From Podarcis pityusensis (Eukaryota): a stretch of DNA of 64,000 nt. The notes below the pieces were generated by a model. The model did no database searches, was not told where the DNA came from, and worked only from the letters and a program-made list of their open reading frames with translations. A program made the translations under genes and the position numbers. Positions 1-64,000 of this stretch are shown here, piece after piece (position 1 is the stretch's first letter; each line of letters begins with the position of its first letter). Where the stretch lies: the NCBI GenBank assembly GCA_964106645.2, contig OZ067042.1; one strand, given 5' to 3'.

Positions 1-2498
1 TAAGTAGTTATCCTAAATGTTGGTAATGAATTCTCGAAAGCAGACACCTCCAATATCCTACCCAATTTAGTACAAACATTAATTTCCTTTTCTCTCCTTC
101 ATGCCATCATAACAGCAGTTCTGCAACCTTGCCAAACAGGCATTAGATAACAACAGAGCAATGGAGTGGATATATTCCAGCAGGGCTTGAGTCAAACAGG
201 AAATGCTCCAGCTGGGACTAGTGAACTGCAGGGAAACAATCTTCTTCCAGATAAGGGGATGGGGGTGTAATAAAGGCAGAAGGTGCATGATGCAAACCCG
301 AGCAGCCCTGAACACAAAAGGGAATCCACAAATGCTTCTTCTCAAAAGGCTAGTGTGCTGCAGTGATCCTGAGTGTTAAGATCTGGGTAGGAAGGGTTAT
401 CAGATAAAATCCTTATCTGAGTATACTGACTGGAGACAGACCATACTTTTTTAAACCCAAGTTTCTCTGAGCCTGCAGACTTATTATTTAGGGTGGATTC
501 ATAAATGCATGTACGTCATGGAAGGCTTAGAGGACACAAAAGTCAGACAATGCACATCGTCCAATTGAATAGCTCACCACTCATTAACTCTTAACTAAAT
601 GTTAAATCTGCCACCACTAACAAATAAAAGGTTTTGAGATATGTTTTAGTGATGAGAGGATACAAATGTGCTTTCTCCTGTGAAGTCAGTCAGGTTTCCC
701 CATGTCCCTGAAGTCTTTTTCCTGACAGATACACTTATCAGATGACTTCACTCAGCTGCTTCCTCAGAAAAAGATCAATTGTATTTTTTATTTCCAGAGA
801 AACCATTTTGGTTGGTTCATTTTTTTGAGGATAAATGCATGAGGCTATAGAAGCAATGAAATCTCAGGCTATACCAGAAAAAGCTGGCCCTAGCATATAT
901 GTGTGGTCCAGCTTTCTTCCTTCACAGTGGTCAACCAAATGTCTATAGGAAGCCTGCAAGCAGTGCCTGGGCACAACAACACTCTCCCTTTCTGTGGTTT
1001 CCAGCAACTGATATTCAGAAACATATAACTTCTGGGAGTATTTAATTCTTACTGCTTTTTTATTTATTTTTAAGCAAAATTTAGTTGCTTTTAATTTAGT
1101 TATAAGTTGTTTTAACTGCTTTTAACGTGTTTTAATTGTTGTAACTCGCCCTACGACCTTAGGATGAAGGGCAGGTAATAAATTTAAACAACAATAATAT
1201 TTATTATTATTTTATTTTTTTAAAAGGCAGCCATAAGGAAAAACTTCAAAACCTACATGGTCACAGTACCTTTAATGGGACCGATAATGATAGTAAAAAA
1301 TTTTTTTGTATATCACAAGAAAGCAAGATAAGGTATAGAATTTCTCCTTGTAGTTTGCTTTTGAAATGCGGTAACTTCGTTCAAAAAGAATATATGAGAA
1401 GAGTGTGTGACCAAGGGATGACCCGTATGCTGTTTTCAACATCTGCTAGCTAGGAAACTTGGATGTAAGCTTCTTTTCTTATTGGTATAAATGAATATTT
1501 CCATCTGGCAGGAAGGTCAGTGTTCTAACTAGCAAATGCCAGCCTGAGTAAAATTGGAGATAAAGCTAAAAAGATGCAAAGCCCAACCTCATATGCCCTT
1601 GCTGTAAATAGTGACATGCATGCTTCAGCTGAGGGAGATATACACGTCGTAAGCAGTTAGGTCTGCAGCAAATACAAGAAGTGGATACACTTTTTAGATG
1701 ACAGAGATAAAACAAGCAAACAAAAAGATTCAATATGGACCAATATAGTCCTCACTTTTAGAATACTGGGGAAATGTCTGAGATTCAGAAATGGCAGAGT
1801 AAGCAAGCAAAGTGGAAAATTAAGTAATTAGATGTGATGAAGAGTTTGGGACAAAAAGTAACAGGTGTTATTGGATGCGCACAATAATTGATGCTGGGAT
1901 GGGCATTGGATGCTATTTTCCTGAAATTAGAAAAATAAGTCATTTATTAAATACATTTTTCCTGTATCAAGTGGATTATTTATGTTGAAAGTTATTGCTA
2001 ATATTTTTGAACCAAACAGAAATAAACAGCTTTCAGATACAGTTTAAAGCAAGGGCCAACTTTTAAAAAAAGTATTACAGAAACAAAATAACCCTACAAA
2101 AGATAAACGGTTTAGCTCACAACACTGCTTAACTTGTAGTAACACCAAACAAAATAAGTGATCACTAATTAAAATTGCCCCCACTGTTTATTCAACTATA
2201 AACATTAGTTGATTTAATTTACCTAATTAATCTATGAACTCTATCCAAAGTGCTAAGAGATCTTGTTTGGACTCGTGGCCAAGATTAACACTGGTATGGG
2301 GGTTGTTCTTGGGTAACACCCTGCTTTGCTTATGAGAGCCCTGGGCAAATTACAAAACAGAACTAAAAACCCAAGGTCCATAAAATACAGTAAAACAAAA
2401 ATGTAAACAATTATCCACAGAATACAGTATTGTTTATTCATATGCAGTATTTGCCAAATTTAATTTACAAAGCAGTTTACAATTTAAAAATGCATGTA

Positions 2499-2740
2499 CA
2501 GTGGTATCTCAGGTTACATACGCTTCAGGTTACATACGCTTCAGGTTACATACTCCACTAACCCAGAAATAGTGCTTCAGGTTAAGAACTTTGCTTCAGG
2601 TTGAGAACAAAAATCGTGCTCCGGCGGCGCGGCAGCAGCAGGAGGCCCCATTAGCTAAAGTGGTGCTTCAGGTTAAGAACAGTTTCAGGTTAAGTACGGA
2701 CCTCCGGAATGAATTAAGTACTTAACCCGAGGTACCACTG
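2499..2740 (+). mobile_element. Tc1/mariner-superfamily (pogo/Tigger-like) MITE, family A copy 1
   Basis: TA|CAGTGGTATCTCAGGTTA...TAACCCGAGGTACCACTG|TA; TA TSD; homologous copies at 12921 and 38382. Confidence 0.88.
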
Positions 2741-3616
2741 TACACACTACGGCTGAAACCAATACCAATATAGCAAAACTAAAAAACACATATATTAAAG
2801 CAGTCAATGGAATATTTATTTCATCAACGTATATAGTTCATGTAATACATAAAACCCTCCAATCTGTGATTTAACAAAATGACACCCTAAAATCATTAAG
2901 TGAAAATTCCAATAAAACAAAACACGTACTTTCAATATCAGAATAAAAATCTGGAGACAAAATACTAAGCAGTACAATATAAAAATTAAGCCAGGAAATG
3001 CAAGCAATTTTTAAAAAGAAGTTCTAAAACATGCCACAGTTGACCCCTCTTGGATTACAGGGGCAAGGGTTCCAGAGGGTTAGTGCTACTGTGGGAAACA
3101 CCTGCTTCTGCTTTGTCACTAGATGACAATCATCTGTGTATCTTATAGAAGGCTCACTGTTGAATTCCTTCCTTTTAAGGAGCTTGATTAATGGATGGTC
3201 CAACCTTTCCCTTTTAGAAAATGCTGGATATTTTGTATTTTACTGAAATGTTGTGAACTGCCCTGAGAACCTTGGGGTTGAGGGTAGGTTGTTGTTGTTG
3301 TTGTCGCCGTTATGCTGCTACTGCAATGATGATTTGTTTCCTAATACCAAATTGGTCAAGGCTAGATGAAATATATCCCAAGAAGACCAGAGGCATTGCA
3401 GAATCATCATATGAAAAATTGAAAGGTTATCAACGTATTGTGGCTGATGCCACCAATGCATACAATATTAATTCCATACAATCCCGAAATGTGAACTCTG
3501 CAAAAAGATTTGAGCACACAAATGTGGCAGGAGATCAGCTGTGTTTACTTGATTCTGCTACACATCTGCTATGTTCACATGTGATCACTTTGCAGCAATG
3601 AAGACCAAAAACGCCG

Positions 3617-3618
<2 letters not shown>

Positions 3619-3651
<33 letters not shown>
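3619..3651. repeat. (TA)n microsatellite at the 5' edge of the CpG island
   Basis: Direct reading. Confidence 0.95.
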
Positions 3652-3654
<3 letters not shown>

Positions 3655-4520
3655 TGGCGCTCTTCGCTTGTTTTTGTCATAACACTGATTTCGTTTCCTT
3701 GCTAGCGTGTGTGCAGCGGGGCGGCGAGGAATGCAATTTTCGAGCACCAAAAGCGCGTTGGTCTGGCCCTGTGTGGATGCGCAGGCTGGGGATGATGAGT
3801 CAGATCTCCTGCGATAGAGCAAGTGCATGGATGCGGTTGGCACGGATGCCTGCCGTCTCCATTTTCGCTCGCTGCTTTGAGGAGTCATACCCGGAGTGGG
3901 CGGGGAGGCGCTTGTGCTCTGCCCAGGGCGAAGACGGCTGCCTCTGCCGGCTTTCCCCCCGGGGCCACGCATCGCAGTTCCGCAGTGAGCGGGTCGGCGG
4001 CCTCTGGAGCGCCCAGAGCAGGCACGCCTCGCTCCCTCCCTCCCTCCGGAGAGGCAGCATCAACAGCGGCAGAAGCCGAGTGCCAGCCCCGCCCTTCTGG
4101 CGGCTGCGGTCGACAGGCTCCTCTGCTCTGCCAGCCAATCAGCGCGCTGACAGGGCCGAGGGGCGGGGCGCGCAGTGAACCTGCAGGAATCGAGCATCCC
4201 CAGAGAGCGCAGCATCAGCACCACAAGCCCGGGGAGGCGGCCAGGCGCGTCTCTTCGCATCTCGTTCCATCGGGCAAGCGGGCGCGCAGGCAGAGGCCGC
4301 ATCCCGGAGCCCCGCCAATGCCAGCGCCGGCATTTCCCAACCAAGGGCGGACCGCACGGAGCCTCTGAGCCCGCAAAAGGTAAGCCCGCAGCCTTCCATC
4401 GCCTTTTCTCTTGGTACCCCCCCCCTCTCTCGCCCTTGGAGCTGCCTCGCCTTTTGCAGCACTGGCCCTCTAGCGGCCCGTATCCGCGGGAGAGAGGCCT
4501 CGGGAGACCTTGCAGGTCCT
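3650..4520. promoter_or_regulatory. CpG island / KIF1A promoter with CCAAT box (4135-4139) and GC box (GGGGCGGGGC, ~4160-4169)
   Basis: Abrupt GC- and CpG-rich stretch in an otherwise CpG-poor window. It lies ~15 kb upstream of the first coding exon and contains a + strand splice donor. Boundaries are approximate. Confidence 0.85.
4175..4379 (+). other. KIF1A: Probable non-coding exon 1 (5' UTR) of KIF1A; start approximate
   Basis: Consensus donor AAAAG|GTAAGC at 4379/4380 inside the CpG island, downstream of the CCAAT/GC boxes. Vertebrate KIF1A has its ATG in exon 2. Confidence 0.65.
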
Positions 4521-4820
4521 CTCGCAGGTCCTATTCATTCTGCTTTGAATGCAGCTGGTAGTTGCGCATCTCTCCCCCTCCCTTGCGGCTGGCTGGGTTT
4601 CAAGAAAGGACAATGGACACCAGTTTCCAGCCGATGCTGCTTTGAATTCTCTGGGGGAACAATCACGGGTGTGTGTCTGGCGCTCAGCGTGTGTCCAATC
4701 ATGGGCCCCACCATCGGGCCACTGTTTCTGTCCCTTGGATGTGTGAGGCTATTAAGGAAAGAGCAAGATTTAAGTGACAACACAGGTTCTGTTCTCTATT
4801 TTTCTTTCCATTGGAAAGCG

Positions 4821-4823
<3 letters not shown>

Positions 4824-4880
<57 letters not shown>
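4824..4880. repeat. (TG)n(AG)n compound microsatellite (similar ones at ~27693-27765 and ~37242-37285)
   Basis: Direct reading. Confidence 0.95.
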
Positions 4881-7800
4881 AGTATGAGGGGGTGTTATGG
4901 CCAGTAATGGTAGCAGGTAAGAGAACAGTCAGACTGGAAAATGATGTTAGGAATGAAAGGAGACAGGAACCCTCCCTTGTAAAAGAAAATGTGATGTTTC
5001 CAATAAAATTCAGTTTAGATTGCAATTATAACCCATTTGCTCAGACTCAAAAGACAAAAACACCCACCAGGCACAGTTTTTATTGTGATGCCTGACTAGT
5101 TTCCTGTGCTTTCTACACTTGCTTATTTTTTCTAATCCATCATAGAGAGGGCAGATGCCTTTTCCCCTTGATCAGTCTGTGTTGCTCTCTGAGAAAGAAG
5201 AAAGACCCTCTTATTGTCTTTCAAACCAATCTGCAAGCTTCTGAAAAATGTCCAGCTAGGCAACAGAAATGCATTGCTAATAAACACCACCCCACCCCAC
5301 CCCATCTGCCCCTGCGCCAATGGCTGTGACACAGGGACCATGGAAAGAATGCAGAGTCATGGGGACTGGGCGAGGGCTTGCCAGCCAGTCCGCATAACCT
5401 ATGTTTTGAGCACCCCATAATTCACACTTATTTGATTTGAACCAAACCCTGCATCCTTTTAATGAAAGCACATATGAGAGACAAGGGCGGGAGGGTGAGA
5501 AGGAACTATGTCTGTTGTAGCAGTAGCAATAACATTCCAGTCTCCATTTCCTGCACATGCTATGGCTCCCAATTTCTGTGTGGGTGTGTGGAGAACCTTG
5601 GAAACCTGTGGCATGGCATATATCTTTATAAAAATACAGTCCTGTTTGATGAAGATGGAACAATGTTGGCTGCAGCAAAACAAAGGTGGGTACATTGTCA
5701 TCTGTCGCATTTGAGGGGAAAGAAGCAGTTAGCTAGGGGCAATACTTTAGGTGTGTGTGTGTGTTTGTGTATATATATATATATATATATATAGGACTGC
5801 TCTGATGTGGGTGGAGAATCTATCTGGGTGTCAGCCATTTTATAGGGTTTAGAGCCCACACTGCTGTAGTATCACTGGATAGGCTTGTACTATAGCATCC
5901 CCTGGTCTTAAATATGTCCTGGATGGGGGTTTGTTTGGGTAAAGGAGAGGGTGTGAAAAATGGACACCGACTCCATGCTTAAATCTAGCACCTGCCTTGA
6001 GCACCACAAGGTCCTTTACTAGTTCTCTTATAATCCCAGGCAGAGTAAAACCATAATGCTTTTGGGTGTCAGATAGAAATGGTGCATCTTCCTGAATGAT
6101 CTTGAAAAGACAAAAGGGCCTGCGGGCATTAGATACATGGCAGAGGTGATGACTATAAGCAGGGAGGGGGCCCTGCTATTAGTGTGGCCTGCTTGGAAGT
6201 CAACCGAGGCCATCTTAGGAGCAACATGACTGCTGACAACATGGCTGAATATAATGACTTATGCTATTGTGCCAAGGGCTTTGAGCAAGAGACATCTCTT
6301 CCCCCATCCCCAGCCTAAAGCATGGCCTCTATGAAGTATGCTAAGGAAAAGGAACCCTTTATACTTCAGCAGTATAAATTCAGAGTTGGAAATAGAAGTG
6401 GAAGGAATCTGTGCATGTCATAGCATGAGTCCTCAAGGCAGGCAGTTGCAAACAGCACCTCAAGGAATACGAATTTGCTGCAACGCTCGTTCCTTTAGGG
6501 CACAGAACAACAACCAGGTTTTGCCACTATTAATAAGAGATGAGGCGGCTGTTTTAGGGTTGTAAGCCTCATGAAATAGTTCATATAAGGAGGGAACAGG
6601 ACCTGTGGTTCAGTTAGATAATTTTGGGCTCTGGGCTTCATAGTCTTGTGGGTGGGGTGCCCTCTTTAGATAATCTTCTGCATTACAGTACTTAAAAATG
6701 TTGTAAGCCAGGCCTGCTGCATTGGGGGGCCCTCCTGTTCATTCTGCTGAGTACCTGAAGTCCTGCCCTGCAGCACCACTGAAGAGGAAGTGCTGACATA
6801 TGATCTGGATTACGCTCCAAAATTTCCAAAACTAGATAATCACCATTTACCCCCCCTTTTTTTTTACTTCTGCCATTTTTTAGCTTCCAGTGAAAGAATA
6901 GGGAGCAGGTCACATGCTTTTTTGTTTTCTGGATGATGCAAACTGATGTTCATCCACACTGGCCTTTTGACAAGGTTATGGCCTGTCTTCTACATCTGCC
7001 ATTGCAAACCGGGGCACAGAAGTTTTTAATAATCAGAAGTTCAGAGCATTTCTTTTGGCTCAGCTTTAGTTTGCTTTGGTCACAGTGTGACTCCTGTGAC
7101 TTGCCATTATGATTTGCTATGGGTTTCTTTTGATATATCTCCTTGCAACCCTAGCTAGGCCAGGCCCAGTCTTCTACATCCTCTGAATAGTTTACCATTT
7201 ACCATTTCATAGCTCGTGGGGGAGGACTAAGGTCACTGACAACATGGTGGCAGGGCAGAGTAAAAGCTAAGATACTACGGAATATTCAATTCTTAGCCAA
7301 CTTCATTCTGACAAAGGGTGAGGGGGTGTATGGATCACTGCATTTGCAGATCATATTTTCACAACTGTTATTATATAGTTACCCTTTATCTTCTTGTGAG
7401 CTCTTGGCTCCATTTCCCACAAATTATCTTCCTTTGTCTCTTCCATGCAAACTCTTCAGCTCACATTGATTTCCTCTATTTGTAGAATGTTGACATGTGT
7501 TTTTTCTTTTAGCTTATTAGTGCATTTAATCATTGTTTGAATGTTTTAAAGAGTTGTTTTTAACTGTTTTTTAAACTGATAACTATTGCTTTATTATATT
7601 TTGTAATCTGCTTTGAGGTTTTATTACAATCAAGAGGCATCTAAATCTAGTGAAATACAGAAAATAGATAAAAATAATCAAAAGGCTACTTTAAAGATGA
7701 AAACAGAACAAAGTGCAAAAAGCAGTAAGAATGTAAAATGCTGCCTTATACTCTCTTAGAAGAATGACCCATGCTTGCATTATCCCATTAGCAGCAAGGG

Positions 7801-7950
7801 TCCAGTGGGAGAGTTTTTCCCTAGCCCTAAAAAACACACACTACAATTATGTATTATTATCCCATTCTTTCTCAAAAGTGTCCAGGGCAGTATGCATTGT
7901 TCACTCTAGACTTTATTTAGCAACCTGTGAGGTATATTAGATTGAGAGAT

Positions 7951-8115
7951 CAGAGGCGGATTTAGGGTAGCCTGACTGGTTCGCCTGCACTGGGAGGGCT
8001 CCACAAGGGGCACTTCAACAATGACAAACAATGGAAAGCCAGAGGCAGGGGGCACGCTGAATTTCGGCGTTGCACAAGGTGCCCCTGAAATTTTAAAGCC
8101 CAAAGTTCACCAGTG
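7951..8115. mobile_element. Short DNA-transposon MITE family B copy 1
   Basis: Starts CAGAGGCGGATTT, ends TTCACCAGTG, flanked by GAGAGAT repeats; homologous to 8170-8345 and ~26316-26470. Confidence 0.65.
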
Positions 8116-8169
8116 GAGAGATGCTGACTGGCCCAGGGTCACCCAGTAGGTTTTGTGGTTGAGTGGGGA

Positions 8170-8345
8170 CAGAGGCAGATTTAAGGGGACACGACCGGAT
8201 CACTTGCACTGGGCACAGAGCCTCAGGGGTGCTGTTGGGGGCTCTACAACTATGATTTAGAACAGAGTGCTAGAGGCACAGGGGCACTGAATTTTGGCAT
8301 TGTACAGGGCACTGCTGAAATTTGAGACCCCAAGATCTGACAATG
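8170..8345. mobile_element. MITE family B copy 2
   Basis: Starts CAGAGGCAGATTT, flanked by GTGGGGA repeats. Confidence 0.65.
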
Positions 8346-8719
8346 GTGGGGATTTGAATCCAGGCCGCCTCAGGCATAGGTGGTAACCATGACGTACACA
8401 GTGGCACTAAAGTGTAAGTCCTTCCTCTGTCTTTAAAGGTGCAAGATATAAGCTATATAACACTGAGTAAAAATGATTCATAATCTGAATGAGTCAACAA
8501 AGTGAGATGGTTGCAGGAAAAGGCAAGTGCTATTTTGAAATGCATTAACAAAAGGATTATTTGCACAAAAGGCTCTTTATCACTGATGGGGTCCAGTTCC
8601 AGATATGCCATTTTGCAAAGATTCGTGTCTATTGAGGAGCAGTAAGGGCAGTGAAGATTGTCCTTTGCCTCCATCACATCTTCAAGTACCTGCATAGCAG
8701 AGGGGTTGTTTTGTATTGC

Positions 8720-10485
8720 CTGAAGCTTTTTAATACCTGCTCCAGGGAATGGAGTTTTAGACCATTTGGAAGCCCACTATGATTTGTTTGCAAGGCACTT
8801 TGAGAGCAAAGTGGCTCACCCCCATAGCTATCTTGATGCTACATTTACTGCATTCTCCCAGGAGGTATCCAGTGCAACATCTACTTTGAAATCATAGGTT
8901 TCAGTTTATATGGCCTAATTATGTGGACAAACTGCTTGCAATGATGTACCCAACCATGTGTTCCTCTTGCCTCTTTTATCTTATTAAAGCATGCTGACCA
9001 GGTATGGTAAGGTGGCTTCAGAGTGTAGTCAATGTATCCTAGCAGAAGAGAGTGGTCCTGGCTGTCTTCAAAGAGATGGTGATTCAATCACTTCTGGGGG
9101 GGGGACACCCCTCATACTGGACCCTTGAGTTTGTCACAAATACCTTTGAGGGAAGGTAATCAAGAGTGTCATGGTGGGACAGTTGCAAATACTCAAATAA
9201 TAATCTTGGCCCATTTCATTCTGGGTTGATGGGACTGAACCGGCCTTGGTTGATGGGTGGTCTTTAATGGGAGAAGGACAAGGGGAGTGCAACCCTGTTA
9301 TTCTTAAATAGTCTCCCAGCAGCTTTTGACACCATCGTCCATGGTATCCAACTGAACTGGTTGGGTGAGATGGCTTCTGCGGGCAATGTTTTATATTGGT
9401 TCTGATTCTGTCTCCAGGGTTGGTTTTGCAGAATAGCATTGGATGTTTTTTTTGCTCCCTGTACGATGTGCTGTGGGGTGCCATAGGGTACCATCTTATC
9501 CCCTATGCTATTTAACATCTACATGAAGCTGTTGAGATCAGTTGGCAAGAGATTTGGGGCAAAGTATAATCAGTATGCTGGTGATATACACATATCTGTT
9601 TCTCTGTAACATAAGAATCAAGATAGGCCATGTAAACCCTGGACCAGTGCCTGGACTTGGTGGTGAGCTGGCTGAGGGCCAGCAAACTGAGTCTGAATCA
9701 CAACAAGATGAAAGTGCTGTGGGTGAGTGGGTCTCAAGTCCAGATAATTGGTCAGTTGCCCACTTTGAATGGAGTCATATTCTCCCTGAAAGAGCATATT
9801 AGTAGTCTAGAGGCCAGGTGAACACAGTGGATAGAAGTACCTTTTACCAGCTTTAGCTGTTTCTTGTCTGGCATAGCCTGATTGCTGTTCAGGGATAACA
9901 GCAATCAAGCTATGCCAGACAAGAAACATCTGAAGCTGGTAAAAGGTACTTTTACCTCCAGATTGGATTACCACAATGCACTCCATATAGCGTTGGACCT
10001 GTGGTTGGTTTGGAAGCTGCAGCTAGTACAAAATGTAGCTGCTTGACTGCTCACTAGGGCAGAATATCACCATCAAATTACTGGGCAAAGTTAAAGGGGC
10101 TGGTAGTGTTGTACTTACACAGCTTGGGGCCAGGACACCTAAAATATCATCTCACCTCTTCTATAACCATCTGACCACTGCATCCTGCAGCAGAAGGTCA
10201 TCAGGAGATCTGGTCTGTACCATGCGGAACTTGGACCTTCAATGTGGCAGTACCTAGTCTTTGGAACACCTTTCATTACATATCAGAGACCTCTATTGTC
10301 TTTTCAGTGCCCTCTGAAGACCTTCCTTTCTCAGCAAACCTTTTAAGTGGAGATTTTTACCCTAGTCTGCATCTGTATTGGACTTGAAATTGTATATGTC
10401 ATTATTGTCACTGTCTTTATTGTTAAATCGCTTTGGCGTGCTTTATGGGATATGATTAATTCATAAATGAAATTAAATAAATAAA
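8720..10485 (+). mobile_element. Degenerate 5'-truncated L2-clade LINE (ORF2 RT remnant plus 3' end)
   Basis: Decayed RT motifs AAFDTIVHGI (~9317), GVP*GTILSPMLFNIYMK (~9475) and QYAGD (YADD-like, ~9571); A/T-rich tail near 10470-10485. Boundaries are approximate. Confidence 0.82.
9835..9951. repeat. Near-perfect inverted repeat: 55-bp arms, 7-nt loop
   Basis: 9835-9889 is the reverse complement of 9897-9951 with 3 differences. Confidence 0.92.
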
Positions 10486-11677
10486 AGCAAGCAAATTTGT
10501 AGACAGTTGAAAGATGAACAAAGTTTATGAAAAGCAAAATTTTGTGAAGTATTTAAAAGAATACAGTGAATATAAAGGAGAATAACTATTGATCAAGATG
10601 ACTAGAGGGAAGACAAAAATGGGGAGTTGAAATTGCACCATATAAGACCCAGAATTTCAGGACATCAGCAAGGTTGGTGGTCACAGATGAAGTACTGAGA
10701 ATAGGAAAGATAACAACAACAACAACATTGTTATTTATTCCCCCACCCATCTGACTGGGTTGCCAGAACTGTCAATGGAGGAACATGTTAAAATAAATTA
10801 TAGAATTTACTTCTCTAAAGGTTTTCAGCAGGTGGTGAAAGTACCATCTCTTGGAGCTAGTTTGCAAAATTTCATTTATCTTTCAGGGTTCAACTAGGCA
10901 GCTCTTTGAGTCACCCGTATTAACAATTCTATGAACATTATTCCTATTGTCTAGGTTTTGTTAGAGCCTGCTTTGGTATTATTGTGATCTCCTAAGTACC
11001 CTTAAGGTCAAGAAATACCCTCCCAGTTGTATTTCTAGGCACTGTTGTGCTCCAGAAAGCACACTCACCACACGTTGTTCAATCTTCTCTTGAGGACTGA
11101 GTTCAGGAGCAACATGTTTCGCCCATATGAAGCAGAAGGGACTGTGAAGAGTGCATCTGTGTCATCATCAAGCAGCCTCCCTCATCGCACACCTAAAGCT
11201 GGTTTTCAGCTTAAAAACAAAAATTGCCTTCCCCACTTTTTTTAAATAAAAAAACTTCAGACAGGGGGCATATGATTGTTTGAATATATGACAGCTGAAG
11301 CAGGATGTGTACAACAAACTAAGGAAGTTCCAAACCAGCAAGGAAACTAGAATTTGCTGCGTGAAGGCAGGCTTATAAATATTTAAAGCAAATAAGTAAA
11401 ATGTGTGTCATTTGAAGAACAAAGGCAAAATGGGAGTCAACTCTTTGCTGCCTGACATAAATGCATTGTAGTCCTTTCTAAGATAGAGACACAAAATGCC
11501 AGCAGTGCATTGGTGTTATGCAACTTTACTGTTGCAACTTTTGTCTTCTGGAAATTCTTAATTATAATATTACTTCACTCAATGGCAGAATAGTTGACAG
11601 TCAAATTCACCTACTCTGAATGGTTCCAAACAGGATTATAGTGGCAATTCTGTGGGGAGCAGGCCAAATGCATATGG

Positions 11678-11815
11678 CAGAGATGGGGAACCTGTGGCCC
11701 TCCAGCTGTTATTGGATTACAACTCCCATCAGCCCCAGCCACATGCTCAGAGGTCAGGGATGATGGGAGTTGTAGTCTAGCAACATCTGGAGGGCCATAG
11801 GCTCCCCCATCCCTG
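11678..11815. mobile_element. Palindromic ~135-bp hAT-like MITE (further copies ~42040-42147, ~57217-57333, 58092-58222, ~63650-63760)
   Basis: Self-complementary arms GGCCCTCCAG...ACAACTCCCATCA / TGATGGGAGTTGT...CTGGAGGGCC. Confidence 0.8.
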
Positions 11816-12920
11816 ATGTAGGGTGAATGTTATGTGTAGGGAGCTATCAACTCAATGCAAAACGAATCAGAATCTAAATATAGGTAGTCTAATATGCTAC
11901 AGCGAGTTTGACTGTAATCCTGAACACACTTAATGGGAAATAAGCTCCACTGTGGGCCTTATTTCTGAGTAGGGATGGAAGGATCTCTCAATTTTGGTTT
12001 TCTCAGATTCTCATTCTTAAATTTGCTTTTTTGCATTTCTGCAGCAGTATGAGTATTTTTAAAATATCCTCGTGAAAATTCTTCAGCATTTTAGTGCAAT
12101 TTTCTTCTAATATCATATTTTGGATGCAGATCTGTATGCAGTTTCTCCTAATATAATGCATTTTTTGTATGTTATTTTCAATTATATATTCATTTTATGT
12201 GCACTTTCTTTCACCAGATTTATGCATTTTTGTAAACATTGGTTGGTTGGAAAACTACATTTTAAAAATAATAACTGAAAGTTTTGGGAAGGCACCTCAT
12301 ATATCCACCTATCCTATCTTGGGGCTGCAGTCCAGAGGGCAGCAAATTCAGGCTGTTGATTATATTTCAGAAGCCTGTTATGTACCACAGACAAAAATGC
12401 TTCACTCACTCCAAAACCTTTCTAGCAGTGTAACAGCTTTGCTGTGTTGGGAACTGCACAATGAGACAGCCCTATTAGAAATGCATGTGATTATCTTAAT
12501 TACTAATTACTATGGCTCCTTCATGGGTATTCTTTTAACATCTCTGCTTCTTTGTTAGTTTTGTTTTCTGTGTTTTGAATTTCAGGGGGAGGGTGAACTT
12601 TTATGGTATCTATTTACTGTTTTTGGTTTGGCGAATGAGGGAACAAACTGCTCCCAACACTCAAGGTTTGGTTGTCATGTTCAGTGGGCAGGAATTGAGA
12701 GGGTGATGCGCTGTAGTGCACATTGGCTAAGTTGGATGAAATTCCCTGTGAGACCAAGAAATTGTCACCTTAGTCTCTAGAAGAATTACATCAGTCAAGA
12801 GGCACTCCTAGCACTGTCTCATTAAGCCTAACAACAGAACACCTCGCACAAACATAGCTCCAGTAAACTGTTTTATAAATGACATGTGGGATTGGCAAGA
12901 AAATGCTGGAGTGTGAAGTA

Positions 12921-13761
12921 CAGTGGTACCTCGGGTTAAGAACTTAATTCATTCTGGAGGTCTGTTCTTAACCTGAAATTGTTCTTAACCTTAAGCACCA
13001 CTTTAGCTCATGGAGCCTCCTGCTGCTGCTGCTGCGCCGCCGGAGCACAATTTCTGTTCCATAGCTGTCAAGTGTCCCTTATTTGAAGGGACAGTCCCTT
13101 ATTCCAGCGCCATGTCCCGCTGCTGTCCCTTATTGATGGATGTCCCTTAAATGTCCCTTAAATGATGTCCCTTAAATTTCAAAGGAAGCAGCTCCTCTCC
13201 CTCCCTCCCTGCCGGCCAGGGAGGAGGGAGGCTCCAACTGTGTTGCTTGGCTGTGTTGCTCACCCAATAAGAGGTCTAAGAACGACTGGGGGGTGGAGCT
13301 TGCATGCCTTGTGTGTGGCTAGTTAATGCAAGCTGAGGGGTTTTTTGAATGCTGGATGCCATTTTGTTGCACGTGCTGCTGCAGACTTTGCAGTGCAAAG
13401 CCAGGCCGGGGAGCCATCTTAAGTTGAGGCTGCATAGGCCTTGTGGTGCATGTGATTCAGATTCTATTCAGTTGAACCTCTGGTTACAAAGTTGGTTGGA
13501 CAGTGTTCTCGAAGCTACCAGCATGAGTTTGACCAGACTGCAGGAGGACAGGAAGACGAGTGCCTGGAACAGGTGAGGCTGCAGGTCCCTTATTTTGGCT
13601 GCTGGTCCCTTATTTTCAAGGTTGCCGGTCCCTTATTTTCAAATCTGTAAGTTGACGGCTATGTTCTGTTCTCATCCTGAAGCAAAGTTCTTAACCCAAG
13701 GTACTATTTCTGGGTTAGCGGAGTCTGTAACCTGAAGCAGATGTAACCCAAGGTACCACTG
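12921..13761 (-). mobile_element. Mariner-type MITE family A copy 2 (opposite orientation), interrupted by a hAT element
   Basis: TA|CAGTGGTACCTCGGGTTA...TAACCCAAGGTACCACTG|TA; reverse complement of copy 1, split at 13059/13664. Confidence 0.88.
13060..13663. mobile_element. Non-autonomous hAT-type element nested in MITE A2
   Basis: TIRs CATAGCTGTCAA / TTGACGGCTATG, perfect 8-bp TSD TTCTGTTC, repeated subterminal GTCCCTTA motifs. Confidence 0.88.
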
Positions 13762-16017
13762 TACTCCTATTCAGGGTGCCAGTTACCCAGCCAGACATGC
13801 TCTTTTCTAGGACACTCCATTTCTCTTAGTTTTCAGTTTCATTTATCCTGACAGTCAGCATTCTGTGCCTACCAAGTATGCTCATTTATTGCTGGGTATT
13901 TTGCTGTCCCTCACATCTTTATTTTTGTCGCCCCCCCTTTTTTTGGTACTTCTGCAAACCGTAGGATTGCCCCAAGCCCATTGATGATGCCATTATAGCT
14001 CCATAAGGATCCACACTTAGAGAAAGTATTTGCAATTTGTAGGTAGGATTCCAACTGTTAAAACGCAGAGCCAGATCACTGTATGATGTATATTAGTATC
14101 GCTCCTATGCAGTAAGTGCAATGTTGGTGACGTATCTTGGACTCGGATGCCTTTGACTTGTAAATGAGGTCTGGCCTCCTCCCTCACCCACTCTCTTCGC
14201 CATTTTGAAGTATTCTGTTCCTTTAAAAAAGGCTGTTGTTGCATTGGCTCTCCTGGGAAACACACAGCTTCTGTTCTGCATTCTGGAAGCCGCATTCTTG
14301 TGAATTAATAAGGGTAACCTTTATTTTCACGCAGAAGCTGTAGCAAGTCTAAAGCATCTTTATTTAAACATGCCTCCCCAGTGCCTTTTTATATGGCATC
14401 TACCATTTTAAAAGTATTCTAATTTGGGGTTGCTTATCATGTTTTTGGAGTTTATTATGTAAGTAAGCTGCCCTGGTTGATTTTTTTATTTTCAGAAAGG
14501 CAGAGTATAAATATATTAGTAAAAATCTATTAGTTAAAGAAAATCTATTAAATGAAAATTACAAAGTGTTTTGGGAGAGTGTTCTTAAGAAACTCATAAA
14601 TGTAAGATAGAACTAAATACATGGATCTTCAATATAGAGGCAGCATTCAAGACATTTACAGATGGGGGTGTTTTCTAGCTGTTAAAGTAAGCACTCTTAA
14701 TAGCCACAAGCCACTGGGGACTATGGTGTCTCTGCTTGTCTATTTTGGCACACTAAGAGATTAGTGAGCCTAGCAGAAAACACAGTTCAGTTGATGTACT
14801 CTCCAGGAACACTGTGTGCAGTTTTGCATCTCTTTCTTCCTTTACTCCTTCAGCTCATGCATTTCTGGTGTAGCACAAATCATACAATCAGCAGTGCAGC
14901 AAACTGTCTTTTCAGGTAGAGCTATGCATTATTTGAGCAAATATACATTTGTTACAGTAATGCAAACACAGGGATTGGACAACTTGCAGGGAAGAACTGA
15001 CAGGTAGGAGGGAGGGGTGTCTTTTCCCTGCCCTATGGTAACTCCAGCCCACCCCAGTTGGGCTCTTAAATGGCGTGCCCGGGGGGGGGGCATTTGCAGG
15101 AGTAGAGATGGAATCAATTTCTGATCTATTTCACATACATTCGTTCATTCATGATTGCCATTTTGTTCCATTTCTACATCAATCTGCAATAATTACTTTA
15201 AAAACCACATAAATATTTTCATTGTTTTAAATATATTTTGGCTAAAATATGCATTTTTCTATAAATGTTGTGGTGCATTTCTTGAGCCAAATAATATTGC
15301 ATAATGTGGAGGAGTGCTAAAGCCAAAGGATGACTGTTCTGATCCATGAATTAGTTTGGGAAGTGCTATTCTGGTCAGTTTGCTTAAAAATGTGGACTGA
15401 ACAAAACCATTGAGTGTTCAAGAGAAAGGTTGAGTGCTCTGGTTCACCTGCCAGTTCTCCCCTGCAAATCTCCATCCCTGCCACCCCACCCAGCCAAGCA
15501 TTAGGAAGGAAATATGGGGTTAGAAAACTTGTTTTCCCACCATAATATCTAAGTCTTCTCATTCAATATGCCTATTTCCACAGCTCCTGACATTCAGACA
15601 GCTCTTGGGTATGAGCAGAAATGAGCAATGAACAGACAAACAACTAAGGCAGATGCTGACTGCTTATCTTCATCTTTAATATCTGCTTGGTGACTTGCAT
15701 CTGCAAAAACTAATTTCCGTCCAGTTCTCACAATTTCAGACATGCACACTGCTGACAATCTTTTTAATATTGTGTGATGTTTAGATGGGGCAGTTTTGAG
15801 GCTATCACTTAATAACTGCATTCTGTGTGTGGCTCCAGCACTCATTTTTTCACATACAGCCTAAGCTGTAGTAGCAGAAAGCCGTTTTATTAGTACAGGG
15901 AGGAAAAATGTGCTCCCATGTGAATATAATGAAAATATTGTCCCTTTGAGTTGAAATATTCAACGTTTTAGCAATAGGGCCAATTTAACCAACTGGGGTA
16001 ATAGCAGTGATTGTATG

Positions 16018-16055
<38 letters not shown>

Positions 16056-17949
16056 AGCCAGGCTTTGGTCACTTCCAGAATGTCACTATTTTATGGAAGG
16101 AATTCAATGGCATACCAGCAAATCCTGGTTTGCAGAATTAAAGTGCTCTGGTACAATAAATTTGCTTTTTGCAGTAAGGAAAGTGATGGGAAAATGCACT
16201 AGAAATTGAAGGATAGCAGCCAACTATTGGGAAATTGTATAACCTCTACACAAACATATCAAGATAAATGCTCAATAAAGGGGTTGTCTGGAAGTGACGT
16301 TTCCATGGTCTGAGAAAAGAAGGAAGAACCACAAGGAAAATACAATATGAGAATGGATAAATGATGGTGTTGTGTGGATACCTCATAAATAGTGAGTGAT
16401 TGTAGATGTTTATACATCTCAGGGCTGTGGCTATATAGAACAGAGCAGCAGTTATTCTGATCAGATTCATTTATTTTTATCTAGCCATTGGACCATTGCA
16501 GAACAAGGCTTTTAAGAATATAAATGTAAAACAAGATTACAGAAATAGAAATTAACTTGGACATTTATGTATAAACTATAACATGAGGAAATTTAGAATG
16601 CTGAATTTCCCTGACAAATCATAACATGCCCCTTTAAAAAGGAAAGTTTGTTTCTCTTAACAAATATTAAAATGACTAAAATGAAATGAAATACAATAAA
16701 GTTATGCAAATCTGGAGCAGCTATTGAGTTTGTTGCAGAGCAAATATTCCAGTTGGCAGATCACATTGAAGAAAAACACTAAAAGGGGCAGCTGGGGGTG
16801 GGGGTTTTCATCTGACATTCCCTCTCAATTCCGCTGTGGTTTCTCTGGTGCTTTGTATCTTCTGCCAGTAAGCGGAGAATCCTAGATGTAGCTGAGGGCT
16901 GTGGCTGTGCTGAGCTGAGCACTGCACTTAGCTCACTGAATTATTTATACTGAAAATAAACTAGGGTGGGTCCAGGAGGCTTAGCTCTCTTACTCAGATG
17001 TATAGTAAAGCCTGGCTGATGTGATTTTATACCAGTTATGGAGAGTGGAAGCAGAAAACATGAGGGGAGATTCCACTCAAACTGGTTTTGAATTTTCCAA
17101 AATGTCCTCCTTCCCTTTGAGCAGCCTCTGTTCACTGTGGAATACGATGGCATCACTTTAAGCTGGGGGGTAACCAATGAGTTTGAGGAGAAATCAAGTC
17201 AAAGATGCAGGCCTGCATGTACTGTACAACTTTACTAGGGCATCATCTCATGGGAACTAGTTCTGATGTCTTGTGATGTGACAGTTATTCCCACACAGCC
17301 TGTCTTCCTCAAAACTTACCATAAAACAAATACATGGCAGGGGGCACTATCTGTCTCTTTACTTGCACTGTCTGAAAGCAGAGCAAAAGCTGCTGCCTTC
17401 TTTGTCAATAATCCTTTTGAATTTTAGGCAAGGAGACCAGCTGTCAGGTGGTCAGGTTCTCTCCAGAGAAAGGAAGGTCATGTGGCAAAGTAGATAGTGC
17501 CACAGATTAAGGAAAATCTTGTTTAAGTAAGCCTTGCTAAATTAATTTGATCCACCAGGATTAACCAGTGCTTTCTGATGGGCCTTTTGCTTCTCCAGTT
17601 GACAAAAATTACTAGCTATATTTCAAATATGCATCAGTCTCCTTGGGGCAGGGTTCTTATCAGTTCTCATGCACCCAACAGGGATAAACCCTGTCAAATT
17701 TAGAAGGCAATGAATCTTACGAAAAAGATAAGAACCTACAAAATTTTGCATGCCAAAAAAATGGCATTAATCCACAGTGATGGTCCAGTTTGATCAGGAC
17801 TTAAGACTGGGTTGGGATACAGGCAACAGCCTGGAGAGAGTCAGGAGCTAGGAGTCAGGACCCAAGGGCAATCAGGGTGCAGGACCAAAGGCCAAACGAA
17901 GAGTTAAGAGCATATCGCAGTTAAGATCTTCTGACAACCAAGAAGGCAA

Positions 17950-18975
17950 TCGGGGTTTAGGCCCAGTTTTTGGCACAGAAACTTCTTTCATCACCCTATA
18001 TGATGACCTCTCTTGGGAGAGAGACAGGGGAAATGTGTCCTTGTTAATTCTCCTTGACCTCCCAGCAGCTTTTCATACCATCAACCATGGTATCCTTCTG
18101 GAGTGGCTTTCCAAGTTAGGAGTGGGTGGCACTGCTTTGTGGTGGTTCCAGTCCTACTCAGTGGCAGAGCTTCATGCTCCAGCACCGGGGGACGGAGAGC
18201 AGGCGGGGGCGGGGCTAGCGCATGTCCTGGTGGCGTGGTGCGCGTCCTGGGGGTGTGGTGTGCTGCCGGCAGGGGCGTGGCACCCAGTGTGGGTGGGGGG
18301 CAGCAGCGATGGCACCCCACCAGGACTGCGCTGCTGGGGGCGATGCACTCCCTCCACACTCCTCTTCCTCTGCCAGTGGTCCTACTTGGATGGTTGTTTC
18401 CAGAGGGTGGTGCTTAGGGATTGTTCTTCGGCCCTGTGGAGCATTCCATGGGAGGTTCCTTAGAGTTCATCCCCCCCCCCCCAGCTATTTAACATCTACA
18501 TGCAAGTAGGGACATCTGGATCTTTGGAATACATTGTCAGCTATGTATTGATGACACAGCACTCCTTCTCCTTAACATCTGCAGATGTGCTGAACTGTTA
18601 TCTTATGTCAGTAATGGACTGAATGAGAGCCAACAAACTGAAGCTCAATCCAGATAAGACTGAGGCACTGTTAGTGGGCAGTTTCCTAGGCCAGATGTGT
18701 GCAAGGTGGCGTGCTTTTCATGGGGTTACACTCATTCTGAAGGTTTGGATACGCACTTTGGGGTACTTCTTGATCTATTGCTTTCATTTGAGGCTCAGGT
18801 GGCCTTGGTGATGCGGAGAGACTTCCATCACCTTTGCCCCTATCTGGACCAGGATAGCCTAACTTCTGTTGTCTATGCTCTGGCACTCTCTAGGTTAGAT
18901 TACTGCAATGCGTGGGGCTGCCTCTGAAGACTGTTTCGAAACCTTAGCTGGTGCAGAATTCATCGGCCAGGTTGC
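17950..18975 (+). mobile_element. Degenerate L2-clade LINE RT fragment
   Basis: SLLILLDLPAAFHTINHGILLEWL, LFNIYM, MRANKLKLNPDKTEALLV and ALSRLDYCNA motifs in ORFs 18035, 18623 and 18697. Confidence 0.88.
18159..18378. mobile_element. GC-rich hAT-type MITE nested in L2
   Basis: TIRs CAGTGGCAGAG / CTCTGCCAGTG and perfect 8-bp TSD GTCCTACT (18151-18158, 18379-18386). Confidence 0.88.
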
Positions 18976-19061
18976 CGTTCCTAACATCTCTTTCTTGTTT
19001 CTTCAGGGCATTTTCAGGAGTACAATCCTAGCAAGAGGAGTAAAACCTTCAAACCATCAGG

Positions 19062-19167
19062 ATGGCAGGAGCTTCTGTAAAGGTGGCAGTGCGGGTGCGT
19101 CCTTTCAACTCCCGAGAAATGGGCAAGGACTCCAAATGTATCATACAGATGACAGGAAACACCACAA
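19062..19167 (+). CDS. KIF1A: KIF1A exon 2 coding part (exon starts ~19007): [35 protein letters not shown]
   Basis: Acceptor tttcttgtttcttcag at 19006, ATG in strong Kozak context (aggATGg), donor A|GTGAGT. The 106-nt translation matches the KIF1A N-terminus. Confidence 0.97.
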
Positions 19168-20956
19168 GTGAGTAATCATTGCATATTTTTCTGCAAGACA
19201 CTTCAGGGTGGGTTTGAGTGTCTCTCACATTGCTTCTGTCATTTCTGATCAATAATCCAGGAAAGAATGTGGAAGAGATAATGCAATTGTACTTGCTAGT
19301 TACTGAGGTTTTACAATTGCATTACAGAACATAGAAACACTTAGGTTGCATTTCTAACTCCACTTACCTGGGAGTACACTATGGAGGGCGGGCAGAGAGA
19401 GAAGTTTGCTTATGAAGGCTTCAGACAAGGTCTACCCCGAGGATTTGCTTTCCCTCACAATATCTGATATTGCTATGTGAGCATCTGAATTGTAGGCCAG
19501 CAACGTATTGAAAAAAAGAGAACCATCTCAGCAATGCACCAACTCCTAGATAGAAATAATTGTGCCTTTTCATTTCTTTTCTGAAATGGCCTGATAGGGT
19601 GATACCAATTCTTTGTAGATAAAAATACTTTTTAAAAAATTACTCTTGACTGCATAAATGCTGTAGTCATAACTCCCAAATTAATATTTATTTCTGAAAA
19701 AGCAGCTAGGGTGGGGTTTATTTCAGGGTCATGGCACATGGGACAGTCTAATGTTTTACCATGGTTCTAGCCCATATGTTCCCTCCATAGAATTCTAGAA
19801 GCTGCCAAGCAGAAAACTTTTCCTTTGTACTCCTAGAGGGCATTGCTAAGTTGCATGAGCTGCCTACATGGGAATTAAAGGGGAGAGGGCTGGGGAGCAA
19901 CACTTGGAGAAAGCGAAGGACCTGTAGAAGACTCCCCCCCCACGCCCACCAGCTATTTCACACATACACATAACTACTTCTCTCTATTGAATCCAATGGG
20001 GTTTTGTCTGAGGTAAGTGAGGTTAGGATTGCAGCCTAAATCGCTTTAACTTCACCATGGTTCTGGAGTTGCATTTATCTTACAAATGTAGATCTAGAAC
20101 CAAACAGCAGCAAAAGTGGCTTGGTGGTGGAAAGACATTGTTTGGAAGGTGTTACCCATGGGATCTGAGTGGTGGGTTTTCTTCTACAAGGCCAGCAACT
20201 CTTGCCCTTTTTTTACTTCTGAAAACGTTTTTGATTAAAAAAAAAAAAAAAAGCTTTGTTAGCAGGGCAGCTGGGTATACTGCAATACACAGTACCAGTG
20301 AGACTTCACCCACCACCTTAATTAACGTGCCCTTAATGAATTCTCCCTGAAAGCTGGTTGAAAATGTACATCTTTACAAATAAAGCATATGTAGATTTGT
20401 GTCATGGGCCTGCACCCTGAGTATTTTAAGTGCCTAGCAATGACCTTGACTAAGACTTTGATCCCTTTCCAGTTCTCCCCAGAGGTGCCCCCTTACACCT
20501 GCATTTGCCTTATGAGGAAAACATGAGAAATAGGATCCCTGTGTTTTATTTGTGATGCGCTGTTCTGCTCTTACAGACATTCAAATATAAAACAACAAGT
20601 AGGAAGGAACCGGGGAGATGCGAGGCTCTTGCCCTCCCAATGAGCCTCTTAAGGGCATATCTTATTTTCTGAACAGTGCTGCTGCTGTTGGTGTTTCCAT
20701 GCTAATAGAAGCCTACAGTGACCCCAGAGCCAATGACCCAGAGACCTGCTGACAGTGAGGTTTCTATTGCCCAGAAGACAAAAGCAGTGATTGAAGACCA
20801 AAGCAGCAAAATGAGTAGCTAATCCCCTCAGCTGGACATGAATGCTGGTTCTTTTTCCTTTTTTCCCTTTTTGAGTCTCACTGAATTGAAGGACTCCAAA
20901 CAGCTCAGCAGTTCTGTTTACTTCAGGCCTAACAACACTTGATGTCAAATGCCTCA

Positions 20957-20958
<2 letters not shown>

Positions 20959-20995
<37 letters not shown>

Positions 20996-21004
20996 CCCAC
21001 CCAC

Positions 21005-21033
<29 letters not shown>
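20959..21033. repeat. (GT)n plus (CATA)n microsatellite
   Basis: Direct reading. Confidence 0.95.
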
Positions 21034-21035
<2 letters not shown>

Positions 21036-22597
21036 CCAAGGGCTCACCCAGATTTCTTTTGTGTCATGTTTTGAGGCACAGGTCAACGCTTTAAAGCTAC
21101 AAGAATATTCCACCCCCACCCCCCTGGTGCTTTCCCTGGGAAAAGCCATGTTTAACCACTGAATCAGAGCAAATGACAATAAGATTTTCTGCAGGTTGCC
21201 ATTTGCTCCAATTCAGTGGTAAAATGAGGGTTTTCCCAGGGAAAGTGCCAGGACAAAAACAAAACAAAACAAGTGCAGGAAGTCTGATCAGGATTAGGAC
21301 AACAGCATGCTGAGGGGAGAGGATTAATATTTTCCTCCACCACCAGGACCCTGGAAAAAAAATTATCCCCATGCTACAGATATGGATAAGAAACAAACTA
21401 TACTTAATTGGCGTCAGTGAGAGATTTCCCCCCTTTGCTGTTTTCAGCACAGAGGTGAGACAGTTTTTTTTCAGGAACATGCCAGGGAATGGAAGGGCTA
21501 ACTGTCCCTTCCCTGTGGGTGGGGGGAAAGGATAAGCATCCCCATGCACTGTGATTCTTTACCCAGGCACTGCTTCAGTTCTACTTTAAAGAAACAAACA
21601 TTGACAGATTTACAAACAACAGATTTAATGTCACACATTGCTCAATCCTCTTATTTTTTGATTGAGGAAGGCAAATAAAGAAATATGGATGGGGACAGAA
21701 AATGTCATTGAAGAGTTGGGGCTTGGTGTACTGATGGCTTAACTTGAGCATAAAGTGGACATGCATAGAAGTGGTGAACAGTGCACATCTGTAGGCAAGT
21801 GGGCACTTTAGCTGCCCTGTCCCCCTAAAGCGTTATTTACAAAGTTTTTAAGCTGAGATGTAACTGAGTATGGGCCATAATAGAGAAAGGTCTATGGCAC
21901 TCAAAATACTCCTACTGGAAATGGAGGAAACTGTTGTCCCATGTTGGTGAGTTTCAAGTAGACTCCACTTGGGGATCTTCATGTATTTTGTGACACCAAC
22001 TTATGTCTTGGAATACCTAAGTCTTGCATGCAACATCTTCCAGAATGACACCACAAGGTTCCTGTCCCAGCATAAGGAACCTTTGCTTTCTTTATGCAAA
22101 CCCATCACAAATTCCTTTTGTACTGTTGTTGTATTTGTTTACATGCAGAGTCCATTTCACGTCACTGAACATGCAGTTTTGGTTGTCTCATGACAATCCA
22201 GATATTAGCTCTGCCTTTTTAAAAACTTCTGATTGAGCTGCACATGTGTCAACTGTGATTTATCCCCCATCTGAGCTGCTCCTTTGGTCTTTCCACCTAC
22301 CAACTTCCCCAACTGCTGTAGTGAGCAGAATTCTAGGTGTTCTGCTCAGTGAGCAGGAAAAGGAGCCGACCAATATTGTTGTTGGCTCACACTAGCACAG
22401 ACCACAAGTATTTTCTTTTGATACTGTGGATAGAGCGACTATGTCACAACAATCCAGAAGTTAGTTCTGCCCCTTTAAATCCATGAAATAAGTGGGATAC
22501 TTCACAACCACAGTTTCTTCCAACCAGTGCTCCCCAGGAGGTACTCAAGGGTACGCAGTACCGGCACCTTTTTTGTTGTTGTTAAAAAGTGTGCCTC

Positions 22598-22651
22598 TTC
22601 TTCTTCTTCTTCTTCTTCTTCTTCTTCTTCTTCTTCTTCTTCTTCTTCTTC
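22598..22651. repeat. (CTT)n microsatellite
   Basis: Direct reading. Confidence 0.95.
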
Positions 22652-23584
22652 ATGAATACCCTGTTATTTCCATGGCCTGGTTCAACTAGTAAAAGGAAAG
22701 TGTAAATACTTTTGCATTTCTGTTGCTCTGCCTCTTGGCTTCAGATGCAGAATGTTGGTTCCCAGCATCACTTTTGTTTCTATTGAACAATCGCCCTCCC
22801 TAGAGCTCATCAACCAACCAACCAACCACAGTGTCCCTGCAACTTCACTCTTCTCTGTTACTTCTGGAATGGACACTACAATTCAGCCTTTTCAAACAGC
22901 TTCAAGAATCAGTCTTAATTTCTTCCATCCCCCAGTCCCTCTTTTGTTTTTGTTTTTTACATGGGGCTGTCTCTTTCTGGTGCATGCTGTGCCTTCCCTG
23001 AGAGGAAAAAAGGAGCATTGCATTACTTCCAGAGGCACATTAGCATTCCTGCAGTTGGTTGCTCCAGCTACTTTTCTCAATTCTGGCTCTAACTGAGCAG
23101 AGAAAAATGGCTGGAGTGTCGGAATGAAGGGGAGGTTAGGTGTGGGATGGGAGTTGGTTCAGCATTTCTCTACCCACACTCCTTTTATTGTGAAGCTAAG
23201 ATCTTCCACCACCATGCCATTTTGTATGTGAATGAGGTGGACATGTAAATAAGGATCCCACCATACCTGAGTTGGTTCTGTGTTTTCAAAATTACCCAGG
23301 GTTGTATACAATGTGTGCTGCCGAATGTTCCTTTCGTGCAGTAGAATAATTTCCTCCTCTTTCCCCCCTCCCCCCCCAAATCTGTTTTGGGGAGCAGATA
23401 TGAGGATGGAATAGGGCATGCATGGGGGGGGAGAGGAGACAATCCTGCTGCACTAGTGCTAATCCTTTTGTTAGTGCACTTTTTAGCTACATACCACCCT
23501 CTGTTTCTCACAGTCTGTCAGATCCAGTCCTGCAAGTGAATTATCCATTTAGGAGACCATCTGTAGCCACTAGGACACCTTAAA

Positions 23585-24316
23585 ATGTTTCTGTCAAATA
23601 GAAAATAACTAAGGAAGTATTAGAAATCACCCCAGAACTGGCCCTACTAAACATCTTCCAAGACAATAATGCCCACTCACATCACAAAGAACTCATAACT
23701 CACCTACTCTCAGCAGCCAGGAACATCATAACCAGACACTGGAGAGACCTGTACCAAAATAGTATGGGAAACAGCCTTACTATAAAAATTAACCAATAAA
23801 CTGAAACTGACATGGGGACAAATAGAGGAAGATGCCTTCACCCTGGTATGGCTCCCCTTTATCACATACACAGCCCAACAAGACAACGACAAGAATCCAC
23901 CAACAGCATATAAATCAATATGGCTAACATGATTCAAAAACACCCACCTACCCCACTCACACATGAAAACAAAGTTCACCACAGCCAATCACAAACAAGC
24001 AACCACAGCCTAGGCCAACCCCAACTTCTCTCACCAACAAAGAAACACAAGCGAATAGCAAAGAGAACCTGCACAAACGATGCTGACACAAAACCCCACG
24101 CATATATTAAGTAAAATAGAAATATAGCCACCTGACCCCAGTCCCACCCATCATGGCCCTTTCCACCACTTCCCCCCTTTTCTTCCTAATGTAACACTAA
24201 TGTCTCAACAAATGAAACTGACATGTGGAAAATGTAACTTGAAAAAAGAGACATTGCATATACTTTTGTAAACCAATAAATCTTTAATAAGAAATACATT
24301 TAAAAAAAACCAAAAA
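23585..24316 (+). mobile_element. 5'-truncated L1-clade LINE 3' end
   Basis: A/C-rich strand encodes PELALLNIF...LITHLLSAARNIITRHWRD...VWETALL...VWLPFITY, resembling the ORF2 C-terminus of non-mammalian L1s, then a 3' UTR and A-rich tail. Confidence 0.7.
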
Positions 24317-24432
24317 TTCTGTACTCCAATTTATAGTTGCTTGAAGGCAAAAGCACATCCATTCATAGTCACTGCCATTCATAGTCACTGGACAGCAAAT
24401 TTGTCACAAAATGTGCAGCGCTAAGCCAGTTA

Positions 24433-25451
24433 CAGTGGTGCCTCGCAAGACGAAATTAATTCGTTCCGCGAGTTTTTTCGTCTAGCGAATTTTTCGTCTT
24501 GCGAAGCACGAAATCCCATGGGAATGCATTGAAATTCAATTAATGCGTTCCTATGGTCAAAAAAAGTCCAAACAAAGCCAAATTTGGTACAACAAGAGTT
24601 TATTAAGTGCTCTTTAAAGTCACACATACTGTAAAGAGCATTTCAAAAATTGAAGGAACAATAAATTAAGTTTCTAAACATGACAGAAAAACATTTAAAA
24701 ATCAACAAAGTGTACAGTACATTTTCTAAGACTCTGGGGGACAACTCGAAGAAGGTTCCTCTTCCACTCTTTGCTTCTTGCTGAAGAACCCCCTCCTCAA
24801 CTGTTCCCCCAGCCACCCACCACACAGAAATTCAAATCCAGAATTTTTTTTAAAAAACAGCAGAGTGGCCCAATGGTCACAGAAAATCATAAAAATGCAG
24901 AAAAAAACCACACAAGCTTCCAGATTCTTGCAAACCCCTCCTCAACTGTTCCCCCAGCCACCCACCACACAGAAATTCAAATCCAGAATTTTTTTTTAAA
25001 AAACAGCAGAGTGGCCCAATGGTCACAGAAAATCATAAAAATGCAGAAAAAAACCCCCACAAGCTTCCAGATTCTTGCAAACCCCTCCCCAACACCAAGT
25101 CCTTGAATTCCAAACACCCCAACCCAAAATCCAAAAACCCCCAAAAAAGTTTTAAAAGTTTAACTTACCAAATGGCTGCAAAAGAAGTTTTGGAAAAGCT
25201 TCAAAAATCACCAAAGTCTTCAAAAACCTCAAAAAAGGCTACCACACCGCGTTCTATGAGTTGCTCCTCGAAGTCAAGTCGCAACTGTATTAACGGTGTT
25301 AAGAAAAAGGAAACAAACTTGCAAGACGTTTTTGTCTTGCGAAGCAAGCCCATAGGGAAATTCGTCTTGCGAAGCAGCTCAAAAAACGCAAAACCCTTTC
25401 GTCTAGCGAGTTTTTCGTCTTGCGAGGCATTCGTCTTGCGGGGCACCACTG
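24433..25451. mobile_element. Non-autonomous Tc1/mariner-superfamily element (~1.0 kb) with an internal ~145-bp tandem duplication
   Basis: TA|CAGTGGTGCCTCGCAAGACGAA...TTCGTCTTGCGGGGCACCACTG|TA; repeated TTCGTCTTGCGA motifs; duplication at ~24787-25088. Confidence 0.9.
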
Positions 25452-26467
25452 TATATGTAGTGATTTTTATCAGATACACTTTGTGCTTCTACTCTCAGAG
25501 TGAAAAGAACATTTAATTTACAGTCCCCCCCACCACACCAAATCAGCCACTGCTATCTTTCCTTAAAACTAGAATAAATTCAAACATGTATTGCAGCATT
25601 TATAGCTACTGGAAAGAAAAGAACAACACACCAGAGTTAGATGTATGCAGGTTTGCAACAAGGGTGTTAGCATGAGTCTGGGCAGAGTATGTGGTATTTT
25701 GGGGTATGTGTGGTAGTTTGGGGAATTATACTTGACTTCCAAAGTATATGTGCATCTGTCTTAAAATGTGCATGCCAGAAGCCTTTAAAAATGTACTTTT
25801 CTCAAATAAGAAAAATGTAGCTATGTGATGGTCCAATGTCACAAATATCCATCAATCTGAAATATACAAGAATTCAAATAGACTACACAGGTAGATAAAC
25901 TTTTAAAGAAATTCAGAACAAGAACAATTATGTCCTTTTCCACATCACTGGCCTGGTTTGATGGTTCATGGAATATATGCATCACATTGGTAAGTGGAAA
26001 ATTGTTAACCACTTGGTATTTTCAATTTCTTGACCCGAAATACCTGTTTCTATGTTGGAGATGGGGAACCTAGGGTCCAACAGATGTTATTGGGTTCCAC
26101 TACCGTCAGTATGGCCAATGGTCAAGAATAATGGGACTTGTTCCATTGATGACTGTGCTCTTCAGGTGAGGGCCTCCTACAGTTATCGCCATTCTACACA
26201 ACGTAGGAATTGGGCCTTTAGTGTTGTGGCACCTGCTCTTTGAAATTCCCTGCCCTTGGATATTAGATAGGTGCCATTTCTGAAGATAGATTTCTCTTTC
26301 AATAAAACTTTTAAACAGAGGCAGATTTAAAGCAGCACGACTGGTTCCATCGCACAGGGTGCCACAGGGTGTCACAACTATGACATAGTGAACTGAGCAA
26401 AACGAAAGGCGAGAGGTGCAGGGGTGCCAAACACTGACCTTTCACAGGGTGCTGCTTTGAAGCTGAG

Positions 26468-26511
<44 letters not shown>

Positions 26512-27690
26512 TATTAAATTTTCTGTTTTACAATTTCAGATAGTCATTTTACATCCTTAAGATATCAATGACTTCCATTCTTCTCTTCCCATGATTCATT
26601 TTACATATCTTAAATCCCAGCATATTTTGCAAAAACTACCAATCAATATTCCATTATTGCATCTACCAAACACTTATGAAACGGAGGCTTTTCTTAGTCT
26701 GCATCTGTATTGGAATTATTTTTTAGGTGTTTTAAATATGTACAGAGAGAGTGAGAGAGTGTTTTATCTCTTATTTATTGCTGCCCTGGGCTCCTTTGGA
26801 GGAAGGGAGGTTATAAAATCCTTATCCCTAATCTATACTTTTCAAATTTGGTTTTTAACATCCTCAAAACAATCCACATTCATTTAGTATTTCATTATTT
26901 AGGGAGTTCTACCAACATGTGACTGTAGCAGCATCAAAGACTGCAGCTACCAGATAACTGCATGTTGCAAAATGTCATTCTAATAAAGTGGGAGCACATA
27001 TATGATAGGCTTGTCACCAATTTTAGAAGGGGTCTCTATATTAACTGTTCATTAGTTTGTATCCACCTGTTATTTTCTTGAATGTGTAGATTTGCTACAG
27101 AGATCATGCCTAAGGGTCTTTCAACAGCTGTAACATTTTCTTGTTTGCCAGTCTCTATGAGATACTATCCTAGTGGCTTCATATCTGAAATATTGGGTGA
27201 TGCTGCTCAGTAACAAAGGGTACAGCTGAGCACACAGCAAAGTGGGAAAATGAGGCTCTGCTCACTTGGCTGTCTCACTTCCTCTTTATATCACTTGGAG
27301 AAAAATGTCAATATAAGGCTACATTTTTAAAAAAAGAAATCACAAAATAATCCACATTAATTTAGGATCTGCTTCACTAAAGCTCTCCAAAGTGCTTAAT
27401 ACTAAACATGCTGGTACCCCCTCCATCGTTTAATGATTTAGCTTTTGAAGAGATGCTGAAAACACACTCTATTTCAATGGGTGGTTTGTGAGAGTGCCAT
27501 TTACAACAACAATCAGAGAAGGAAGCAGCTTTTGATTTCTAGTGAGCTGTGCTGGATTTGCTTCAAGACTTGAAAGGTTTGGAACAGGACACAGGCCAAG
27601 AAGCAGCACACTGCCAAAGACATCTAGATGCTACCTCTAAGTAGGGTGAACAGATGCAAAGGAAGACCGGGGCCCTGTACCTCATGGATG

Positions 27691-27752
<62 letters not shown>

Positions 27753-28319
27753 GAGAGAGACAGAGAATTTGACAACCACCACTTGTCACACAAATGTGAG
27801 GAAAATGGCACCTGCTGCATTTCCCCTTTCTACACAAATAATATAAGTACTAGAGGCTGGGCCCCTGCTCACTTCATTCCTCTTGCCAACCTCACCTATC
27901 CTCACCCCCACCAACCTCCTTCCCATACACTTTGCCAAACCCACCCTTTTCCTTAGAGATAACCAAACCTCCCCTTAGAGCTTGCCAAACGACTCCCCTT
28001 TCCCCTACAATTGTTCTTCCATGGCTCACCTGTGCTGCCCTCCTCTGTCTTGCAACTCAGTGCTCTTCTTATCCTCCCCAGCAATTTTCTGAAGGCTGCT
28101 ATCATGCTGTAGTTCACAGCACTGCCTGTTGGTGACAAAGCAAACTGTTGTATGACAACAGCCTTCCCTTTTTATTATATATACATTTATACAAATAATG
28201 AATAGCCCTCTTTTATATCTTCCCCTTAAGTAAATATCACCTGGATATCCTTTTCAAATCTTATACAATCTATCCAGAGACAATGGGTCTTAATTATTAG
28301 GGCTATTCCAGGTTATTCC

Positions 28320-28620
28320 AGCCAGTGAGGTATAGTGGTTAAGAGCGGTAGTCTTATAATCTGGGGAACTGGGTTTGCGTTGCCGCTCCTCCACATGCAG
28401 CTGCTGGGTGACCTTGGGCTAGTCACACTTCTCTGAAGTCTCTCAGCCCCACTCACCTCACAGAGTGTTTGTTGTGGGGGAGGAAGGGAAAGGAGAATGT
28501 TAGCCGCTTTGAGACTTCTTCGGGTAGTGATAAAGTGGGATATCAAATCCAAACTCCTCCTCCTCCTCCTCCTCCTCCTCCTCCTCCTCCTCCTCCTCCT
28601 TCTTCTTCTTCTCTTCTTCT
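28320..28620 (+). mobile_element. tRNA-derived squamate SINE (Squam3-like) with (CCT)n/(CTT)n tail
   Basis: A-box-like GGTATAGTGGTTAAGAGC, B-box-like GGGTTTGCGTTGCC, core GGGTGACCTTGGGCTAGTCAC and a simple-repeat tail. The family name is from recall. Confidence 0.75.
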
Positions 28621-29499
28621 AGAAACAAAAGGCCAGTTAGTAGTTCCCACCACGAATGGCATTTCACTCCTCATCCCTGATTTCCCATTTTCTTTTCCAA
28701 CAGACACTCTATAACGTAGAATCTAAATCCTGAGCATGCTTCGGCTTGTTTCAGATTTTTCAGCCCTTCATTAAAATAAATTGTATTTTGGCAAACCTTG
28801 AGGTTTCCCCAAGTATGCTAATACTCCATTTTGTTTTCCAAGAGTTCTATTTTTGCTACAATCCTGTTGGTACTCACCATTTGACTTCACTATGAGGGGG
28901 AGTGATACTGTTGCGGCTTAAATATGCTGTTTGGTACTGGCATATAGATGTGTGTGTCTTTTACTTTATGTTAGCCCTGAGTTATGGGCTATCTTGAAAT
29001 AGCTCTCTGGGAAGCTCTGCTGGAGACCATCTGCATAAAGCACGCAATTGCTGACATTTTGGTAATTAGCTGATTTGTTGTATGAATGTACTGTTTCCCA
29101 CTGCTTCAATCAAGCAGAACTGCTGGCAGCTTTGTGGAGAACAGCTGAGACCCTTAATGGTATTTCTGGGAATATTATAAATCAGAGACTATTTCTGAAT
29201 TTGTCCTGTTCATCTTCTCTTGATTTCGTCATACTAATATCCTGTGCATGTGCTCCTTTTTGTGTATGTGGTCTTTCAACTTCAGCTGTACAGTGATTCA
29301 GATGCTCAAATGAATCCTTGGAAAGATACCACCAGCTCTTATCTTCTGAGCTTTGCTGGGGCACATGCCCAGTTTATATTTTTTTAAAAGAAAATGATTA
29401 TGGAAGGCACTGAAAACAAGACACTGAAGATCATTATTCCATTATATAATTCACATTCACAGTTGAGGCTGAAATCCAAATAAAAGGCTGGGATTCAAC

Positions 29500-30179
29500 G
29501 TGCTACTTTACCACCCATGGGTTTGGGCACTCCCTGGTGAGTTCTTGATTCCTCACCCCTTTGAACTGCAAACCCACGTGCCACATCACAATAAGGTTTT
29601 GAAACTCATCTCTGTGTTTGCTTGGTTTTTTTAAAAAAAGCATGGAGAGCTGGTGTTTGATGAAACTGTGTGGGCAGGGCAGGGACCAGCACCCTGGCCA
29701 GGCAGGGAGCATTTGAAACACCTGCTGCCCCAGCTAGGTTTGCACCAGTTGCTGGAACAGCTCTATAAAGCCTGCCTGTCCTGGGAGGGAGGCGCGCCCC
29801 CGCCCTCAGAGAGGCCACCCCTGAAGGGGAGACACCAAAGGGGGGGGTCATCTCTTTGGGGGAGGTGCTTCAAGGGTGGAATGAGGGTACAGACCAAGTA
29901 CCAGCCACCTTGTGCTAAAATTATGGTTTTAATGGGGATGGGCTTTTAACTTGGATGGGTGTTGTTTATTTAGCGGGGTGGAGTTGTTTTAAATTGTTCT
30001 TAAGTGTTGTATGTTAATTTGTAATTTTTTTTTTATAAGGCTGATGAATATTCTACAGCCTACTAAATTTGTTTGTGGGAGGGGGGTTATTGTATTATTT
30101 TTATTTTAACTATTTACTTGTGTTTTTACCTTGTATTTTTATCCTTTGAACTGCCCTGAGATCTTGTGATGAAGGGCGG

Positions 30180-30223
<44 letters not shown>
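29500..30223 (+). mobile_element. LINE(L2)-derived non-coding element ending in a (TAA)n tail
   Basis: 3' end TGAACTGCCCTGAGATCTTGTGATGAAGGGCGGTAT(AAT)n resembles other tails in the window (~1140-1190, ~3250-3290). The 5' boundary is uncertain. Confidence 0.5.
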
Positions 30224-30224
<1 letters not shown>

Positions 30225-32060
30225 GCCTCCTTTAGCATGGCTTTAACATGGAACTAGCTGTAGTGTTCTTTCAGTCACAGTATTCAGTTTCTCTCACTCT
30301 ATCTTTAAAATGATATAGTGTAGTTGGAGAAGGAGCAACAGAGGGCAACTAATGCAACCAGGGAGACTGGTAATCCTCTGTTCTAGAGGGAGAGCTTAAA
30401 CACTTTTGGTGCTTTTTTTAGTTTAGGAAGAAAATTCAGCTAAAATAGAAAACAATAAAGGCTTGTAAAATTGTAAATATTTCCCCGCAGCACTTGATTT
30501 TTAGGGGGCAGGGCAGGGGAGGGTCATTAATGAAAGAGAACAAAAGACTCAGAACAAGCAAAAATTCATTACACAATAAAACAGTTGGCATATATGGAAT
30601 TCAGTGCACAAAATCAGAAAAGTGTAAGCAAATTCACAAAGCTCCCTGCATTATTTAATAGCAAAGGCTTGTGTATTTGCCATAGACCTGCTTAAAGTAG
30701 AGCAGGGCTAGGTGGAATCTCAAGAGGCTGCCACAACAGACAAAGACATATGAGTCTTGAGACGTTGGCTGTAAAACCTCTGATGAAGAGATGGGGCGTT
30801 GTCTGCTTTGTTGGTTTAAAAATTTTCTCTTAAAAATGAAATGCCCATTGTTAGCTGTGTGTGGACATGATTTTCAGCCCTCTGAATTACAAAGGGAATG
30901 AAGCCTTTTTCTGGGTCCATGTACTCAGCAGGCTTATGGGGCAAAGGTTGAATGTAATCTGGCACTAAGGGACCAATTTGTGCAAAACAGAGAATTGCAT
31001 CAGCTGTGACACAAAGGAACACACTATGATGCATAGTTTATGCATCAGAGTTATGAAGATGCAGATTGGCCTTTTACTGCAGCCTTTCTTCTCCCTGTAC
31101 TTGTCTATCTTGTTAGGATTCTCAAAAGTTGCCATCTCTCCCTGTCTAGAAGTCCTTGTCCCCTTCTTGTTCTCAGTGCTACAACAAATATAAAGTGAAT
31201 ATATTTTAATATTTGCATTCAAATAATCCGCACAAAAATGTAAGATAATTCATTTTGTTATGCTTTGCTTTCCCTACCTGGGATGATGCTAATCAATGGC
31301 CTCAGGTGCGTCTCTGCTTCTTAGCTTCCTCTGCCTAACAGAACTGTTGTAAAAAATACTAAGTGTTAAAAAATATGTTTAGGCTGCAATCCTATATCTA
31401 CTTTCCTTGTGGTTAACTCACTTGGGCAGACATGTATAGAATTGTGCTGTTAAAAGTGTAGGGGAATAATTGGCTATAATACTGAATGTTGAACACTTAA
31501 GCAAAAAACCGGTCAGAATAAAAGCAAAGTCATGAATTTGTTTTTCAAGGCCGGAAGGAGTTTTAACTGAACAGTCCACTTATGGCATTTTGAGAGTCAT
31601 TTGATCTTGTAAAGGCATCACCCTGCTTGCTCTGTGTTTATTTCTGCATTGATTTGCATGTTGTTCAGTTATTCCATGGCTTGCACTGCCTTTGCTTTTG
31701 ATGGCTACACCTACCAACTTTATATCCCTAGGCAGTCTCCCTAGCAACTGCCACTCTTTGCAGCAAGGCTTATCATTAATTTAGGATCCAGGATTAATAA
31801 AGACATCAGAAATATTGTGTAGGGTTCATTCCCTCCGGACTACTGTACAAACAACATACTGTTATAGGTACAGTTAATTTGCTAGCACCACTGCATGGGT
31901 GAGAAGACCACTTCCTGCAGGGCAGATGTGCAAAGAATTAAGTGACTCATTAGATTCAAGCATTTAAATATGGTGCACCTGGGAGCTTTTAGAAAATCTC
32001 ATGCATTGTTCCTTCATAGGAAATACATGTTAGCTTAACTGGCCCAGGTTTGTTTGTTTG

Positions 32061-32098
<38 letters not shown>

Positions 32099-34124
32099 AA
32101 AAGCAATACACACATGATCAGTGTGTAAGCAAATAGCATACACCATGACTAAGGTTGCTGCTAGATACCCACCTTATTTATTTTGATTCTTTCTGCAACA
32201 TTTCCCCTTGTCACAGTTCCATTGAATTCTCTACATCAAACACCGCATATCCTTGATGCAGTCTTTTGTTCTCCCTATCTATTTTGTGTGCCATATTTTA
32301 TCACTGTGAGGTAGGTACAGCAACATGTAATGCATCTCAGCACACTGTGGAGGAAAACAATGTTGCTGCATTTTTAACCACTAATGTATACACACTCCCA
32401 GTCTTTTCCATCTTTTGCTGTCATTTGTTGCCACCCTTCCATGCCTTCCTCTGCGTCACTTACTTTTTTTGATTCCCTTCTGCAATAAAAGAACCTCCTC
32501 TTGGCAGAGTTGAGCCTCTTTTATTTGCATGGCGCATCAGCTGCCTGCTAATTCTTCACTTAGCACCATCTTCTTCTTCTGAAAGGTCATTTGAATGACG
32601 CCTAAACTTATAGATTTGCTATTTTAAGGTTTGCCATTATTCTGTGTTTGTGCCTCTGTTTGCTGTCTCTTATTTTAAAATGCAATAAACAATTAAGGAA
32701 CAGTGACAGAGCAAGCCAGTCTCAGTTCTTGGATTGCCATGGTAACATTCTCCACATCAGAGGAGAAGTGTGGTACAGAATTCAAAAGTATATGTTTGTT
32801 GCACTTGGATTTTAAATGACACTGAAGTGAAATCCTTGTTCTTTGGCTTGGTTAGAATCAAAAGTCTGGAAGGGTCATCAGAAGTATAGTCCAGTTGATC
32901 CAGACTCTTATAATGAGATGGTTTCCTTGTACCAAACCCATTCCTACTTTGCTTTTCCAGTTCTGTTATCAAAGTCAGTTTGATTGGAGATTTCCCATGG
33001 ATTGAACATGGAACCATATGTTCTGCCATTATAAGCTATGATTGTTCCTGCAACCTAAGCACTTTGCTTGATGCTCTATTCATCAGCGGCAACAAAATAA
33101 AACAAAAAAAATGAGCTCTGTCTCTCTACTGCCTGACAATGTACTGTAGAAGTGTGGCTATGGAAGCTACAATGCAGTCTATCTGGATTGAATCTTTATT
33201 TCTTTTCCATACCACTTTACTAAATGGCTGTTCTGAACCAGTACTTGGGTGCAGCAAGAAATTGGATGAAGATGAATAAACTTATGTCAATCCAGACAAG
33301 ATGGAGGTACTTTTGGTTTATCAACCGAACAATGCTCAGTCTGTTCTAGATGTGGTTGGACTTTCCCTAAAGCATCAAGTTTGCAGTCTGGAACTGCTTA
33401 TTTATCCTGCACCATCATTAATTAAAGACTTAGGTAGCCTCTCTGTATCTTCAAGTGCCTTTTATCAGCTTTGACTTTTATGCCAGCTGTGACCTTACTT
33501 GAATTTAGATAGCTTGGCCACAATTACCCATGGTCTCAGGGGCAGCCCATCCCATTTCGCCACCTGAGGCAAAATGGGAATCGCTGCCTCCTGGCTCCAA
33601 CCACTGCACCTCACTTCTGCTGCTGCTCCCTGGCTCTCACCAAATAAGGTGGGCGTCGGGGCACTCTTCCAAGAGTTGCTGCTCTCTTGGCTTCTCCACC
33701 CAGGAGCAAGGAAGACAAATGGCAACACTGCATGCTGGAATGCCGCCTCCTTGGCAGCAGAAGCGGTGTCCTAAAAATTGAAAGTGTGGTCACTTCAAAA
33801 TTGCCCGCAATGGACAGGATACCCCTTCTGGTTCATGGGGCAGTTTGCAGGGTTAAAGTGTTATAGCGATAATTTGGGATAAATTCTCAACCCATTCCAT
33901 ACTGAGTTTGGTACTGAGTGGTGAAACATTTGTATGACAGCTCTGCAACGTGGGAGGGTGAAAAGCAATTATCGCTCTCTTTAGAAGTTTGTATCCTTTG
34001 CCGAAAGTCAATCTCAAGCACTGCATTTTTAAAAAGAGAGAGAAAGAGCCTGTCCCCGCCCCCCATTTATGGAGCACAGCAAGTCTTTAAGAAATTAGAA
34101 ATGTATGGATTCAGAACTATAGTA

Positions 34125-34363
34125 CAGGTAACCCCCCCATTTACAAATGTTCAATATGTGTGTGACCCCCAACACGCGCATCACTTCGAACTTGGGAGTG
34201 ACCCAAAACATCACAAAAACATCAAAAAGGGGTGGGGTGGCGGCGGTACAGGGTGTTTGCAGGCGTTTTCAGTCGTGTTTCAAATACACACACGCAATTT
34301 CACTTAAATGCATGTTGTCTTGGAACATAACCTCTGCGTAAATGGGGGTGGGGTGGTTGCCTG
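34125..34363. mobile_element. Tigger/mariner-like MITE
   Basis: TA|CAGGTAACCCCCCCATTTAC...GTAAATGGGGG...GGTTGCCTG|TA. Confidence 0.7.
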
Positions 34364-34987
34364 TATTTCCACACATACTGTATGTATTTTTAAAATTCAG
34401 AATAAATGGATGGTAAGGACTCCAGAATATATATATAATTTATACATTTGTCTAAGAGTGCAATATTATACTTACTGAACTATATGGGAAGAAGCAGCTG
34501 TTGGTGGGGCTGAGCAGGGTAGGGAGCCCTTGTTCACATGGCATCCCAATGCAGAGATCTGAGAAGGTGATGGGCAAGATAGCAAGGAAGCTGGCATGGT
34601 ACGGGCGCAGGGGCAGGAGCATTGGATTGGCTCCACCACTGTGCCCAGACCACACCAAACTCCCTTCCACACAGAGATGCCAACTTGAATAAAATGGGGG
34701 GTGGGGTGGGAAGGTAGGCCCTGCCCTGCATAATTGATCACAAGATGTGGCACATACACACCATTTGAATGGCAATGCCCAGCAACTTGGGAGGGGTGGC
34801 CCCCTCAAATATTTTATTGGCGTGGCCAAAGTGACCTTGACTTCCAGGAGGTGGCTCCAATGCCTCCACCTAATCCCTCTCCCTCATGTTTACCAGCAGC
34901 AACCTCCATGTTGGCAAGCTGGGTGAGCCATGCCACCTCACCCCACCCCACCAACTGATGCCAAACCTATACTGAATTCTATCCCTA

Positions 34988-35367
34988 AAGGTAAAGGTAA
35001 AGGGACCCCTGACCATCAGGTCCAGTCATGGCCGACTCGGGTTGCGGCGCTCATCTCACTTTATTGGCCGAGGGAGCCGGTGTACAGCTTCCGGGTCATG
35101 TGGCCAGCATGACTAAGCCGCTTGTAGCGAACCAGAGCAGCACACAGAAACACCGTTTACCTTCCCGCTGGAGCGGTACCTATTTATCTACTTTTTATCT
35201 ATTTATTTAGCTTCGAAAGCTTTGACGTGCTTTCGAACTGCTAGGTTGGCAGGAGCAGGGACCGAGCAACGGGAGCTCACCCCATCACGGGGATTTGAAC
35301 CGCCGACCTTCTGATCGGCAAGCCCAAGAGGCTCTGTGGTTTAACCCACAGCGCCACCCACGTCCCT
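34988..35367 (-). mobile_element. Full-length Sauria SINE (lacertid type)
   Basis: Minus strand begins GGGACGTGGGTGGCGCTGTGGGTTAAACC (tRNA-like head), has B-box GGTTCAAATCC and an (ACCTTT)n tail; 13-bp TSD AATTCTATCCCTA (34975-34987 / 35368-35380). Confidence 0.92.
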
Positions 35368-35663
35368 AATTCTATCCCTAGCTGAATGTAAAAGCATTTA
35401 ATGACACCCCGGTGAACTGAAAATGAACGCAACCTATGAATGCTTACCCACTCCTTTCATTTTCCATTCAGAGTTTATAGTAGTTTGTTTTTGTTTCATT
35501 GATTAATAACAAAACTCAACTAAAAATTAGGGCTGTATCCAACACTGTGCACAGTGGGACTTCCCTGTTGCTTTCCTCTCCCTAAGCCCCTGCCAAATCT
35601 AGTTTTGAGGGATCCCCAACCCTCTAGAGCAGATTCTGAGGATGCACAGTGAGCTGCAGGGCA

Positions 35664-35837
35664 GAGGAGAGGAGAGGAGAGGAGAGGAGAGGAGAGAAGG
35701 GAAGAGAAGAGAAGAGAAGAGAAGAGAAGAGAAGAGAAGAGAAGAGGGGAGTTGCATTGAGCAAGTGGAATGGCAGCATTGGATGCAATCCAATAATAGT
35801 AATAGTAATAGTAATAGTAATAGTAATAGTAATAATA
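35664..35837. repeat. (GGAGA)n/(GAAGA)n pentanucleotide followed by (TAATAG)n hexanucleotide repeats
   Basis: Direct reading. Confidence 0.95.
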
Positions 35838-37241
35838 AAATAAAGAGTGCAATCTTATGTGTTCCTGCTTAGAAGCTAGTCTCATTGAGTTCCATGCACC
35901 CTAAAATGCAGACAAGTTCTGGGAGAAAGTGGCATGAATTGTTGCTGGGGAGGGACAGACATCTCTCATGCCTTCTCTTACTCAAGGGCCATCCCTCTAT
36001 AGTCTATAAGGAAGTGTTAGATGGCTGGTTAGCTAGTTGCTGTACATATGAGTCATGATAGCTTTCTGGCTGAATAATAAGGGTGAGTGGCTCACATTAA
36101 GGACACTCTGCCACTTGCTGTTTCTGACGTGTGAGAGACTCGTCATAGCTGTGTCTGCAGCTAGCTCTAGTAATTGATGCACATAACCACTGACCTTCCC
36201 ATGTTTGCTGTCAGCTATGCTTATCAATTACCTCTGAGTCCCTTACATCAAGACGCATGGTTAATGACCCTTCTGTGGTCTTAAGAGCACTGCTTTCTAC
36301 AAAGGCAAAGCTCTGCTATACACTCATTCCATGTCTCTCTACTCAGGCCAGCACTGCATTGAATGTTTTAGGCCTATTTTGTTGCTGCATAGCATACCAG
36401 CAAAGAGAAGCACTTGGTTGCTGTAAATGGAGGCATACTGTTACCGCAGATGGATGTACAAACACTCCTTCCTATGTACGATAGGAAGCAGCACGCTGAA
36501 ACTGAAAGTCTAATGCACATGCAACAACAACAACAACATGATTATGATGTAGTGCCTACACTGAACAGCTGTAGAAAACAATATACAGAGTTCCTACCAA
36601 AGGCGCTGACTTGCCCCCCACATTGTGGGGGCACATCACATGATGCGCCATGTTACACGTCATGTGATGCATCCCGCCCCCAGCTGGCATGCGGGTGTTT
36701 GTGTGCTGGGCTGGGACCTGCAATGTTCCTACCCACAGGCTTCTAATCAAAAAGATTATGCCTCAAGGTTGTGGAATAACCTTATTTGTTTCCCTAGGCT
36801 TTTATGTGCATTCTAATGCATTAATGATTTTTAAAGTACGCTGTTCATGCTTTCTTTGTATTTTATCGTGCTTTTGTAAACTGCTCTTGAAACTTCTGCT
36901 GAAACCATTTAAATAAAAATAGCCCCCCTTGCAAGGTCAGGAGCTGCTTCCTTCCCTCTCTGCATTCCCCAAGGGACATGAAACCCAACTATGCTGAGTA
37001 GCATTTGGCTGCTGACTCATTTGTAGGCTGTTTATGATCATACTGAGTGGATGAAATCACTGTCCCCACCCCCTCCAATTTGCATTGTTGTTTTAAGCAA
37101 GTTTTCTTGTATTTTTATGTAAGCTGTGTTTTATGCATTGGAAAAACACCGCACTAAAAAAATCTAAATAAATACACTATATCGAGCTGTGGATATTATG
37201 CAGTGGGAGCTTATGCATGTGATCTGATCCCACATCAGGAA

Positions 37242-37286
<45 letters not shown>

Positions 37287-38196
37287 ATAAAAAAGAAGGG
37301 CAAATGGATGGAACTGGTCCCATAGGTCTTTCCCATTGAATGGGCAGCCTAAAGACCCAGGAAGTCAGCCTTATTTCTGTAGTCATGTCATTCATGTGCG
37401 TTTCCCCGCAGTGTGTCATCACATCATTCTAAAGTCTCTTTGGATGTGAAGAGCCACCTGCATTGGCTGCATCATGATTCACATTGCTAACCAAACAGAT
37501 AATTAGAAATCATCCAAGAACTCGTAGCAGCTGTAGATGGCTTTAATGGCCCAGCAATCAATGTATCTGCCTTCTGTGGGAGGATATCGCTGAATGGAAG
37601 AATTTCAGAACATAATAGTTGAATGTATGTCTCTGTGTTGTGGGGACTATATGCTTCATCCCAGCTTCTGATTTGATCCTGGAATGCCCATATGTCCCCC
37701 GCCATTGCTTCCCCCACTGAGCTCTGGGAGGAGTATGACAGCAGCCACGAGAGAGATTCCATGGCCTCTCCATGGCCTCTCCACGGCTGCTGCTGCCGGC
37801 CTCCTCTCTTGGGCAGCTCACAGCGGCTGCTGTGATCCTTTGCATGCAAAAGATGTGCTCTCCCACTGAGCTATGGCCCTTCCTCAAATACATTAGGTGT
37901 ACAAGGATAGAAGAGACTCTAGTCTTATGCTTGAGTATTTCCCTAGCTATTTCTTAAGCCTAGTTAGTACTTGAAGGCACTGCCCTGCAGCGTGTAGCTG
38001 ACTAGTTCACATGTTTCAAGAGGGGCAGGACTCTGTCTGATGTAGCCTGGCCTATTGGGGGATCAATCTGTGGGGACATGTGGCGTACGAGCTGCCTGAT
38101 AGTGAGTGCAAGTGGAATGTGTGCTCCAAATCAGTGGATTGAATGGCTTTAGGGACCTGGATGCCTCAAAGCAACAATTCTTCTATTGAAATGTAG

Positions 38197-38622
<426 letters not shown>

Positions 38623-39475
38623 TACTATTAAGTTGGCTTAGCATTGGACTTGGATTTTGAAGTTACTGTATAGTGAGATGCTCCTGAATAAATATTTGTC
38701 TAAAAATAATTCAAGGCAATTATTCAGTAAGTGGTTTTGAACAAGAAATAATTTTGAGGAGTAATCACAAGCAATTCATGGACAAATAGTGGGGAAACTG
38801 TGACTCAGCTGCTCTCTGTATTTGCACAGCTGGGTTTATGGGCCTTTTTATTTTATCTGCCTAATATATGCTCCAAAAGACAGGGAAGTGTTGAGTGCGA
38901 CATTGGAGATATTCATCAGGATAGTGCTGTTCAACATTACGTAAGCTGGAGTCAAATGCCTCAGTGATTACTTCAGTTACATTACAAATATAACATTAAT
39001 AGAAATCTTTCTGAGGCCCACCATGTCATAATAGTGGGTCAATTACCGCAAATATAGATCAAATATAGGATGATTATTATGCCGTACACTTTAGTGGCAT
39101 TCATGCCCAAGGCCCCTTTGCTGCGTAATTCTGCAGGGCAGTTTGAGTTGCCATTTTCCAAATGGCTACAGAGCACTATGCATTATGTATTCTAAGCCTT
39201 GAAATAAATCATTTGAGAAGATCCTGCTCTGCTGGAAGGCTCCAAATTCCATCCTGAGTTCTTATTTTTGCTTCCATAATTGCTCAGAAGTAATAGCACA
39301 CACAAAAAATATTCTGATCGAACTGCTCCAATGTGAGGTCGTATTAATTCTGACATGTTTTTAGAATAATTCTTGGTTAAAAAATAAATGAACAGTATGC
39401 CATGGAAAGGGGAGAAAAGTTCTCTTCTTTTCTCTTTTGATGCTTTCTCAGTATCCCTCATCTTTTTCTTAATAG

Positions 39476-39682
<207 letters not shown>

Positions 39683-40399
39683 TAGAAACTAACAAGCAGG
39701 TCCAAGAAAGGGGTGTTTGGGGTGGGATTTGGAAAGTGAATAACTATAAGAAAGGTAAGGAATGTGTGGAACAGTTAAGTTGGTGAGCGGCAATAAAGAG
39801 AGTGTGGAAGTCCGTGGGCTCATTGAGAAAATGGAAAGACGTAGTACCACCTAGTGGTAGGTGAGTTAAAGGGGACACAAATAATATCTCTGGGAGGCCA
39901 TAACTGAGCTGAAGGGCAGCGGCTACTGATTCAACCCATAAGGGAACCCAGGAAACCATGAGGGAAGACAGGGAAAGAGAGAGCATGGGCGCTGGAGGGA
40001 GGATACATTTCATTATTTTGCGAAGCAGCACAAGGCTAAGGGCCCCTGTTGACACCTCTGTCCATCAGTTGGCTGAAGTAAACCATTGCCTGGGGGGGGG
40101 GTGAGAGCCTAGAAGGAAGGAGCAAATGAGAGGACGCTCAGGCCTACTGGCTGGACAAGCAGGGCTTACCTGCCTGTGGCCTGTACCTTTAAAAGAGGTT
40201 TAGTTTAAAATTTATTAAAAGCTACCAGAATTGTCTTTGTTTCAGTGAAAGGATGAACTTATATGTGGAGCTACCCTAGCTATACCCCAGCTATCCCAGT
40301 GATGTAGATTTTCTTGTTCAACAAACATCTAGATAGAAATCTAGGCAGCTGCCAGATTATTGATAGATTCTGAGTAAATGGTACTATTGTCATAGATAA

Positions 40400-40522
<123 letters not shown>

Positions 40523-40879
40523 TAGTCCATACTTCCTTTGGGGCAAGATGGAATATAGGATGGGTTTTCTGAGCATGAATGTAAGTCGTATCGGCGTGTG
40601 GAAACACAAAGTCATTGGATTATGAACTGACAACAACAAAAGTTACAGAATAGTGTTCTACTAAATTCTTGGGTGACCAGGTAATAAAGAAGACAAGACT
40701 CCTGACCTTTAATAGTTGTTTAGAAGAAAGGATTTCAGCAGCTATGGCTTTTTAACACGAAATTCCCTTTTCTACACAACTGTTAGGTGAAGCAGCCTTG
40801 TCTTCTTCTTTTTATCTCTCCACCCTAGGGGTTCACCATGTTTACTTTTAGGTACAAATTGAGTGGGCAGCAGCTGCCT

Positions 40880-41078
40880 TAGGGTTCAGCCCCACTTCCA
40901 TTCACCCTGCTGCTTTTCCCCAGGAAAGCTCGTAGTTTAGCACTGAACTGGAACAAATGGCAGTTGCGTTTTCTGTGGATTGCCGTTCTGATTTAGTGCT
41001 AAACAGCAGGTTTTCCAGGGGGAAATGGTGGGGCAAATGCAAAACTGCTTGGATAAGCAGCAGTGTGGACAAGCCTTT
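40880..41078. repeat. Dispersed repeat (MITE-like); second copy at ~60877-61050
   Basis: Both loci share AGGGTTCA.CC.CACTTCCATT...GGAACAAATGGCAGTTG...AAAACTGCTTGGA. Confidence 0.6.
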
Positions 41079-41659
41079 AGTCAGCTTTCAGTGTTAACCT
41101 GATGATCCTGCACAGCCGTGCTCCCTCCTCCCCTTATCGGATGAATAATATGCAACTCTGCTCACAAAGCAGCTCCCTTTTGAAAATCTGCTTCCAGTGT
41201 TTCTGTTAGCACTATCTGCTGTGCATATTTCTGTTTACACATCTGTCTTCAGGGTTTGAAAAGCTTGTGAAGAGAGCACTGGGTAAAAAGTGCAATCCAA
41301 AGAAAGTTTGAGCTATCAGTGGAACACAGAGCTATCAGGTGCTTAATTATTTGGAAGTATGTCCCATTGTGTTCAGTGGGCCTTACTCTCAGATAAGCGT
41401 GTACAGGATTCTGCTTAATTGTGTTCCTAAACCCCTTTGATCTGTTCATAGATTTTATTTGTGAGGTCTTCCCAAAGAACTTCTCCCCAACTCACTGTTT
41501 AGAAATAATATATTGTAGGCTCAGGTCAAAGGGGTTTTGTTTTATTGTGCTCTGAAGAGATAATTTGCACTATGTGTGTATCAGGTAGTGTCCACAAGAT
41601 GTGCCCTCTCCTATGCAGCTGTGCTTATGTTCAAATAGATCCAATTTTTCAGTGCATAA

Positions 41660-41869
<210 letters not shown>

Positions 41870-42303
41870 TAAAAAACAACAACTGCAGGAAGGCCTACCT
41901 CATACTCCCATGTAGTCATGAATATAATTGTTATTCAGAGCTCTTTTCACCAGAGGTCTTTGTGGTAAGGGGGGGGTTATTGGGGAGCTGAGATTGCCTA
42001 AGGGGACAGTAGATGGTACTGGGACACGAGGACCCCCTAGCAAACCCGTGGCCCTCCAGATGTCATTGGACTACAACTACTATAAATCTCTGACCATTGA
42101 CAATGATGGCTGCAGCTGATGGGAGGTTCACAGCTTTCCCATCCCTGTTTTAAAGAATTGCTTAAGCACTTGAGCACTGTGTAGAATCTTAATTACCAGC
42201 CTGGATTCCTGCCTTGTCAGCCTTGCTTCCCAGTTGAATGAGGCTTTTGAGACCTTGGAGAAAGACCTCCTTATAGCATTGGATCTTTGCAAGTAGAAGG
42301 TGA

Positions 42304-42534
<231 letters not shown>

Positions 42535-43584
42535 TAGGGGTGGAATAGGTCCAGCCTCCTGCCACCTTCCTTGTTATAACTACACGGCCATGACTCAGCC
42601 TCTGACCTCAGCTGGCTCTTTAGCTAAACAACATGACTCAATGGAATGGGGGCAAAGATCATCATTGTACAAGAAAATGAGGTGAGGATAGCTTGATGGG
42701 ATTGCTTAGAAGACGAACCTGCTATTCTTTAATCTTCCTTACATTTCCTTTGCAAAGCCCTCCATCCACCAATGAATTAGACTTGGGTCTGGGAATAAAA
42801 ATAATAATCAAAATATGCTCCAGCTTTGTGTTGTCAGAACTTCTACCAAAATATATGGATACTAGGAATGTAAAAAGAGTGGGATCATATCAAAGGTCAA
42901 TCTAACCCAGCAACCAGATGTTTCCAATAAGCCTACCAGCAGAGCTTGATGGCAGTAGTCCTCTGCTGCTGGCTCTGACTATGGAAGTGCCATGTAGCCA
43001 TCACGGTTATTAGCCTTAAGGCCTATGCACCTTTAATGGGTCTGGATGCTCTGGATACTGGATCCTCTGGACTGCTGCCAGAGTTGGGACAAATGTGGTC
43101 ATCATGGGGAGCCAATTGGGCAAGCATCTTGTGATGTTATGGTTTCTTGGTTGTTTTATTGTACATTGCCTTGAGTTTTGTTATTGACAGAAAGGAAATG
43201 AACAAGTTTAAATATTGGAAAAAACATTGGAAAAAACACAGAAACAGTTATCAGTTTAGCCTCTCTAGTCAGCACATGTGCAATGAGTGGAGTGAAGGAT
43301 TTCCTTCCGAATGAGACTCTTAAAGCTTCCAACATCTCGACTGCATGTGGCCCTTCTAGTGTCATGCCAAGCAAGAGTTGGTATGAGTCCAACACTTTCA
43401 TTTGAACAAAGCATTTGCTGCTAAAATGTTGTGCCTTGTTATGAAACATCATCTTGGTTGTGCGTTCTGTTTCTTTCCTGCCTTTCTTGCGTCAGACTCA
43501 AAAGTGGCATATGTCAGTACCTAGGTGGCCTCCTGTTCAGGTGGTAGATATCATAGGCAACAAGTTCCTCATCTGTTTTTCTGA

Positions 43585-43692
<108 letters not shown>

Positions 43693-44182
43693 TAGAAATG
43701 AATGCATGTGTCTTTATTGTATGTAGGATTGGGTACACCAAGCCCAAACACTATGGCATAAGGTTATCTCTTGGGAAATACAAAAAAACCCCTGAAATGT
43801 ATCAAAGTGTCCTGGTAATTATCACTATTTGTGTACCAGTTCTTTTCTGCAGTCCATACTTGCTCATATTCCATTCTTTTCCATTTCAGTCATTTTGCGG
43901 CTGGTTCCTTATTGCCTAACTATTAATGCCACCCCATATTGCTGCTCTTCATTCATTCTGGTTGAGAAACATGCAAAGCTGTCTGTCACTGCATGAGAGT
44001 GGAGTTTCACCAAATTATCATTATTGTTACTGTTGTTGTTGTTCAGGAGGTAACTTTTCAAGGGAGTAATTCTTAATCCTGATGGTTGTGTGAAGCAGAA
44101 TGTCCTCAGCGGTTGAAATTTCTTTGTGAAAAGTTTGTGTTGGGATTAGTTGCTCCAAATAAGGATTGTCTTGTTCTTACAG

Positions 44183-44248
44183 GAAGGAGCAAACATCAAT
44201 AAATCACTCACTACGCTGGGGAAGGTGATTTCTGCTCTGGCTGAGATG
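44183..44248 (+). CDS. KIF1A: KIF1A exon 9: EGANINKSLTTLGKVISALAEM
   Basis: ttacag|GAA...ATG|gtaagg, 66 nt. Confidence 0.98.
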
Positions 44249-44360
44249 GTAAGGATTGATAGTTATGAGTTTATATACAGAGTTTACATCTCTCAGTACA
44301 CACTCTGCAATGCTTCACTAGAATTGCTCAGCCATTTGGTCCCTGGAGCAGCTATGAATC

Positions 44361-44406
<46 letters not shown>

Positions 44407-44420
44407 ATTATTATTATTAT
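44361..44420. repeat. (TTA)n microsatellite (probable minus-strand retroposon tail; another at ~32062-32096)
   Basis: Direct reading. Confidence 0.9.
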
Positions 44421-45149
44421 ACTGCCTATCATCTGAGGATCACAGGGCAGTTTATAGTATAAAAACACAAAGTGCATACCATAGTAACAAACAAAAGCAA
44501 TATTCTCCCCTCTACAGTTTAAAAGGCCATAGCTTGTTTAATTAGCCAAAGGCCTGAGAGAAGGGGAATAAAGTTTGGGAGATGCCCTGTGTTTCAGTTT
44601 GTGGAAGATAAATATGCATGTGCAATTAAGCTTTTTTTTTTTTTAAGCCCCCATCTCCTTATGTGCTTTTCGGGTGAGTGGGTGGGGAAGGGAATGTGAT
44701 AATCAAAACAGGAAATTTCCAATACATTTAAGTTTCTAAAATTAAGTCTAATGTCCAAAAATGTCATGTGAAAAACAAAACAAAGACAGGACATTTTTGT
44801 TAATTGTTTCTTTAAAAATTAAAATGCCAGAGAACTATATTTGTAAAGAATAGTTATTTTTGTTTGAAAACATTCTGGCAGCTCTTAATCATACAAGATG
44901 TAGTTGACTTGAGCTGAAAGGTCTGAACACTTCAGGAATGGATCTTAGCAGGAGAAAACCATTGTATGGCTGACATATACTCCTTATTTTGTCAAGTCTA
45001 GCACCCTATCTTCCACACCACTATAATTCTATGAACCTTACCTCTGAACTGTGATGGGCAGAGCAATCATAAGACTAGGTTGGGGAGTAGCAAGGTGGAG
45101 CAACCACTGCTTCCCAAACTCTGCTGCTTGTGCAGACTAGGTCAGAATA

Positions 45150-45743
45150 CCGTATTTTTCGCCCCATAGGACGCACCTAGTTTTTTGGGGGGGAAATAAA
45201 GAAAAAAAAATTTATTCCCCCCCCCCCAGGTGCAGGGCTGGGGCGGGGGAAGCCCGAGCTTCCCCCAACCCCAGCCCCCAGAACAGGCTGCTATCCGTAA
45301 GCCATGGGAGAGCTGTGCGAAGTCGCGCAGCTCTCCCACGGCTAGCGTAGAGCTGCGCGAAGCCCGAAGCTTGGGGCGTGCTGAGCTCAGCACCCCCCAA
45401 GCTTCTGGGTGCCGGCAAGCTCTCCGCTAGCCGTGGGAGAGCTGCGCGGCTCTCCCATGGCTAGCGGAGCGCTGCGCGAAGCCCGAAGCTTGGGGCGTGC
45501 TGAACTCAGCGTGCCCCAAGCTTCTGGGTGCAGGCAAGCTCTCCACTAGCCGTGGGAGAGCTGCGTCTCCCACGGCTAGCGGATAGCTTCCTGAAGCCTG
45601 GAGAGCAAGAAGGGTCGGTGCGGACCGACCCCCCTCGCTCTCCAGGCTTCAGCGAAAGCCTGCATTCGCCCCATAGGACGCACACACATTTCCCCTTCAT
45701 TTTTGGAGGGGAAAAAGTGTGTCCTATAGGGCGAAAAATACGG
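45150..45743. mobile_element. pogo/Tc2-like non-autonomous DNA transposon with internal GC-rich repeats
   Basis: TA|CCGTATTTTTCGCCCCATAGGAC...GTCCTATAGGGCGAAAAATACGG|TA; internal ~120-bp repeated units with palindromes; CpG-rich, so probably young. Confidence 0.88.
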
Positions 45744-46210
45744 TATGTCTCTTGGGGATAGGGGGAGTCCTCTTTTTTTGCTGCACCAGCTTGAGGCTGG
45801 CACAGCAGAGAGGCCTCAGGATTGGGTGGGATATCTTCAGGACTTTGGATCGCCCTGCCCCCAAATTTTCTGTCTCAGGGCTTTCCCACACTTTACTGAT
45901 GGCCAGAGAGAACTGCTATTGGTAGTTTCCTGCCACACTGAGTACAGAGCTCTCCTCACCAGTGGAAGTTGTCAGAGGGTTCCCTGCACCTTATCCTGAC
46001 CCCTTCCATTTGCACAGAACTAGGTTAGGATTGCATCACAAATGCTCTCCATCTGGGCATGTGGGTATTATATCTGGCTTGTGAGAAGTCAGGACGTTGG
46101 TCCCATTTTTTTATTTCAGTTAGTCCCCAAATCCAATTGTTCTTTTACTTGACCCATTTTAGTAATACATGTTCATGAAACTCTAATCATTATCTTTGGT
46201 TTCTTTTCAG

Positions 46211-46228
46211 GATTCAGGACCAAATAAG
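46211..46228 (+). CDS. KIF1A: KIF1A exon 10, 18-nt microexon DSGPNK (start of K-loop / loop 12)
   Basis: ttcttttcag|GATTCAGGACCAAATAAG|gtaaat supplies the DSGPNK that KIF1A has between ALAEM and NKKKKK. Confidence 0.93.
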
Positions 46229-46435
46229 GTAAATAATACCTGTGCTTTGGAGGTGGTTATGGGAATGAGCTGATCTCCCTTGTTCTCTTCCATAACTAGC
46301 TTGGAGACATAGGTGCCACCTCATGCCAAAGATTGTGGGTGCCTGCAACAAAGGGCTTCAACTTTGCCCATGGTTTTGTGGAGGCCCACATCTTCCTGTG
46401 GCTACAGCTACAATCCTATACATCTTCCAGATGTA

Positions 46436-46677
46436 CAGTTGTAACTCGGCTCCCGAATGCCTTGGGAGTCGAATGTTCCGGCTCCCAAACGATCGAAAAC
46501 TGGAAGTGAGTGTTCTGGTTTTCAAACGTTCTTTCAGAAGCCAAACGTCCAACGGGGCTTCTGATTGGCTGCAGGAACTTCCTGCAGCCAATCAGAAGCT
46601 GCACTTTGGAAGTCAAACATTTTGGAAGTCAAATGGACTTCCAGAGTAAATTCTGTTCGACTTCCGAGGTACGACTG
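46436..46677. mobile_element. Mariner-type MITE
   Basis: TA|CAGTTGTAACTCGG...CCGAGGTACGACTG|TA with central palindrome CTTCTGATTGGCTGCAGGAA-C-TTCCTGCAGCCAATCAGAAG. Confidence 0.8.
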
Positions 46678-47552
46678 TAATGGAATTTACTTCCAAGCAA
46701 GAGAGGAAAAGTCTATGTGAGCACATCACAGACTTGACATGCTAAGTCTTTGTTAGCATTTCTATCCCCTCCTTTGACTAACTGACACACACATACTTGT
46801 CTTCCTTCCATTCATGGGTGTATTCAAGGGAGGGGGGCAGTTGCCCCCACAGTCAAATAAACCAATAGAAATACTTAATTAACTGGCCAGTCAGGTCAGT
46901 TCTGCCCCCTAACAAAAATCCTGGCTACTCCATGTAACCTTTTAAAAAGCCAACCATATATTTTTCTGGTGAGCTGCAGCTGGTGCAACTAATGGGCTCA
47001 TGTGCAGAGAGCAGGGGTGGTGTTAGCAAGAGAGGCACAGGTGTTTTCCCATGTGTTCCATGGTGCCTGCCTGAAGTTCTCAGCTTTGTTTCTCCTGGTA
47101 GTTGGAACCTTAAATAATCAAAATGATTGAGAAGAGACAGATCCAGCCCATTGTTATCTCCCACCCCATAAAATGACCTAGATCCTAACACACTTGCCAT
47201 GGATTCAGTGGGGCTTACTTCTGTGCTGAGGATAGGCGGTGGGTGGGAAGTGGGGGGCTCCACGATATATCGCCCCCTGTCATCAGTCATGTAGGACCAC
47301 CCCCAGGAAACAGTTCCACTGCATATGAGTGTACCTGGGATTGACCAGTGCTGAATTCAGACTGAAACTGGCTTTGGGGAAACTGCAACAAAATGCAGAA
47401 TTTCAGAAGAAACAAGTGAATTCTGGGTACTATGTACATGGATTCAAAGAACAGGGGTGTACATATGCTTAATGTTCTGTCTTCCTTGGATTGGCAAACA
47501 CTTTCAGAATCAGAAGTGTATGTTTAATTGTTGTGTTCTGTCCTCCCTGTAG

Positions 47553-47642
<90 letters not shown>

Positions 47643-48003
47643 TGACTTATCTTAGATCTATCCTTAATCTCTGATTTCTTGGCAGTGGCCCTGCAGGTTG
47701 TTTATTGTAAGATTCCTTCTATTGGAGGGGTGGGTAACACTCCAATAAGCAGCACCATTGCCAGAAATTTCATTGCATCAATATGGTCAAGCATGGATAG
47801 TGCATTGCTAGGGCCCAATTTTTCTCCAACTTGCACAACGTTTGGGTGACTGATGAGGCTTTCATGGTGCTTGGGGCAGTTTTATTGTTTGCTCATACCT
47901 TGTGAGCAAAATGATATGGTGAACATGAGAGTGAAATAATAGATATACAGGAAGAGTGTTAGAAAGGAAAGGAAGGGAGCCAAAGGAGAGATGTGGTATA
48001 TAA

Positions 48004-48132
<129 letters not shown>

Positions 48133-48769
48133 TAGGTCCCATGCAAGTTTTCTCACACTCTGAATGGGGCCAAGGGGTAAAAGATTCCCCTTTTGAAATT
48201 AGACTATGTTGCTTGTATGAGACTACTCTCAAGATGTTCCAGGAGGAAAACATGTTTGGATACTGAGTAAACAAGAACTCTTTTTTTCCAGTGGATTATT
48301 TTGGGAATATGAAGTAAAAAAAATATATTAATGGAAAATCTGGATCCTTCAAGTCTGGAAATGCAGGTTTGCATATAATGTTCATATCACAACAATTTCA
48401 AGTTGTTTCCACAGAAAAGCACTGAGCGTATATTAACTTACTGCCACTTTGATCACTTGATTAACCCACAGTAGTTTCACAATAACAGCAGTGGTGAATA
48501 CAGTATGTCCTTTTGGAGCCTGGAAAAGCATGCTGATACACCCTGATATGTTGATCAGATACATCAAGCAGGAAGAAAATTTACATGGTGAAAAAACAGC
48601 TTGATTTTATTGTAGGAGCTATGCAAATAATGTTGAATGAAGGTATCCATGTATATTCTCCTCCTAGCATCCTATCTATTTCCACCATTAATAACATCCC
48701 CACAGTTCCTTGCTGATAGTGTAGCAGAGCTCCTTCCTATGGAAGGCACTGAATATGCTTTGCTGTTAA

Positions 48770-49270
48770 CTAATGTTGTTGCCACAGGAACAGTCTGAGG
48801 TTCCACCACTTCTTCGTCCGTATTGTTGTCCTTCAGGGATTTCACTGTGCTATTATTATCAGCTTGACTGCATAAGAGGGATGAAACATCCCTGTTCACT
48901 TGTGAGCAGCCCCTCTCGATTCAGACTGCCAGACTAAGATGCTTTATTGGTGTGTCTGAGGAGGCCAGATCCTCAGGCTACAGCAACTGAAACCAACCCC
49001 ACAAGGGGTCATTTGATGGTGCTCCGGAGACCTCCAATGGAGCCAGACCAATTGTGGCATCAAGCTCAGCATGGATCTGAGTGATTCTTCCCTCAAAGTA
49101 GTCCACAAATCTCTCACAGCAGACTAGTGACTGGTCTGTTTTCAGTGATACAACCCAGGTCTGGGCCAGCTGGTTCACCACTCTAAAGAGCTCTGCTGGT
49201 GATTCTCTTAGAGTGCAATAGAGGCCAGGAAAGTCCCAGTATGCTGCCCTATCCAGGGCCCTACAGAATC
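48770..49270 (-). mobile_element. L2-clade LINE ORF2 fragment
   Basis: Minus-strand peptide CERFVDYFEGRITQIHAELD...WFQLL parallels the 5' part of the L2 at ~8770-8920. Confidence 0.65.
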
Positions 49271-49776
49271 TCTCTACTATACTAGTGGTGTAATCATATT
49301 TTGTATTTCCTGGTAGAAGTAGTAATATTGGCAGTTTTCAGTTCTTACCTCAAATATTTCATTTGTATTTTATTATATACCATTTTTGTAACTTTGGGTT
49401 ATGAAGCAATTTACAAATCTGCAAATAAAATAAAAAAGTGGCATGGCCCTGAATGTTTTTCTCCAGCTTGGGGGCATGTGTGTGTGTGTGTGTGTAGTGA
49501 TGGAGGCAGGAGTGCAGGTAGGTAGATGGAAGGGGTGTGGGGTTGGAGGCTCACCAGGGGGATGTGCGAAAGAATTGATCTCTCTGTGTCCTTGGTTACC
49601 AAAACTGAGCATGGAACGAGGTCTTATATAACTCAGAATTGAACTGGAATTAACTGAGCTATTTTCTGAGTTTGGGAGGGAAAATAGCTGGGTTTTCGGA
49701 GACTGAATGAGGAAGCTCACCTCAGTGTGCTTCCGCAGAAGCCACACAGTATGGCATTGTCAGCAGCCCTTTCTAG

Positions 49777-49962
<186 letters not shown>

Positions 49963-50475
49963 TAAGTATTGGACTGGGACTGGCATTTATCCCCACCTTG
50001 AATAGAACAAGATCCACCCTCTGTGTGGTTTCCCTTTCTGCTTGATAGCCCTCCTGTCCTGCCCTACTGCGAAGTGGCAATAAGAAGGTATAAGTGTCAG
50101 GTCACATGTTATAGCCACCATGTGGAAGCTAAGTCATTGCATACAATGGCTGTGTCAGGTGTGCTCACCACTACAGGTTATTTTTATCACATCACTACAA
50201 ACTGTTGAACAAAAGATGTGTTCTCACATGGTGACAATTGCTCAATCTAAGTATGAAGCTACTGCAAATGAATAGCTCATTGCGTTGTCGCACCTGCCAG
50301 ATGGAAGTAATATGGAAAATGACCCCAAGGCAGCTCTGTTCCTGGAACTTGCTCATCTTTTCCTTCCCCATTGTTTCCTCCTGATTCCCTAAAAGTATTA
50401 TCCGTCTTTGCACACCTGGTTTCAGGCACATCCCTCTACATGACCCATAGCTTTTTACAGGCCCAGTCATAGAAT

Positions 50476-50623
50476 CAGTGCTTTCTTTCTGGGGGGACGC
50501 AGGGGTACGCATACCCCTAAACATTTTGTGACTCTAAGTTTGGCCTCATTGAGGGGCAGTATTTCAATATGAGTAGGAAAATGAGAGTACCCCTAAACAT
50601 TTTTTTTAGAAAAAAACCCACTG
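50476..50623. mobile_element. Short hAT-like MITE
   Basis: CAGTGCTTTCTTTCT...AGAAAAAAACCCACTG, near 8-bp TSD (CATAGAAT/CACAGGAT), repeated TACCCCTAAACATTTT. Confidence 0.65.
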
Positions 50624-51323
50624 CACAGGATCATAACAGTATTTCAGTTCTCCTGATGTCTGACTTGGGAGAATTGTGTCACCACATTATATTGCTGTGG
50701 GAGCTTCCTACACTGTGAATGAGGGAGAAATTGTTTGACATGAAGGATATGCATCTCAGGGCCTTTCCTGCCAATAATATAAATTGAGCAATAAAAAAGT
50801 TCAGTTGATTCAGGGGATCCAAATGTCTTTCTCCCAGATAGCACATTTGTTGTGAGCTGTAGGAATTTTGGTTCCTTTATCCCACAGCAATCAAACAGCA
50901 GTATTTTGATGCTAGGAAGATGGACTCTACCACCTACTGCGAGTAAGTGCTGCAGAGAAGGTGGGCTTATAAGTTTCATGTTTCCTTTATTGGATGGTGA
51001 CTGTGTCATTGCTGAAAACCACCATTTTGTTAGCATTTTAGTTTTATTTTCCACACCCCTATATTTGCTTGGATGTTGTGTGCTCCTGAAAAGGTGATCA
51101 CACATCTTCCCATTTAAACTAATTTGACAGAAGACTATCCCCTTGCAGTCAGTCTGACTCCTATCCTGCACTATGGAAATACATGGCATACTGTGCAAAA
51201 AAACAAATTCCAGGTTTCTGGTAATGTGGAAAGGCCCTCAGGTGTTGTTTCTTTATACCTATGAGATAAACCTACTCTTGTTTTCTTTGTCTTCCCCCCG
51301 CACCCTTCTCCTATCTCTCTTAG

Positions 51324-51350
51324 CCAATCCTGTTCCAGGAGGACCTAAAT
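51324..51350 (+). CDS. KIF1A: KIF1A exon 14, 27-nt alternative microexon (T)NPVPGGPK
   Basis: Long pyrimidine tract, then ctcttag|CCAATCCTGTTCCAGGAGGACCTAAAT|gtgtgt. Corresponds to the TNTVPGGPK insert of long mammalian KIF1A isoforms. Confidence 0.9.
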
Positions 51351-52814
51351 GTGTGTATTCCCCATTGCTGATATTTTGTGTGCTTCTCTGCTTCTGACAG
51401 GCTCAGTCATAGCTAAGGAACATAGGTACAGCATGAGAAAGGAGACAGTTCCCCAAGTACAGTTCAGCAAGGCTATTGGGAACATGGTCACCTTCATAGC
51501 TCCCCAACCTGATATTGATACAGTCTTCTGTAGGGAGGAGGGAAAAAAGAAGCATCAGCGATAATCCAGTCACTGTGTTAAACATAACCTGGATGGGCAC
51601 CCACTGCTTTCAACAGCACCAATGAGAGATTGCTGTGCTGAGTCCTGCACTCTAATTATAACCTTGTTCCATAGAAATGATCTTTCCTCCCATGAAGAGG
51701 CCCAGGCGTGAGACTGCTCCTCATGATTGGAGAAGATCTATTCCAAACCCTGAGAATCCTGTAATGAGATCTTTTCTGGGCTTGACTGACACATGCACTC
51801 ATAGACAAAATAAACTTCACAATCTATACCTCCTCCACGCCATTTTGCCTTGCGTCCTTAGTTGGGGGTCCTGCAGCTCTTCACCATACCTTGACTTTGT
51901 CTTTCACAATCTTATTATCCTGGAAACTTTGCCTACTAAAATCTTCTGAGCAGTCTATGCTCTTGAGGTTTCCTTTCTCTATGCTGTAACTGTGTTTCCT
52001 GCTGCTTTTGCTGCTGTTGCTGCTTCTGCTTCTGCTGGACTGGGTCTAACGAATATGTTCTGGGTGGGAGAGGGAAGGAGGAAGGAAACTAAGATATCTG
52101 CTTCAGGCCACAGGTGGCACAGTTGTTACTGGTGATCCTATTTGGCCTTCCTGCTGATTGTATGGTTGTACCTGTTAGGAATGTTGCTGGAATAGTTAAT
52201 TGGCTGATGGGTGTAACAGAATGAACTGGCTTTTGCTGGCATGTTAAAAGGCGCTGCAGTCTGTGCCTTGTTTGTGAGCAGTGCAGCTTACGCTCTGATC
52301 TAAAACAGCCATTTAAACCACAGGCAGGCGAACCAAATTTTCTAGGGCTTGTATGTTCTCAGAAATCACCCAGTGTCCATGCATTAAAAACCCAACCGGG
52401 CCTGCCCCGCCCCCCCGGGTTGCACAGGTTCTGCCTTCCCTCCGCCCATCTGCTGAACAAAGCCCAAGACATCTATTTATATTATTAAACATATTAAACA
52501 TATGATTTATTGAACCAGAAATCCAACCCAAATCAGAGTGGTTAACAGTGCTGCTCACCTGATTACACCTGGATTTCTGATGTTGTTACTAATTTAACAA
52601 TTATGCTGAGTTACCAACCTGCTTGCCAATGCCCTTTTCTAAAACATAGCCTCAGGAAATAGTGCATCAATATTTACTCTGCTTTTTACTCAAGAGCCAT
52701 AGTCTTGGCTTTCCATACTCAAAGAGATTTTGTAAGGGTGGGGGATGGGGGAAGCAGACCAAGTTTTGTAATGGTGTGAGAGTGATGCCTGGTTGCCAGG
52801 CTGTGTTGGCTAGC

Positions 52815-53439
52815 CAGCGGCGGAGCGTGTCCCACCACCACCCCGGGGCTGCTGGGCACACGCCAGAGAGAGAACGCCATGCCATGGAGGCGGGGCGCGC
52901 CACCGAAGCAACTGCGTCCTCCTCACCGGAGAGATGAAGCGGCTCCGTGTGCCAATCCTGCATTGCTTTTGCAGGCAGCACAGGACCTGCAGGGTGCCTG
53001 AGCTGCCGTGTTCCTTCTGGGTGCCCTCACAGCCCTGGATTATTCCAGTATCTCCGATGCTTGGAGGCACGGCCGGCTCACAGACTTGGATCCCAGCATT
53101 GGAGAGGGGCAGCGTTGCTTCTCCAATGCTCAGCACTGAGCTTGCAGGATGCTTGAGCTGTTTTGCCCTTCTCAGGTGCCCTCCAGGCTCCAGGTGGAGG
53201 GCCTCTGAGAAGGAGGCAACAGGCAAGCGCCAACCCCGTGCTCCTTTTGTGATCAGCGCTGGGCTCGCAGGATGCCTGAGCTGTTGCCTTCTCCTTTGGC
53301 TTTGTCCTGCTGGAGGGTTCCTGAGAAGGACGCAACAGCTCATGACCGGCAGGAAGGCACCCCCCCCCCAAAAAAAAACACTGCCTGGGGCGACAGCACC
53401 CCCCCCCCCCATGCTAGGCCTCTGCTAGCTAGGCCTCTG
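52815..53439. mobile_element. GC-rich non-autonomous DNA-transposon-like insertion
   Basis: CAG...CTG termini, GC/CpG-rich, recurring GCAGGATGCCTGAGCTG units. The TSD is not clear. Confidence 0.45.
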
Positions 53440-53766
53440 AACAGAGGCCGAATAATTTAGCTGCAGAGGAGAGGACAACTGTATTGCAAGGCCAGAGCGT
53501 TATCCATTGCTGCAAAAAGGTTTACCAGGACAGTCTGAGAGAGGTGTTTCTGGTTATTGTTGTTTATAATGTTTCGGGAAGCAGAAAATGAGATTTACAT
53601 CATGTAAAACCCTCAGGGTCTTCTCCTGGATTTCATGCATCTCAGGTATGTTTGGCCTTTTTGGCATTACAAAGATGCATGCCCTGGACTCTTTCAGTTT
53701 CCTATTCCTTGTTAAAATGCAGTGAAAAGGTAAAATTTAGAAGGGGACTTCTTTGAGCAGGAAGGT

Positions 53767-54172
53767 TGTTGGGTTTGGAACTTAACAGGTTAAGAAGTTC
53801 CCATGATGCCTCAGCATTCTGACGTCAGCTTTCGAAGCTGGGAGGAGTTTCGTCTCTGTTCCCCTCTGTTCTCTGAGGGAAGAGGTCGCAGTTTTTAGTC
53901 ATGGAGGCGGTGAGCCCAGGAGATTCCTGGGGAAAGTCGGAATAAAGGACTGATATTAGACAAACCTGGTCTCTGTGTGTTTGTCGGAAGCTGAGTGAAG
54001 CTATGTGACAGTTTTCACCGCTGTGTTTAACTCTGCTGAGGCGTGACTGGAGAGCTACTGAAGACGGAGCTGAGTGGCGCAGCTAGGAGGAAGCGCGCCG
54101 GGCATAAAGAGCTAATTGTGGATCGTAAATCAATTAGCGGGGGTCACGCCAAACCAATAAATCAATTCAACA
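53767..54172 (+). repeat. 5' LTR (406 bp)
   Basis: TGTTGGG...TTCAACA; a direct repeat of 56122-56527 with no difference found by eye. Confidence 0.95.
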
Positions 54173-55168
54173 GGTTATGGGCCCTTAATCACCGATCGTA
54201 AAACTGTCACAGGAACGCTTTGAGGCTGCCGGAATGCGTTTGAAGTCGCTGGCAGGAGTTTTTGCCTGGTGTTAAGAGGCAAAGGAGAGCTGCGGAGCTC
54301 AGAGCAGCTGAAAGACACTAAGTGGTTGCCTGTGCTGAGAGCTGAGTGCTGGGAGCTGAAGAGCAGCTGGAAAATCGTTTCCCCACGGATGGGTGCCGGA
54401 GGAGCTTGTGATCTGTGAGTACAGCTTGGGGCCCCTTGGGAGAACGGAAGAAAATGGCAGGCAGCCAGGTCTTGGAGGACGTTCCGATTGAACAGCTCAC
54501 TCTAAGAAGTTGAGCAAGGGCGTAAAGTCAGCAAGGGCTGTGCTGGGATGTGCTGTGAAGCTTCAGCAGGAGGCCAGAGCCCTGGAGAAGTATTGCCAAA
54601 AGCCTAGAGATGGCTGCAGCCCCTGTTCCTGATGCTTTAGCCTCAAGGAGTGCTGGTGAGCAGATCGGGGGGGGCGAAGGATTCCAAAGGCAAGTGTAAA
54701 GGCTTGTCCACTGTGCGTGCTGGAGTGGAATGTCAACAAAGCAGGTTCCCAGAAAGCCGCAGTGGGAGCCAGGCCAGAGGGGGCGGAGCTGGCAAGGAGT
54801 GCTTTTCCGGAGAAGGAGGGCCAAGCCGGCTGGGAGGAGCCCCGGGCAGTGTTTTTCCACTGGAGTTCGTCGTTGCTGCCCATGGAGAGTGGAGACAGCT
54901 GGGCAGGAAGGTCCCAAGGTCAACCAGCTGAGTTCTCATGGGAGTCAGTCTCGGAGAGGAGGCCAGCGTGGGAACGCAAGGGAAAGACGTGGTTCAGACG
55001 CTGGGGAGGGTTGTTTTCTTATCACTGCTTCTATGGCAACTGTGAAGAACAACTCCAGCCAGGACACGGTGATGCGCTGGGTTTTGAATACTGCTGTTGG
55101 TCAGCACCTGCTAAGCAAGCCTGCTGGCGAAATGCGGAACTGCAGAGCTGTTTCAACAGGACACAACT

Positions 55169-56140
55169 GTGATGTTAGCAGACGGAATGAGAAAGTCGGT
55201 TTCTGCTGTGGCTAACATGTTTCTTTCTCCTTTACAGGAGGAGCTAGAGGTCTACGTTGGGGGGAAACAAGTGGCCAACGTGAAAAGGGGGCAGAACAAT
55301 CTCTTTGTTCTGGAGTCACCTCTGGAGGGTGGTGGGAATGCTGGAAAAGCACAGGTGCAGTGTGCTAAGGTTCCCAGTCATGTGCAAAAGTTGCACAGGT
55401 GCACAAAAGGGTACAAACTCCGGAAATGTGGGAGGTCCCTAGGGTGCAGGGCATGCAAGGGTGCACAGGTACATGGTTTTCCCGGGTTTGGGAGGGTAGC
55501 CAAAGAGCCCTTTGAGCTCTTTGAGGCAGGTGGTCCAAAGGTTCAGGAAATGATCTTCAATGGGTGGAAGTTTGCATACCCAGAGGGTGATCAAACCAAG
55601 CTGCTGGTCAGTAAGCAGGCTGAGTTCTGTGAACAGGATGAGTGTTCAAGACTCAGGGATGGTCCTGTTTTTCTCTCAGAATGTCTGTCTGATTCTGAGG
55701 AGGAAAGGGAGCCAGAGGCTGATCCCGGTGATGGGGACCAGGTCCAAGATCAGGGTTCAGAACCCGGTGATGGGGACCAGGTCCAAGATCAGGGTTCAGG
55801 GCAGGTCTGGGCATCTCCAAAGGTTGTGAAAGGAGTGTCCAGGTGTGAGGCTTCATCTCCGGTTAGCGCAATGGAGAAAGCTCACAAACAGGGTGTCAAG
55901 TCAGAGGGGGAAGGATCTGACGGAGAAGACACAACTGCTGGCCCAAATGGGTCAGTAGGGTATCAGGTCACAAGTGCGTGGAAAAGTGTCGCACAGTGTG
56001 ATTCTGGGAGTGTTGAAGGGGTTCAACAGGTGCCTGGGAAAGATGCCGGGAAGGGGCACAAGGCAAAGGGAAAGGTGTTGAACTCAACAAGGTCTTGTCA
56101 GAATGGTTCGGCAAGAGGGGGTGTTGGGTTTGGAACTTAA
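55169..56140 (+). pseudogene. 323-codon ORF, internally deleted and diverged copia pol remnant (pre-integrase and post-core segments; no RT/RNase H)
   Basis: Segments resembling copia pol: GKQVANVKRGQNNLFVL, CRACK...RVAKEPFEL, MIFNGWKFAYP...LLVSKQAEFCEQ. No YVDD or DDE core is visible. The stop falls inside the 3' LTR. Confidence 0.6.
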
Positions 56141-56527
56141 CAGGTTAAGAAGTTCCCATGATGCCTCAGCATTCTGACGTCAGCTTTCGAAGCTGGGAGG
56201 AGTTTCGTCTCTGTTCCCCTCTGTTCTCTGAGGGAAGAGGTCGCAGTTTTTAGTCATGGAGGCGGTGAGCCCAGGAGATTCCTGGGGAAAGTCGGAATAA
56301 AGGACTGATATTAGACAAACCTGGTCTCTGTGTGTTTGTCGGAAGCTGAGTGAAGCTATGTGACAGTTTTCACCGCTGTGTTTAACTCTGCTGAGGCGTG
56401 ACTGGAGAGCTACTGAAGACGGAGCTGAGTGGCGCAGCTAGGAGGAAGCGCGCCGGGCATAAAGAGCTAATTGTGGATCGTAAATCAATTAGCGGGGGTC
56501 ACGCCAAACCAATAAATCAATTCAACA
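56122..56527 (+). repeat. 3' LTR (406 bp) with AATAAA at 56296 (followed by a GT-rich tract) and at 56511
   Basis: Direct repeat of the 5' LTR, immediately preceded by the polypurine tract. Confidence 0.95.
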
Positions 56528-57630
56528 AAGGTCACTCATTTCAGAGTCTCTGAATATGCACAGCTTTTGTCCTAATCTTAGACGCTGCCAAAAAAATGGA
56601 AACAGCAGCCATCATATCCTGATCTAGATGAATGAACAAGAAATGCCTTGGGAATTCCCAATAGCTAACCTCCTACTTTCCCTTTTTTCTTTGAGTTTTG
56701 ACCGAAATGGCTGATACTCAATGACTATCTTGATCCATATAGGGAAGATGGTGTGTCTATGGTTCTGCTTTTTCAAGCAACACTTCCATTCTGACCTTCA
56801 CAAACAGATGGGAAGTTGAACACTTGGTCACTTGGTTCTAAATTCAAGCTCTTGGGCTCATTAATATTATGCTAACACTAACTCTTTAAACACTAAACTT
56901 TTGCTGGAAACATTTATTTGTTTTAGTTTGGACATGAACCTCATAAAACTAATGTGTTGTTAACATGCAATACCCTTGGATGTAAAAAACGCTGATACTA
57001 ATATTACCTGTTTCAACAGTGTTTGAATTTTCCTGTTAGACCCACAAAGTTTATTTATTCTATGCTCTTCATTTTGGGGCCTTTTCTGGTTTTTATCGAT
57101 AGTAATGATGCAACAGATGTGTAATGACAGGAAGCTTTGGAGCATTTGACACCAGCCAAAGATCCAACCTTTATCTGAGAGCAGATGTCTATATTACATA
57201 TCTAGAACATGTGTTGCAGGGGTCGGGATCCCATGACCTTCCAGATGTTGTTAAACTCCAGATCCCATTAGTCCTGAAATCTTCTCCTTCATGGCCTTAA
57301 TGGACATGTTATCCAGGAATGTTTCTATCCCCTGCCTATGATGCTAGAGGAGAAGGGGTCCACAGTGGTTGTAGACAAGATCTTCAGTAAGCTGTCCATT
57401 TCCCCCAAGGCACAGGCATGAGCAAAGTGAGACTTAAGATAAGCTGATGTTAGGCTCCTGCCCTGGCACCTATACCCACATTATTGTCTGTGTATCTCTT
57501 CGTTGAATTTCTACCTTTCTCCTCATTGCATCATGTTGCTATTTCCCAACTGCATTTCTTTTCTCTATCTTTTCCTTCCTTCTTGTCTTTGTGTCTTTCC
57601 CTCTTCTTTCTCCCCTCCCGAACCCCTTAG

Positions 57631-57708
57631 ACATGTCCGACTTTCAGAACAATAATGATAATCGTAGAGTGGCAGATATGAGTCAACGCCATGACAATCT
57701 CTCCACAG
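57631..57708 (+). CDS. KIF1A: KIF1A exon 15 5' extension via upstream alternative acceptor (78 nt): (Y)[25 protein letters not shown](V)
   Basis: Very long pyrimidine tract ending ccccttag at 57630. The extension is open and in frame with exon 15 and is a multiple of 3. Confidence 0.8.
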
Positions 57709-57842
57709 TGACCAATGCCTTGGTAGGAATGAGCCCGTCCTCCTCACTCTCAGCCTTGTCCAGCCGAGCTGCTTCGGTCTCCAGTCTCCACGAACGCATC
57801 ATGTTTGCTCCAGGTAGTGAAGAAGCCATTGAGAGACTGAAG
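57709..57842 (+). CDS. KIF1A: KIF1A exon 15 (short form): [44 protein letters not shown]
   Basis: ctctccacag|TG...AAG|gtaaga, 134 nt. The sequence is diagnostic of KIF1A rather than KIF1B or KIF1C. Confidence 0.96.
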
Positions 57843-58091
57843 GTAAGAGCCAAGATCATGCATGCCATATTTGTACTACAGAGATATTGATGGTGGGAAA
57901 TTTGGTAGAAAGAGACCATAGCAGAGACTCCATAGTTAGTCTCCAGTGTTGCCTTTAAATATTATAACCTTGTTCAGATAATGTTGGAAATAATTTGAAG
58001 CCACCTGTTAACTATGATCAGGTCAAACGTGAATGTGCACTGTGCATATTCCAGTCGTGGAATAAAGTTGTTCTGATTGTTGCATCCTGGA

Positions 58092-58222
58092 CAGGGAATC
58101 TGAAGCCCTCCAGAAGTTGTTGGACTCCAGCTCCCATCAACCCCAGCCAGCATAGCCATTGACTGGGGATGATGGGAGTTTTAGTTCAGCAAAACTGGAG
58201 GGCCACAGATTTACCATCCCTG
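58092..58222. mobile_element. Palindromic hAT-like MITE copy
   Basis: Same family as 11678-11815; flanks TCCTGGA / TCCTAGA. Confidence 0.75.
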
Positions 58223-58278
58223 TCCTAGAGAAAGGTTGATAAGCTCTGCATAATGCATTGCAGGCAATATATTCCTAG

Positions 58279-58392
<114 letters not shown>

Positions 58393-58998
58393 TAGGAGTC
58401 AAGCTATCAGTCTGGTGTGGTATATTCATATAAAAAGTTCACACCTGAGTCTATGTGGTTTGACATTTTGTTTCATCGCAGTATGGCCTCAGTATAACAG
58501 AGAAACACTCCATGTATTGGCAGAGAGCCATCTGTGAAAGTCATCATGAGGAGCAATTGCCACATGGAGGCTGTTTCAGCTCATAGACTCCCCATTTATG
58601 ATGACTAGAGAGCCTGGGATGCTGGGAATTATTGGGCCAGGAAGAACCATTTCATACGTTACTTTTTGAAAAACGCATAGTGCATGTTGGAGTGCAAGAA
58701 ATCTCTCCCTGCCCCATCAAGTTTAGCAGAAAGCCAAGTGAAGAGGGCTCATCTTTAATTTCATCACATGTTTCCTCTAAAAGCATGGCTGTTTCTGTGC
58801 CTCAGAGCCTGCTGTTAACATTTACCTATGCTACTTTTCCACTCACCCCTGTTTATCCTTCCCCAGCATCAATACTTCCCCAAGACCAGCATTTTAATGA
58901 TTTATGTCTGTTACCATCAATTTTGTTTAGAGAGCATGGTGCAGTCTCTTTCTGAATGCTACAAGATCCAGGCCTTGGCAGAGTTGTTTAAGTTCTAG

Positions 58999-59151
<153 letters not shown>

Positions 59152-59164
59152 TAATGGCTATATG

Positions 59165-59205
<41 letters not shown>

Positions 59206-60252
59206 ATAAAATATAGAGACAAAACTCCACCTGAGACTCTGGTGATACATAGAAGTTTTCATTAGCATTTTGAATGAATGTTTTGCCCCCTTTCTGAATG
59301 GGCTGCTGCTGCTGCTACACAATTATTACTCATCTAGCGATAGCCCATATTAAATTTCTATTAGAAGATCCAGCAGTAGCTTGTTTCTGTTTCCATTGGG
59401 CTGCTTGAAAGAAACAGAATTAGGCCTGTCCTGCTGAGTAGTTACACTTGGGGGTACTCCCTTATTCATAAGAACATAAGAAGAGATCCATCTACTCAGT
59501 GGCCAACAAGATGGCACAAGGGAGCCCACAAGGAGAGCATGACAGATATTCAGCAACCAGTCGTCAGTGGCATCTTGCCTCCAAACATGAGGGTCCCATT
59601 TAGCCTTCATGGTTAATAGTCATTGATAGACCCATCTTCTGTGCATGTGTCTAATCCCCACTAACAGTCCACTCCAGTTGCTGGAGGACCAAGAACTCTA
59701 TGAATGCATATTCTCTCTTCATTCATTGATATTTTAAATCAAAATCTCTTGCTATTAAAACACATAGATATGTTAAAGGTGTTTTTCTTCAGTACAGTGA
59801 ACACGAAAAGAGGACTGTTTGATAGCACTTTCCCCACCCAACAGCATAGGGAGGCAAGAAGTAGAACTAATGGTGTTTGTACAACCCTATAACCCAACTG
59901 CCTAGAACTAGTCTTCTTACATCATATTAGTTATGCTCAGGCAGAGCCAAAAGAAGCCTTGTCCTGATTCTAATACAGTTTATCAACCCCTGTTCTTCTG
60001 GGTATGTGTGAAATTATTACAGGTCCAATAGCACAACGTATTTCAGAAGGTAGCAAGGAGTGGGGAACTCAACACTCTAGCAAGGAACATCAATGTTAGT
60101 TCCTTAGGTCTTTGTTTCATTTATCAAAATTTACATATGATTACTAGAACAGTTTATAGTAGAACACTTTGATTCATATGTTTGTGATAATGATTTATTT
60201 TGACATATTGCGCATTTGAATTCTTTTTTTTCTTTCTTCCTTTGTCACGTAG

Positions 60253-60327
60253 CCACCCCCAGTCAAACCCCCAGTTAAACCCCAGGATGTTTTCCTGGAG
60301 AGTGTAGGGGTGTTTTCCCCCAAGAAG
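60253..60327 (+). CDS. KIF1A: Putative additional 75-nt cassette exon of KIF1A: PPPVKPPVKPQDVFLESVGVFSPKK
   Basis: Strong pyrimidine tract then cgtag|, donor AAG|gttggt, phase 0/0, no stops. It ends in the same GVFSPKK as exon 17 with only synonymous changes. Confidence 0.72.
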
Positions 60328-61580
60328 GTTGGTCTTGTTAAGGGGTTGTATTGGAGTGATCTGTGTGATTCCTTTTCAGACAATTGGTTTGTACTGTTTG
60401 GTGCCAAGAAAACATTCTGAATTCTGTACACGGTGACTAGAAGTAGTTCAGGGAGAAGGAAGGCACAGCAACATTCAGCATGTTTTCTATGAATTACATA
60501 ATTGAAATCATTACAAAGGGTGATGTAATAAGCTTGTTTGTTCACCCATGACTCTGCTCCATGTCACAAGCAAAGTATGTTACGTTACATGGTGCCTAAT
60601 TCAGTAGTGGAGAGAGCTCTGCATCATACTGCCTCCTCTCTCCAGAGAGGCCTCAGGTGTTGATTGCTTAGAGGCAGGAGAACAGAGCTCAGCCATGGCG
60701 GTTGCATCTGCGTGCCTGCTCCAGTAACTGCTCATACTTATAAGCAGGGCTGTCAATCAACTGATTGTAATCATTTCACTGCCTTACTTCTGACTGATTG
60801 ATCAGCGTTTAAAGTGCATTGGTACAGCTTTTCAGTGAAGATGATAATTTCATACTGAGAACAGTTGTTGAAACTTAGGGTTCATCCACACTTCCATTTG
60901 CCCATCTGCTTCCCCCCTGGAAAACCCATGGTTTAGCGCTAAATTGGAACAAATGGCAGTTGAGTTTTCAGCCTCCCCCCCCAATTTAGTGTTAAAGAGC
61001 AGGTTTTCTGGAGTTGAAGCACAGGACAAGTGGAAAACTGCTTGGACGCATGTTTGCTATTTGTGGGATTCCAATCCTTGCATGAGTAAATGGTATCTGG
61101 TCCACTTTGCATGGTGTTCAGATTGCTGTGATAGTTGCAATGCTAATATTTTTCCAAGAAGGGATTCCATGATGGCAATGGCAGTAATGTTCTGTAAGTC
61201 ATTTGATCTAACATAATGTTGATCTGTTGAACCCCCAAAATGAGGACCTTGCACGTGGCAGAGTGAGACCTTTGAAATTAAAATGTGCTTCTTTTCTGAA
61301 CACTTGGTAATGTGAGCATGTTGTTTCAGTAGGATGAATCACATTTTTATTAATAATTTTTATATCACTTTGTATTGTGTGGGGAAATGCTTGATAAAAT
61401 GGCTCATTATTTCCATTTTGGAGACATAGAAATTGAAGGAAATAAACTTTCTAAGACAAGTAGCTATATGTTTGAAGGCAGGGCAGGAGGAGAGTTTTGA
61501 TGTTGTGCAGTTGCTGCTCCTTACTCTGCAAGAAGATCTGATACAAGAATCTCAAGCAGAAGTGAAAAAGCCTTAGAGAG

Positions 61581-61925
61581 CATACCCTCCAACATTTCTT
61601 CAATGAAAATAGGGACGTCTCAGTCCATAATGATAATTTTACTATTTATACCCCACACATCTTACTGGGTTGCCCCAGCCACTCTGCGCAGCTTCCAACA
61701 CATATAAAAGCATAATAAAATATTAAGCATTAAAAAAAACCTTCCCTTTACAGGAAGGTGGCTCAGATGGCTTGGGGTCGGATAACTCCATATCCTCGAA
61801 CATTTCTCCAATGAAAATAGGGACATCATAAGGAAAAGCAGGACATTCTGGGATTGAATCAGAAACTGGGACAGCTTCTCTAAATCAGGGACATCCCTAG
61901 GAAATAGGGACACTTGCAGGGTCTG
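61581..61925. mobile_element. hAT-like non-autonomous element
   Basis: Termini CATACCCTCCAA / TTGCAGGGTCTG and multiple subterminal AGGGAC motifs. Confidence 0.65.
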
Positions 61926-63114
61926 AAAGAGGTGGACTTCTGGCCCTTGCAAATATGAAAAGTGGCAGTGTTTTTTGTGACTGCATACATAATATTTTTG
62001 GAATGTAAATGCGTGTTGAAGTTTGAGGCCTTGAGTAATTAAGGTGGGGCTTGCAGTTTGGTTATACACTGATGATAATTGAATGATTTTGCAGGGATTA
62101 GCGAGTTCATTCTGCTTTTTGCACAGTCAGGACAGAAAATGGAGGTAGCAGAGCTTTCCCTCTTCTTATAAACTTTATAAATCAAGTATATGAGGAAAAT
62201 GGAAGGTGCAACTTCAACTGAGTTACTGAGAATTTAAAATATGGCTATGTTTTCATGGGAGGTATGTGTGTGAGTGTGTGTAAAGGGTGTATGGATCTGG
62301 CCCCTGCCAATGCTGGGATATAGCCCCCAACAACTTTCCATGCACCCCTCAGCCTAAAAAGGTTCTACGTTGTGATTGGAGGAGTCCCCATATGTCATCC
62401 ATTGGATCATACTGATGAAGTGAATCTTAATGTGTTAAGTCTTTAAGGTGCCACAAGCAGACCTGCCAACTGTCCCATTTTAAAGTCAGTCCCGGCTTCT
62501 GTTTCTATCCTGGAATGTCCTTTTTTTTTTTTTTTGGTCTGTTGCTCTGGCATGAGTGCCTGACCAAAAGACACTCACTCTGGCGATTGTCAGCACAGTC
62601 GCACCAAAGCAGCTTCTGGTTCATCACTCTGGTGCGACTCTGTCGACGATCGCTGGAGTGCCGGATGAGAGTTGGGTGGGAGGGTGAGTGGGAATGGGGG
62701 GGGGGCAAGGGTGAGCAGCACAGGCAAGCAGTGAGTGGTTGTGAAGGGCGAGCAGTGGGGGCGGAGGCATGGCGGAGGCATGGCGGTGGTGGCGGCAGGC
62801 CTACCCCACACCCGCTGAACTTAGCTGTTCCCCTTAAATTTGGTGGCAGGCACTGTCTATCAGCCTGTGCTCAGGTAAGATTCATCAGGCCCCCCCCACA
62901 TATGTGGAATATGTGTGTGGGGTGGGGGTGGGGTGGGGTGTGGGGTGTGGGATGGAAGCAAAACGTCTTGGGCTATTAATGCTGTGGCACATTTAGGTCA
63001 CTCTGAAAAAGGGCAGACTTGTCAGAAGAGCAAGGCTAGGCCTTGGCCTGTGAAAGAAAAGGGTGTTAATCTCTCTCCCCCCCCCCCGCTCTACCTCTCT
63101 CTTGTCTCTCTTAG

Positions 63115-63194
63115 ACACCACATCTGGTCAACCTAAATGAGGACCCACTCATGTCCGAGTGCCTTCTGTATTACATTAAAGATGGAATAACCAG
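63115..63194 (+). CDS. KIF1A: KIF1A exon 18 (start of FHA domain): TPHLVNLNEDPLMSECLLYYIKDGIT(R)
   Basis: ctcttag|ACA...AG|gtaata, 80 nt. The gene continues beyond the window. Confidence 0.97.
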
Positions 63195-64000
63195 GTAATA
63201 ATGATAGTAACAATTACAACTTTGCCAGGATTAACAGAGAAGATGGACATTGATGTGATTTTCACCAGCAGTTTTACATTCAAATGTCAACTGGAGATGT
63301 CACAGACTGAATTTGGCACATCGAACCTTTTTGTATGTGTGCATGGTTATTTATAACATCTCTACATTGCCTTTCCATCTAAAGGAAAAACCCCCTAGGC
63401 AGTGTACAGCACAAAACATTAACAAATACTAAAAGTAGTAAAACACACTTAGTTACTCTCCAAGTCTGTGCATGCATATCTAGCAGTGAAGAAGCGGGAA
63501 AACAGCAAAAAATATACAAAAATACAACAACAAAAATGTACAGCAAAAGGATGGATTATCCAAAACCATCCAACTATTTAGGAGCCAGAAAGTGGCAAAG
63601 CTAAAAGGATTTCACAGATCACTTTCTTCTTTCATACATACATTCAGCTAAGGCAGCCTTCCAGCCTGATGCCCTCCAGATACTTTGGACTATGTACCGG
63701 TTAGGGCTGATGATAGTTGTAGCCTGAAACATCTGGAGGGCACCTGGTTGGGGAAGGCTAGACTAAGGAGATCCATGTGTGGAAGCAGGCTTCTGCAATC
63801 CATATACATATAATTTGCTGGAACAGAGTAACTATGAGTGTAAATCACACAAGCGTCTGAATGCAAATACTGCCTAGATTTGCTTTCAGTGGGATGTGTA
63901 TTTGAACCTTACCCACATTTTGGTAAAGGACTCATGCTTAAGTACCTAGATCTGGACTGGGGATTGAGTCATTGCCTAGAGGACATTTCAGAGCTGTAAC

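Follow-up and report, generated by a model that had tools for sequence, protein, structure and literature searches.

Sequence comparison across vertebrate KIF1A loci indicates that intron 17 of the gene in Podarcis pityusensis contains a real and ancient 75-nt cassette exon, which has been kept by purifying selection in the KIF1A of fish, birds, and this reptile. With moderate confidence, we regard it as an ancient, normally skipped cassette of vertebrate KIF1 motors whose inclusion would act as a switch in the linker between the CC1 and FHA domains. This linker is thought to control the dimerization and autoinhibition of KIF1A, and neurological disease arises in humans when KIF1A is misregulated. 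An isoform of natural origin in which the last strand of the linker is present twice would provide a ready-made test of the switch.

The window, that is, the whole 64,000-nt stretch of P. pityusensis DNA analyzed here (OZ067042.1), covers the 5' part of KIF1A, with the motor exons, a hinge exon typical of KIF1A, and exons 17 and 18. Exon 17 was matched to the sequence of 4EGX via a fish model that includes the cassette. The features on which the analysis is based are as follows.

59022..59097, plus strand: 76-nt KIF1A exon 17 (phase 2 to 0), which codes for the last part of CC1 plus the CC1-FHA linker, with the GVFSPKK block at its end
60163..60252, plus strand: cassette acceptor region, with an AG-free zone, a branch-like TTGAC at 60200-60204, a pyrimidine tract, and a TAG acceptor
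60253..60327, plus strand: cassette exon, 75 nt, in-frame, encoding a Pro/basic spacer, a short hydrophobic stretch, and a second GVFSPKK block
60255..60278, plus strand: tandem duplication of a 12-nt unit, 11/12 identical, which doubles the Pro-Pro-Val-Lys start
60328..60333, plus strand: weak donor GTTGGT, with GTT[G/T]GT at 11/11 homologous copies
60334..60410, plus strand: GU-rich 3' flank with an 8-nt element, TTGGTGCC, common to the reptile and four bird loci, and no UAG cluster
63115..63194, plus strand: KIF1A exon 18, 80 nt, the start of the FHA domain, matching KIF1A CC1-FHA structures

The exon had been proposed in a sequence-only reading of this DNA, and the elements on which that proposal was built (an 88-nt AG-free zone at 60163-60250 with TTGAC and a pyrimidine tract, 25 open codons, the donor AAG/GTTGGT, and phase 0/0 between exons 17 and 18) were all borne out in the sequence. 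Taken alone, the AG-free zone is unremarkable; when all gaps of this kind in the window are ranked, it takes approximately 15th place. The cassette has an AG acceptor, a GT donor, a length divisible by three, and no stop codon, as expected of a frame-preserving exon, and the same holds for 11/11 homologs. Its final seven codons encode a heptapeptide identical to that at the end of exon 17, the presumed source of the duplicated block, and the five nucleotide differences are all synonymous (pS 1.0, pN 0), exactly as had been noticed. The chance expectation in intron 17 for a GVFSPKK heptapeptide followed by GT is 2e-7. The donor of exon 17 is GTA in every copy compared, whereas that of the cassette is GTT[G/T]GT. 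The GU-rich flank with TTGGTGCC is a candidate site for a splicing regulator. The skipped form is represented by the 4EGX and 4EJQ sequences and by the spliced fragment P0119, in which exon 17 is joined to exon 18.

A second individual, represented by a DNA run approximately 2.4% diverged from the window, carries the cassette with both splice sites intact. It has a 4-nt pyrimidine insertion in the acceptor zone and a C>T substitution at 60257, which changes Pro2 to Leu, the residue found in birds. The 12-nt tandem duplication was absent from all of the bird and fish cassette copies compared, and the cassette, ancestrally 63 nt long, was lengthened to 75 nt in the reptile by this duplication.

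Three further observations were made elsewhere in the window. A (TA)n(TG)n microsatellite lies immediately 3' of exon 17 (59152-59224). At 61580-61860, there is a very high-copy interspersed repeat on which thousands of contigs stack. The hinge exon (57631-57842) has a long upstream in-frame acceptor as well as a shorter internal one, and its long form aligns to a similar segment of KIF1B.

Orthologous loci were reached through the neighboring exons, and the reptile exon 17, cassette, and exon 18 were compared singly. The labels bird-like, fish, and mammal-like were inferred from sequence, unless the source names the species. A homologous exon was present in the corresponding KIF1A intron of four bird-like loci (L001, L013, L017, and L024; 63 nt each) and three fish loci (L004, L008, and L016; 63-69 nt). 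Together with the KIF1B exons described below, the eight KIF1A and three KIF1B copies are 63, 69, or 75 nt long, and each is bounded by an AG acceptor and by a donor of the form GTT[G/T]GT. Over the cassette, fish pairs diverged with pN of 0.02-0.06 versus pS of 0.28-0.76, and the reptile diverged from birds with pN of 0.20-0.28 versus pS of 0.58-0.78; the cassette is less constrained than exon 17. The exception is the comparison of the bird loci L001 and L024, in which pN equals pS, and the L001 cassette is possibly decaying in its lineage. The sequence-only reading had envisaged such an ortholog survey, which yielded intact, low-pN copies in birds and fish but one bird copy under apparently relaxed selection. 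Separately, we observed that the bird KIF1A copy at L001 2254-2316 has no Ser-Pro pair.

The sequence-only reading had allowed that the exon might be present in automated sauropsid annotations; it was found in automated fish models. In zebrafish XP_021326561.1, the 5' junction between exon 17 and the cassette is used, and the model then runs on into the intron; in Ameca splendens MEQ2288767.1, the cassette is spliced at both junctions. The intron 3' of the fish exon in L004 (12454-12600) stays similar to the zebrafish read-through sequence, which suggests either conserved splicing elements or a close relative.

In a donor-anchored scan, cassette exons scored 37-62, and the maximum in two complete mammal-like introns (L005, artiodactyl-like, and L006) was 5.8; the exon was not found in these two introns. 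Two loci with assembly gaps in the intron, L002 (a KIF1C-like cichlid gene) and L003 (bison), were left out of the presence/absence call. A degenerate pattern search of metagenome host DNA returned no mammalian copy; its first pattern had no match, and its second gave five true loci and two chance matches (L021 and L023, which have no KIF1 exons). From these few loci, it is likely that the exon was lost from the KIF1A of mammals. The cassette peptide alone had no match in the PDB, the 50% representatives, or the 90% clusters, a search of low power with so short and Pro-rich a query.

The exon proved older and more widespread than first guessed, occurring in fish and birds and also in KIF1B, whose loci were told from those of KIF1A by their hinge sequence. 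At the corresponding position, KIF1B has a 63-nt exon in two fish (L018 and L020) and one bird (L019/L022), ending in an exact GVFSPKK followed by GTTGGT. A second, more diverged 63-nt copy, which has lost GVFSP, lies upstream in KIF1B intron 17 of the bird (L019 7099-7161) and of one fish (L018 10357-10419), and the KIF1B of the other fish (L020) likely has such an upstream copy as well. In the bird KIF1B (L019), the starts of the two copies, which occupy 7099-7161 and 8410-8472, are 1311 nt apart. The KIF1A introns that were scanned yielded no second copy.

The duplication that separated KIF1A from KIF1B took place in early vertebrates. Because fish and bird KIF1B carry the paralogous exon, the exon would predate this event. 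Furthermore, KIF1A and KIF1B copies resemble one another in the 10 residues that precede the block (mean BLOSUM +8, shuffle p 0.0015) but show no such resemblance to exon 17 (BLOSUM -11 and -17), which argues strongly for a single origin before the gene duplication. Similarity to exon 17 is confined to the last seven codons, in which synonymous sites are saturated. That the 3' end of exon 17 was duplicated to form the cassette is therefore an inference, which we consider highly probable, the alternative being convergence. The sequence-only account of an old exon duplication under protein-level selection is upheld for selection, which is seen across orthologs; duplication is the most likely origin of the last seven codons only. 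A mutually exclusive pair with exon 17 was ruled out, as exon 17 is in phase 2/0 and 76 nt long, the cassette is in phase 0/0, and the similarity is confined to seven codons. The cassettes are a case of an exon family older than a vertebrate gene duplication, with expansion in one of the paralogs and a seeming loss in mammals.

The three available P. pityusensis RNA runs contained almost no KIF1A reads: depth was about one read on exons 17 and 18 and zero on the cassette. Cassette words occurred in no RNA run. Evidence on tissue was obtained from chicken KIF1B. Chicken RNA-seq data list two 63-nt KIF1B exons, with starts 1314 nt apart, among retina exons (10.1101/2021.09.08.459463 Table S1); their PSI values are 21.5 and 19.1 in retina, 0.02 and 0.05 in other tissues, and 0 and 0.3 in neural samples (10.1101/2021.09.08.459463). 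The L019 pair agrees with the chicken pair in length, spacing (1311 versus 1314 nt), strand, and position. The chicken events GgaEX2015683 and GgaEX2015682, matched by coordinates and not by sequence, are very probably KIF1B paralogs of the cassette, and GgaEX2015682 is probably the diverged upstream copy. The KIF1B twin appears to be used only in the retina of the chicken, and a defined structural element can now be assigned to two unexplained retina-only exons. Human and mouse KIF1B are represented in that table by other exons, of 27, 201, and 39 nt (10.1101/2021.09.08.459463 Table S1). The zebrafish retina list contains no 63-nt kif1b exon, and no KIF1A exon of the size of the cassette is listed for the retina of zebrafish or chicken, nor in a zebrafish neural list. 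Mouse tables contain 27-nt retina-enriched tail exons of Kif1a and Kif1b.

Photoreceptor exons are controlled by Musashi through UAG clusters in the downstream intron (PMC4991804). UAG clusters lie 3' of the KIF1B copies in L018 and L019 (6-7 per 100 nt, within the top 0.2-1.4% of windows), suggesting Musashi control of these copies. No UAG cluster was found in the flanks of the KIF1A copies; downstream of the reptile cassette, the UAG count is 0 within 100 nt and 3 within 300 nt, which falls short of a Musashi-type arrangement. RBFOX, NOVA, and QKI signatures were sought as well, and none was common to the KIF1A cassette flanks. A neural microexon of the SRRM3/4 type was ruled out, as the exons are 63-75 nt long versus 27 nt or shorter. 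The reptile KIF1A exon could well be used in a sensory or photoreceptor cell type, a tentative assignment. Brain may be the wrong tissue in which to test the exon, because the apparent KIF1B twin has a PSI of 0 in chicken neural samples versus approximately 21 in retina.

Huo et al. reportedly described in 2012 that the linker, for which the end of exon 17 codes, folds into a beta-finger connecting CC1 with FHA and giving rise to the CC1-FHA dimer. The CC1-FHA tandem dimer promotes activation (PMC9314371). In the natural fish inclusion model, both copies of the heptapeptide align to the same residues of 4EGX. Across the family, G-V/L-F/Y-S-P is kept with constant spacing to the first strand of FHA. 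Also kept are a hydrophobic triplet, which lies four residues nearer to that strand than its counterpart in exon 17 does, and a short Pro/basic lead-in. Conservation is highest at the residues adjoining the FHA domain. The proposal that the exon, at the CC1-FHA junction, carries a second GVF strand was supported. An AlphaFold model of the fish inclusion form (P0156:50-250) had a pLDDT of 54 and was uninformative, and Foldseek confirmed only its CC1-FHA identity.

On this basis, we propose the following mechanism. The weak, conserved donor would keep the exon off unless a splicing activator is present; in bird KIF1B, activation would occur in the retina, probably in photoreceptors through Musashi. 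Inclusion would set a new G-V/L-F/Y-S-P strand and a short hydrophobic partner strand directly before FHA, and the beta-finger attached to CC1 would be pushed away by a Pro/basic spacer of 7-11 residues. By supplying FHA with a replacement strand or a shorter hairpin, inclusion would loosen the coupling of CC1 to FHA and reset autoinhibition and dimerization, more likely toward a more easily activated motor. This direction, which we hold with moderate confidence, is preferred by analogy with Kif1a exon 13 (PMC12436618) and the KIF1B inserts. A bolder version is doubtful: that non-mammalian vertebrates have, in both KIF1A and KIF1B, a photoreceptor-type switch older than the gene duplication and lost in mammals, in which a substitute beta-finger uncouples CC1 from FHA. 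If true, it would represent a natural means, 500 million years old, of freeing kinesin-3 motors from autoinhibition so that one class of photoreceptors can sustain high-load transport.

Other readings share part of this evidence. The main role of the exon might be to supply a second CDK/Cdk5 site (SPKK) and an SH3-binding PxxP, making it a switch controlled by phosphorylation or adaptors, as the sequence-only reading had suggested. SPKK is exact in the KIF1A of this reptile and in the downstream copy of each of the three KIF1B loci, and SP is present in 10/11 copies. The full S-P-x-K site is kept in these genes but not in fish KIF1A, the most constrained group, which ends in SPNE, or in bird KIF1A, which has SPKQ or has lost SP. 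PxxP was not supported as a conserved function: L004, L001, L024, and every KIF1B copy are without it, and the motif, doubled in the reptile, comes largely from the recent, reptile-only 12-nt repeat. Because neither motif is conserved, both ideas are weak, and we consider this reading unlikely. Substitution of the strand is preferred because the family keeps the GVF-SP strand and not PxxP or the full Cdk5 consensus. Unlikely, too, is a reading in which autoinhibition is unaffected and the exon adds or masks a surface for cargo or adaptors beside FHA in one cell type. The N-terminal half of the cassette, variable between lineages yet tightly conserved within fish, is consistent with it, as is the diverged KIF1B copy that still appears to be spliced in retina after losing GVFSP; however, the best-kept residues copy a structural linker strand and form no new motif.

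Read-through of the donor would turn the exon into an alternative last exon. The outcome would be a shortened motor-CC1 protein that lacks FHA and the tail, or else a transcript subject to decay. The zebrafish RefSeq fragment does continue into the intron, the donor is weak, and the reptile frame stays open for 30 more codons. However, the donor lies at the identical base in 11/11 copies and the length is always a multiple of three, the read-through tails vary in length and sequence between lineages, and both the Ameca model and the chicken table have an internal exon, which makes this reading very improbable. Least probable of all is that the reptile exon is a silent relic, once functional, comparable to the apparent loss in mammals. 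It would account for the lack of RNA reads over the cassette, though in runs with next to no KIF1A coverage, and for the amino-acid-changing variant in the second individual and the relaxed selection in one bird. A relic is at odds with a reptile heptapeptide that is exact despite saturated synonymous sites, with a sole length change that is in frame, and with splice sites that are both intact in two individuals approximately 2.4% apart, and the change of Pro2 to Leu matches the bird residue.

Among freely accessible papers, we found no description of the cassette, its duplicated nature, its age, or its distribution over two genes. It is present in automated annotations and probably in two rows of a chicken table. 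The fish models XP_021326561.1 and MEQ2288767.1 have the orthologous exon after exon 17, but they are undescribed predictions in which it encodes 21-23 aa and ends in SPNE, not SPKK. The chicken exons GgaEX2015683 and GgaEX2015682 resemble the cassette homologs in their length of 63 nt and their KIF1 family membership, and their spacing fits the bird KIF1B pair; they differ in belonging to KIF1B and in having UAG clusters, which the KIF1A copy does not, and they are table rows undiscussed in 10.1101/2021.09.08.459463. Tandem mutually exclusive exons share with the cassette an origin by local duplication and a shared 3' end, whereas the cassette differs from exon 17 in phase and length and is alike in seven codons. 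Because gene models include both exon 17 and the cassette, the latter is additive and not exclusive.

The closest known systems are inserts within kinesin-3 motors themselves. Inclusion of Kif1a exon 13, a 27-nt hinge exon, raises dimerization and velocity (PMC12436618), and KIF1B has K-loop and hinge inserts, attributed to Matsushita et al. 2009 in the papers that cite it (PMC12626424, PMC10987577). Like the cassette, these are in-frame alternative exons, and they tune kinesin-3 dimerization or activity in a cell-type-dependent manner. They differ in lying in the motor or the NC-CC1 hinge, in being mammalian, and in not being duplicates of a neighboring exon, whereas the cassette is part of the CC1-FHA linker, where it repeats a strand of the structure, and the mammal-like loci checked yielded no copy of it. 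By analogy, the cassette would function much as the established exons that tune kinesin-3 activity do.
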